Assembly: GCA_021432655.1 (NCBI GenBank)
Contig: MU271271.1
Location: 1 to 64,000 of the forward strand
Length of the DNA stretch: 64,000 bases
From: Atractiella rhizophila
Lineage: Eukaryota
Direction of reading: 5' to 3'
The notes under the pieces were generated by a model. The model was given only the letters and a program-made list of their open reading frames with translations. It had not been told where the DNA came from and did not search any database. The position numbers and the translations under genes were made by a program. Position 1 is the first letter of the stretch. Each line of letters starts with the position of its first letter. Shown piece by piece: positions 1 to 64,000 of the stretch.

Positions 1-656
1 GTCGACTTTTAATTGATGTACTGTGCCCGCGGTGGGGATGCACACTTAACCTGTCTTTTGAGAGCCTTGGCTGTTCGTAGCCCCTTAGAATCCAAGTCCG
101 ACAAGTGCTTGTGTGCCGTGCAAATCATTTGCTCCTATGCAATGTTGTACACTGTGACAGTATAGCATTGTCCCTCTCTCTTCTTTCTTACTATATTTAC
201 GGGCTCAAAAATTGGTGATTAATAAATGAAAACCAATATATATTTCAGCATCCTTGTGGCTATCCCATGCTTTTAATCTTGCTTATTCATAAAGAGAGAG
301 TGAGCCAAAATCGAGCGTGTGCAAAGGTCTGTTGGTGTGTCGGAGAAAGATATCAGGAGTGAAACAACTGAAGGTTGGACATCAGGAGGATTCTATGGCG
401 ACGTAAGATATACAAACGAGCGGAGCAATGAGACTGAAGAATCACGACAGACATTCATGCTGCACTGTTCCTTTCACGGGGTGAGGAAATAAATACGACA
501 AGCTCGGGATGTCCTCTCAGACAAATTTATGGTAACAAACTCAGGAGAGCGCTTCAATTACAGTGAATAGCTGCACCTTGACTACTGGTAGTTTACGATG
601 ACAGATGGAATGGTAGTGGCTGTTGAGAGTCGAGTACGTCTTGCATGATGGAGCAT

Positions 657-1243
657 AGATAACAAGAATTCACAGAGGCTTCTTCGCATTTGATGTATCC
701 TCCAGAATGGAAGGATGGTATTCGGAAGCAGAAAACCGCTATCCATTTCCTTCATAGCCTAATTCAAAAGAGGGCTTAAGAGGGCTTAAGTATTTGGAAC
801 TCGCAACGCAAACAGAAAAATTGTTTCCTACCACAATCTTGCCACACCCAATATTGTAGAATCGTTTTGTGTTTAAATGGGTTTCAGTCCAGTTGTGTGA
901 GATTTAATGGGATGGAGGCCTATCAACGTGGAAAAGCAGGTGTGCCGCCTCTTCCGTCTTTCTGTTCAACCCAGATCTGTTGGGGTCAATTTCTCGTTCC
1001 TTCTTCGAAGATAGTTCCTCTTTTCATGTAGCAAAGATGCTTCATGCCCTATGTCATTCCGCAGAACCTTACAATTAGTTGCCCCAATATACACAAACTC
1101 AGAACACAGAAGGAAAAGAACTCGCGGAGGAAGCAAAATCTAAAAAGCACGAACTGCCAAACACGGGTTATCGCAGTACACACTGCGAGTAATAGGGGTC
1201 TGTAATTCCTTTCATGAACACAACCCAGGAGCAATTGAGAACA
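657..1243. repeat. Dispersed direct repeat (copy 1); copy 2 at ~13491-14047
   Basis: agataacaagaattcacagagg...caggagcaattgagaa recurs near-identically at 13491, with a few small indels. Part of it (~935-1243) is also similar to ~42115-42445. Confidence 0.9.
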
Positions 1244-1451
1244 AAAACGCGCACTTGACTAAGCGCAACGATAGCCATTCGAACAGGCGGTTTGCACCAG
1301 TCCATCCCTGTCCTGCGCACTGACCATACGCGGACTGCGTCGCGGCGGATGATGGCGAATGACTGTCGTCTCCCGGTACGCATTGGGAGTAGTAGGGATC
1401 TACATTTGCACTTAAAAATGCAACGGCTTCTGTTCGATGACACGATGACAC
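1168..1451 (-). pseudogene. Relic of the 3' CBM1-encoding end of a paralog of the 42374-44020 gene
   Basis: Translates DPYYSQCVPGDDSHSPSSAATQSAYGQCAGQGWTGAN, then a frameshift, an intron and DPYYSQCV. Co-linear with ~42374-42610. No upstream exons; it abuts an F-box-family fragment. Confidence 0.85.
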
Positions 1452-1477
1452 TCAAGTCCTGCTTCCCGGACTTGCTC

Positions 1478-3668
1478 GATTTCCCAGACTTTATCTCTTA
1501 GTTCTTTGGGATTGGCCGGTGAGGCGAGCAATGAAGGGGGGATCGGACAAATCGATGGAGTGGCTGACGTGGAAAGGAAAGAGGAAGAGCAGAGGAGAAG
1601 ATCGGCATCCTCTCCAGCTTGACTTCCGCTTCCGTTTGGAAGTGCGTGCCAGCGTCGTCAACTCCGCCTCACCCCTTTATTCTCCGGGTACAAAATGTCC
1701 CTGCTGCTCTCTACTCGAAGTAATAGTGAATATGGCTGACGTTCACGCTGGGCTCCGAGTCTGCCTCCTAAGAACGACTCGAATTAGTTCATTCAATCGA
1801 CGAAATTACGGATGACTGCAAAGTTGGAGGTGATCGAAGGATCGAATCGGTTGCATTATGGAACATTTGCAGAGGGTGCAAGGAAATGGAGGGATGGAAA
1901 TAATAGCTCCGGATCTTTTGTCTAGTGTTCCCAATCACGTATAAGCGAATGCGAGTAAAGTAAAGATATTTGATTGGGGAAAACAGGAAGCAAAACCAAG
2001 AGCCATGTTTACTGTAATAAGTCCGGGCTGGCGGTGAAGCGCACATGTTTGGCACGGCATCCGGAATGAAACGATCAAGATTGGCACCATTGTATCATTG
2101 ATCTCCAACAGATGGTTGATAGCAAAACTCTAGGGCTTACTGAGTGGAAGACTCGCTCCCTCTTCTACGGCATCAGGATCACCAGGTCTCAAATTACCTC
2201 TACTGGACTCATACTACTCATACTACGAGACCGTTATATAAAACCCGCCTCTCCCATCGCACTCCCTCTCACCTCCGTTAAGCATCTGGAACTCTCCGAT
2301 AGGTATCCCCTCCCTTCCACGATCTTGGACTACCCACTGCATCGTCAACTAAAACGTCTCTCAATCAAGCTGGCAGCGTTCTTCGATGCTGAAATTTCAT
2401 CCACCTTACTCGCTGCGCTCGACTTAGCACATCTTGTCTCCCTCACGTTCCTAACCCTTGACGGCGGCGAAAAGTTTCAAACTTCGCTTTTCAGTACTCT
2501 CAAAAATGCAAAAGCCTTATCGCGCGTTGCGGTGTCGTGCTGTGTAGTGTAGTCGTCCGATTTCCCAGACTTTATCTCTTAGTTCTTTGGGATTGGCCGG
2601 TGAGGCGAGCAATGAAGGGGGGATCGGACAAATCGATGGAGTGGCTGACGTGGAAAGGAAAGAGGAAGAGCAGAGGAGAAGATCGGCATCCTCTCCAGCT
2701 TGACTTCCGCTTCCGTTTGGAAGTGCGTGCCAGCGTCGTCAACTCCGCCTCACCCCTTTATTCTCCGGGTACAAAATGTCCCTGCTGCTCTCTACTCGAA
2801 GTAATAGTGAATATGGCTGACGTTCACGCTGGGCTCCGAGTCTGCCTCCTAAGAACGACTCGAATTAGTTCATTCAATCGACGAAATTACGGATGACTGC
2901 AAAGTTGGAGGTGATCGAAGGATCGAATCGGTTGCATTATGGAACATTTGCAGAGGGTGCAAGGAAATGGAGGGATGGAAATAATAGCTCCGGATCTTTT
3001 GTCTAGTGTTCCCAATCACGTATAAGCGAATGCGAGTAAAGTAAAGATATTTGATTGGGGAAAACAGGAAGCAAAACCAAGAGCCATGTTTACTGTAATA
3101 AGTCCGGGCTGGCGGTGAAGCGCACATGTTTGGCACGGCATCCGGAATGAAACGATCAAGATTGGCACCATTGTATCATTGATCTCCAACAGATGGTTGA
3201 TACCAAAACTCTAGGGCTTACTGAGTGGAAGACTCCGCTCCCTCTTCTACGGCATCAGGATCACCAGGTCTCGAATTACCTCTACTGGACTCATACTACT
3301 CATACTACGAGACCGTTATATAAAACCCGCCTCTCCCATCGCACTCCCTCTCACCTCCGTTAAGCATCTGGAACTCTCCGATAGGTATCCCCTCCCTTCC
3401 ACGATCTTGGACTCAGCGGCCTACCCACTGCATCGTCAACTAAAACATCTCTCAATCAAGCTGGCGGCGTTCTTCGATGCTGAAATTTCATCCACCTTAC
3501 TCGCCGCGCTCGACTGAGCACATCTTGTCTCCCTCACGTTCCTAACCCTTGACGGCGGCGAAAAGTTTCAAACTTCGCTTTTCAGTGCTCTCAAAAATGC
3601 AAAAGCCTTACCGCGCGTTGCGGTGTCGTGCTGTGTAGGGTAGTGTAGTCGTCCGATTTCCCAGACTT
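1478..3668 (+). repeat. Tandem duplication, unit ~1081 bp (1478-2558, 2559-3668)
   Basis: Near-identical sequence at offset 1081; ORFs 1789-2055 and 2870-3136 are identical. Confidence 0.95.
2112..2600 (+). pseudogene. C-terminal relic of the F-box-like family
   Basis: LDLAHLVSLTFLTLDGGEKFQTSLFSTLKNAKA matches LDLSHLTYLVQLILDGGEETSNL..FFSTLKNARA of the 16.5-18.2 kb gene. Stops and frameshifts follow. Confidence 0.8.
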
Positions 3669-3815
3669 CATATGCTGGTTCTTTGGTGACTAGCGGGTGT
3701 GAGGGGAGTAAGATTTGCCGGAGAGGATAATGACGCTTGATTCTGTTTTATTCTTTGGAGATTGGTCAGAGGAGGAGGCCCGAAGTGCAAGGAATAAGTG
3801 TGTGTGGGGAGCAAA
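3193..3815 (+). pseudogene. Second relic of the F-box-like family, including the terminal motif
   Basis: Duplicate of the 2112 relic, continuing into DFICWFFGD and LFFGDWSEEEA, with stops and frameshifts. Confidence 0.75.
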
Positions 3816-4208
3816 CAGATCATCGTGAAAGGAGGGATGTTGTTTCTGCGATGTGCTCTTATCAGCATACCATTCAAGGCACGCGATGGTACCAAACTGA
3901 TGAAGAACCTACAAATGAAGCAGTCTTTGAGATGAGAAGGACTGAATCCTTCACTGATATAAGAGAAGGAGGGATAGATGGCGGAGCTAGGCTGAGAGAC
4001 ATTGTACAAATCGAAGATCCAATGCAGTCAGAAAAGCTGATACGCTTGGGCCTTATTCTTTGCCTTGAAACGTATTTGCATGTCCAAACACTACACTAGA
4101 TTGCTCGATGCGCAAACGATTCTAACTTGAATCAAAACGGAAAACTCTCTGGAACATTGATTTTGCAATGCCATAACTCGCTTATCACATCGTGATTAAC
4201 TCACACTC

Positions 4209-4522
4209 ATTTGCCTCGATCTGACGACTCATTGCCTTATTCTACCGCACGAAGGAGGAAGATGAATTTGACACCACTTCTTCCATCGACGTGCGTCCTT
4301 CGTCCTTCGTCCCTTCCTTTGAATGACGACCGACATGTGAGAGTGATTCAAGATGCTGCCCGCAGTAGGAGTGCTTCGTAGCCATTCTGAACTCTTACTT
4401 GACCTGCGGAGGTGAGTTACCAGGAGAAAGATTGTCGGTACCGTCTGGGTCGTGCGGCGTTGGAGTGCAGAGGGTCGAGGCGGAGTACTGGGGATGGAAA
4501 ACGAGAGGAGACGGATGCGATG
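4209..4522. repeat. Dispersed direct repeat; second copy at ~15646-15924
   Basis: atttgcctcgatctgacgactcattgcc...ggagacggatgcgatgg occurs at both sites with two indels. Confidence 0.9.
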
Positions 4523-4635
4523 GATTTCGCGAGCCACCGTGGACGAGCTGATACGAATCGCTAGCTGTTCCCAATGTTTGTCACGATTTCTCTACTTATC
4601 AGGGCTCAAAACATGCTGAATAGAGAATTTTACAG

Positions 4636-5042
4636 GTCTAAGAAGCGCTTTCCGCCCTTCTCGCTCTCGAAAACAAACCAGTTCGGCATCTGACCAGCCT
4701 TCGACGACACGAATGCTTTTGGTGATCGTGAAGTTGTTGAGTGAAAGGAGAGACTGGAATGAACTGAAGGAGCAAGTTCAGGCGTTGAGTAAGAAGCATG
4801 GACAACTTAGGGAGAGCACGAAGAAGATGGTTGGAGCGGTGATGGAGGTTTGGGAGGCGGGAAAGGCAGAGGAGGATGAGACAGAGGGACTGACGGTCTG
4901 TCTGAGGGATGTTACGGAAGGAATAGGGGAGGGGTGGCAGAAGCGTAACGGATCATCCAAGAAATCGCAATTGAGACTTTCGGCGCCGTTGGCAGGAGAG
5001 AGAAGACGGCCTTCATCTTGGGGCAGATTAGATTCTTGAAGC
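4636..5042 (+). pseudogene. RPN5: Fragment of 26S proteasome lid subunit Rpn5/PSMD12
   Basis: ALSALLALE.., STTRMLLVIVKLLSERRDWNELKEQVQALSKKHGQL..KMV..LRDVTEG and, in another frame, IIQEIAIETFGAVGRREKTAFILGQIRFL match remembered Rpn5 N-terminal motifs. It has an internal deletion, a stop, and no PCI domain. Confidence 0.75.
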
Positions 5043-6020
5043 TCTGTTGCTAACAGGCTTCTTCGAAACCGTGACACCCCAAGGCATCTCCATTGACTTC
5101 CAATGAGCCATTGCGCAGCCATGACCAGGAGAAGCGACGAGTACTTAGGAGAACTATACAAGTTGATTGGAGAAGAAGGATTGACGCTGGTTGCCTGCAT
5201 GATAAATATGATCCACTATCCAGGTGTGTCCTCTCTTGCTCAAGTTTAACCAGCCGGTTCCATCCTAAAACTACGTGGGGGGCAGCGCTGAACTTTCTCA
5301 TTTCACAATCTCTTCCAACATCTCGATACCTTAACACTGCACCCATCCATCATCCACCCGTCTCCCCGTTCCCTTCCTCTTCCACCTCTTTCTCCACAAA
5401 GAGCTTCGTTCGAATGGTTCACCCTTACCGAGAAGATTGTCCGTGCACTGGCCATGTTGTTCTCCACCTCACCTTTGTCGTTCTTGAATCTCGATTCGAC
5501 TTTGATAGACTCTGAAGCTTAGCCGCTAGGTCAGATGGAAACAGCACAGGGAGCAGGATGATTGTTGGAGTATTGTGATAAGTCAGTATCCCCTCTTTCT
5601 AAGCCTTATCTCACAATGAGCATGACCTCTTCGAATTCTAGCCGGATAACCTCACGCAGCGGCGGACTGGGGGGAAACGGAGCGAGCTTGCTAAGGAGAT
5701 AAGACAAGTGAGTGTGGCCACAGTCAAAAGCGCTCAATTGCTGAGGGTTATTCAGTTCCTTGAATTGCATCCTCCCCTCGTCCACCGTCGCTCACTCCCA
5801 TGCCACATGCACACTAGCCGCCTAGTCTTTTCCATCGTAATCAGTCCTCTCCCACTCCGAGACGCAGTCCATTCAGCCCATGCCGGACAACAAACCTCTT
5901 CCTTGATCTTGGATGGAAATTGGCGAGCAGACGGCATATATATACAAAAAGAAGTGATTGTCAATCTCTTTATTGCTTTGACACAATAAAAACAATAAAC
6001 CCGGTACCCATCTAAGTAGC

Positions 6021-9000
6021 TCAGTCATCGTCCGACTCCAAGTTTGCGAGCAGGGTCATATGCTCCCAAGCAATCCCATATCTCTGCTGCCCAACAGCCT
6101 GCCGTGTGTTCTCCCAATCTTCCTCAAACTGTCCGCTCTCTTCCTCTTCTATATCTTCTTCTTCCTCGGACTCGGAGTTTGCTTCTAACAGCTGCTCATC
6201 AATAGGAAAGATAGAAACAAGACCTTTAATTGTCCCAATGTCAGTGAAGCGATTCCTCCGAGGTGTCTCGTCAGAAAAGCAGCAGGAAAGATCGCCTCGC
6301 TCAACTTCTCCTCTCAGATCATCTACAACCGTAACGAATGTGAGCTGGAAGCAGTGGTCCTGAAACCGACAAGTGAGGTAGAATTGCACGACGCCAAAGT
6401 ATCCTTGCAGTTCACTGGTTTCCCTGTCCCGATTAACGAACTGCATGGTATTAGACGAGTCGTGCAAAGGTAACAACCACTCACTGAGATACAAGTTGCA
6501 CTTCTCGTAAGCTCCTTTCGCTTCCAACCGGACTCAACCCACATTGAGCGAATGGTTTGCTTGTTTCCCGCCAACTTGAGATTTCCCCATCGAACGACCT
6601 CTCTCAGTTTGCCAAATGATACTTGGGTCTCCTCAGAAGATGACTGGGTCGTGTCCACTGACATGTTTGAGCAAGTGCTGTCTTCGGAATCACTACTTGA
6701 GACGTCTGAGTTGAGATCCTCGTCGATGAGACCGGCAAAATCTTTACTGTTGTACTGCCAATAAATGAATCGCACCAGATCTTCTCGAACTGACTTGTCC
6801 AACGACGGGTTCAGTTCTCTCTTGACAGTCAAAAAACGAGAGTTGTCGACTTTACTCTTCTCAAAGGCAATGCTCGACGCAAGGGCCCTCTTTGGGATTG
6901 GACAGAGCCAGTTGACGATATTTACGCGTTCACGGTGAAGCATAAGACGCACTAAATTGGCCGTATACTGAGTGACATTCTGAAGAGATTGAACCATTTG
7001 GCCAATCAACCGTTCCATCGGATACTGCCAGTAGACCCAGACAGGGCCCATTTGCAAAATACAATCGTAGACGTGCAAAAGGCGATGAAGAGCCATGCGG
7101 CACATCTTGATGCGCTTGATCTTCCGCTGATAATACAGCTGCATAAACTCGTCGTGAAACTCCTCAAAAAGGTGCTTCATTTCGAGCAGCTCCTCATGGG
7201 TAATTTGTCTCTGGCAAGCGATTGTCACAGCTTTGACGAATTTCAGCTAGTGATCCAGATATATCGGGGGTAAAAAGTGTGGCAAAAATTGGCGAGACCA
7301 GATAAAGCACCATTGTGCCCAATCCTTGTTCTTGTAGGAGGTCCAAGAAGTGTGGATATTGTGAGGTCGTTCGCCAAATGCTGCTGGCCAAAAGCGAGAG
7401 GCATTCTCCATTAATATACCTATCCAGGAACTGTCAGATGTATACCTTGTAACAACAGATGGAACGCATACCAATCTTCTCCCAGCTTTCTTCGGGGATA
7501 ACAAAGTCTTCCGTGCCATTCAAACCCATCTGCTCATCACCACGCCAGATCTTGAACATAAAAGTGTAACGAGTTGAAAAAAAAGGTGCATGGCATCGAT
7601 TGGAAAGAAATAGGGCCAAATAAAAGTATCGAAACTGGCGAAAGGAGTCTTTCGTGCGATTCCAAACTTGGTGGTAAGCTTTGTTGTCTCCTCTTGAGAT
7701 TTTGCAAGCAAAAGTTTTGTCATTTCTCGCCCGTAGGTATCGTCTGTACGTAGAGGAGGTGGTGAATCTCTTGAATACTGCTTTCGGCGAATATTTTTCT
7801 TCCTTCGCCTCGTTGTCCCAAGGTCAGTGTCATCGGTAGGGTTTTCGAAAGCGTAGTAGTAACCACTCTTTCCGGCATAATAACCAATAACCAATCTATT
7901 CTTCTAAGAGCGTTGGGTTTCTTGGCATGAGTCATAAGACGCACTTTTGAGCCCTTGCAGCTCCCACACCATGCACAATGAAATGAAATAAAGTATACCA
8001 TCGTAACCCATATGCTTGCCCCTTTCTGAACCTGCAAAGAAATTTTATTCTGAAAGGTAACAAAAATACGTTTTGTACTGGACTCGAACTCTTACTATCA
8101 CTGTGGGGTTCAAGGGGCCATGCCCCTTGCGAGTGGGTTGAGGGGCCTGAGGGACGAAGGCCGCTAATACACTTGTAAGATAGCAAAAGCTACAACCACA
8201 CCTGCCACGTGGACCCACAGTACAAGCAAATTTTGAGCTTCCCTGCATATCAGCCGCTCCAAGGAGAAGGTATATGTGACAGATGAACCATTCCCTCTCC
8301 TTCTTGTCCCAGACCGAACACCTTCGGTCTCAAGCTTCCTCAGTTCTTCCAGTGATTCTTGAAGAAAAGTAAAGATATCCTTAGGGTTGTTAGGTCCAGG
8401 AATGATTAAGACAAGAATCATGTTGTGCTTCTTAACTCATTCTTCAGGAGACAAGTTCAAGTTCAGCAATATTACAAGCCAAGCATCAGAGTGCTTGTCG
8501 CGAAAGATTTGAGCGCCATTGGATGAAAAGAGCAAGGCAACATCTCGATCATCTCTGAAAAACCGTTCAAGGAGCCTCTTGTAATTTTCTGAATCGATGT
8601 AGTCCTCAATGGGCTTGTCTGGATTGGATCGCATTGCTGCAGTAGCCCTTGCACGATACAACATGGCTTCAGCACGAAAGGTAGCACGATACATTGCTTG
8701 AATACGAGGAGCAAGAGGGAGCTAAGTGAAGGTCTTGCGGGAAACGTTCTTTCCCTCTGCCAACCTCCGTTCATCGTATCTTGCCTCACCACAATGAGGA
8801 CAACTCAAAGTATCCTTATACCGCCAAGTATAAGCAATACACGAGTTGATGCAGCAATCCCGCTCGTTCCCATTAAGACCAGTAAGTTTCTTTGCCATGT
8901 TCTCACTGCGATATCGAGAGCGCAAATTGTCATAAAGGTTGAAATGTTGTAAGAGATGAAGCAAGTTGTCGAAAGCCACTTGCGTGACTCCGGGGTGCTC

Positions 9001-9758
9001 CCGAAACCACTGATAGAGGCAAAGATTAAAAAACTCGTCGTCATCCAGCTCAATAGCCGGTGGTGGTGGCAGATCTTCAGCATGTGGAAGGTCATGCTCA
9101 AACTCCATATCATTCCACTCGAAAGCTTCACCTTGATGGGTTGAATCAAAGTCATCCATTTCCAGAAAATCATCCTCGTCCAAGCCATCTGAGGGCAAGG
9201 CTCCTGTGCTCTCATCATCATCGTCATGATCGCCTCCATCAGAAAATAGAAAATCCTCGTTGACAAAAAAACTTGAAAGGTTCGGAGAAGCAGGTTCAGG
9301 CTGAAGTGGTATAAATGAGAAGGATGCAGGAGATGCCGTAGCTTCCCTTGGGAAGGAGGATGATTAGTGGAATCTGGAGCCTCAGGTTCACTTTGCATGC
9401 TCTCTTCTTCACTCGCACACGATGAAGCCTCATCTGGTCCATCTAAATTTGGTTTAAGCAAAGTAAATAGGTAAATCTGTTGCATACAAGTTTCATTCGC
9501 CTGTGATCTAGACTCGTCGAAGCTAGAATATCGTTCACCTCTGCTGGGAGTTGACAACTAGCTTCTTTGCGACACAGTTGGCTCAAGAGATACCTGAGCT
9601 AGGTCTGTTCGCTGGAAGTTGAACCATTCTGCCTCTTTTCCACGCTGCTGGTAGCTTTTGAAACAACGACCATAAGTTGATTTATCGATGAAAGGGGAAG
9701 CATGATGCTTAGGACAACCACAACGCTTCTTGCCTGCAGGAATGTGTATGCTCAACAT
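6021..9758 (-). mobile_element. Decayed CACTA/EnSpm (CMC) transposase, Tnp2/Transposase_21 + DUF4218-like
   Basis: Motifs DCCINSCIAY..CPHCGEARY, FSSNGAQIF..ILLNLNLSPE, IIPGPNNPKDIFTFLQ..LEELRKL..EGV, PIDAMHLF and GPVWVYWQYPMERLIG. Broken by stops (8437, 9558) and frameshifts. No TIRs found. Confidence 0.88.
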
Positions 9759-9902
9759 TGCCTGGTAAAAGTGCGAGGTGCAATACCTGATCGAGGAAAA
9801 ATCAGGCTCAGGCTTTTTTACGGCGCTGATTTACTCAAGCGACGCCACAACTGGAATTTTCTCGTACATCCACCTCAGTTTGCACTTACTTCAACGACGA
9901 AA

Positions 9903-11330
9903 ATGGATTTTACCAGCTTCCACCCCGGTACTCCTAGCACCCCTCAACAGTTTGCTACTCCCCAACAGTTTGCTACACCTTATCTTTCAACTCAAGCCAT
10001 TGCCAACCTTTCGCATGAACAGCTCATGTTCAATCCCCTTTATGTTCAATACTGGAAAGATACGACAAGCTTCCAAGTTATCGTTTCAGGAAACGAGACC
10101 ATCATCGAGCTCCTCAAAGACAAGGTCAAGATTCTTGAAGAAAAAATCGGTACCATGCAGCCTGCAACAAACTTCACAAATCCATTCGCACATTCAGCCT
10201 CCCTTCCGGCTCCCATTTCTCTCACCTCTGTCAGTGTTCCACCCGCATACGAGAAGGAGAAGTTCCCCAACATTCGGTACTGGACGAAAGCGGCCATCGA
10301 CGTAGGGATTCAAGGGAAGACTTCGATTCGGAAGCAACTCCAAATGGCGAATGGTGACTATATCCACAAGTCACCGGTTATGAAGATTGTGAAGGATTTA
10401 GTCGACGAGACCATCTTGGAGATGAGGAAGACGGTAAATGGGCAGAATGTGCGCTGGACCAAGTTCTCGCAGGAAACACAAGCCTGGGCGATACGAAGAT
10501 TGATGGCCGGACATGAGGCCTTCCGACTCTGCGAGGGAGAGGAGAAAGCTAGGAGGTACCTTATAAGTGTTCTTGAGAATGCGGTCGCGAACCATACCGA
10601 TGCAAAGGTGGCAGCTAGAGAGCAAAAGAGGAAAGAAAAAGTCTGTCTTTTACTTTGAAACATTATTTCGCAGTTAACAGTCCAGCAGAGCGTAACAACG
10701 GATGACGACAAAGAGGATGTCGATGGCACCATTGTTGGTCCCATTGTTGGTTCGTTTGGATGCTTCACAACATGCCTACTTTATTGATGGAACGCATAGT
10801 AGCTCCTCAAGTAATCAGGCTTAAGATCCCGAAGGATCCAATGACTTCCAATCCTGCACCGGTGATGGTGAGCAGTTCTGGTGAAGGGTATGTGGATAAG
10901 ATTGTAATGTGAGATCACACAGCTGATTTTGTGAGCCAGAGACGTCACGAATCATGACCAAGGTCAACACATCCTAACTGGGCTACAAAACGACCCGGCA
11001 GGACAGAGTCAGCCGTCAACGAAGACTATGCAAGCCCTTGTAGATGCGGTCATTGATGCAGGAAATGAAGAAACCACCTCAGCCACAACTCTGCCCACCA
11101 TCAGCACCAGCAATGGCACTTCCAACGAGGGTATCGCAGGCTCAAGCAATGCCATCAACGATGTGATCAGCACTCCCAGCACGGGCACCACATGCGCTAC
11201 GGTTGGTTCTGGGGATATAGGAGTCGCAGGCAGGACTAGAAAAAGAAGAGCTAGAGAAGAAGAGGCGCAGGTAGCCGAAATAAGCAGTAGCAAGAAGAAG
11301 AAGAAAACCAGAAAGAAAGCGAAAGCCTAA
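9903..11330 (+). CDS. Hypothetical protein, probable accessory gene of the transposon (intron-containing)
   Basis: ~250-aa first exon from ATG 9903 (coiled-coil, FPNIRYWTK), then short introns and a basic C-terminus (KKKKKTRKKAKA). Divergent from the transposase. Confidence 0.6.
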
Positions 11331-13490
11331 GCCGTCAAGGGTAGAAGCGAAATGAAATGCTCCAAGTATAGTAAGTAGTTCTTCATTTCATTGCATGCTC
11401 TAACCAAGATTGACAGAACAACCAAATATCTTTATCCATAAGTACATATTATATCTTAGCAGCCGAAACAAAAGAATGTTGAAATGAATGGCTTATATCC
11501 CAAGTTTCTGGTGTGCGCGAACTAGCTGTATTGAGAAAACTCGGAATGGATTGAAGTCGAAGGTCCACTACTCATTGAAACACTTTACCGCTCATAAACC
11601 AGCCAAAGTACCTAGCACTTTGGAAATCTTTACAGATTCTAACTTTTGCCAACTAGACTAAGAGACGGAAGGGTGAGAGGTGTCGGTAAGAGAAGTTGCG
11701 GAGGGACAGGAACCCAGGGAGTTGACAAGTCGGTTTCGGTCGAACAGGAGGGGCGGATGAAGAGAGGATGGAGAGAATCATGCCAAAAAGATCGGACACT
11801 GCTTAAAAGGAGAATGAATTAGAAGGAGAAAGCACACAACGGTGGTAGAAGCGAGAGGAGATACCTGTCATGTGGGATGTGGGACAAACTCTAGCTAGAA
11901 TCCATGCTGTGCGGAGTATGATTGAAAGTCTGTTTGAAGCGATTAGTCCTGAACGAGTGCGAGTGAGAACAGACATGGATGTTCATAAACTCATCGCAAA
12001 TCGATAATTGCATCCCGTTGTTTCGAAATCTCAACGTACGAGACTCCTGCTGATGCTCGCTAGAGGTTGATATCGGGAATGGCCAATGGAAGGGAGAGCA
12101 AGTGGGCCATGGCAAAGCGGAGTCGGGACTACAAAACGAACGAGTTATATTAACACCTGAGCAAAAGAAAGAACTTAGCTTACCGTTGAGGTTTATCTCT
12201 GTGATCCATCTCTCGGCACCAGGCGGCCGTCGACATGTCGTAGCCCTCAACAAGTTCCGAGATGAGAGAGAACTTGCCCAATAGACCAGTACTTTGCCAT
12301 CCACATCCACACCCACGCCTCGGAAGATTCTGCTCCTGCGGAAAGGGAGCGCGGGAGAGGTGGAGAGGCATTGTTGTGAAGCCACGAAAGACGGGCAGTG
12401 GCAAGATGATAGATGGCGAGGGGAAAGTCAAAGTCATGGCGGAGACGATTGAGAGCATGAGAGCTACCGAACACAAGAAATCCTCAGCAGAGAGAAAAAA
12501 ACCGGAGGAAGACCATACCAGATAAAGACCCCAATCCTGTACACCTCCAGATACTGTACCAAAGCAGAAGGATATTCTCTGTCTTTTACAAAACTGTTGC
12601 AATAGCTCTCAGTCCACAGACATGAGGATCTTCTTCTGCTTAGGCACAGTGCTGGAGGACGGAGTCATCGTTATGGGCTGAAGTTAATTCGAGAGCGCCG
12701 TCCATCGTCAAAAAGGGCTGCTCGTCGTGGTAGGCTGTGGTAGGTATAGGCATAGGCAGATGAGGAAGATACCTGTGCCCCTCTCCTGCACAGCGACAGC
12801 GCTGCAATCAGACAAAGTGAGAATCGAACTTCCTTGCGCTGAGAAGTCTCCAAAGTGCAAACTTTGCATCTGTAAACGCCTGTCGCAGATGCCCAGGCCA
12901 CAATGCAGAAGCTACCCTTTTTCGACTTCTCTGTCAAGTCAACAAGAAACACACCGGAGAATCACCTCACCACCCTTCCACCTCAGATCATCAATCTTCC
13001 GCCCTTCTTTCGAATAGTTTGACTCAGGTACTCGAGGGCGCTGAGGCTACGCTGGAGCTGGAGCTGTTGTTGAGTTGAGGACTTTGCGTCCGTCGTCTGC
13101 TGAGCAACTCGAGGAATGTTTGGCCACATTTGTCTCAGACAGTGCTGAAACTTAGAAAGTTTTCAAAATCAACGAACTCGACTCCTCCTCGACTCCCTCA
13201 AACGGCATTATTCCCGTGTCATCCTCCTCCTAAATCGATATCGACATCCCCCCATCTCGTTTCCACCCCATCGCAGGTTTTTGACGCGAAAAACGCTTTT
13301 TTTTCTCGCTTCAGCACTTTTTTTTGGGAACCCCGCCTCGACGAACATTCGATGCAATTTCACATCAGGTCTCCTTTATGACAAATGAATGTGGATTCTT
13401 AGATGGTTCTTATGTCTCCAGCTAAGTAGCGACACGTCGGTTGATGGGAAGGTCTCGGAGTGAAGGAATTCGAAGGAATGTAGTGAACGC

Positions 13491-14521
13491 AGATAACAAG
13501 AATTCACAGAGGCTTCTTCGCATTTGATGTATCCTCCAGAATGGAAGGATGGTATTCGGAAGTTCCTTCATAGCCTAATTCAAAAGAGGGCTTAAGTATT
13601 TGGAACTCGCAACGCAAACAGAAAAATTGTTTCCTACCACAATCTTGCCATACCCAATATTGTAGAATCGTTTTGTGTTTACATGGGTTCAGTCGAGTTG
13701 TGTGAGATCTAATGGGATGGAGGCCTATCAACGTGGAAAAGCAGGTGTGCCGCCTCTTCCGTCTTTCTGTTCAACCTCAGATCTGTTGGGGTCAATTTCT
13801 CGTTCCTTCTTCGAAGATAATTCCTCTTTTCATGTAGCAAAGATGCTTCATGCCTTATGTCATTCCACAGAACCTTACAATTAGTTGCCCCAATATACAC
13901 AAACTCAGAACACAGGAGGAAAGAACTCGCGGAGGAAGCAAAATCTAAAAAGCACGAACTGCCAAACACGGGTTATCGCAGTACACACTGGGAGTAATAG
14001 GGGTCTGCAATTCCTTTCATGAACACAACCCAGGAGCAATTGAGAAGTAATAGTGAATATGGCTGACGTTCACGCTGGGCTCCGAGTCTGCCTCCTAAGA
14101 ACAACTCGAATTAGTTCATTCAATCGACGAAATTACGGATGAGTTGGAGGTGATCGAAGGATCGAATCGGTTGCATTATGGAACATTTGCAGAGGGTGCA
14201 AGGAAATGCAGGGATGGAAATAATAGCTCCGGATCTTTTGTCTAGTGTTCCCCAATCACGTATAAACGAATGTGAGTAAACTAAAGATATTTGATTGGGG
14301 AAAACAGGAAGCAAAACCAAGAGCCATGTTTACTATCATAAGTCCGGGCTGGCGGTGAAGTGCACATGTTTGGCACGGCATCTGGAACGAAACGATCAAG
14401 ATTGGTGTTGGCACATCTCTCCTCTCCATTGTATCATTGATCTCCAACAGATGGTTGATACCAAAACTCTAGGGCTTACTGAGTGGAAGACTCCGCTCCC
14501 TCTTCTACGGCATCAGGATCA
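13491..14521. repeat. Composite copy of 657-1240 joined directly to ~1718-2181
   Basis: Junction caggagcaattgaGAAgtaatagtgaa fuses the two segments through a shared GAA, omitting ~480 bp. Confidence 0.88.
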
Positions 14522-15399
14522 AGAAGTGACGCGTTTTCTTTCAATTTCTATACGTTTTTGCCTTGCTTCAAACGTTTGACATACGCTGATAACACTTCTT
14601 ATTCCTTAGATTCCTTCAAACACTCATTTTGTACTTTCGGCCCATCTCGGTTCGCCTTCTCACAGACAACTTCCAACTCGTTTGTCTTACGTTTATGCAA
14701 GGAACCCTCATCCCAATCGAGCCGATAATACGTCAAGAGAGTAGTGGAGCAGCAGACCGGGTATTGGTGATGAGCAGTTGAAGGTTAGTACCTTCATTCT
14801 TGTGTCATGTCAGTACCTTCGTCGTCTTCTTCCTCTAACTCGGGTGTAGGCTTCATTTGTAGCAATCGAGATGTTCAAGCGAGTTTTGTACAAGGACTTG
14901 GAGGACGCAAAGCGCAAGAGGAAGCTCCGACGGCGATGCGCAAGAAACTGTACCAAGGTTTGTCCTCTTCATTTTCATTGTGGTTTAATGTTGTCTTCTT
15001 CTAATTACTCGTTACTCGGGCATGCAGATCGTTATTGTGCCTTGGAAAGGAGTCGGAGTGGAAGCAGGATAGAGGCAGCAGAAGGCGGACGAGGGGGCGC
15101 GCGAACGGCGGAAAGGCGAAGGCGAAGGCGTCGTATTAGCAGATTGCTAAAGCAGGCTCCGTTCGTGCTCTCTTGCTTGTCTTCCTTCGACTTACTTGCT
15201 TTGTTTGTGGCTAGGCTCATAGCCTGTGTCTAGAGGGAACCAGGGATTCACACAACATCGGGTTGCAATTATCATTTCTCTTTTTATAACAATATTTCTG
15301 CGAGAATATGTGAGCAAGAGCGGCGATTTTGAGAATACCGTGCCCGGTAATCAAATAAGGAGTCCCTGTGAGAATATCGAACAGAAACTGGGTGAGATG

Positions 15400-15645
15400 G
15401 TAAAATAATTGGTTATTTACCTGTTGAAGTCCAGTCTGAACACAAGTAAATAACCAGTCTGGAGCACTGGAAACCGAGGTGCGGTCCTTTCATCCCCGCT
15501 CCACTCTCTCTGGTAATTTACCAGTCCTCCCTTTTGAATTACCTGGATTGCCACCTGGTATTCTTGCAACTTCACCGGAGTGGACTCTGGTAAAAAAACC
15601 AGACCTGGTAATCCTTCAAAAAACTGGCCTGGACTTTCCACAGGG
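15400..15645. mobile_element. Putative DNA-transposon terminus with subterminal repeats
   Basis: Dense ctgg(taa)/(tta)ccag motifs in both orientations and a perfect hairpin ctggtaa-t-ttaccag (15510-15524). It ends ...ttccacaggg exactly where identity to 4209 begins. Confidence 0.45.
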
Positions 15646-16511
15646 ATTTGCCTCGATCTGACGACTCATTGCCTTATTCTACCGCATGAAGGAGGAAGAT
15701 GAATTTGACACCACTTCTTCCCTTCCTTTGAATGACGACCGACATGTGAGAGTGATTCAAGATGCTGCCCGCAGTAGGAGTGCTTCGTAGCCATTCTGAA
15801 CTCTTCCTTGACCTGCGGAGGTGAGTTACGAGGAGAAAGATTGTCGGTACCGTCGTGCGGCTTGGAGTGCAGAGGGTCGAGGCGGAGTACTGGGGATGGA
15901 AAACGAGAGGAGACGGATGCGATGGGGCATGCCAAGACGAAGGGAGGATGGACGGCGGAAGACGGGATCGGTAAGTAACACACCTGAAACAGCATTCTTT
16001 ATTCCCGGACAGCGGAACTTGAAGCAACAGTAGGAGTCTTGCTGTAACCTAGAATCACGCGGAGGGGAGAGTATCCAATGAGCAATGCAGGTGCAATCCA
16101 ACTTTTTCCTTAAGCTTGCTTCAACTCTGTCCCAACGTCCGTTCCTCATATCCATGGCTTGAATCTCTTTACTCACTGTCATTCATTTCACAGACAGTTA
16201 AACGCTAATCGATAATCCTCCGTGCTGAACATTAGTGCGTATCCTGTGCCTCCGAGTTCTCTGCATCGAGCCTTCCATCGCTCAACATTATATCACGGTC
16301 AGGTCTCTGCTAGGACGCTTCCATTAGCGGTCTCACGGTTTCCATCTCCCTCCACTGCACCGCGAACTATCGAGATGAATATTGCTCTGTTGAGTGATGA
16401 TGTAAAGCAGGCACGAATTGATCTCTTTGGCTTGCTCCCAACTGACATAGGTTACGAGATCTAGTTTGATAACTCTCCTCAGAAGTCTGTCGAGCAGCAA
16501 TTACCTACTTC

Positions 16512-18192
16512 ATGTCACGGCCCTCAGGAACCAAACTCGACAGTACTGGTCCATACCATCACCCCAGGAGACTACCGTTACAGCCGTTCGATCCACCTCT
16601 CCATTCTTCCCTCTTTCCTCTCTCGCCTACCTCCGTCAATTAAAGCGCTCCGGATTTCTTTCGTCTTCTGTCACTCATTCGCGAATTGGGTAGCTGCATA
16701 CGTATCCTCGAAATTAACATATTTATCACTGGAATCTTTCGAGAATGCAGTCGAGAACGATGACGGGACTAATTTTTGCCTCACCATCAACTGGGAACAC
16801 GTCACGGTAACAATTCTGGGGGTCGGATGGCACACGTCGACTGTCGAAAATGATGTTCAAGCAGACGAGGCTTCAGAAGTCGGATCACAAGTTTCTTATG
16901 ATGAGTCAGTCGGAGGTACCAAACCTCCATCTTCTCTTGACGACTCATGTACACGCACCTTTCCTCTGCTTCCAGACAATGCCATCTTCACTCCCATGGC
17001 CATATTCTCTGAAGACGAGGGGCACTTTGTACCTGTCTATGACCATAAATCGCTAGCGCTCACATCCTTCCATGCAGACGCGTCGATCATCATCCAACTC
17101 TCGCTCCCCCAACCTCCAGAGGCTATCACATGGTCCATCTCAAGTTTGCCTGTCGAGATCCTCTCTGCCGTATTCAGTTTCGTCGAAGGCACTTCCGTCC
17201 TCACCGCAGTCTGCCGCCTGTGGAGGGTCATTTCAGTGCCTTACTGGAGTGCGAATGTTTCTGCGGCTAAGCTGCATAATCGCTTGAAACTCAATCCTAG
17301 TGCCGGACGTCTATGGAGAACACTAATTATTAGAGAAAGCATCAGCATTGCGATGCTGAAGGAGGTCATTGCGAGCTCACCGAATGTTACAAAAGTGGAA
17401 GTGAAGGCATTTTGGAATGAAGAGGACGCGAAAGTTGTGTTGAATGCGATGGCAGGCTTGAAACGGGTGGATGGGGTAATCTTTGGAAAGGGTTCGAGAA
17501 GGTGGAGAACGGAGGAGGTCGAGAACTTTGTGCAGAGGACTGGTGACAGGATCACATTACTCCAGGCTTACAATGTGGAAGACTCGGCTCCTTCGGCATC
17601 AGCAGGTCTTTCATTACCTCCTGCTCTAGAATATCTAGACCTTCAATTGTACCCGGCTCTCCCACCATTCTCCCTCCCAAACACTCTCAAAACCCTGATT
17701 CTCTCCAAAATCTGCCCACTCCCTCCATCGTTCTCAGACCACCCTTTGCCACCTCTTCTGGAAGTGCTCGCAATCGAGCTTGTCCCCTTCTCTTCTGGTC
17801 GAAAAACCTCCATCTTACCCAATCCACTCGACCTATCACACCTCACCTATCTCGTCCAGCTCATCCTCGACGGCGGTGAAGAAACTTCAAACCTCATTTC
17901 CCGCAACTTCTTCAGTACTCTTAAAAATGCAAGGGCGATAAGCGATATTACACTCCGGTACTGTGTGGTGGACTCGTTCAGTTTCCCAGACTTCATCCAT
18001 TGGTTCTTTGGGGATTGGCAGGTGAGGGGAGCCAAGAAGGAGGATCAGGTTGATGGCAACAGGATGGGGAAGATTCTTGTTGTTTGTTTATTCTTTGGGG
18101 AGTGGCACCCGGAAGAGGTTGCGATTTCGAGAAGGATGATAGGAGAGTACACTCGAAGCAAGTCGTCAGGAGTTTGGGAGTCTGGGGACTGA
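16512..18192 (+). CDS. F-box-like protein with LRR-like C-terminus (expanded family)
   Basis: SSLPVEILSAVFSFV..LTAVCRLWRVI F-box-like motif. The frame is open upstream of ATG 16996 to ~16693 (SSKLTYLSLESFENAV, matching the 39-40 kb paralog). The first exon and start are inferred from the paralog. Confidence 0.75.
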
Positions 18193-19457
18193 GAGAACTT
18201 GGGTACGGCATGGTTAGGGATGGGACATGCTGAGGGGAGAATGGTGAAACATCACAGACGAGTACTGGGAGAAGCGAGAGGAGGTAGAAGTTCAGGAGAA
18301 TGGAGAATGGAGAATGGAGAGACGCACGAGCGAGCGAGGGAGTGGTTGACGGAAATGAAAAGGGAAGAGAGGAGCAGAGGAGAAGGATCCTAGTGTGAGG
18401 TTCGGACGTCATGCTTGAGCTTGGATATCAACCCTCTCTCTGACTTGACTTCTGCTTCCATTCAGGACAATGGGAGACCACACAGAGAGCAGAGTCTCGG
18501 GGATTTTGAAGCCGTAGCCAGGCCAGGCTGGGAGGGTTCCACTAGGGAGTGACCGGAAGCTCAGACTGCAGACTCGAACTTCTCCGCTTCCTCCCAACCG
18601 TGAAGATTTCTTGGTGCATCAACTCAATCTACTTGCCTTTGCAGTGCAGTATCAATGGAGATTTCCGGTATGGAAGCATTCTTTCCTAGCCAACCAACTT
18701 ATGTTCCAAGTCAGCCTCCATCGCTTGAATCGTTTCATTCATCGACAGAGGTTCTTTAACATCTCCTCCAACTTCCTACGCACGCCAGAGTCAGAGAAGG
18801 TATTTTCCAAAGTACTTCCACCGCCCACCAAAGGAACAATCCGACTAACGTCGCCATTCCGTCACAGAAGGTTCGTTTCGTGCGATCTGGTTAAAGTGGT
18901 CTAAATTTCGTCGGCTGGCCAAGCAGCATTCCTGATATTGAACAAGGGTACAGATGGATCGCTTTCTGAGAAAAAACTGCCGTCTGTGTAATCCTCGGTT
19001 AGATACAAAGATAAGGACCAAAGAGATAGATTAAATCTTGCCTGCCTTGCATGCTCACTGGCGTAGGACGACTCAGCTTATGAAGTACTGAAGGCCGTTC
19101 GTGAACATGGATTGATAGAACAGGCCCATGTGTCAGAGGGGACAGAGGTAGGTCACTTGACACTGTACTTCAAAGTTTTAGATTTGATGAGATGGTTGTT
19201 GGGCTTCAGTGACCATGAGATGGACGACGATTGATAAACCGGCCTGCATCAATTACCTCATCTTTGAGTTAGCGAAAGTACAATAATGTCAACAAGTTTG
19301 AGGGAAGTATACAAGCAAATTCTACTTTCGCGTCGCAGTTGCAATTACCTTTTGTGCATTTGTATACAATTGTTGAACAGATTCACGAACAGAGACTATA
19401 AACAAACAAGTCTTCCAACTTTTGAAGAAATAATCGTGAGAACCACTATCAAAATGT

Positions 19458-22400
19458 TCAATCGTCGACCTCTTCAATGACCATTTCGTCGTCTCCATCT
19501 TCGTCCACATCCATATCCGTCGGAGAATGATTGGGGATAATCACCAGTCGGTTGGCTCTCGTATCGCACGTCACTTTCGCTGTTTCCCCATCGAGGATTG
19601 ACCCATCAATGAGGAAGCGGGCGAGCGGGTTGAGGAGTTCATTTTGGATCGAACGGTTCAGCGGGCGCGCTGTAAAACAATGTCTATGTTAGATATTGAA
19701 CGCGAAAGTAAGATATGGAGAACTCACCTCCATACACAGGATTGTAACCATGCGAAGCCAAATAGTCCTTCGCGGCATCATCCACCTCGATTGTCACATT
19801 CCTTCCGTTCGATATCAACCTCTTCTGCACTTCTTGCAGCCTCACGTCGACTATCGACCTCACTTCGTTCCTCGACAGCTTGTTGAAGATGATGATGGAA
19901 TCCAGACGATTGATGAACTCTGGCGCAAAGTGAGCCCGTATGGCTCCATTCACCAGTTCCTTGACATGCCGGGGAACGGCTTCCCCATTCACTTCGTAAT
20001 CATTCAGGAATTGAGCGCCGAGATTGGAGGTCATGCAGATGACTGTGTTTCTAAAGTTGACGACCTGTCCGTAAACCCATACCAGTAAGCATATGTAACA
20101 ACTAAATTGAAGAATTGGTAAGAAGGAATACGTACCCTTCCCTGTCCATCCGTCAATCTGCCATCATCCAGGATCTGCAAAAAGATTGTGGTAAACTCCC
20201 TGCTAGCCTTCTCGACCTCATCGACGAGCACGATCGAATAAGGCTTCCTCCTGATCCACTCCGTCAACTGTCCGCCCTCCTCATGTCCGACATATCCGGG
20301 CGGACTACCAATCAGCCTCGAGATGGCATGCTTCTCTGAATATTCGCTCGCGTCGATCCGACAGATGGCGTCCTCGGAGTCAAACAGGAACTGAGCAAGC
20401 TTCTTCGTCAACAGTGTCTTACCAGTACCAGAGGGACCGCAGAAGAGGAACGAGGCGATAGGTCGGTTGTTGTTCGCAAGACCAGACCTGCTCAACCTGA
20501 TGGCATTCGAAACCGCCTACCCAACCCAACATGCAAGTAAGTGTCATATCTCATAAGAAAGAAGCAATATGGTATACCTTAATAGCCTCCGGTTGTCCGA
20601 TAACCGCCTTCCCCAGCTCCTTCTCCATCCTCAACAGCTTCTGCTTCTCCGTCGTCCTGAGTCGGCTAACCGGAATGCCCGTCCACTTCGCCACAATATC
20701 CGCAATCGCATCCGGTGTTACAGTATCTCCCGCCATCCCACCTCCCCTCTGCGCGTCCTCCGCCCTCTTCGCCTTCTCCAGCGACTCCATCTTCGCAGAC
20801 ACGTCAGGGATAGCATAATGTCTGAGGTCAGCTGCCTTCGCGAGGTCGTACCGTCTCTCGGCATCGTCAGCCTTCGCTCGCAACTCGTCCAACCGCTGTC
20901 GAAGTCGCTGGATCTCGTCCCCACGACTCTTTTCCGCTGCATAAGCGCTCTTCAGTGGTGTGAGTTCGTCGTCGATCTATCGCAATCAACACATAATTAA
21001 CGTCGCTATCCAATAACAATAGAGGTGTAACGCACCTTGGCGATGGAGGCATTGACCTCGTCGATTCGTTTCTTGATCTCCTCATCCTTCTTATTAAGTT
21101 TCAAATCCTTTTCGAGTGCGTGATGTTCGACCTCCAGCTGAATCTTTGCCCTCTCCAACTTATCTATCGCCTCTGGCTGACTGTCCCTCGTGACTCTGAC
21201 GGCAGCAGCAGCTTCATCAATCAACTGTGATCAGGTATCAGCACGCAGCCAACATATCAGCGAAAAAGAGAGTGACTGACATCGATAGCGCTATCCGGGA
21301 GCTTTCGACTCGTCAAATACCGATGTGCAAGTTGAGCAGCCGTGGTGATAGCCGCATCCTGTATATTGACGCCATGATGCACTTCGTATTTCTCCCTGAT
21401 GCCCCTCAAGATAGAGATTGTCTCAGGGACCGTCGGTTCGTTTACTAGCACCTGTTGGAATCGACGTTCGAACGCTGCGTCCTTTTCGATGTATTTTCGG
21501 TACTCTGCGAGCGTCGTCGCGCCGATCATTCTCAACTGACCTCTCGCGAGCTGTAAATATCACATATGAATCAATACCCCTGCAATGAAGGAGAGAGAAG
21601 GGCGACATGACATACCATGGGCTTGAGAAGGTTGGCAGCATCCATCCCTCCTCCGCTATCCTTGCCGGCCATGATGAGGTGCAACTCATCTACGAAGAGT
21701 ATGATTGACGTCTCGCTCTTCTCGATCTCCTGCAAGACGCTCTTCACTCGCTCTTCATATTGTCCTTTGTACGATGCGCCAGCCATGAGAGCTCCCATGT
21801 CGAGGGAGAAAATCTTGCCAAGCAGGTTCGCTGGTACATCTGTTCACATCGGACCCAACAGTTGTCAGTTTCGTAAAAGAGTCGACAGTAAGGCGAAACG
21901 AACCTCGATTAATGACTCTCTGTGCGAGACCCTCGACCACAGCAGTCTTCCCCACTCCGGGCTCACCAATGAGAACCGGATTATTCTTCGTCCTCCTACT
22001 CAAAATCCTTATCACCCTCCGAATTTCATTATCCCTCCCAATGACCGGATCCAACTTTCCCTCCGCGGCAAGGGAGGTCAAATCAATAGCATACTTATTG
22101 AGCGCGTCAAAACCTTCCTCCGCCGTCTTAGTCTCCACCTTCCTCCCACCCCTCAACGCCTTCGTCGCCTTCTCCACCGCCTCCTTGCTCCCTCCTGCCT
22201 CCTGTAACGCTGAAAGGAAAGAATGATCGGACAACAGTCCGAGAACGATGTGATCCTGTGCGATGTACTCGTCCCCTTGCGCTTTTTGAGCCTTTTGTGC
22301 GGCTTTTAGGACTGAGATTGTATTTTGAGAGAATGCTGGATCTTCCTCGGGAGGAGGAGAGACGGATGGTAGGCGAACAAGGAGCCGGTTCAGAGAACGG

Positions 22401-22633
22401 GAGAGGAGAGAACTGTTCGCGCCGGATTTGGAGAGGATCGATGGGAGGACACCCCCCTCCTCGGAAAGGAGAGTGGAGGCGACGTGCACTGGCGCACATG
22501 TCGAGTGTGCATGTTCTTTCGCAAGGGAGATAGCGCTCCGAAGACTCTCGTTTGTCTGGATACTTGTTAGTCGCTATATTGGCAGTAAAAAGAGAATAGA
22601 CAATACCTTTTCTGTGAATTGGAAGTTGGACAT
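19458..22633 (-). CDS. HSP104: Hsp104/ClpB AAA+ disaggregase (multi-exon)
   Basis: MSNFQFTEK start, [66 protein letters not shown], acidic end EMVIEEVDD*. Confidence 0.96.
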
Positions 22634-22804
22634 CGATATGATCTACTGCTGAATGTTATGCTGATGAGTGATGTCAGTGGTATGCTGAGTGTTCTTACAG
22701 TAAATGGGTGGCTGACTGGATGGTGTGAGATGATTGGGTGATAATATAACAAGGTAACAAGGATTCGACAACAATCCAGCTCATTCGAGAGTTGCTTTTC
22801 TTTG

Positions 22805-22812
22805 TGACGTCA
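22805..22812. promoter_or_regulatory. CRE/ATF palindrome upstream of HSP104
   Basis: tgacgtca about 170 bp upstream of the ATG. Confidence 0.5.
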
Positions 22813-22830
22813 TATGAGGCAGAAAGTGCC

Positions 22831-22850
22831 AGAAGGTTCCGGAATTTTCT
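22831..22850. promoter_or_regulatory. Heat-shock element (four inverted nGAAn units)
   Basis: aGAAg gTTCc gGAAt tTTCt about 200 bp upstream of the HSP104 ATG. Confidence 0.85.
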
Positions 22851-23641
22851 GAATACTCAAAGTACCATGGGGAGTGGTATGGTGAAGAACCAGGAAGAAC
22901 TGATGATACGAGTCGATACGAGACGGAATACTTAGAATGGGGCTCAATTAAGCAATGTCGTACGCTTTCCTCTTTCAATCAATCGATGTGGTATAAGGTC
23001 ATGGTCGCATTGATATCCTTTCGCACGCTTGTATAAAGTGAAGGCCCTAGGTGGTCCGCTGGGTTGAGGTGGTCCCCCTACTGGTCCACCTCATTGTGAT
23101 TCCTTTCAGACCGCTCAAAAAGCGAGTGTCACAGATAACTGCACATCAGAGAGCTTTGCTTGCCAACTAATAAGGTACTTACAGAAAGCTTGGGGAGAGA
23201 TCGACCTTTACATGTATGCCGCATAAAGCCCAGTTCTTAGTCCGTCTCTGGGACGTATAAAGCCCCATCACCACCGGTCACCTGCAAAAGTTCGTCCATC
23301 GTGCATCTTGACGTGAGAAAGCTAACGGCTCCACTCCCTTTTCTTCTTTCAAACATTCATACCATCTGTGAAAGTAAAGGATCGTGACAATATTCTACCA
23401 CTGTAAGAGAATGTCTCTCTACAAACTGTAAAGGCTGCGCTTTTCCAAATTGAGCGATCGCTTTGCGCTTCCTCAGGGGCTGACACACTTCATGGCGCAA
23501 CTTGTCCTGCAGGAACAGACATGGAGCAAGTGGAGCAAATGGAAGTAGCGGCGTCGTCAGGAATTTCTCACTGACAATACTGGAAGTAGAAGCAGACTGG
23601 CGTAAAGCCGTGAGAACGATGTAGATCACCCCGGGAAACTG

Positions 23642-25422
23642 GTGGGGATAAATGCCTGTGAACAACTCCCTCCCAGCCACGGAGACTTCTGGTGGCGCGA
23701 ATCCAGAGAGATGGCCAGCTTGATTGGTCTTCTATTCCGCTGTGAACCTGACTCTAAACAACAATTACATTCCATCCAAGTTTCTTCTAGCAGGAGAGCG
23801 GCTATTTACCGCGACTCTAATTTCTTCAAAAATGTCTCCGTTGACAAATTTATGGGTGTAATGGATACATGTTTTGAGACGGACATCGACCAGTTTGACC
23901 GTTCGGCACCATTCGACGCCGCAAAACTCAATCTTCAGCCTCTTGATCACATTCCCGATGCCGAATCGATAGTCCACAGTATGTTCCTCTTCGAAAAATG
24001 GGAGGATCGCCCTTTTTGTACTCTTCCCGACGAGCTTGTACACCTTTGCCTCAGCTTGACGATCACCTACGAAGAATCTCGTCTCGGTCATCGTACGCTT
24101 TCCGGCTTTGTTCGCCTTCAAGGCATTCGACAAACATGCAGAAGGTTCTCAAGAATCGGTTTGGATATCCAATGCTCAATCCTTGGATCGGACATTACCG
24201 ACTGGACGCTTGGTCCTTCAGGCTGTCGACTGATAATACAATGGAATCAGGCAGAAGTGAAACGATTCGACATTGCTATGTTCTTTCAAAGGCTAGCCTC
24301 ACCATCCCTTCCGAAGAACAGACCTGTTTAATGACCCTCTCTACTCTAAACAGGTATCCTCGCATGGTGACCGCCCATTTGCAAAAATTATGCGTTGACG
24401 AACAGAACATTCGCCCCGGCAGTTGGTCAACTATCATCGACGTCCTTTCACATGCCACCAGGCTCAATTTCCTCAGGATCGAGGCCGATCCCCCCAGAAT
24501 CCCAAAGAGGAAACGAAAACTTTTGGACGCTATTGGAGCCTTGTCGCGGCTCAGACGCCTCAATATTTTTGCTCCTATCGCCTCTAGCCCTCGACTGCGC
24601 CCAAGATGGTGCCTTGAAGACCTCCTCTATCTCATAAAAAGGGCGCAGGCAGGATGGAATCCGGATATTCTGGCTCTTGACGGATGGGATTTCGAGGAGC
24701 AAATACCCTTAGATATCTCCGGTCAACAAAGCCACAACATTGGGAAGCTCGTCCTTCATTCATGCCGAGGAGCGAGGGTGTCCACCTTGAACCAGTTACT
24801 CGAGAGCATATTCTCTCAGGACGGAACCGGCTTCGGTTTCTCAACTTTCAACGAAGGTACTGAGTACGACTCCATCATTTCAAGCGTCATCCGAAAACGA
24901 TCACAGTCCCTACAATTCCTTTCTGTCGAAGTTCGTCCAATGTACAGGTTACAAAAAGAACCGCAGATGTACCGCTTTTCAAATCACTTGGACGACGCAG
25001 TAACTGCCTGTAATTCGCTCTCCGTCCTCGGACTTGACGGTGGTCACGAATGGTCTGGTCTGCTCAGTCCCAACTTTCTCGATACTCTAGACTGTCCAAA
25101 TCTCGTACAATTAGCTCTGATGGGCTGTTACATCGATCTCTCTTCCCTCTTCTCGTTTCTTTCCAAACAAACGCGTAGAGGTAACCAAAAGCTTGTCATC
25201 GAATTTCACGCATTTTTCGGCGACTATCACGATCTCTTCCTGACAATGCACCGTAACGTTTGCCAGATTGTTGGAATGGAAGAGAATGCGCCGGAAAGCC
25301 AGTTTTGCCTCAATCCCATTTGCGTTGGTGAAGAGCTTGCTTTGGAATCGCAGTACTTTGATGTGTACCTTCTTGAGGGTGACTTGCCCGTTCGTAGAAC
25401 TCCGTTTTACTCTGATAAATAA
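23642..25422 (+). CDS. Divergent F-box-like/LRR-like protein
   Basis: FCTLPDELVHLCL..IRQTCRRFSRIG, then LGLDGGHEWSGLLS..FLDTL and FHAFFGDY resembling family motifs. The two ORFs are probably joined by an intron near 24290-24353. Start uncertain. Confidence 0.6.
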
Positions 25423-25723
25423 TGTTTCCTAGTCCTAAAGTTCCTCAACATGCCCATTGAAGCAAATGTAATCATGCTGCGAATAGAGTACGCATTATTT
25501 GATAACTGGTTTGTGGCGCACTGTTGAGTTTTTTTGAACTCGAATAACAACGATATATTCGAATAGGCCAAACATGAAGGTTTACTTCACGCTGGGTCAA
25601 GTAGTAGGATTCTCTGTAGCCCGCAAATGTTTATCGACTTTGCGGTATGTGGACTCCGGCGATTTGGGAACAAATGCTGGGATGTACTCTGCTCAAATGA
25701 ATCCATGTACATACTCTATACAA

Positions 25724-25915
25724 CTATTCCATCCAAGCCTCGAGCGAGTTCTCGTCCTTCCAGTCGGCAGCCTCATACTTCAATAGCTTCTTTGGTGGCC
25801 AACTAATCCTGTCGATGCTCACAGGTACTTCTTCCACCTCCACCGCCTCGTCTTCCAAGTCCCATTCACGCTGTGGCCGCAGGCTGAGCTGTACTGGTGC
25901 AAAAGTTGTAGTCAT
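25724..25915 (-). pseudogene. Short relic similar to the N-terminal region of the adjacent kinase
   Basis: PPKKLLKYEAADWKDE versus LPVELMTYKAADWKDD in the kinase. Confidence 0.5.
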
Positions 25916-26516
25916 TTAAACAAAGCTACAGAGCAACGTGCATCGAGACGCATATTGGTCAACCAATAATCAATATAAATCAAATCGTTGCGTATCTGTC
26001 GGTATAATTAGTAGGTGGACTTTGAGCAAATGAAATATCAAAGAACGAATGATCTCTTCACCCCCCATTTCTCACTTTCCGTCCCTCCTGCCATGGCCTG
26101 CCACGACTCACACCCATTCACATCATCCACCTCACCCATCGATGGCCATACTGTACCAGTAGTGGGAGCTGGATGTGAAGGAACTGGGTCTGACCCTCCC
26201 TCCTCTCTAAATGTACCGCCAGAAACGCGAGAATCTATAGTGCAGGCCCATAATGCATAATATGCTCAATTGAGAGGGTGTGGAGCGGATACTGCCGCTT
26301 GAAAGGCGAAATTGTCTATAACTGAAATTATTGTAACGTTGTATTTTACATGATGCAATAAATACAAGCAATATTGTTGGACTCTACTTGTGCACGTGCG
26401 TTGGGAAACAACTCAAAAAGTCCGTTTGTACGATAGCGATTTCCAAGGCAGAACGCTTCAGAAGGATCATTTTAGTGGACGTTACATCTCGTTCAGCTGT
26501 TCGAGACAAAGCCAAC

Positions 26517-28846
26517 CTACAGCTCCCCGTTAAATCTCTTCTTTCCCCGCTCCAAAGCGTGCACCATCTTTCTAACGATGTTCTTAACAACTTCTTTTTT
26601 ATTGCATCCATCGGGAAAGAGGGTGGCCCAATTCCTGCGCCGCTCAACATCTGCCATGGGAAGTTGAAGCGGCTGGGTGAGTTCCCAAAGTAGCTGTACG
26701 ACATGCTCTCGGTCCCAAGCCTCATCATTGACTAGACGTTGCTTCAATCGGTCGGTAAAAACATCCACGTCGTCTGACTCCAAATTGTCGAGAAGACGCA
26801 ATTTCGCGTTCAAGGCATTCGTTTCGTCCGACCACCGCTGAAGTGGATAAGGAATGTCTTGGCGAATGGATTTGTTTCCCTGAATTGTCGAGGATAGATC
26901 CCCCGCCGTTGCCCTCTGTTTCTTGGATCTCGGTTCCTTGGTCCCAGGTTCTTCGGAGCTACTGAAGTTTCTTCCCGACCCTTCTCCTGTCGACGTCTCG
27001 TGCTTGTGGCTGCAATCTCGCTTCAGGAGTGGTCCCAGCTGCCTTTTAGTTTCCGGATAGTAGTTGCAGAAAAAGTAGGTAGGTAACGCAGTAGATCACG
27101 GACTCGATGTCGTCCATAACCGACTGCTCGTACTTATATTCGTTCGTCAAAGCGTTCAGTACGCACCGAGACAGGAACACAAAGGTTCCCTTCATGAAGT
27201 CAACTCAACAAACATATGGAGAGCAGGGCGAGCTACACTACTCACTGAAAGTGGATGTGGCTTTGAACGAAATTTGTCCTTGATCTTCTCATGTTGTATC
27301 GAGAAGTCAAATCATTCAACCATCCGACAACTGGAGTATTCCCAGTATCCGCACCCGTCTGGAACTCGCGGATGAAGATGTTCGCATAGGAAACATCTCG
27401 ATGGACAAAGTCGTGATCGTTCAGCTTGGCCAATTCTGTCAACACATTAAGGCGAGAGCCGCAAAACAAAGAGAGAGCACGCACGCGTTAAGACACCTTT
27501 GAATGCGTCGAGGACATCGTCCAGATGTTTCGCTGAAGAAAGAGGGAGGCCGGCCGTAGAATGGTAGATGAGAATGGGAATTCGATCTGTCTCCATGACC
27601 TCTGAAACATCGCTGCCCTTCCAGAGAGCATTCTTGGACAGGAGGTTTCTAGTTGAAAGATTAGGCTAAGAAAGAATGAGACGAGGAGCGTGTCGTAACC
27701 ATTCCAAATCCATCGCATCCGCTGGCAATCCATCGAGCTTTCGTGGCGGTTGGGTCTTCCAAAGGCTCCTCCAATGATCGAAAAGTTTGACGTGCTCCTC
27801 CAACCTTTCCAACAGGATATTCGCCAGCCACACATACTTGATGACACCATACTTTCCTCCTTCCAGCTCGCACATCCAAACTTGCGTTCCGCTGCCGGCA
27901 ATGGAATATGATCGAAATAGGATTTCCTGCACCCAGTTAGGCTTGAACTCGGAGCTGTCGCCAACTACATGCCATCCCTTCAAACGTCCGTTAGGTCCAG
28001 TTTAAATTTGTGATTGGGATTTGGGATAAATTGGGAAGGAAGAAGCATTGTGGACGACGGCGTGGCTGCAGACGCGAACGTTGGCTCTACTGAGCGTAGC
28101 GGAACGTTGGGCAAATTGGCGTGGGGGGTTGAGCCGAAAAACTGATTCACAGGCTCCTCAATTCGAGACCGACAGTCTAACTCCCAGGTGAAGTGCCACG
28201 CTGGGTCGTGATCAAAGATGTTGAGAAATCCGATCTGTTCCTCGCTCGCTTTCGCAAACTTTGCAATGGTTCGCGCGACTTCTTTGAAGTGGTCTTCGAG
28301 GCCTTTCGGCTTTCCCCGAAAGTGCCCACCACGCATACAATTACTCCAAGAGTATTGTTTATCTCCATCTTTATCAATCAACAGATTCCAGACAAAACAG
28401 CGAGGTCTCGCCCCGAGAGTGTAGGCAGCGTTTCGTGCTAGTTGCGTGTTCCCATCCGAAGCAGCACTCTGAAGTTGGTCTTGGAACTCGAATGACAGCG
28501 AAATGTTCGAGTACGCTATCACAGGAGGCTCGATCTCGTGGTGAATCAGAACTCCGCCCATCTTCGCACAATCATCCTTCCAATCTGCTGCCTTATAGGT
28601 CATTAGCTCGACTGGCAATTCGATCTCGACATCTATATTTGGATGGAGATCCTCCAACACCACAACGGGTGATTCCGACTTGAATCGTTCACCTAGTTGC
28701 AAGTTGCGCTGCAGCAGTTTGAAGTTCGGGGGAATATTCCTTGGCGTTGCCCCTTGTTGATATTCTGGCTTTGGGTTTTGAGACGCGTCCGGAGTGGCGG
28801 GTAGTGGCGTGGATCCTCTAGTCTTCTTTGTCCTCCTCTTCGTCAT
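26517..28846 (-). CDS. Fungal-type protein kinase (FunK1/Pkinase_fungal), frameshifted as sequenced
   Basis: RSYSIAGSGTQVW..GVIKYVW, FVHRDVSYANIF, GWLND(F)DFS, GTFVFLS, DDIESVIY. Apparent 1-bp frameshifts near 28003 and 27310. Confidence 0.8.
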
Positions 28847-29228
28847 ACTCGTTTGTTGACCTGAGAGAATGGGTCCAGGGTCGGGGTTAGGTATTGGTTA
28901 TGATAGGAGGATCTGGAGAAAGAATGATGGTTAGATTCAGGGAGCAGAGACTCAGAATTTTGAATGTGTACCGTGACTGCCTTGCTCCGGCAAGTGCTAA
29001 CAAGCGGGTGGAGATGCTTGTTCAGGAGGGGGATTTAAGCACTCATACGCAGGTGCGGTCCACTATTATTGTGGCTTGAGCTGACGTGAATTTCAGAGTG
29101 TCGATGTTGACCCGTCGTTCTAGTTTAGTGAGTTGGCACCCATTATCTCGGCTCAGTAAACCTTATACAACCAAGCCCACCAATCACTCCTTCCTTTAAT
29201 AGTTCGCAAATCGCAACAAGATCCAAAG

Positions 29229-30490
29229 TCAAGGACCAATCAAAATTTCCAAGACATCTTTCCACGCTTGTGCCGCTCTGTCATCCCTGAATCTCAGCCC
29301 AACCATTGTCGCGTCCAACTCCATGTCCAACCCAGTTGGGCGGTTGAGAACCAGGTCTACAAGATCCTTCGACAGTTTGAGCTCGGCCTTTCCAGAATAT
29401 AAGGCATCAATGGATGAATGGAATATACAGAGGGAGAGGCATGGATGTGACGTACGATGTGTTCTTTTATGTATCCCAGGAGGCACTGTTGGATATCCTC
29501 GTATGCTAACGCATAGGGAGTGAAAAGCAGAGAAAACGCCACTCCGCCTCCTAGGCACAGTGGTAGAGATTTGAGCACAAGACGTTTGAGATTATCGCTT
29601 CCGTATCCTATTTTAAATTGATTTCGAACATCAGTCTCGCAAATAGCACTGGCATGAATAGACGCACGTTCTGCACAGACGTAAACCTCAAGCGGATTGC
29701 AATGTGTCGCTCGATTCTCTCTATCCAGCTCTACCAGTTGGGCTTCGTAGTGGTCATAGGGTCCTGTGAAGTATGGAGTGGCGAAGTGAATGCTTCTGCA
29801 GACACACACATATCGTTGGATGGTGATACCACCAGTTGCCTTAAGTGCAACAAAGGGAGGGCGTGCCCGCTGTACAACCAGCGGACAAAGGAATAGAAGG
29901 TTCGATATCGCATCCTCTGAACTGAGATCTCCTTTGCCCCATCCACGGTACTCTTCGTTTCCCCCGCTTGTCCCTTTCCTTTCTTCGTTTTCTTTTTCTG
30001 TTTAGTGTTCAACGCTTCCATCCACAACATTCATTTAAGCTATTGATGGTAGTAGGGAAGAGGGGCACAGCGTACTTTCAGCAAAGTATGAAGAACGAGC
30101 AGTCAAGATGCTGCGCTGTGCATAGAGGTATTCGTAATCGCTTGAGGAGGATGGGGACTGGATTCGGAAAATGATGTCCGCGGTCGCAGAATTGTTAAAA
30201 AGCTCGTTCATGAAAATTTTAAAAATGGATTTGGGCATGACCGTAAAGTCCTGCCCAACCTCTGCATATTGAAGACAGTCGGAGCTGGGAAAACTAGCAA
30301 TACGGTACGCGGGCTCTTCAGACTTATCGTTTGGGCTTGGGGGAAGATTGACAGAACCGAAGGTAGAGAACTTGCAGCTCTCTGGACTTTGCGGTGGCAG
30401 ATCAGTCAGTGCCGCTGGGGCTGAGAGAAGCGGCTCAGTTGGTAAAGCGGAAGGTGATTGAGCGGTAGGAGAGGGTGGTAAATGAAACAT
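29229..30490 (-). CDS. BTB/POZ-domain protein
   Basis: LFNNSATADIIFRI..YLYAQRSILTARSSYF and ISVQRMRYRTFYSFVRWLYSG; intron-split. Confidence 0.8.
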
Positions 30491-32093
30491 GTTATCGAAG
30501 ATTGGAGAAATATTGATCAATGAAGTGAATAAATCGATGCGGCCCTCAATGAGCTTTAAGCTTCCAAGGTTTTCAACGAAGCCCTGTTTGGTCGAGTGTT
30601 GGTTTTATGACTTTGGGGAGATCTGATTACACCCGTTATTCTGGGAGAACGATTATTTTGGAAGAACGTGGAGAATTGCGAACCTTCTTATGTGCCCAAT
30701 GCAACGGACGTCACCGACGCGTGGCCGACTTCCTCGAACTTTGCTCGGATCCTGATCTTCCTTCAGCCTATCATCATTTACCTACTTCTATAAAGACCTC
30801 TCTAGTGCTCTGGAATACAGTACCTCCCCATTCAGCGGATTTCTTGGAGTATTTGCGCAAGTTGAAACTGTTGGGTTTGATAACTGCTGCTGGATGATTG
30901 GAGCGGGTGAGTCTTTCCTGGTCAGAGCTGGGGTCGTGGATCATAAAGCGCCGGTGTGACGTACATGTGCTATGGCATTGTCTCTCCCAACAGGTTGGAA
31001 GCAAAGAGTATGCGAGAAGTTCTCGCAAGTACAAACACTGCGTTGAAGGGAACAAAGGGGAGATTAGACGAGTTTGATTTCTCCTTTCTTACTATGCACA
31101 TCCCCTCTTTGACTGCTCAAAGCTAGTGACCTTGTTCTTCGTTTGCTTGTCGTGTTGGCTCACCACCTGGTCATCCTCGGTCTAGCGGCAGAGTTGCATT
31201 GCTGCTTCGGATGTGAGGAGTGCGTGGACGTGCGGTTTCGATAAACGCCACTGACGAGAGATCAAGAAAGTTGAAGAGGTAGATGGAGAATGAACCTCTC
31301 TTGCCTCCAGCTGGAATACCGTCGATGATCCTCGAGCTTGGTTTATCAATCTGCATGGTTTCACGACCTTAATTAGTGCACTTTCCTTTCGCGTTCAGTG
31401 ACATGTGCGCAACATTGATATAGTACAGTCCAGACGAATGTACTATATCAGTCTTTTTTTCAAAGTATTCGCAAAAATCAAAGAAGGTAGAGGAAGCCTA
31501 ACAGTCATGCACCTTTCCCCTGGGCATGAAAGCTAAGGTGTAGCCTGTGGCAATTTACGACCATACTTCTTTCTCCCATGACTTTCTTGCTCGCCATGGT
31601 AGTTCCTTTCAAAAATGGACTTGAAGATGGCCAGAACCTTCTGGGTTGCACCCAGGAGGAAGAGGTGTCGTGATGGAAAGAAGCTGGAAATCTGGTACAC
31701 CTTACTTCCTTCTGATCTCCCTTCACCGCAGTTACTGGAAAGAGATGCCGTTTCGGATTGAATAAAAGGTGATGAGATCATAATCCGAACGTTTCCTCCT
31801 GTGTGTTGCATTCAGTGCCCGGGATTTGTTTTTGCTTCAGAATGACATCGAAGCTGGAATAACTGAAAGCTTACTGACGAAAGTCCAGTCCAATCCATCA
31901 CCGTCTGATCATTTGTGCCTCGCAAGCGGTTGACGATACTACGACGGAATATCAGTCGAGCGAATACCGAAGGGATATTAGTCGAGCGACCTCCAATAGT
32001 CACCTCCGAAAGTGGATACACACCCGTCAGTCTCGTCTTCAGCCAGTCCCGAAGTTACAGCTGTTGAGTGATCAGCATTTACAGGATTTGAAA

Positions 32094-34120
32094 ATGGAGT
32101 TCTATCCAGCACCTCAAGCAAGATGTCCTGCCTGCCAACCACCAGCGCGCTGCCCCCGGTGCCCCCCACAGCCAGCTGCTTCCTTTCCGCCAGTCTCTCC
32201 CCTCCATACACGGGCACCTCCTTTTACATCACCACACCGTCGTTCTTTCCCTCAGCATGTTCCTCCTCCCGTCATACCGCTTGCTGCTCCACGTCCAGCA
32301 TACATGTGCGCTTCTCTCTTACCACCAGGAAAGAGAGGTGGAGGGAGGCGCTGTCCCAACCGTGTCCTTCAACCGGATGGTTTTTGCGAGGCTCACCAAT
32401 CTCAAGCTTTCAGCTCTTTCTCTCCCCACGATGGCGGACATCAAGCAAGGACCGCACATCTTCGTCCTCCTCTCCAGCCCCATCCGAGTTTGAACTCGAA
32501 TAACGGGACACGAAGCGTGGAAGGGAGGATCAATCAAGAGTTTGTGGAATGGAGTAAAAGCGAGTTCAACGCTTACGATCGCCGTCGCGAGGCATTGGAA
32601 CGACAATCATCGAACCCGAATCTGAGAGAGAAGGAAAAAATGGAACGTGATCGGGAAGCGGAGCTCGAAAAAGAGCTTACGCGATTAGCCTTGAAACGAC
32701 AAGCGTTAGAACGCATGCAGCAACAACGAGCTTTAGAGGCAGAGGAGCGAGCTGTGCAGGCGAGATTGAAGATGAAGAGAGAAGAATTCGCCCGAATGGA
32801 ACTTGAGGAGTTGATGGAGAGAGAGCGGGAGGCTGAAATTGCGAAACGGGATTTGGATCGAATGGAGACATTGAGGAGGGTGCATGCTGAGGAGGCTCGT
32901 ATCAAAAGAGAACGGGTGGAGCGGGAACTGAGGCAGAAGATGCAGCAGAACGAGAAAGAAAGGCATGATCAGTGGGAGAGGAAAGAGAGGGAGAAGGTTG
33001 TTGATGCACTTTCAGATGAGGACGATGAATTAGAGGAACGGGAAGAGGACTCAATACACGAAGCAGAGCGAGAGAGGAAGAGGAGGGAAGATGTGAGGAG
33101 GGTCGAGGAACAACGCAGGAGGGAACAACAGGCGAGAGCAGGGAGAGAACGCTCTAGTGCCGATTTGGAGAAGCTAAAACGGTTGAAGGAGGAGATGGAG
33201 CGTTTGAAAATAGAGGCAGAACTGTTGAGATTGAAGGTGGAGCTAGAACGTGGGAAACAGACGTCAGGCCATGGAGAAACAAAGGAGGAAGAAGAGCAAT
33301 GGCGCGTTCTTGAAGAATGGGTCAACGGACTCAAACCGCCGCCGCCGCATGAAACACCAGCATCCTCATCCCGCGAGAAGACAACCAGACCCCCCAATCC
33401 TCCTCGTGGCTCATTCCGAGTTCGCGTACCCCCGGGTGGCACATCGAGAGGAGGAGCAACAGGCAGAAATACCGGTAGGGGAAGGGGTAAGGAAGACCAT
33501 CCGCTGCCCAGGAGTGCATCCAACCCACAGCTTCGCAATTCCGGTGTCTCTCCATCTACAGAGCCGAACGGACGCCCTTCGTCGCATCCAGGACCTGCCA
33601 ATTTATCCCGAGGTGCCAGCGCTCCATCCGCCATTCCTACGCAGGATCCTAACATGTCCACCACCGAGTCAGCGAAAGAGGAGAGGGAGCGGCTTATTCC
33701 ACGCCGTGGAGAAAACTTCGAGCAGCTGTTGGGGAGATATATTGATTTTCTTTCTCGCCCACTGCATGTTTCCGGGGAGAAGATGCACTTTTTTGAGGTT
33801 CCCTGGCCCATTGAGAAACGATATACCACACCGAACTCTGTTGTACCTTCCGACATAACCGCGTTGGCTGTTGTGCAGTTTCTCGAAAGGGCAAACGGTT
33901 ATTAGACGACGAGCAATGGAAATTACTGCTTAAGCGGCTGCTATTAAGTTTCCATGAGGATAAGACTAAGGGTTTGGTGGATTCTGTTGCGGAGGACCTG
34001 GCGGGAGATCGACAATGCGAGGGATTAGATGAAGACGAGAGGAAAGAGCTTGTAAGGGAGGCTCTCAGAGTGGTCGTCAGAATTGCGATGGGATTCAAGA
34101 GCGGGAACGTTTTTCTCTAA
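32094..34120 (+). CDS. Coiled-coil protein with an N-terminal Cys/His motif and a C-terminal PWP...FHEDK domain
   Basis: ~600-aa ORF with a long E/R/K coiled coil. FFEVPWPI..ITALAVVQFL continues after a frame change at ~33900 as LDDEQWKLLLKRLLLSFHEDK..FL* (34120). Confidence 0.7.
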
Positions 34121-34446
34121 CAGAGAAGGGATGTGAGATTTTGGGTCGTTGTGGATTGGACAAGTTATCAGTGTATACCTAGATTCGTAGATCCGTTTTG
34201 TGCTTCTTTTTGGATGACTAGTGCAGTTGACGATGAATATGCAATATTAGGTGTACCATTGTAGAAATAAAGTATTTCTTTTCTTTCACCTCATCACACC
34301 CAACGTGAGTGGCGTAAGAAGCTGTGACTGCAAAGATTCAATATTCGTAGCCTGAGGCAGCAAACGCATATTCTATGGCCATCTGGAATTGCCAAGGGTG
34401 ACAGCATTTCCAGTGTTGCAATAAGATTATGATAAATACTGCCACT

Positions 34447-37400
34447 TTACAGCTCTTCCGTATTGGATCTCACCATCAACTACCGTGGCGAGCACCTTCG
34501 TCCCCAGGATCTCATTAACGGGGAACAGTCATTAAATCTCTACTCCAGATGACGAAGTCCGCCTTCTTCCCTTCCTTAATGCTCCCCAACTCATCTTCGC
34601 TGAACGAGGCATAGGCTGGGTCCAGCGTCAGACCTTTTATGGTTTCCTCTCGCGTTAGGCGTTGGTCCGGAAACCATCCCCCAGGTCCATGCGGTGATGT
34701 CTGGAAAATTAGTTGGATGTGGAATGAAGAGGACAAAGAAGCGCTTACTCCTTCCGCAGTCAGACGCGTTATCGCGGCATAGAACGTAACGAGGGGGTTA
34801 TTGGATTCAACTGGAAAGTCAGAACCGAGTGTTATCGGTGCTCCCGCACTATTGAGGGCCAATCAGGTCACAGCCAAGCAGGATTGGGAAAAATGAACTT
34901 GATCATCTTGCGGAAAGCGTAGGTACCCTTGGCCCGCTCGAACCCGAGTCTCTTTTCTGCATATGCCTGTTGTGGAAATAAGCGAACGAAAAAAATAAAG
35001 AGAAGACGTGCCATGTCACTTGTGGCATGAGTAGGCTGGATCGACGCGATGACACCACTCTTTCCAAGACGTGGAAAATCCTGCTCCCTCATAATCTGCA
35101 CATGTTCGATTCTTGGTCTGAACTTCTTCGGATCCCGTCCTTTCCCCTGTAGCTCTTTCTCGAAGATAGAAAGCACTTCTGAATTCGCACGGTCCCCAAT
35201 GGCATGGATATTCTGAGTGGAATCATCGGTCCCTCAAATTTAAAGAAATGAGGGACCACTCACAACCTGCCAACCGTCTTCGAAAAACCTCGGTACGAAC
35301 TCCTGCATCTCCTCTAAAGGAACTCGGAAGAAACCAGTTGTATTGACATCTTGGAACGGCTCATACATGACGGCAGAGCAAGATCCAAGAGAGCCTTTTA
35401 TTCGTGCAAGTCAACAGAAAGAAGGATAAGCGGCAAAGGGCTCACCGTCGCCAACGAGCTTGATGGCGCGCAGATTCAGACGCCCATCTTTCCCGTAGTT
35501 ATGCAATTTGGGTATCTTACCCCAATATCCGGTCCCCGACACTCGATTAGCCATTAAGTACATGCGCATCTGCCCATATCACAGTACGATTAGTCTATCT
35601 GTCGATTCAGATACGGAGACTGACAGGTAGAATACCCTCTTCAGCCCATCTAAAAATTTCGATCAGTTGCTGCATAGAAACCTGGGTGGTGGTGACGCAC
35701 TTTTTGTAGTATCCTATCTCTTCCTCAGAAGTCATGGCATCATGACACTTTGTCACACCGACTTTGAGCGCTTCTTCAGCAGCGCGTAGGAAGAAAGCCC
35801 GTTTTGTGGATTCCGACCACTCTGGTTTAGGTAAGAGGGTTGAAGCTTGGTCCAGGAATATCCCTATTCTCGAACCCTCTTACCTTTCTCCTCCATATAT
35901 CAAACAGTAATGGACGAACCGGTAGGAACGCCGTTGGAGTCTCGCAACACCTCGCCGCCTTCTACTTTGTCGGGCAGCTTCCCAGTTAGCTCGATGACTT
36001 TGCTATTGACCCAGAACGCGTGGAGGTCCTTCCTGCTCAAAATGATGGGGACTCTTCTGAGAACGGGATCGGCATCAAGATGAGTCTGACCCAAGTTTCC
36101 ACGTTATTATGTCGTAGGATCGTAAGAGGGTTTGCGTTAGAAGCAGGTAACGCACTTTGTTTGGGAAGCCGCCTGTCCATCCTTCCCAGCTCTGTTCATA
36201 CCATCCCTGGCCTTCTACCCATCCTGTTCCATCCCACTCCTCTTCGATGTACCTCCGAATCTTGGCAATCACAGCTGGCAGGTCAGGGAGATTTGCAAGG
36301 TCCAACGAGCGTGACCAGCCCTTAATTTCTCTATTGATCAGCGGCTGTTGACATGAAGCGGAAGTAGGTTAGGTACTCACGTATTGAATCATGTGAACGT
36401 GAGAGTCAGAAAAGCCTGGTGTAAGAATCGATCCCTCGGGGAGAGTGTAGGTAGGTGAAAGGTTTGTGTCTGTCCTCACGGCACCAAGTCAGCATAGAGT
36501 GACTATCAACACGCTATCATGTTCTGCTACACAGTGGTGCCTGCACATGCTAGAACCAACCCGATCGCGAGACATCTCAGATACCGTGAGAGAGCAATGA
36601 ATAGGAGCTATAGTTTCCCAAATGATTCTCTCCGCAATGGATTTTGAGCGGCGTTGTGGTTTTCGCACAGAGCTAGTCTAAATAATGGTCTGCTGTGCGC
36701 CACGAACTGCACTCCAGTGTCCAATAACAGGCAACAGGAGTGTACCAAAGAAACACCTGTTTCGCTCCCACATCCTTCAATCCAGACTAGAATCAGGGCT
36801 GCAAAAATGCATAACTAGATCTGTGGCTCGACTCCTTTGAAGAATAAAGAAAGGGACGCCTCACGAGTAAGTGAGTCTTTTATAACAATCGAAATAGGAA
36901 GTATTACATGCCGCATGACATTTGGGGTCCAGTAGCCAGATTAAAAGAATACGTGCCAAGTCCTTCCACTCTCTTCACAGCTGTCAAATCCAGCTCTAGT
37001 CGAAATAGGCTGCGTTCTCCCTCGAATTGACTGAGTGGAACGACGCAGCCTCGCTGATTTATATACAATGCAAAAGCTTGGTCTAGCATCAAGAAGGGTT
37101 CGAGAATAGTTTCATCCTTATGCACTTTCCTCAACTGACAATCAGCAAGACAAAAGCTAGTACTGAGCAATAGAAGCAAGCGGACGAGCAGTCTTCAAAA
37201 TATCGGACTTAGGAGAAAATACTGAAGTGGGAATTGTCCCGAGGTGAAGAGAAAACAGTGAATGGACAGCGCGATTCTAGAGCGGAGGTATGATCGCCCA
37301 ACATATCATGCGATGAAGGGCGTCGCAGGTGAATACAGCAAGAAAATGTCCTTTGGACAAAACAGTGACGATGCACGTCACGCAACTCACGACTTGGACG

Positions 37401-37988
37401 CTGATTCTAAGCATCCTGCAAGTATTTTCACCAAATGGCTCGAAAATCAAGATGCACTCTTTAGAACCATAGAGAGCTTGTGGTCCAACAGAACCGTTGG
37501 AGGGGAGATGAAGGATAGTCCTTTTCCAGATTGGCGAGTGATTTCATCACTCATAACTCAAGCACAAAGAGACTCGATAAACTCTAGTGCTTAAGCACAG
37601 AAGAATGAGAAAGAGGAAGTTCGAATACTTAGAAAGATGGGATTATTGAGGGATGCACACCTCTCGCCACAAATTTCCCAAACCTCCCTCCGTTGACCTC
37701 CACACACTCCTGCCACATATCACCCTGTGGCTTCCCGTCATCCGCATAATCGACAGTATAAATCTGTCTCTTCCCAGCGGACGAGCAAATGGTCCACCCC
37801 TTCTCTTCACCTACTTCTTCTTTCCTTCCGAGCACGACGAGGACAATGACGCACGAGAGGGCGACGAAGGAGAGGAGGGACAATGGGAGGACGATGGTTC
37901 TGTTTTTACCCTTCCGCACCTCCTTTGGTGTGGATTGGGCGGAGGGCAGGAGGGGAGTCGTTTCTGAGTCTTCTCCTTGTGAGTCCAT
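34447..37988 (-). CDS. Amidohydrolase-3 (YtcJ-like) protein with N-terminal transmembrane anchor
   Basis: PGFSDSHVH, IHAIGDRAN, RIEHVQIM, IQPTHATSDM, LGSDFPVE, GSIKEGKKADFVIW. Hydrophobic LPLSLLSFVALSCVIVLVVL near the start. Many short introns and one of ~1.2 kb. Confidence 0.88.
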
Positions 37989-39104
37989 GATACCTTAGCT
38001 GCAGCTATGTAGCAACTTGAACTCGAATGAACGGGAACTTGAACAGGCGACTTTTGAGCAACTGGTCCTAATTTGCAAATCTTCGGAGAAGACGGAGTTC
38101 GGTGGATGAAACGACAAATACTTTCACCAAACTTTCACCTCAGCTAGTTGGCAGCTTACGAACAACTAGGACCATGCAAATTTAGGGTGATAATGGGTGA
38201 TAATGGGTGAAGCTGACCCAAGAGATGAAACTACGAAAAAGTGAACGGGGGCAGAGATTAAAGGTGGGTGTTGCTCCATTACCTATAATGGTGAAGGCGT
38301 TCTGTTCGTGGAAAGCGCTGCTGGTATCGGCAGACGTGTTGTAGCTTATGTAAAGGAGGGCATGATTCTAGCCGACTTATGATCACTGATTAGCAATATG
38401 AAGGAGTCTGGCTGACGCATATGCACCGTTCCTCCCTCTCAAAGAATGAGGCGAGACAACTCGTCAGCTCTTTTAGACGAACTCCATTCACCAATACTTG
38501 CCACAAAAGCGAAGCAGCTACATTTCGTTACCTTTTCAAGTCGTGATCGAAGCCTTGTTCTCGAAACCCAACTAAAGCATGGAGCAAGAAGCTGACAGCC
38601 TATCTAAATATCAAATCAGCAATCGGCCACCCACCATTAACATCACATAAACTCCTTCCACAATATGTGGCGTACCATCTCACGACTTGATATGATGTTT
38701 AGCTCTCAATTCACGCCTACAGAGTGTTCCGAGGGCCATATCCCTCGTAAACAAGAAGATTATGGGCATTCGATCAGCTCCCTCTTCGTCCTCTCCGAAA
38801 CCGCGAAAACAACAGTGTCCTCCCCCATTCCCTGCAGTGACAGTTTGTTTGGAGTTGCAATCCACGGATCATTCATTTATTGCACATTTCCTGGACAAGC
38901 TAGTCATATAACAAGATTTGAACTTCGGATAAAGCAGTTGACCGACCACTTTGTGGGCTACTTAAAATTGGAGATTTAAACGAACCACAAGGTCGTTTGC
39001 AAGTTCTGTCATATCCGCGAGCACATCCTTCAGAGCTACCGACATCCAGCCCTAACTCCTAGTCATATAATTCCTGGAATTTGAATCAGAGTGTCTCTTT
39101 CACT

Positions 39105-40777
39105 CAATCCTCAACTTTCGCGATAATCCATTCACCAGCCACACACTCTTTCATCGCCATCCTGGCTACATGGATCTCTTCCTCGAACCACTCGCCAAAG
39201 AATAAACGAACATCAGTGTTATCTCACGTATCGTGGTTGCAGCCTTGAGAGCGCTGAAGAATCGGTATGGGACGAGATTTGAATCCTCTTCACCCCCATC
39301 GAGAAACAGTTGGGTCAGCTGTGTCAGACGGGATAAGTCCAGCGGAGTGGGCAGGATGGAAGTCTTTCCACTAGAGGAGAAAGGGGCGAGTTCGACTGTG
39401 AGCTGTTCTAGGAAAGGCGGGAGGGGGTTGGCTGAGACGGAGGGAGGGAGAGGACACAGATGGGAGAGAATCAGGTTTTCGAGAGTGCGTGGGAGAGAGA
39501 GCGATGGGAGAGGCGGATACTTGCGCAGACTCAGATCTATGAGTCCAGAACGCAATCGAAGGCCTGCTGATGCTGACAGGGGAGAGGAAGGAGAAGAGTC
39601 CTCCACATCGGAAGCTTCAAGGGCCACGATCTTCCTCTTCCTCTGCATAAAGTTCTCAACCTCTTCCTTCCTCCATTTTCTTGAGCCCTCATCTCCAAAA
39701 ATTATATCATCCAACAGTTTCAGGCTTCGAATTGCCTTTAACACAATCTTCGCTTCCTCCTCGTCCCAGAATGCGTTCAACTCCACTTCAGTAACATTCG
39801 GCGAACCCTCTATGACCACCTTCACCACTTCAATGCTGACACGTTCTTTGAAATGCAGTCGTTTCCACATCCGTCCAGCGCCAGGATAAAATGCCAATCG
39901 CGCATACGCCTCTGCTGCAGACGCGGGCTCGCCCCAATAAGGAAGTGCAATAGTCCTCCAGAGCTTGCACACTTGAGAGAGGATAGACCCTGCACTGTAT
40001 CCATCGAAATGATCATCGCCTTGGAAAATTGTTACAAACTGCAGGATGAGAGAGAGGAGCTCGAGAGGCAAGCGAGAGACTGAGCATGGGAAAACCTCCA
40101 TAGTCGGGGGAACCAACAGTTGGACAATGTTCACGGTGCTGTCATGGAGGTATGGGAGGGATGATGATTCATCGCCACTGATAGGGACGAAGGAGCGTTT
40201 GCTCTTGGAGTATAAGGCGATTGGTTCGAAGATGCCCTTCTCTGGAAGGAGAGGAAACGTACGAGCGAATGGCTCCGTGTAAGGTGGTAGCACGCTTGAA
40301 TTATCGCAAGGATCAATGTAGGGGTTGTGATATGAAAGGAGCGATTCGACACCTGAATCGCCATCTGAATCAACAACTGAACCAAGGTCGGAATTGACAT
40401 CTGAATCAACATTTGCGTCAATATCTGAATCAGCAGATGAAGGCAGTTCAAGTTCTGTAGTGGTTACCGCGACATTTTTGCGACTGAAGGTGAAGAAAAG
40501 GCTGGCAACACCATCCTTTTGGATTGCATTTTTGAGACATTCAAGTGACAAATAGGACAATTTGGAAGACATGCCTCCAGGATCGCGGTACGTGAACTGG
40601 CGAGGCAAAATAAAAGTAATCCGGAGCGTGTGAATTGACGGCGGTAAGCGAGATATGAAAGAGGGAAGAATGGAGACGTAGACAGAGGTGGTGACTCTTC
40701 CTGGTGTGACTATATTGACCAGTGCCCTCGAGTTTGGTTCCTGAGAGCCCTGGCAGGATCGATGTTCGATGCTTCAT
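39105..40777 (-). CDS. F-box-like family paralog with a C-terminal frameshifting deletion
   Basis: SRLPLELLSLILQFV..LSQVCKLWRTI; strong similarity to the 16.5-18.2 kb gene. After EITL the RYCVVD..FFGDW block is absent and VRLFFGEWFEEE lies out of frame. Confidence 0.8.
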
Positions 40778-42373
40778 CTTTTTGTGAGAAAAGACACCAG
40801 ACTAGATGTCATGAACTATGTTAGATTGGAAGAAAACAATCCAAAGAAGTAACCAGAGCATGCCTGAGTTGCCCGTTCGAGTTCGTCCGACGAAGCTTGC
40901 ATCCAGACCATTCGAAGTTGGAGTAACAATCGTGCTGTGGTACCGCTGTAAAAGGTCCGTTTGTGAGATGACGTTGGTGGATTATTCGTTCTGGGAAGTC
41001 TCAGTGTTTGCAGGCTTCAACGATACAGAGACCGCAGAGAGCCTGTGGGCACAGAAGTTGAAGCCTCCGTCAATGAATGAAGTGATTCAAACGAAAGATG
41101 AAAGATGTGGGGAACAAACCCTGTCAAATCTGGAGCAGGCTGGATAAAGCACTCAGTGCTCAGGTGTCCAGACATGCTTCGTTTGGCGCATACTGGACGC
41201 TCCCATCCACGAAAGCGAGTTTAACGAACTGCCTCCGGACAGGAAGCATGACGAGAGCCATCTCCCCTCGCGATAGAGCTGTGAAGGGAGGCTCTGCGAC
41301 ATACTAGACCTGAAAGAGGGTCAAGAGACAGAGTCGACAATTGAATGATGACCGGGACAGTGTTTCCATTATACGATGACCCTGAAGTGAAGCCTGCAGT
41401 CAGTCTAGACAGACGTGGAGTGAAGTGAGTACCATTGAGATCCACTCCACTGCTTGTGTTTTCAACATTAACGTGGGCGGTGTAGATTGTATATGTACTC
41501 GTTCGTCGCAATTGCAATGGACATATGAAAGTTCTATCATGGGATATTTGCTCGACGAGCTCGAACAATAGCTGAATATCGTCTAAAGCATTTTGACAAC
41601 TAGTTGTCGGGTTTTATAGTACTACCTCCTAAGGTAAGTTGTAGCAGTCAAAACGCGCTGAAAGCGACGGACAAGTGATTCAATTTCTAGGCCTTCAAGT
41701 CGTATCTTAGAGCTAAGGCGTACCTTCGTCAAAACATCACTCCTCCCGAACTTTTACTCTCGCCCAAAGGTTCATGGCACACTCGTTCATGATCTTCCGG
41801 AGCTTGCTTCGAGAAAAACCGTTGCGTTCGGTACATGTATTGACTTAGTATCATCACATTGGGAAACCGCAATGTCGATGGAGCCTGTAGTAAAATTGCT
41901 CGTGCTTATGTTCCAGCCACATCGCATTTTTGGTAGAATCATTGGCAGTTTACATGGATTCACTCAAGCCGTGTTTGGATTCATGGAGTCCTGTCAAAGG
42001 AAGTTACCTCCGTCTTGCCGAACAACATTTCGCCTTCAAGATATACTAGCTCTCCGTCTGTGCACCAATAAAAATATTCAGCATTAAATCCATCCCGTGG
42101 CATTGAAGAAAAGGAGAGCAGCCGTGCCGCCTCTTCCATCTTTCTCCAATCAACTTCAGGACTGTCTGGGTCCATCGCTTATTTCCTAGTCTCGTTCCTT
42201 CTCCTAAGATGATTTCGCTTTCATGTAGCAGAGATTCTTTATGCCCTATGCCATTCCGCAGAACCGTACAATCATTTTGCCCCAATATACACAAACGCAG
42301 AAAACAGAAAGGAAAAGAACTCGCGGAGCGAGCAAAATCTAGAACGTGTGCACGAACTGCCAAACACGTTCGT

Positions 42374-44020
42374 CTATTGCGGCACACACTGCGAGTAATA
42401 GGGGTCTGCAGTTGTTTTCATCAAAGGAATGCTGGAGCAAATGAGAAGAGAAAGCGCACTTGAGTAAGCGCAACGATAGCCATTCGAACAAGCGGTCGCA
42501 CCAGTCCAATCCTGTCCTCCGCACTGACCATACGCGGTTTGCGTCGCTGCGGATGAGGGCGAAGGATTGTCGTCTCCCGGTACACATTGCGAGTAATAGG
42601 GATCTGCATTCGTCAATCAGAAGAATCCCTTCTCGGATATTGATTGCTAACTGGAGTAGACGCAATGATAACCGGCTGTGCAACCAGTCGCGCCAGCCCA
42701 ACCTTGTCCTCCGCATTGACCGTACGCCGATTGTGTTCCTGTGGAGGATGACGCAGAGCTGGGACTGCTTGGAGAGGAGGAGGAAGAGGAGCTGTCACCG
42801 CCAGGTACGCATTGCGAATAGTAGTCATCTAGGTTCGGCCATCAGCTTGAGGGATATTGAAGAGCTTAGATACAGACTAGAGTATACGCAGTGGTAACCG
42901 CTAGCACAAGTAGTTGCTCCAGTCCATCCTTGTCCACCGCATTGTCCATAAGCTACCTGCGTCGTGGTAGATGAAGGAGCAGAGGAAGTGGAACTGCTCG
43001 TGGGGCTGGAAGAACTGCTCGTGGATTTAGACGATGAAGCAGAATTGCTTTGAGATGACCGCGACGAGAATCCTGAGGTAGTCGAACCACCGTTGGAAGT
43101 GATGCTTCCCCCACCAGAGCAAGCGCAATTCTGGCATTGAGGAGCTTGGCCGCCTTCACCGTAATGTTGATTGTATTGGCTCAACTGTGCTGACCGTCAA
43201 TGCTTTTCATTGGAGGAGAATCTGAAATGGTCAGACCTGGACCCAAGTCACACAATAGCTTCCGCCATAAGCTTGAGAAGCACCGGAGAAGTCATAGCAG
43301 TTCTTGCCAATGTATTGGCCAGATGGTTGATTGTTCTGAGACTCGAAGTGAGTGCCAAAGCTTTGAGGTGTCCATCCAGAATTTGAAGTGTACGACTGCC
43401 CGCATTGGTACTGGGAGCATGATATGGCCTGCAACGGTGTTAATTGTCGTCATTATGGACAAGTGGCATCTATACCTGATAGTTGACGTGACCTCCGTCC
43501 GAATAGCCTCCGTTAGGAAGCGTGACACCCATCACGCCGTTAGGGCATTCTTGATCGACAGTATAGGGCGTGCAGCCATCCGAACCTCCCTAATATCGTT
43601 CAGTGAGACGTCAATAATTCAAAGAGTACGCACGCCACCGGTTTTGCAGGGCTGGGTGGTGCTAGTTGTTTGGGTAGGCGTCGACGTTGTCGGCGGCGTC
43701 GTTGTTGCTGAAGGTTGCTGCCTCCTAATCTTTTTGAGGACGGTTCGATTATGGGAAACTTGGTTCCTCTTCACTCGATCTTTCATCATTCCATCAGCAT
43801 TTCTTTTGTAACAAGGAATTTACGAACCATGTTGCACAGGAGCATTTCGACTGGTTCTTCCAACAAAACCCAACCATGGAACGGCGGATTGATCATCAAA
43901 AGGGGCCTGGGGATTTTTTAAGAATGAAAATTGATGCAAGGCTTCCTCGTTGGCGTATGAGCCGATAGAAGACGCTTGGGCTAAGTGAGCGACGAGGATA
44001 AAACCGTTGATGAGAATCAT
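42374..44020 (-). CDS. Secreted protein: signal peptide, pro-region, Cys-rich unknown domain, Ser/Thr linker, three CBM1 modules
   Basis: MILINGFILVAHLAQA signal. Three AYGQCGGQxWxGATxCxxGYxCxYS / DxYYSQCVP modules, each split by an intron at the same position. Confidence 0.85.
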
Positions 44021-44347
44021 GGCGGTAAATGGTGGTTGAGCAAGCGAAGGAGTGAGATTGTTAATTATTTATTGTTGTTTAGAGCATTGGTATCGTAAGC
44101 AAGCAGCATCATCGGATTTGGAAGCTGTGTTGACCACTGTTGTTATTGCTCCATCGGAAGCAAATTTATTTGTGATTGTTAACACTGTTCGATTGCCGTC
44201 GAAAGCCTGATAGATTCACCACTGCTGGTGATAGCTGGCATTGGTTGAGATGAGAGATCAGTTATTGATTTGCATACAAGCAATGAGAGGGGACTGAGAA
44301 ACAACTGAGCAGAGTACACGAATAAGTTAAAGAGAGGGGACGAGTAA

Positions 44348-47275
44348 TCAGGTACTCAAAATCTCCAGCTCCTCCTTTGGACCAAAAGGCCTGAAGTGCA
44401 ATTCCTCCAGCAATTTGCTCGGTGGCAAAACTGTCTCCACCTTGTCGATTTGCAACCTGGTGAGGTTGCGCCTGGGATCTTGCAACAGATCAAGGAGGGG
44501 AATGGTGATTCCAGCTTTACGCACAGAGCGAGCGTCAGCTCTCGTGAAAGTTCTGATTATAGAAAACACAGGACGTACCAAGCCCCCGATAAAGCTTCGA
44601 CCCCTCCTTCATCTTCTCGATCCCCGTTCTGACTTCTACCTCCCATCGCCACCTATTGGGCTCCTTGAATCCCTTCTCTTCTCTTTCAATCATCACCCCC
44701 AGTTCGCGAATTTTAATCTGGAAAGCCAAAGCGTACGTAGGAAATGACCATGTCATGTTGGTGAAGGTTCGCCTCCTCACATAGTCCATGAAGATGGGAT
44801 GTATGGCCAACGCTTCGTTGGAGGCATGGTGACATATTCGCATGGATGGGTCATTTGGAGAATAAGAAAAAAAGGGGATATGGAGTCTCATCTTGTCCCT
44901 ACGCCAAACCTTTAGAAACCGTGAACAGAAAGGATGGGACTAACGCCTGTAGGATGGAATGAGCAGCAACCAACCAGTCCCTCTCCTCCACCTCTTCGTC
45001 CGTCAACTGACCAAATGACACGCAAAGCTCCGCAAACCGCCGACGTGGGAATGCTTCAAGCAGTGCATGGGCAGTTTTATCGAGATGTATGAATGTGCGA
45101 CTTCATGGAGATGTTAGAGTTTCACAGCGAGACGCTGAGGGGGTGGAAAAGCAAACCTCTGCCTTGCCCTTTGGAGCTGAACTGTCGACAACATGACCCA
45201 CGGTCGTTCCCACCCTAAAGCCACCCACTGTGAACACGGACCCATGTTTGCCTCAAACAGGCCAACGTACTACGCAAGAACTCGTCCATCCGACTCGAGA
45301 AGATCGACGTCTTGTAGAAGATTTGTACAGCACCCAATCCTACAAAGGCATCCTTCGTTTCCCAAAACTCCTTGTTCTCCGGATTCAGGTTCGCGTTCTT
45401 TTCTAGCTCCAGGAAGGCGGAGGGAGAGGCAGAAGACGGCGGAAGAGGGGTGTGGATGTCGTCTATCGGTACAAAGGCAACTACTTGACATTCCGCATAT
45501 ATTTCCAGGATGAGAGACGAACCTGCTGATATACAGCTCGGCCAATGTGGCACACCAGAGATGTGTCTCTCCATAGTGATCGTGAGCCAAAACATGTGCG
45601 ATCTACCTCAACCCAACCAACCAAAAAGGGTGAGAAGAGGGGATGTATGCAATGAGCAGAAGAGGAAGGAAGTTGACGCCTACCGTTGAATGTATGCCTC
45701 CCTTTCTTCTTCTGGAGCGGTGGGAGGGGGAGGTCGGGCTCGATCCAGTCCAAGTAGTTGACTGTCTTCGTTAGCAGGCAATGGCGGTATGGTGGGAGAA
45801 ACGCACCATAAGCGTACACAAAAGGCGACAAGTACTGCGACCACGTTCCAATTCTCATTAATCTACAGCCAGATATTGGGTGCGATAGCTTCAGCCTCAA
45901 CTGCTTGCTCTGGCTCACGCAGAAAAAGAGAATTGAACGACAGACCTGATAATAAAATACTGTGATCAGGCAGGCCCTCAACACTTCCACGATTTCCTCT
46001 TCCCCCATCGCTGCTCTCTCCTCGATTCGAGAGAAGAACTCGGTCTTCAACTCCCTCGTGATGCTATCGATCAGCTCCTGTCTCCTCCCCCTCCTGTCCA
46101 TCCGCCTCTTCTGCTCGTCCTTCTCCTCTTTCCCATAAAAGTACGTCTCAAAGAACTTCTTATACATCTTTTTGCTGCATGCGTACGACAGAACACACGT
46201 TCCCTCCTCCGTTTCGGGTGTGAGCCGGACGGAGCCGTAGTAGGCGGAGAGCGAGTCGAAGGGGACAGACATGAGCCCGTGTAAGATGATGGCGCGGAGG
46301 AGTAGAGGGTGTCGAAACATGTGAGGGGATACAGAGCCGGAAGCGGTGAAGAACAGAAGTTTGAGAGGAGGGGATGCGAGGAAGGCATTGTAAATCAGGT
46401 AGGATAGGAGGTAAGGGGGACCGAGTGGGCTGTAGGCGGTGAGGGGAAGCAGGGGAGTATGTGATCGCGAGTAGGTATTGACGATTGGGAGGGTAATGTG
46501 AGTGTCGGATACAGGAAGGTGGCAGCAAGACGGTTGGGATGCACAGGGCGAAGCGGAGGATGAAGATGGGACGCTGCGAAGCGCTTGAAGGGCGGATTCG
46601 AGGCTTTCTGTTGACCAATGAAAATCGTTAGCAACGGTGGCAAAGAAACTGGGAATGAAAAAAAAATCTTTGGACTCGTAACTTCTCTTTCCATGTGTTT
46701 GCTGGCGCAGAAATAATCAATGTGCAGCTTAACAAGCGAGCGGACTTTTTCTCGGCAGGCAGGCAGAAGGTATACTTCGTTCCTTTGTGTGAAGAAGGAC
46801 GGAAACATCGTGAGTGCAGAAAAACATTAGCATGGCAAACGGAGTCCCCATCTTGCGAATAGAGAGCAAAGAAATCACTCTTACGCAGAATTTGCGTACA
46901 TTTGTAAATTTATTCTCTTGAGCCTTCTACAAGGAAGAGATAATTTTGAGTTTGGGAGTGAAGAGAAGGACAACGGATGATGCAAAAGGACTCACTAACT
47001 CTCTCCTCCAGCACCTCCAACGTCTCCTCCTCCTCATCCTCCTCACCCCCATCTCCGAGTCCATCACCCTCACCCACCATCCCCTTCGCCTTCGTGGTAC
47101 CAAAGTAGCCTGGCCGCCTCCCCCTCCCTTCCTCATACACACACTCCACCCCATACTTCACACACGCATCGCATGGCGCCGTCCCACTACATCGGACCTT
47201 CTTCTGCCTGCACGGCGCACACGAATGGTTGGGCGACAGGTGCTTGCGTTTTGAGGTAGCTGTCTCGGATGCCAT
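44348..47275 (-). CDS. Zn(II)2Cys6 transcription factor (multi-exon; 3' extent approximate)
   Basis: MASETATSKRKH..SCAPCRQKKVRCSGTAPCDACVKYGVECVY, an acidic tract, then same-strand coding-like exons down to ~44348. Confidence 0.8.
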
Positions 47276-47774
47276 CCTCAGGCTACGTGCCGCCACTCCG
47301 TCTCGTCTTCGTTGTCGTCAAGAGTAGACCTTCAACGGTCAAGCTGACTTAGTGAATCTTCAACGTCAACCGCGGAAGGGAAGACTCCACAGGGATGAAT
47401 AAGAGGTGGTTTATGTGGAACCACGGAGAGCGGCCGCCAAAGGCCTTTGACGTCTGGCGCCGGCCTTCGTTCAACCAGTCGTGGCAGACTACAACTCACA
47501 CACTGTCTGGTTGCGGAACACTTGCACCAGGTCCGGCGTCAGCGGGATCAGGATAGAAAGTGGTTCACCACGACTAATTAGCTAAGCAGAGTCCTGAAGA
47601 GTTCAATCGGTGAGGTCACTGCGCTCTGGGACACCTGATGGTGGGAAGGGCGGAATGAGACAATATCTATATATGCTACATAGGCAGGAGCGTGCTTGAA
47701 TCTGAGTGGTGTCTACGCTACTTTCTATCCGCCTTCCCCTTCTCCCTTCTCTACCTCCGTTCCAGTGCTCGGCC

Positions 47775-48352
47775 TCACAATCCATAAACAAACCTCGCAT
47801 TCTCCTCCCCAACACGCAAGACCTCCGCCGTGGTCCATTTCTTTCTCTCACTTCCTCCTTCCTCCCCAATGGTCTCGTTGAACTTGTTCGCGACGAATTC
47901 AGCCGTCCAAGGTATCATGCTGCTCAAGCTGAACCTCAACCGGGGTATCGTGTGTTTCTTCCCATTCTCATCCGTCACTACGTCCTTGGCTCCCACTTGG
48001 AGCGAGTTGGGGAGCATGTAAGGTCTGTTTCCAAAGCGTCGTTAGCTCTCATTCCTCAGACCCTTAACGGGTTGGCGAAAACGCCTAAGTGGATGAGGGA
48101 AAAGGACTACATACGAGTCTGTCTCGAGCAAGAACCGTGGATGGTCCGGATCCCTTCGTACAAGATGAGCGAGAACGGCGGGTGTGTTCACGTTCGAAGG
48201 ATAGGTAGTTACTCCAGTGATGCCTGTGGGAGCGAAGATGTCATCATGTGATATAGAAAGGTGAAAGAGGACGAACCAATGTATAGGTTAGGGAAGAAGT
48301 CTAGGAGGTTCTTGGCTAGTTCAACGGTGTCGGAGAAACAGTGGACGTGTAT
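47775..48352 (-). pseudogene. Orphan duplicate of the TatD 3' exons
   Basis: IHVHCFSD..YIGITGVTTY..FLLETDSPYM..GEENARFVYGL*, matching 49464-50041, with no first exon of its own. Confidence 0.85.
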
Positions 48353-48767
48353 CTACCTCGTCATCCCCAAACGATCAGCCATCTGGTCAACATCCTCTGT
48401 AACGAAATTAGGCTTCCACGCCTTGAACAAGCATGTCGTCCTTCCCTTCTGAAAGAATGACCAAGTTTCTTTCCTTGCTTATGGCACATGCACGTGCTCA
48501 TGATTAACGAGAATAAGGAGGTGTCAAAGTCAATGAGTCAAGCGGAGATCACAGCTGCGTCGCTGCCCAATGATCCCCCGGTTCCTCCCTGACCCGAAAT
48601 TGCTTGGATCTGCGACACTCATGCTCTTTAACCCAAAAGGAGCGTCGTCTCAGGTAAAGAAAAGCATTGTTTTGAAAAGCATAGCAGGTATCGAGTACCG
48701 AGGACGTTCCACTTCGAGATCCTGTCAGAAAGGAACATAACACCGTGTCACTCGTTCCTGCGGCAGG

Positions 48768-48965
48768 CTACCTCTTCGCCTTCGTGGTACCAAAGTAGCC
48801 TGGCCGCCTCCCCCTCCCTTCCTCATACACACACTCCACCCCATACTTCACACACGCATCGCATGGCGCCGTCCCACTACATCGGACCTTCTTCTGCCTG
48901 CACGGCGCACACGAATGGTTGGGCGACAGGTGCTTGCGTTTTGAGGTAGCTGTCTCGGATGCCAT
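48768..48965 (-). CDS. Truncated Zn2Cys6 duplicate (65 aa, DNA-binding domain only)
   Basis: Intact ATG and six Cys; a stop at the duplication junction after GTTKAKR. Confidence 0.6.
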   Translation of the reverse strand: MASETATSKRKHLSPNHSCAPCRQKKVRCSGTAPCDACVKYGVECVYEEGRGRRPGYFGTTKAKR

Positions 48966-49463
48966 CCTCAGACTGTGTGCCGCCACTCCGTCTCGTCGTC
49001 AACGTTTCAAGAGGAGACTTTCAAAGTTCAAGCTGACTTAGTGAATCTTCAACGTCAACCGCGGAAGGGAAGACTCCACAGGGATGAATAAGAGGTGGTT
49101 TATGTGGAACCACGGAGAGCGGCCGCCAAAGGCCTTTGACATCTGGCGCCGGCCTTCGTTCAACAAGTCGTGGCAGACTACAACTCACACACTGTCTGGT
49201 TGCGGAACACTTGCACCAGGTCCGGCGTCAGCGGGATCAGGATAGAAAGTGGTTCACCACGGCTAATTAGCTAAGCAGAGTCCTGAAGAGTTCAATCGGT
49301 GAGGTCACTGCGCTCTGGGACACCTGATGGTGGGAAGGGCGGAATGAGACAATATCTATATATGCTACATAGGCAGGAGCGTGCTTGAATCTGAGTGGTG
49401 TCTACGCTACTTTCTATCCGCCTTCCCCTTCTCCCTTCTCTACCTCCGTTCCAGTGCTCGGCC

Positions 49464-52400
49464 TCACAATCCATAAACAAACCTCGCATTCTCCTCCCCA
49501 ACACGCAAGACCTCCGCCGTGGTCCATTTCTTTCTCTCACTTCCTCCTTCCTCCCCAATGGTCTCGTTGAACTTGTTCGCGACGAATTCAGCCGTCCAAG
49601 GTATCATGCTGCTCAAGCTGAACCTCAACCGGGGTATCGTGTGTTTCTTCCCATTCTCATCCGTCACTACGTCCTTGGCTCCCACTTGGAGCGAGTTGGG
49701 GAGCATGTAAGGTCTGTTTCCAAAGCGTCGTTAGCTCTCATTCCTCAGACCCTTAACGGGTTGGCGAAAACGCCTAAGTGGATGAGGGAAAAGGACTACA
49801 TACGAGTCTGTCTCGAGCAAGAACCGTGGATGGTCCGGATCCCTTCGTACAAGATGAGCGAGAACGGCGGGTGTGTTCACGTTCGAAGGATAGGTAGTTA
49901 CTCCAGTGATGCCTGTGGGAGCGAAGATGTCATCATGTGATATAGAAAGGTGAAAGAGGACGAACCAATGTATAGGTTAGGGAAGAAGTCTAGGAGGTTC
50001 TTGGCTAGTTCAACGGTGTCGGAGAAACAGTGGACGTGTATCTACCTCGTCATCCCCAAACGATCAGCCATCTGGTCAACATCCTCTGTAACGAAATTAG
50101 GCTTCCACGCCTTGAACAAGCATGTCGTCCTTCCCTTCTGAAAGAATGACCAAGTTTCTTTCCTTGCTTATGGCACATGCACGTGCTCATGATTAACGAG
50201 AATAAGGAGGTGTCAAAGTCAATGAGTCAAGCGGAGATCACAGCTGCGTCGCTGCCCAATGATCCCCCGGTTCCTCCCTGACCCGAAATTGCTTGGATCT
50301 GCGACACTCATGCTCTTTAACCCAAAAGGAGCGTCGTCTCAGGTAAAGAAAAGCATTGTTTTAAAAAGCATAGCAGGTATCGAGTACCGAGGACGTTCCA
50401 CTTCGAGATCCTGTCAGAAAGGAACATAACACCGTGTCACTCGTTCCTGCGGCAGGCTTACAGCATCCGCAATCACTGCCAACCCAGACTTTATGAAAAG
50501 TAAATGAAATTCTTTGCAAACCCAGGATATCATAGTTGCAAGGGGATTGAGAGGGACTCGCTTGCTCCATAGCTCCGTTACGAGCTCGTCATACTCTCAA
50601 GAATCCGAAGCAATGACCCTCTCCAGGCACCAAACGCATTCGCATTCCAACGAGCTTCACCACCTCAACAAATACCTACCACGTCAGCGATCGGTTGAAG
50701 GAAAATGCACGCCGCGTTCTCCACAGAGAGGTCCAAAGAGAAAGAACCATGGTTACGGTCTGACGTTCGTTCCTTTCGTACTTCAATCCAGCAAATTGTA
50801 CTTCTATTTCTGTAGACACAATATGGACAGTGGCAGCGACAGAAAGAATGCACAGCAAAAGTCATGCGAGCGGGCGAAGGCCATAGAGCGTAAGACAAAC
50901 GAAAGCATGAGAGGCCAGGTCTACATGGCTGGAGAGGGACAGAAACTTGGATCGATTGTCCTCCAGGCATCTCTCTCCATCTTGCACATGCACACGAGAG
51001 GAGTCTATGTCTCAATGAACGAAAGGAAAGGCATAAAGGCCTCACGATCAATCCGTCGCAGTGCCCCCTCCCTCTCCTCGCTCCGAATTCTTCGAGACGG
51101 GATCGTCTGGCATTCTGCCAACATCATTGCCAACGCATCTTTGATAGGTGTCCCTGTAGAAAGCAGAATGTGGCAGAGAGACTAAGTGACGGCGCGACAG
51201 GCCTCTCTCGTGTTTTGCGAGGATAGTACATTTCCCGCTTCTATAGAACGATGGGCGAGGCGCTTAAGATGCGAGATAGAATTGGGCATGCCGTTATGCT
51301 TTCGCGCCTGCGTAACAGCACAACGTCTTCATTGGGACTGTATGGCTGGTAACGATGAAGAGAAGATGCGAGGAGGAGAACTCAGCATCCTCTCTTCACC
51401 GTCCAACCTCCTCAAAGGCGAGAGAAGACATTCAAAACAAGTTCCACCACAAACCCCACCACATAAAGCAAAAGACGCAACTCACCCGCCTCTCCCTATC
51501 CTCCCCCAACTCCTCCCTCAAAATCCTCCAAACATCCACATCCGCCTCCCTCGTATGCACCGTCAGTGCCTTCCCCCCCACCCCCTCCCCCTCCGCCTCC
51601 CTCAAAACGCGGAGCTGCCTCCTCAACACCTCCCTCTGCACCTCTCTCGGCGAATTATCATAATGATAATCCAAACCTATCTCGCCCAACGACACGCACT
51701 GCGGGTGCGCGAGGTGCTTCACTATCTCGTTGTGGATATTGTCGCTGTAGAGCGACGCCTCGTGTGGGTGCACACCGATCGTGTACCGGTATGCGACGCC
51801 GCCGAGGGTCCCGGAGGGAAGGAGAAGCGAGGGGAGGTATTGGTATTCGGCGGGCTCGCACCAGACGTCGATGATGTGGGAGACGCCGGAGGGGGCGTAG
51901 TAGGTCGCGAGGAGGGAGGAGGGGGTGTGGTCGTATTCTTTCTTTTTCTCCTCTTTCTCGTTAGTGGGAGAGAGGTGGTTGGTGGAGGTGGAGGTGGTGG
52001 TGAGAGAGGAGGCGGAGGAGGAGAGGGTGGAGAGGAGATGCATGTGCGTATCTATTATTCGAGGACGCCAGGGCTCTACTTCCTCACCCATAAAGTCAGG
52101 TGCAGGCGTCGAATACACATCTCCCTCCGCATTCCCATTCGCATCTCCATTAGAGCTCCGAAGAAGAGAAAACGAGCTGATAGTATTCCCGCCACTCTTC
52201 GAAACCACAGAGATCGGAGGAGCGTTCGGATGAAAAGAAGGCAAAAGAGGATCCGAAGACTGATACGGATACCTGAGCAAAAAAGACTCCGGACTCCTCT
52301 TCAGCACCGTCTTCCTCTTCTTCCCCTGGCTCTGACCATTCTGATTTCGATTCCGATTCCGATCCTGATTCCGATCCTGATGATGCTTAGGCTTGTGGTC

Positions 52401-52598
52401 CTTCCTCCCCGCCGGAGTAGACCGCCCAGAGGTGTGTCGGGATGCAGGCTGGGATGATGCGGCGGAGGCGGAGGCGGAGGTGGAGGGCGTGAAGGACGGT
52501 GCGGAGGGGTTGAGCATGTTGCGGAGGTGGTCGAGTGCGGTGGAGGCGTGGCGTTTGGCGACTGTGGAGCGGATGGAGGAGAGGGTGACTCGTTGCAT
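49464..52598 (-). CDS. TatD-family DNase with a long N-terminal extension
   Basis: Exon 1 has IIDTHMHL, IGVHPHEA, GEIGLDYHY and VHTREA. A phase-0 intron (51485-50042) joins EDRERR to IHVHCF. LLETDSPY follows. Confidence 0.9.
50087..51387. mobile_element. Solo-LTR-like insertion (1301 bp) in TatD intron 1
   Basis: Begins TGTAACG and ends CTCAGCA, flanked by the direct repeat TCCTC (50082-50086, 51388-51392). Removing it leaves a 138-nt intron. Confidence 0.7.
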
Positions 52599-54722
52599 GG
52601 GAAGTGTGTCCGTGGTTTAGTTTCACTATGGAAGGAATACTGGACTAGGCATATCGCAGGACGGAACACCACTACATTGTGCGCTCTTTACTCCGAATAT
52701 CTCTCCACTTCTGGAGTTCTGAGTTTGAGTCTGAGTTTGAGTCTGGTCTGTATCTCTATCCAGTGGGGCGTCGCACGCTCTCCAATGCTCTAATGCGCTT
52801 TACTCCTTGTTTCCGCTTCTCTTTAAGGATAACACTACTCATCCTAACTATACTTTTTCGGAGCTCTTTCCTTGCTCTCTGTGGGATGGAAGTAATTCGG
52901 CACTCACTACTCGATACCCCAGTACCTCGTGTGGTTCCTTTGTCTCAGCCATTCCGTACCGCTGTTTACAAATATCAGCACATCGCGCAAGTAACATCAT
53001 CAACAACTCAAGAGATCTGTCTCTGTGCGACTCACAGAGAAATAGAGTCTAAAGCAGGTCTTGCTACGTAGGACATGCCTTGTCGTTCAGATGAGGAAAG
53101 AGCAAGGGATGATGACCTTCCGAGCCTTGCTATAGTCTATACATACTGTAGGGTCAGGTTGCAAAGCTCAGCAAGTTGGGTGACCGACGTGACCAACGGC
53201 TTGAAGAGGCTTTCTGACCTGCGGCTGAAAAATAGATGAGGGGAGTGGGAGAGCATGGACGCCCATATTTGAACACGCACGCCATAATATTTGATATGGT
53301 CCTTTGCTATAGCCATCGATATCGTTCTTTCTTAGCCTTCCATATCTTTGTTGGATCCTTCACTTCGCAACAAACTGCATGTGCCGAGCACAAAGAGGTA
53401 GTAAAAACCTGCCACTTATGCTTTCGTTACAAAGGAAAAAGAACTCGATACATGATACACCAAAATTCATTGAATTGTTCAAGAATTATTGAATGCGATG
53501 GAGAAGAAACTTTTGCGTTGACAGAAATCTTCAGGCTGCACAGAAGATGAGGTACGGTCTACACCGTCAAAAACAGAAGCCTTCATAGGTTTATCGAGCA
53601 GTGCGGTACATATCTGTATTGTACTCGAGTTGAGTAACACCTTACGAATTGAATCCAATCTGGAGGAATTACATCTCAGATCTCAAACTTGAAATGTTCT
53701 GTCCTTATCACAGTCATGAAGTAAGGCATGAGTGAAGTTTCACTAACACACGACTGGAGGTGTTTATAGTGGCACCGCACGAAATTAAAGGACGCTTACC
53801 CCTCTTTCCTTTATCCGAATATCTTCCCTCACTCTCCCTCATCCTTGTAGCTACGAGTTCGTGTACAACACAGAAGCGGGACTTCCGTCCCACCGATTCC
53901 CTCCCCTACAGTCACGGATGAATGCTGCCAAGATGACGAGGAGAAGCGTTCTTCAATATTCTTCAAACCCCGAATCTCCTCAACCCTTCCTCCCGTTCGT
54001 TTCACATTGTTTGTCCCTGATTCATGCCGAGCATGCGGTTTGTGGTTCGTACTAGAACACCAGGCAGAGTGCATTTCCTCCTCTCCTCAACTTTGAATTC
54101 GATGTCCAACGAAAAGCAGATTAGCACGCGCCCTTCCATAGGCTGAGAAGATCAGGCAGTCCTTGAACACTTGAACAAACATCCCTTTGACACTTCTTAC
54201 CGTTCTCGTGGCCATGAGGCTGACCAATGAGTAATGCTATTGCTCTCTTGTGAATGCTCACTCCTAGTCGCTGTTGTTAGGATATTGGATCACCATAGAC
54301 CCCTACATACCGAAGGACTTTTTGCGGTCATACACACGTTTCACCATACCTAACGCATCGCCAGATGCCACGCCAGACCTACAGCTCCTGGGTATTACTC
54401 AAGCTTCCGTCATCATCTTCGGTCTCGAGCTTATTCATTCACCCGTGTCCATGACGATGATAGTCCTGCAACATTCGCCGCTGCTCATTGCTCGCAACCC
54501 TGGATTCTCGGATCCTGCACCTTGCTTACTATTCAACCTCCTTGTGCCTATTCACTGTCGAGAGTTATGGAGATTTGGGAGAAGTAGGTTTTATGGAGCG
54601 TAGAATACAACGCCATAAAAAGACCTAGAGACACATCATGTCAGGATTCATATCGCCAGTAAACCAGTCACTAGATCAATCTTTAGCCACGGCAGCTTCC
54701 TTTGTTCCGTAATATTCTAGAG

Positions 54723-56176
54723 ATGAAATTTTCTGTTCTTGCACTCTCTTTTATCCTCCCACTCACTCTCTCAGCATCTGTTATCGGAGTTCCAGAAGCC
54801 CACAGAGGCCACAGAGGACATTGTGAGCATCCTCATTCGTCCCGTCCTTCCTTCTAATCCATGGACTAGCTCATACCACGACCGTCGCCAGCGGCGCTGT
54901 CACGACTACAACAAACACCAAACCTGCCTCTGGATCGGTAATCCCGACTGTCACCGCGTCTGTCTGTACGCCGTCTCTTTACTCTTAATTATCCTTCTTT
55001 CTGATGAATTCGTAAGCTGGGCCGGTTCATGTCACGACCGCTACCGCTAGTGGTGCTGTGACAAGTCAGACAGGGACCAAACGAGCCTCTGCATCCGTAA
55101 TCTCGACCCGAACGGCATCTGTTTGTAAGCCCCCACCATGCTCTCATCTCCTTGTTTTCTAATCCATCCATAAGCTGGACCGGTACATGTCACGACCGCT
55201 ACAGCTAGTGGTACTGTCACAAGGAAGACGGGGACCAAGCGAGCCTCAGGATCCGTGGTTTCGACTGGAATTGCGTCTGGTAGTGCGCACACTCCCTATT
55301 ATTCACTTTCGCTCTTTCTAACGCATCGACAAGCTGGACCTGTTCATGTCACGACGGTCACCGCCAGCGGTGCTGTGACAAGTCAGACAGGGACCAAACG
55401 GGCCTCTGCATCCGTAATCTCGACCCGAACGGCATTTGTTTGTACGCCTTTCCTTTGCCCTTCCACAACCTTTTTCTAATGCATCGACAAGCTGGGCCAG
55501 TTCATGTCACGACCGCTACCGCTAGTGGTGCTGTGACAAGTCAGACAGGGACCAAACGAGCCTCTGGATCCGTGGTCTCGACTAGAATTGCGTCTGGTAG
55601 TGCGCACACTCATTGTTATTCACTTTCGCTCTTTCTAACGCATCGACAAGCTGGACCTGTTCATGTCACGACTGCTACCGCCAGTGGTGGTGTGACAAGT
55701 CAGACAGGGACCAAACGAGCCTCTGGATCTATAATATCGACCCGTACGGCGTCTATTTGTGCGCCTCTCCTTGTTCTTAATGTGGTTATGTTCTAAACGG
55801 TAGATAAGCTGGACCAGTTCATGTTACACTGACAGCGGTGCTGTCACTACCAAAACAGGAACCAAACCGGTTTCCGGAACGTCGATTTCAAGTGGAAGCA
55901 TTGTCTGTATGCTCTTCCCACTTCCCTATCCTATCTCTGACCTTTGATCAAAGCTGGACCTGTTCGAGCTACCACCTCTACACTTAAGAAGTTAACGACG
56001 ACAAATACCGTGAGCCGATCTCATGCTATTCTGCCTAGCGGGGGCATAGTCAGTACGTCTTCTCCCATTTAAGGTATCCCGGTACTGAACCTTCTGACGC
56101 TCTCTCAGCTCGTTCTGGATTCACGTCTATCTTCGTTTCCAGTCCTGCTAGTGCAGCCTCAACTGCTCAAGTTTGA
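54723..56176 (+). CDS. Secreted Ser/Thr-rich repeat protein, one exon per 36-aa repeat, KR in each core repeat
   Basis: Signal MKFSVLALSFILPLTLSA. Exons 54723-54822, 54870-54965, then five 108-nt exons (55017, 55175, 55334, 55492, 55651) and a 98-nt exon 55809-55906. Introns are phase-1 GT-AG of 47-51 nt. The 3' end is approximate. Confidence 0.85.
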
Positions 56177-56574
56177 AGAAGGGGTGTTTATATGGATACT
56201 AACTGCGCTACAGGAGATAAAGATTCACTTGTTTCGGCATTCCTCGATTTCGGAATCTATATGCTCAATGGACATACTACAATTTATTATCGTGAAACTC
56301 AGGCAATGTCTTCCCTTAGAAGCGCTTTCAAAATCAAATTCTAAAACTTTCCCAATACTCAAATCTTGCGCCAAATCTTGCGCCAACCTTGCACGTGTTG
56401 GAGAAATGTGGGAGTGGTCTGCCTTCGGACAATTATTATTTTAGAGTTTGGCGCGGTTATCATTTTGCCTCCAACGAAGAACGAAGAAGAACAACTCCTC
56501 TACCATTAACGCCTCACCAGTTCCACTGCCAAAGCTACGCATTGTAGCGACAGTTTTCACCGGATCATAATAAC

Positions 56575-57617
56575 ATGCCCCCGTCAACCTCTGAACTTGA
56601 AGTTCCTGCTCCTTCCATGATCAACCGAAGTTCTCTCCCCACCTCTATAGTATCTCAACTTGAAGATGAGTTGCTTCCGTGGCCTGCGCTGGTAGCATTC
56701 GATCTGGAGTAAGTCCAGCCTTTGGTCTTATTCNNNNNNNNNNNNNNNNNNNNNNNNNNNNNNNNNNNNNNNNNNNNNNNNNNNNNNNNNNNNNNNNNGC
56801 TCACACATTGAACCCTCACAACATCGGTAAACTAAAGGGTCGACACGCACGTGTATCCGCCAATCAAACGTCCATCCCCTACAACTCTCAATAAGGTGGT
56901 TGACAAAAGGGGCTACGACTTCTCGCTCTACCCAGACGTTCCTGCTATTCTCTCGTTCCTACGGTCCAGGAAAATAATGGTTGCCGCGTGCAGTCGGACC
57001 TCAGCGCCTCCAGCGTGAGCTATCCGCTTCTTTGCTTGTGTCAAAACCTCAAGCGCGGTGTTTACTCTGCCAATCCAGAGCAAGACAAGCATTGAAAGAG
57101 CTCCTCATCCCCGTTTCCTCCTTCGAAGAGGGAAAAGCAGGTGAAGGAATGACGGAGAGCGCCATCAGCATGTTCGATCAGTTAGAGATATACCCAGGTC
57201 CGTAACTCTCCTCTTTCTATTCCTGAACTGTCTCATTGATGTGACCGCGGGGACAAGGAAGCAAAAAGGCTCATTTCCGGGCATTGCATGAGAAGCGTGG
57301 CGTAAGCTATGACGATATGGTACATTTCATCCTTCGATATTCTCCCTCAAAGGCTGAATTTTCGTGACGTCGAATGTCCTAGTTGTTCTTCGACGATGAA
57401 TACCGCAATTCAGAAGTGAGCAAGCTCGGCGTCACATTCTGCTTGGTTGATGAAGACATCGGTGAGTGCCCGCATCTCATCTTGCACGAAGATACATGCT
57501 AATTTCATTTTACTCTGTTCCGCTACGGCCTGCGTCACAGGCGTGGATTGGGCGACATTCGAGAAGGGTTTGGATCTTTGGAGGAAAAGTAGAGCAATGT
57601 ATGGCGATGGACACTAA
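56575..57617 (+). CDS. MDP1: Magnesium-dependent phosphatase 1 (HAD-IIIC)
   Basis: LVAFDL(D), WVDTHV, LYPDVPAIL..ACSRTSAP, QLEIYPGSKKAHF, MLFFDDEYRN..LGVTF. One small exon probably lies in the N gap. Confidence 0.88.
56734..56798. other. Assembly gap (65 N)
   Basis: Run of n characters. Confidence 1.
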
Positions 57618-57983
57618 CTGGGAGTAAGGGAAGCGGCTGTCTGGTGTTAACGCCTCCGAATGTGCTGTGAACCGAAGGGACAGTAAACACCAGCCCATCA
57701 TTTCCAAGAGTAAAGGTGGATAAAGTATCCAGAGTGGAAGTTCCGTAGCATTCAGTGTGCAGAGTGAATGAGGAAAAGTCATCATATTTCCAATGCAGGC
57801 AGGGGAAGCGTGATTGCCAAAGGTATTTATGACTGAGTTAACAGAATTATTGTCCGCGGATGACGAGTGTAAATTGTCCATTTGGGTAGTGATTAGAAGC
57901 CATCGTCTCGTTGTGAGTTTCTACATCCAGCCAATCAGTGGCCAATTATCATGTATCCACGGCAACTCACCCCTCAATCCATG

Positions 57984-58831
57984 TTAAGCATCACTCGGAG
58001 CGGCAGGTGCCCATTCGCTGGCAGTTTCCGTCACATTATAACTGAAACCAGCGGTAGGCAGAGCAGTTTCCGTCACGTCGTAGTAGCTTGTGCTAGTAAT
58101 ATTGGGCAGCGGAACCTCCGTGAAGGTGACACTGGGATAGAAGGTGAAGGAAGATGCATTCGCGACAGGGAGAACGGTCACGCAGGACGGAAAGGCAGTT
58201 GCGACACCACTCGCAATTGTGCTCGTAACAGTGGGGTAGTAAGTCGTCGCATTCACGACGTAGGAAGTGTAGGTGACGTCGTAGAATGACGAAGCGGTGT
58301 AGGTCTCGGAGACATTGTAGAGGGACGTGGAAGCGTATGTCTCAGTGACGTTGTAGAAAGATGAAGGAGTGTAAGACTCGGTAATGTTGTAGTCTTGCCC
58401 AAGAAGCCCAATAAAATTTTGCAAAGAAGAGAAAAAGAAAAGAAATTTACCTGTGTGGTTCGCGAATGGCTCGTTCGTGGGAACAAGGAGCGGAAGCCAA
58501 GTGGCTGTTGGAACATAGCAGACAACGCCGCTGGCAGTAGCGGTCGCCTGGTAATAGCTTGTCACAGTAATATTTCCTTGGGCGGTCGCAGTTGGAATTG
58601 CGCCATTGAAGAAGATGGAGGTGAAGTTGCCAGACGGTTCGGCTGTTTTCTTGATTAATCCGATGTTGCTTCAGGGAGAAGAGAGTGCTTACGACCTGGG
58701 CCTGCATTCAGGCTCTCGAAAACCGCAGTCACGTTCTCTAAGACAGGTCCTGGAGCTGTATTGACGAACGCCTGAGGGAGCGCATGGACAACCGACAGGA
58801 AGAATGAAAGAGCAGGGACGTTCAACTTCAT
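57984..58831 (-). CDS. Secreted glycoprotein with Y-N/D-V-T-E-T repeats
   Basis: Signal MKLNVPALSFFLSVVHA (ATG 58831), two short introns, repeats YNITESY/YNVTETY/YNVSETY/YDVTYT and many N-x-T/S sequons. Confidence 0.75.
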
Positions 58832-61749
58832 TTTGTATATATATCAAATATCGATCGTGAATATCTGAGTGTGATGAAAGAAACCAGTTAGAAACTAGGA
58901 ATGAAGAATGATGGACGAGGAGGGCATTCAACAGCCCTCTTTATACCATCAACCACTTGCTCCAGAAAACCTTTTTGCGACCTGCGTAGAGATCAAACCG
59001 CACAAAGAAACATTATGCTTGGGCTTGGCGATGTGAACATCCGAAAATCCTGTGACAGCAGCGAGAATCCGAAAGACCATGCTAAACAAAGTTCACAATA
59101 TCAATGAATGTCATTGAATACTTTGACCAGTATGCTGAGATGATTCACGGAGAGCGGGAATGCTGGTGACCAACGGCGCAGCAGAGGTGGCGACTTAGAT
59201 GGTGACAACGTCGCTCCGACTCTACTTTCTACTGAACGGAGATCCGTTCCGGGATCCTCTCGTTAGATGATGGATATCTTTGCTTTATGCTTTACGCGAA
59301 GACGCGAGAGCGCGCAAGAGTGAGCATGACTTGGAACCTGCACGAAAAACGCCATGGCTACGCAACCTCGCTAACTAGAAAGGCCCAGCTCAAGCCTTTG
59401 CAACTAAAGGCAGCCAGTAAAAACAACCCAAAAAGGGCGAGTGAACTTTTTTCCAGAAACTGTCTGAAATCGCCTGGCGAGGTGAAAAAACGCACTTCGG
59501 GTTTTCTCGCATAATACGCGGACGAGTATCTCAGAAGCACAACAGGCGACGTTGATTATGGTCTTTTGACAGTCATCGGCATCCTAGTTGCAAGATTGCA
59601 AAAACGACTAACTCTTTCGCTACATGCTGGCAGCATTAGCCCAGCATCTTACACGCGAAGGCCTCCCTCCAGTCAATTCCAGAGTTCATCAGGGAGACAT
59701 CGCCCACATTTGAAGGACGCGTTGACTGCCGATATCGAACCCTTTTCCGGGTTGGAAAAACATGATTTCATAGCTTAAAGTCGACTACGAGTGCATATTA
59801 CGCAAGGAAACGGTCCACTAACGCAGCAATTGACGTTCTGACTGTGCGAAAAGGAAGCCCTGGAAAGGACATGTGCGAACAGTACCTCTAGTAGTTGTTT
59901 GTGGCTTCTGTTAGTGTTCGTGCGTTATAGTAGTGGTTTGAATTCTGGAGACTTCATGACAGTGTTTGTAAAATCATGCTCGCCCACAAGAAACAGGAAG
60001 GAAAGTCGCGCGTCTAACGCAAAGCAAGTCTTTCTCCCCTCATGATCTGCGCCATCCCCAGCCATTCATTGAAAGAAGGGAATAGGCACCTCGGATTACG
60101 AACCCAGATACACAATACTACCTAATAAAGTACTTCAGTGAATTTGAATCCTTAGTACAGTGTTAGATACGGCAGAAATTCTTTCGTTGTCCCTCACCTG
60201 GCTAAAGAGAATACGGACAGACGTGACCATCTCAACACCCATGGCTAAATTCTAGCACATTGCACTTAACACCTTCGACACCACCACTTTGTGAGCGTGC
60301 CATAGACCCGAGGCTCTTGGGCTCCTACATCCCAGCTCCAGCGGTAGTCTAATGTTGCGATGCAATGAACAGAAGGTTCGTCGATCTCTGTCCTAACCTT
60401 AAAGTTGCGCTCGTGGCTTATTGTTTTTTTTCTTCGGATCTTGAGCGTCAAGGTAGGATAAATCAAGGAGGAGTAATCAGGAGGAGCAAGAATGGTGCGT
60501 ACCCTTTTAAAGATTGTGCGAGTGCTGACTTCAAGTTAGCCTCGTAAGTCTTCTTCTTGCCGTAGATTTGGCAGTGACATCAGATGGTCATAAGGGGAAA
60601 TTAAAGACATCAAACAGTTCGTATTTGCCATTTGGGAGGTGGTGGAAGTCTGAAGCTTGTGGGTACAGATTCCTCGAAATTGCTCGGCGAAAGGACGCCA
60701 AAGGTCGTTCCTCCCCATCCCTCATCTCCTCCTACAAGCGCTAACAACACAATGTAGCGGCTCGCATAAAGCGCACATATCCCCGCGCAAACGCAAAACC
60801 CTCAGTCGCCGCCGCCACCAAGAAGTCTAAAGCCCTTGATTCCGCACAACCCGTCACCAAGTTCAAGATCCGATGCTCAAAATACCTTTACACTCTCGTG
60901 CTTGCTGATGCCGAGAAGGCAGAGAAGCTCAAGCAGAGTCTCCCTCCAGGTAAGTCCTCTCTTCGAGTTTATGAAGCTAGCAAGAGTAGGGTTAAATGGA
61001 GTTGTTTGGCAAAGGTCTTACGGTGGAGGTCATTGATAAGACCACCAAGAAGAAGAAGTGAGCTGTGAGGCTAGTGGAGGGTTTATGTCTGTATGCAATT
61101 ATGCACATCGATTCCATTATATGTTTTGCACGGAAAGGCTGTCACAGAAGACGTCATGCTCCGTTTTCATCGAGCACAATCCGCAGGTGCATATCCAGGT
61201 AATATCTAAGCGGAAAGCATGGAAGCTTTGTCTCAAGTCAACGTACGGCTCATCCGCAAGAGAAGTGATATCTCCAACTGAACTGCTCTTCGCCAGTCCG
61301 GCGCCCGTTTCGTCAAGGAAGCTTTGACGAAGCTTGCATGAGAGCGATTCTTATGTGGCAGGCAAGACAGAATCAGCTTGGTTCATGCTGTAAGCAATGT
61401 TCTGTCCTCAATCGCTCTTCATTGTTCAACTCACATGCAAGGCAACAGTAAGGAAGCGCACAAGATCAATAGGGGAAGCGGATGCTATCCTCTTTCTCTT
61501 GTGGTACCGTTGTTCACACTTGACAACGGTCGAACTACGAGTCCATCCACGAGTCCCCTTCATGAGCGCTTCCCTGTTCGCTAACACCTCCTTTAATCTT
61601 GGGCAACTGAGAGGGATGTGAGACTCTGGAGTCTGACCCAGCCGCCTAATATTTGGAGCCAGAATGGAACGATGCCTTCTACCACTACCAATTCTTCTCT
61701 TGCTCCCCCGACTCGCAAATTCCTGACCTCTCGCTGTTTGCGTACTCCC

Positions 61750-62045
61750 CCCATCATCATCCTCGCAAAGGAGATGTCCTCCTCGCACCGCTCTCCAAAG
61801 AATTACTGAACACCAAGATGCGCCTTCATCTCCACTTCCCTCAAAGCCAATCCCCAAGGAACCAGTGGATGAAGTCTCGGAAGTCAAACGAGTCCACCAC
61901 ACAGTACTTGAGTGTTATCTCATATATGGCTGTTGCATTTTTGAAGGTGCTCAAGAACTCGTGGGAAACGAGGTTTGATGTTCTTCGCCCCCGTCGACGT
62001 CCAGGAGGGTGACGGTGTGTGGGTGTGATAGGTCGAAGGGAGAGG
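61750..62045 (-). pseudogene. F-box-like family C-terminal relic
   Basis: PFDLSH..DVDGGE, SNLVSHEFLSTFKNATAI, EITLKYCVVDSFDFRDFIHWFLGDW, with frameshifts. Confidence 0.8.
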
Positions 62046-63394
62046 CAGCACGCGGATGAACTCGGGTGTTCTCTTCATCCGGTGGACTTTGCGTTTTAGG
62101 TGTTATTACCTTCACCATGTTTCCTTGCATCTCAGTCACTGTCAACCCCGCTACTGATAGCGGGCTTATCGGTTCGGTTACGATACCGTCCAACAGTATG
62201 CCGACATTGTTCACATCGAGGATGGACTTGAGTGACCTGAAGAAGCACTATAAGGTGAATGGTGGAATCTTCTCGTTTGTGATGATGGTCTGGACTGATG
62301 CCATAGGCATATTGATTTCTGAAGCCACTTTGCTGATGATGAAACAGAATAAGGTACTGTCAATGTTGGACGAAACAGGGTTCCTGGCGTGGAAACCCTC
62401 GTACCGAAACGGTCCTGTCTTCCAGGTGTAGCTCCCATAGGCATGGTGCTTTCTGACAAATTTATTAGCGCTGCGAAGTGCAAGATAACAATGAGTATAA
62501 GTTGCATTTAGTATAAGGAAACTACATTACCTGCGAAGTGCCAGATAACAATGAGTATAAGTCTCGCACTTGCAGGTTTACAAGCTTTTATAACAGAGAG
62601 ATCCCTGTGGCAAAAGATTGGCCACAGTTCCAGAAAGTGCTCGAAGGAAACGAAACGCGCAAGTGCGCAAGTGGCGAAAGGAGGAGGAGCACGATTCTGT
62701 CACTTTCTTCTTAGCCATTTCTATATAATTGTCTTATGGATCTAGTCTCTCGCTAGCAAGTGGGAACTTGATTCCATATCACTTTGCACTAACAGTCCCC
62801 AGTGAGTGCAAACGATATAAACAGTTATGTGATTGGGGAAAAAGATATGAAGAAAATATATTGAGCCATACTTATAATAAGTGCACATGTTTGGCATGGC
62901 ATCCGGAACCCAAGGCAAACGAGCCAAAGAGATGAAATCCACTAATCTCCAACAATGCGAAGAAGTGAAGCATCAAACAAAGGCTTTCATATTTGTTTGT
63001 ATGGGAGCGACCTCTTCTTTTCTTTTCAGATAGGATCAACAGTTTTCTACCCAAAAGGGTTGAAGAAATCGGCTCATACACAAATTCAAAATGGATTAGA
63101 GGCTTGTCGCTCTGTTCTTCCGGTCCCTTCGAGTCTGTGAATTTGCAACAGGTAGCAGGACAATGACAGGGAAAAGTAACATATTTAATTTGAACCTCAC
63201 GGGAACAGACTTGATGAGCCAGTGGTATCGTCCAAGCTCTTAGTCTAAGTGTTCGGCCCGGCAAAGGAAAACAAGTCAACGAGTCCTCCAAGTTCGTTCA
63301 TATTCGCAGGCACCGCCTTCAGTCGTGGGCTGCTGAGAGGAGTCGAGAGTCTGATACAGTCGCTTCGCATTTCGCATTAGGTGTGTGGATAGGA

Positions 63395-64000
63395 TTATGC
63401 TTTCTCCTTCTCCTCCCCAGGCTCCCAAATTCCTAACCCGTCCGTCCTTGCATACTTTGCCATCGTTCTCCTCGCAATCGCAATCTCCTCCTGGCTCCAC
63501 TCTCCAAAGAATAAACGAACCCCAAGGTGATGGTTCAGCTTCCTCCCATCTTCCCGATCACCGCTCTCAGCTCCCCTCACCTGCCAATCCCCAAAGAACC
63601 AGCGGATGAAGTCCAAGAAATCAAGTGAGTACAAAACACAGTACCGGAGTGTTATCCGGTATATCTCCGTTGCATTTTTAAGGGTGCTGAAGAACTCGCG
63701 GGAAATGAGGTTTGACGTTTCCTCGCCCCCGTCAAGGAACAGCTCGGTGAGCCGTGTGAGGTGTGACAAGTCGAACGGAGTGCGTAGGATGGAGGTCTTT
63801 CCATCAGCAGAGAAGGGGGCGAGCACGAGTGTGAGATGTTCCAGAAGAGGTGGCAGAGGATGATCTGAGATGGAGGAAGGGAGAGGACATAGATCGGAGA
63901 GATACAGGTAGCGGAGGGTTTGTGGGAGAGAGTGTGACGAAAGAAGCATGTACTTGTAGAGATCTAGGTATTCAAGGCGAGATGAGAAGTGAAGACCCGC
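63395..64000 (-). CDS. F-box-like family paralog, 3' part (5' end outside the window)
   Basis: Frame open from the window edge: LFLDGGEETSNLISREFFSTLKNA..RYCVL..WFFGDW..LFFGEW. Confidence 0.85.
   Translation of the reverse strand, partial: AGLHFSSRLEYLDLYKYMLLSSHSLPQTLRYLYLSDLCPLPSSISDHPLPPLLEHLTLVLAPFSADGKTSILRTPFDLSHLTRLTELFLDGGEETSNLISREFFSTLKNATEIYRITLRYCVLYSLDFLDFIRWFFGDWQVRGAESGDREDGRKLNHHLGVRLFFGEWSQEEIAIARRTMAKYARTDGLGIWEPGEEKEKA

Follow-up and report, generated by a model that had tools for sequence, protein, structure and literature searches.

A repeat gene of Atractiella rhizophila with one core repeat per exon, predicted to encode a secreted protein and differing in repeat number between two copies

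Secreted repeat proteins and candidate KEPs, in which a signal peptide precedes repeats carrying KR sites for the protease Kex2, are common in fungi. The stretch of DNA analysed here (the window, 64,000 nucleotides of contig MU271271.1 of Atractiella rhizophila) contains a real, unlisted gene for a repeat protein, made up of ten exons at 54723–56176 with its ATG at 54723, as established by splice-signal mapping and translation. Atractiella rhizophila is a pucciniomycete, which we take to be a root endophyte. An earlier note on the sequence had put the gene forward as a candidate Kex2-processed peptide precursor. The reading that we place first, and hold with evenly balanced confidence, is a cationic, O-mannosylated orphan protein of the hyphal surface that changes in length through the gain and loss of exon–intron cassettes and whose KR sites are cut partly or not at all. 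We infer its glycosylation, cleavage and location from the sequence.

Results

Gene structure and transcripts

A tandem array occupies 55014–55824, with TRF scores of 837–1160 at periods of 158, 159 and 317, far above chance. Translation matched the exon 1 leader given in the earlier note, the degenerate repeat with KP was seen in exon 2, and exons 3–7 agree with the five 36-aa core repeats that it described, each a single symmetric phase-1 exon with one KR (Table 1). The gene had also been said to escape the ORF track, and indeed the ORF list covers it by a 105-aa piece only. Phase 1 at both ends is shared by exons 2–7. All nine window introns run from GT to AG over 47–56 nt, and in eight of them a CTRAY branch lies 11–13 nt upstream of the AG. 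The KR occupies codons 21–22 of the 35 whole codons in the core exons; therefore, the coding sequence of any released peptide would be split between the halves of two exons.

Table 1. Exons of the repeat gene and its atypical intron in the window copy, with the joints seen in contigs of run X2
Feature	Position	Strand	Description
Exon 1	54723..54822	+	Predicted signal peptide (about residues 1–18) and short His/Arg-rich leader; intron 1 joint 54822/54870
Exon 2	54870..54965	+	Degenerate repeat, 96 nt, phase 1-1, KP at the dibasic position; joint 54965/55017
Exon 3	55017..55124	+	Core repeat 1, 108 nt, KR (KQ in the sister copy); joint 55124/55175
Exon 4	55175..55282	+	Core repeat 2, 108 nt, KR plus an extra RK
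Exon 5	55334..55441	+	Core repeat 3, 108 nt, KR; junctions from splice signals
Exon 6	55492..55599	+	Core repeat 4, 108 nt, KR; junctions from splice signals
Exon 7	55651..55758	+	Core repeat 5, 108 nt, KR; joint 55758/55809 (sister-type contig)
Intron 7	55759..55808	+	CTAAA instead of a CTRAY branch; extra upstream AG
Exon 8	55809..55906	+	Degenerate KP repeat, 98 nt, frameshift; joint 55906/55954
Exon 9	55954..56052	+	Distant repeat, 99 nt; premature stop of the fully spliced window copy at 55993–55995; joints 55906/55954 and 56052/56109
Exon 10, coding part	56109..56176	+	Extends as far as the stop; lacks a hydrophobic GPI or membrane tail

A spliced transcript, which the earlier note had proposed to look for by junction mapping, was found: contigs from run X2 skip six of the nine introns at their exact GT..AG positions. 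The record of this run gives no library type, and its contigs were taken as spliced RNA because neither of the two DNA matches in the genome is an intronless copy. Letters of the sister haplotype are present in several of the contigs that span the six joints. Introns 4–6 have no joint at their own coordinates in this run, and the junctions of exons 5 and 6 follow from splice signals. Contigs of both haplotypes are continuous over 56109–56267; a further intron at 56171–56213 (GT, CTAAC branch and CAG, over the stop codon) was rejected, as contigs of both haplotypes are unspliced there. From run X1, a single exact match of 172 nt was obtained at the 5' end; it contains no joint and is uninformative on splicing. 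Introns 4 (55283–55333) and 6 (55600–55650) are 51 nt long and stop-free, so that their retention would keep the frame; this property is not conserved, the matching sister intron measuring 49 nt.

Two copies with different repeat numbers

Searches of the organism's own genome found two loci only, the window locus on contig C92 and a sister copy on C123. The latter contig aligns collinearly with the window, at 77–97% identity, starting near 40.9 kb and continuing past 64 kb, and would most simply be the other haplotype. The sister copy is intact, with eight exons, 263 aa and three core repeats reading KQ, KR and KR, against five core repeats in the window. Its middle repeat is a mosaic, with the first third nearest to window exon 5 and the last third nearest to exons 4 and 6, a pattern expected under unequal exchange; a cassette tree among the repeat units resolves no direction of change. 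Both copies are transcribed and spliced at intron 9, as seen in contigs with 0 and 10 differences to the window, and the depths of their contigs over the last exon, 4.1 and 9.4, are insufficient for ranking expression.

Exon skipping had been suggested as a way of altering the repeat number in frame. The repeat number does vary, five versus three, between the DNA copies, but two joints that resemble skips were rejected as evidence of skipping: 55124/55336 fits the junction of sister exons 3 and 4 (with 0 and 2 mismatches over 38 nt), and 55282/55492 fits that of sister exons 4 and 5 equally well at either of two places. Because both fit ordinary junctions of the shorter copy equally well or better, the change in repeat number is seen at the level of DNA and not of splicing.

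Frameshift in exon 8

Compared with the sister copy (105 nt) and an X2 contig, exon 8 of the window is 7 nt short; the contig carries a 7-nt insertion behind 55826 relative to the window. The open frame to 56176 assumed earlier is consequently lost when all ten exons are spliced, which gives 291 aa and a stop lying 57 nt before the last junction. Of the flanking KP repeats noted earlier, that in exon 2 stands, whereas the downstream one is out of frame in the fully spliced window copy. Skipping of exon 8 restores an in-frame protein of 300 aa that ends at 56174–56176, and the predicted product of the window copy is C-terminally frameshifted unless this exon is skipped. Intron 7 is the sole intron among 16 in both copies that has no CTRAY branch, and the missing branch would suit exon 8 skipping. 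X2 contigs contain no joint that skips exon 8; a window-type contig over exon 8 is also absent from them, so they are uninformative on skipping. The 7-nt loss may also be an assembly error. Rescue of the frame through the extra AG in intron 7 was tried and rejected, as it yields 254 aa and then a stop.

Conservation and selection

The five core units of the window agree in 24 of 35 columns and in 17 of 34 adjacent pairs; when all eight core units of both copies are taken together, 23 of 35 columns stay invariant, and the P1 Arg varies. KR occurs in seven of the eight, with KQ in one sister unit, and KP in all four flanking units. On these alignments, KR is no better kept than the remaining repeat columns. 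In 20000 shuffles of one unit, KR or RR arose by chance in 11%, and one chance dipeptide copied with the cassette therefore explains the KR pattern; the five KRs go back to a single amplified cassette and do not count as separate lines of evidence. Conservation of KR in relatives, proposed earlier as a check, turned out weak to negative in the only other copy available, which has two KR and one KQ in three core repeats.

Over the 163 synonymous and 398 non-synonymous sites of six allelic exon pairs, we counted 15 and 11 differences, respectively (pN/pS 0.30, Fisher p = 0.003), a comparison that omits exon 8 and the middle repeats as out of frame or without a one-to-one partner. Neighbouring exons, with few differences, give pN/pS values of 0–0.56, and the repeat gene falls within that range. 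Repeat pairs, which are non-independent, give a dN/dS of 0.22. These values argue for constraint by purifying selection on the predicted protein; they do not discriminate between the hypotheses considered below.

Secretion, composition and glycosylation

Hydropathy and inspection by eye predict an N-terminal signal peptide and no membrane segment: in the in-frame forms, the hydropathy peak of 2.31 is confined to the first 25 residues, and values elsewhere do not exceed 1.26. Exon 1 holds this maximum (over 11 residues) and has no amino-acid difference to the sister copy. No GPI signal or membrane helix was found at the C-terminus, where the last 30 residues reach an 11-residue hydropathy of 1.1, and the Pir motifs DGQ and QFQFD are absent from both translations. 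The mature protein has 34–39% S+T and no Cys, and the in-frame forms contain 37–39% S+T and 20–24 K+R against one acidic residue and no N-glycan sequon. Each 34-residue segment between KR sites holds 14–15 S/T and 9–11 A+V with no L or D; along the intact copy, the S/T fraction ranges from 0.24 to 0.48 in 21-residue windows.

According to the available text of PMC4824858, O-mannosylation in yeast favours a context of 20–50% S/T, with Thr over Ser, Ala/Val near and little Leu/Asp. PMT genes are present in the genome, and together with the composition they agree with what this source describes for O-mannosylated S/T-rich secreted proteins. The alternative of an uncleaved O-glycosylated mucin, raised in the earlier note, fits at least as well as a KEP does. 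O-mannosylation near basic sites in S/T-rich regions is reported to reduce cleavage by yeast Yps1 (PMC4353680, available text), and such glycan shielding might, as we infer, carry over to Kex2 here.

Kex2 sites and candidate processing

The counting rules of PMC6339444 and PMC7329392, as given in their available text, call for at least four fragments on KR/RR cutting and at least three similar repeats between dibasic sites. Frameshifted or not, the window copy has five KR and four 36-aa internal fragments (70, 36, 36, 36, 36 and 59 aa in order) and would be classed as a KEP candidate. The sister copy falls short of both rules, as KR at 123 and 159 and KK at 220 leave KR fragments of 106, 36 and 103 aa. 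The four similar peptides of about 34 aa predicted earlier are therefore obtained in silico from the window copy, whereas the sister copy would release one internal peptide.

P1 Arg and P2 Lys are present at the KR sites, and P4 is Gly at all seven; Kex2 favours an aliphatic P4 (PMC8528282, in part). An (I/V)-S-T-R motif matching the extended Kex2 rule occurs in seven of eight core units, and KR or (I/V)STR in all eight. Four S/T lie within P6–P4' at each KR. None of the sites is followed by the XA/XP dipeptides of STE13, the predicted peptides beginning with ASAS or ASGS. Kexin P-domain matches were found on three contigs (C155, C68 and C992), and the two that were read have a membrane segment and, by eye, the motifs of a subtilase. 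C155 and C992, whose P-domain scores are equal, probably represent the two haplotypes; by these matches, the genome is predicted to encode two distinct kexin paralogues. In the parts of the literature available, some KEPs are cut at monobasic sites (PMC9769878), and 7878 KEPs have been catalogued in 1345 of 1461 strains, 2560 of them stand-alone (PMC7329392).

With regard to a dikaritin precursor, PF11807 (DUF3328/UstYa) had no match in the genome, and the control was likewise without any match. The repeats hold no Tyr. No tailoring cluster was seen around the repeat gene: by Pfam, the neighbours are TatD, Zn2Cys6, CBM1 and L38e (strong matches in 4 of 12 pieces), and by its motifs a nearby gene presumably encodes a Mg-dependent phosphatase. 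The L38e exon shows 100% identity to proteins assigned to Atractiella rhizophila. A 65-base N gap at 56734–56798 falls in the first intron region of this downstream phosphatase-like gene.

Searches for homologues

For the homologue searches we used one exon, or two exons together with an in-frame intron, as the query; such queries are short and of low complexity, and blanks from them are accordingly weak. Word-based protein searches returned 2437 candidates (185–2000 aa), none at E <= 0.01, and 311 candidates (93–298 aa), none at E <= 10. A profile search of 1.84 billion representatives gave one match, a 2200-aa bacterial-type repeat protein, which was rejected as compositional and without a matched stretch. 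Among metagenome contigs, 492 pattern matches were obtained and none was confirmed, and a second search gave none. The ESM Atlas (no usable match), Pfam (three gene pieces) and PDB sequences yielded no homologue, and the single Rfam match (E 0.99) was attributed to chance. With these short, low-complexity exon queries, the gene appears to be an orphan, for which we found no homologue outside its own genome.

In our literature searches, nothing was found on fungal secreted proteins with one repeat per exon, on secreted proteins of Atractiellomycetes or on SP7 splicing together with Kex2. The genus name and the repeat motif are absent from the supplementary files of PMC6339444 and PMC7329392 that were available, in which the full KEP tables may be missing.

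Other features of the window

On the minus strand, 58831–57985 holds a signal-peptide gene for an S/T-rich protein of about 246 aa with two predicted introns. Its product is acidic, has 11 N-glycan sequons and no dibasic site, and carries 12-aa repeats at 58281–58381. Paralogy of this neighbour with the repeat gene was rejected, as 551 of 2000 shuffles score equally high. A head-to-tail duplication of 1689 bp (47081–48769 and 48771–50458, 98.9% identity), both copies of which match one C123 stretch, is either recent or an assembly artefact. Another tandem duplication, of about 1.15 kb (1477–2612 and 2558–3711, 96.9%), has related pieces at 13.5–15.9 kb and 42.1–42.6 kb and looks like mobile-element debris. 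A dispersed paralogue family at 67–78% DNA identity lies at 16.4–18.2, 39.2–40.9, 61.7–62.0 and 63.4–64.0 kb and at 24–30 kb of C123; its 468-aa member has no Pfam match and is F-box/LRR-like by eye only.

Discussion

In the explanation to which we give about half of our confidence, the signal peptide would bring the protein into the ER, and PMT enzymes would O-mannosylate it densely. The outcome would be an extended, positively charged glycoprotein, non-covalently held on the hyphal wall or matrix and serving in coating or adhesion. Its length would shift through unequal exchange among 158–159-bp exon+intron cassettes, an exchange that stays in frame because each exon is in phase 1-1. KR would be a feature of one amplified cassette, with partial clipping by Kex2 possible, and selection has probably not acted to release several identical peptides. 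Uncleaved repeat proteins of fungal surfaces are typically polymorphic in length (PMC5923269, available text). Several points weigh against such a surface protein. KR is found in nearly all core units and KR or (I/V)STR in every one, with two kexin paralogues predicted; nothing was detected that would account for wall retention, be it a GPI signal, a membrane segment or a Pir motif. The frameshift spares all five KR repeats, as expected if it fell in the dispensable tail of a peptide precursor, and the dN/dS of the repeats seems tight for a plain spacer. Moreover, glycosylation and Kex2 cleavage are found together in yeast Pir proteins (PMC8975586, in part).

A true KEP is a serious competitor, although we regard it as clearly less probable. 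Kex2 would then cleave behind every KR and perhaps behind I/V-S-T-R as well, Kex1 would trim, and linear 34-aa peptides, probably O-mannosylated, would be the active products; the window copy would give four and the sister copy one, with cassette number setting the dose. The window copy passes the published counts (PMC6339444, PMC7329392), its unit length matches the Rep1/Hum3 repeats of 31–55 aa (PMC4617103), monobasic cleavage is known for some KEPs (PMC9769878), each according to the available text, kexins are encoded in the genome, and the frameshift lies downstream of every KR site. However, the intact sister copy, with two KR and one KK, falls short on both counts, and one unit has changed from KR to KQ. 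The Gly at P4, the lack of XA/XP after KR and the dense S/T around the site also speak against it, as does the lack of amphipathicity: in five of five peptides, the hydrophobic moments at 100 and 170 degrees were not above those of 500 shuffles, of which 116–497 reached the observed value.

We consider it rather doubtful, though worth stating, that the gene is a peptide precursor in the making. A mucin-like KP cassette would have gained KR and then, as an exon+intron unit, have been amplified; of the two nuclei, one would now hold a five-site form, its C-terminal tail shed by frameshift, and the other a two-site, tailed form. Were this so, the Kex2 output, possibly of O-mannosylated peptides and possibly gated by glycosylation, would be set by cassette number.

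A self-assembling beta-rich protein or peptide, such as a functional amyloid or beta-solenoid that coats hyphae in the manner of Rep1, cut or uncut, seems unlikely. The V/T/I/S-rich unit with its Gly and Pro breaks and the purifying selection on it would suit such a coat; an AlphaFold2 model of two repeats with an intron-coded linker consists mostly of strands, but its pLDDT of 40 makes it uninformative and of little weight. Against stacking, the hydrophobic moments do not exceed those of shuffles, the mean beta propensity is just 1.04–1.06, and heavy O-mannosylation would hinder it. Decay of a gene without current function is very improbable: the frameshift, the weakened branch point of the window copy and the blank homologue searches with short exon queries would agree with it, but the sister copy is intact, both copies are transcribed and spliced at intron 9, and the allelic pN/pS of 0.30 (p = 0.003, within the range of neighbouring exons) counts against it.

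Comparison with known systems, drawn from the portions of the cited papers available, helps to place a putative O-mannosylated surface protein of this kind. The gene shares the signal peptide and near-identical KR repeats of KEPs, among which orphan status is frequent (PMC6339444, PMC7329392, PMC9769878); unlike them, only one of its two copies follows the counting rules, its composition is mucin-like with Gly at P4 and no STE13 dipeptide, and its cleavage is predicted. Rep1, Hum3 and Rsp1 of Ustilago maydis are likewise secreted basidiomycete proteins with repeats of about 36 aa and dibasic sites (PMC4617103, PMC3133707), which makes a surface role plausible here. Compared by description, the Rep1/Hum3 repeats are amphipathic and the present ones are not; there are five or three core units here versus 12–17 in that group, and no hydrophobin domain. 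Rsp3 of U. maydis and yeast Flo1-type adhesins show allelic repeat numbers arising by deletion and expansion, and mosaic repeats, as here, and Rsp3 coats hyphae without a GPI anchor, a tail also absent here (PMC5923269). In contrast to these proteins, the present one has no Cys-rich or lectin domain, and it expands by whole exon+intron cassettes. Yeast Pir proteins are secreted, O-mannosylated and repeated and carry a Kex2 site (PMC8975586); O-mannosylation is predicted here, yet Pir proteins have one Kex2 site ahead of the repeats instead of one per core repeat, and neither DGQ/QFQFD nor a Cys domain occurs here. SP7 of Rhizophagus irregularis, too, is secreted, contains repeats, exists in several lengths and comes from a fungus associated with roots (PMC4617103), but its variants come from differential splicing, whereas the variation here is seen between DNA copies.

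About one-third of catalogued KEPs lack a homologue (PMC7329392, available text), so one further orphan is unsurprising. The two copies of a single gene can receive opposite KEP calls when KR sites are counted, which advises caution in genome mining. The natural pair described here, with five versus two sites and a tail lost versus kept, would suit testing whether O-mannosylation blocks Kex2, and would equally suit asking how repeat precursors arise from surface-protein repeats.
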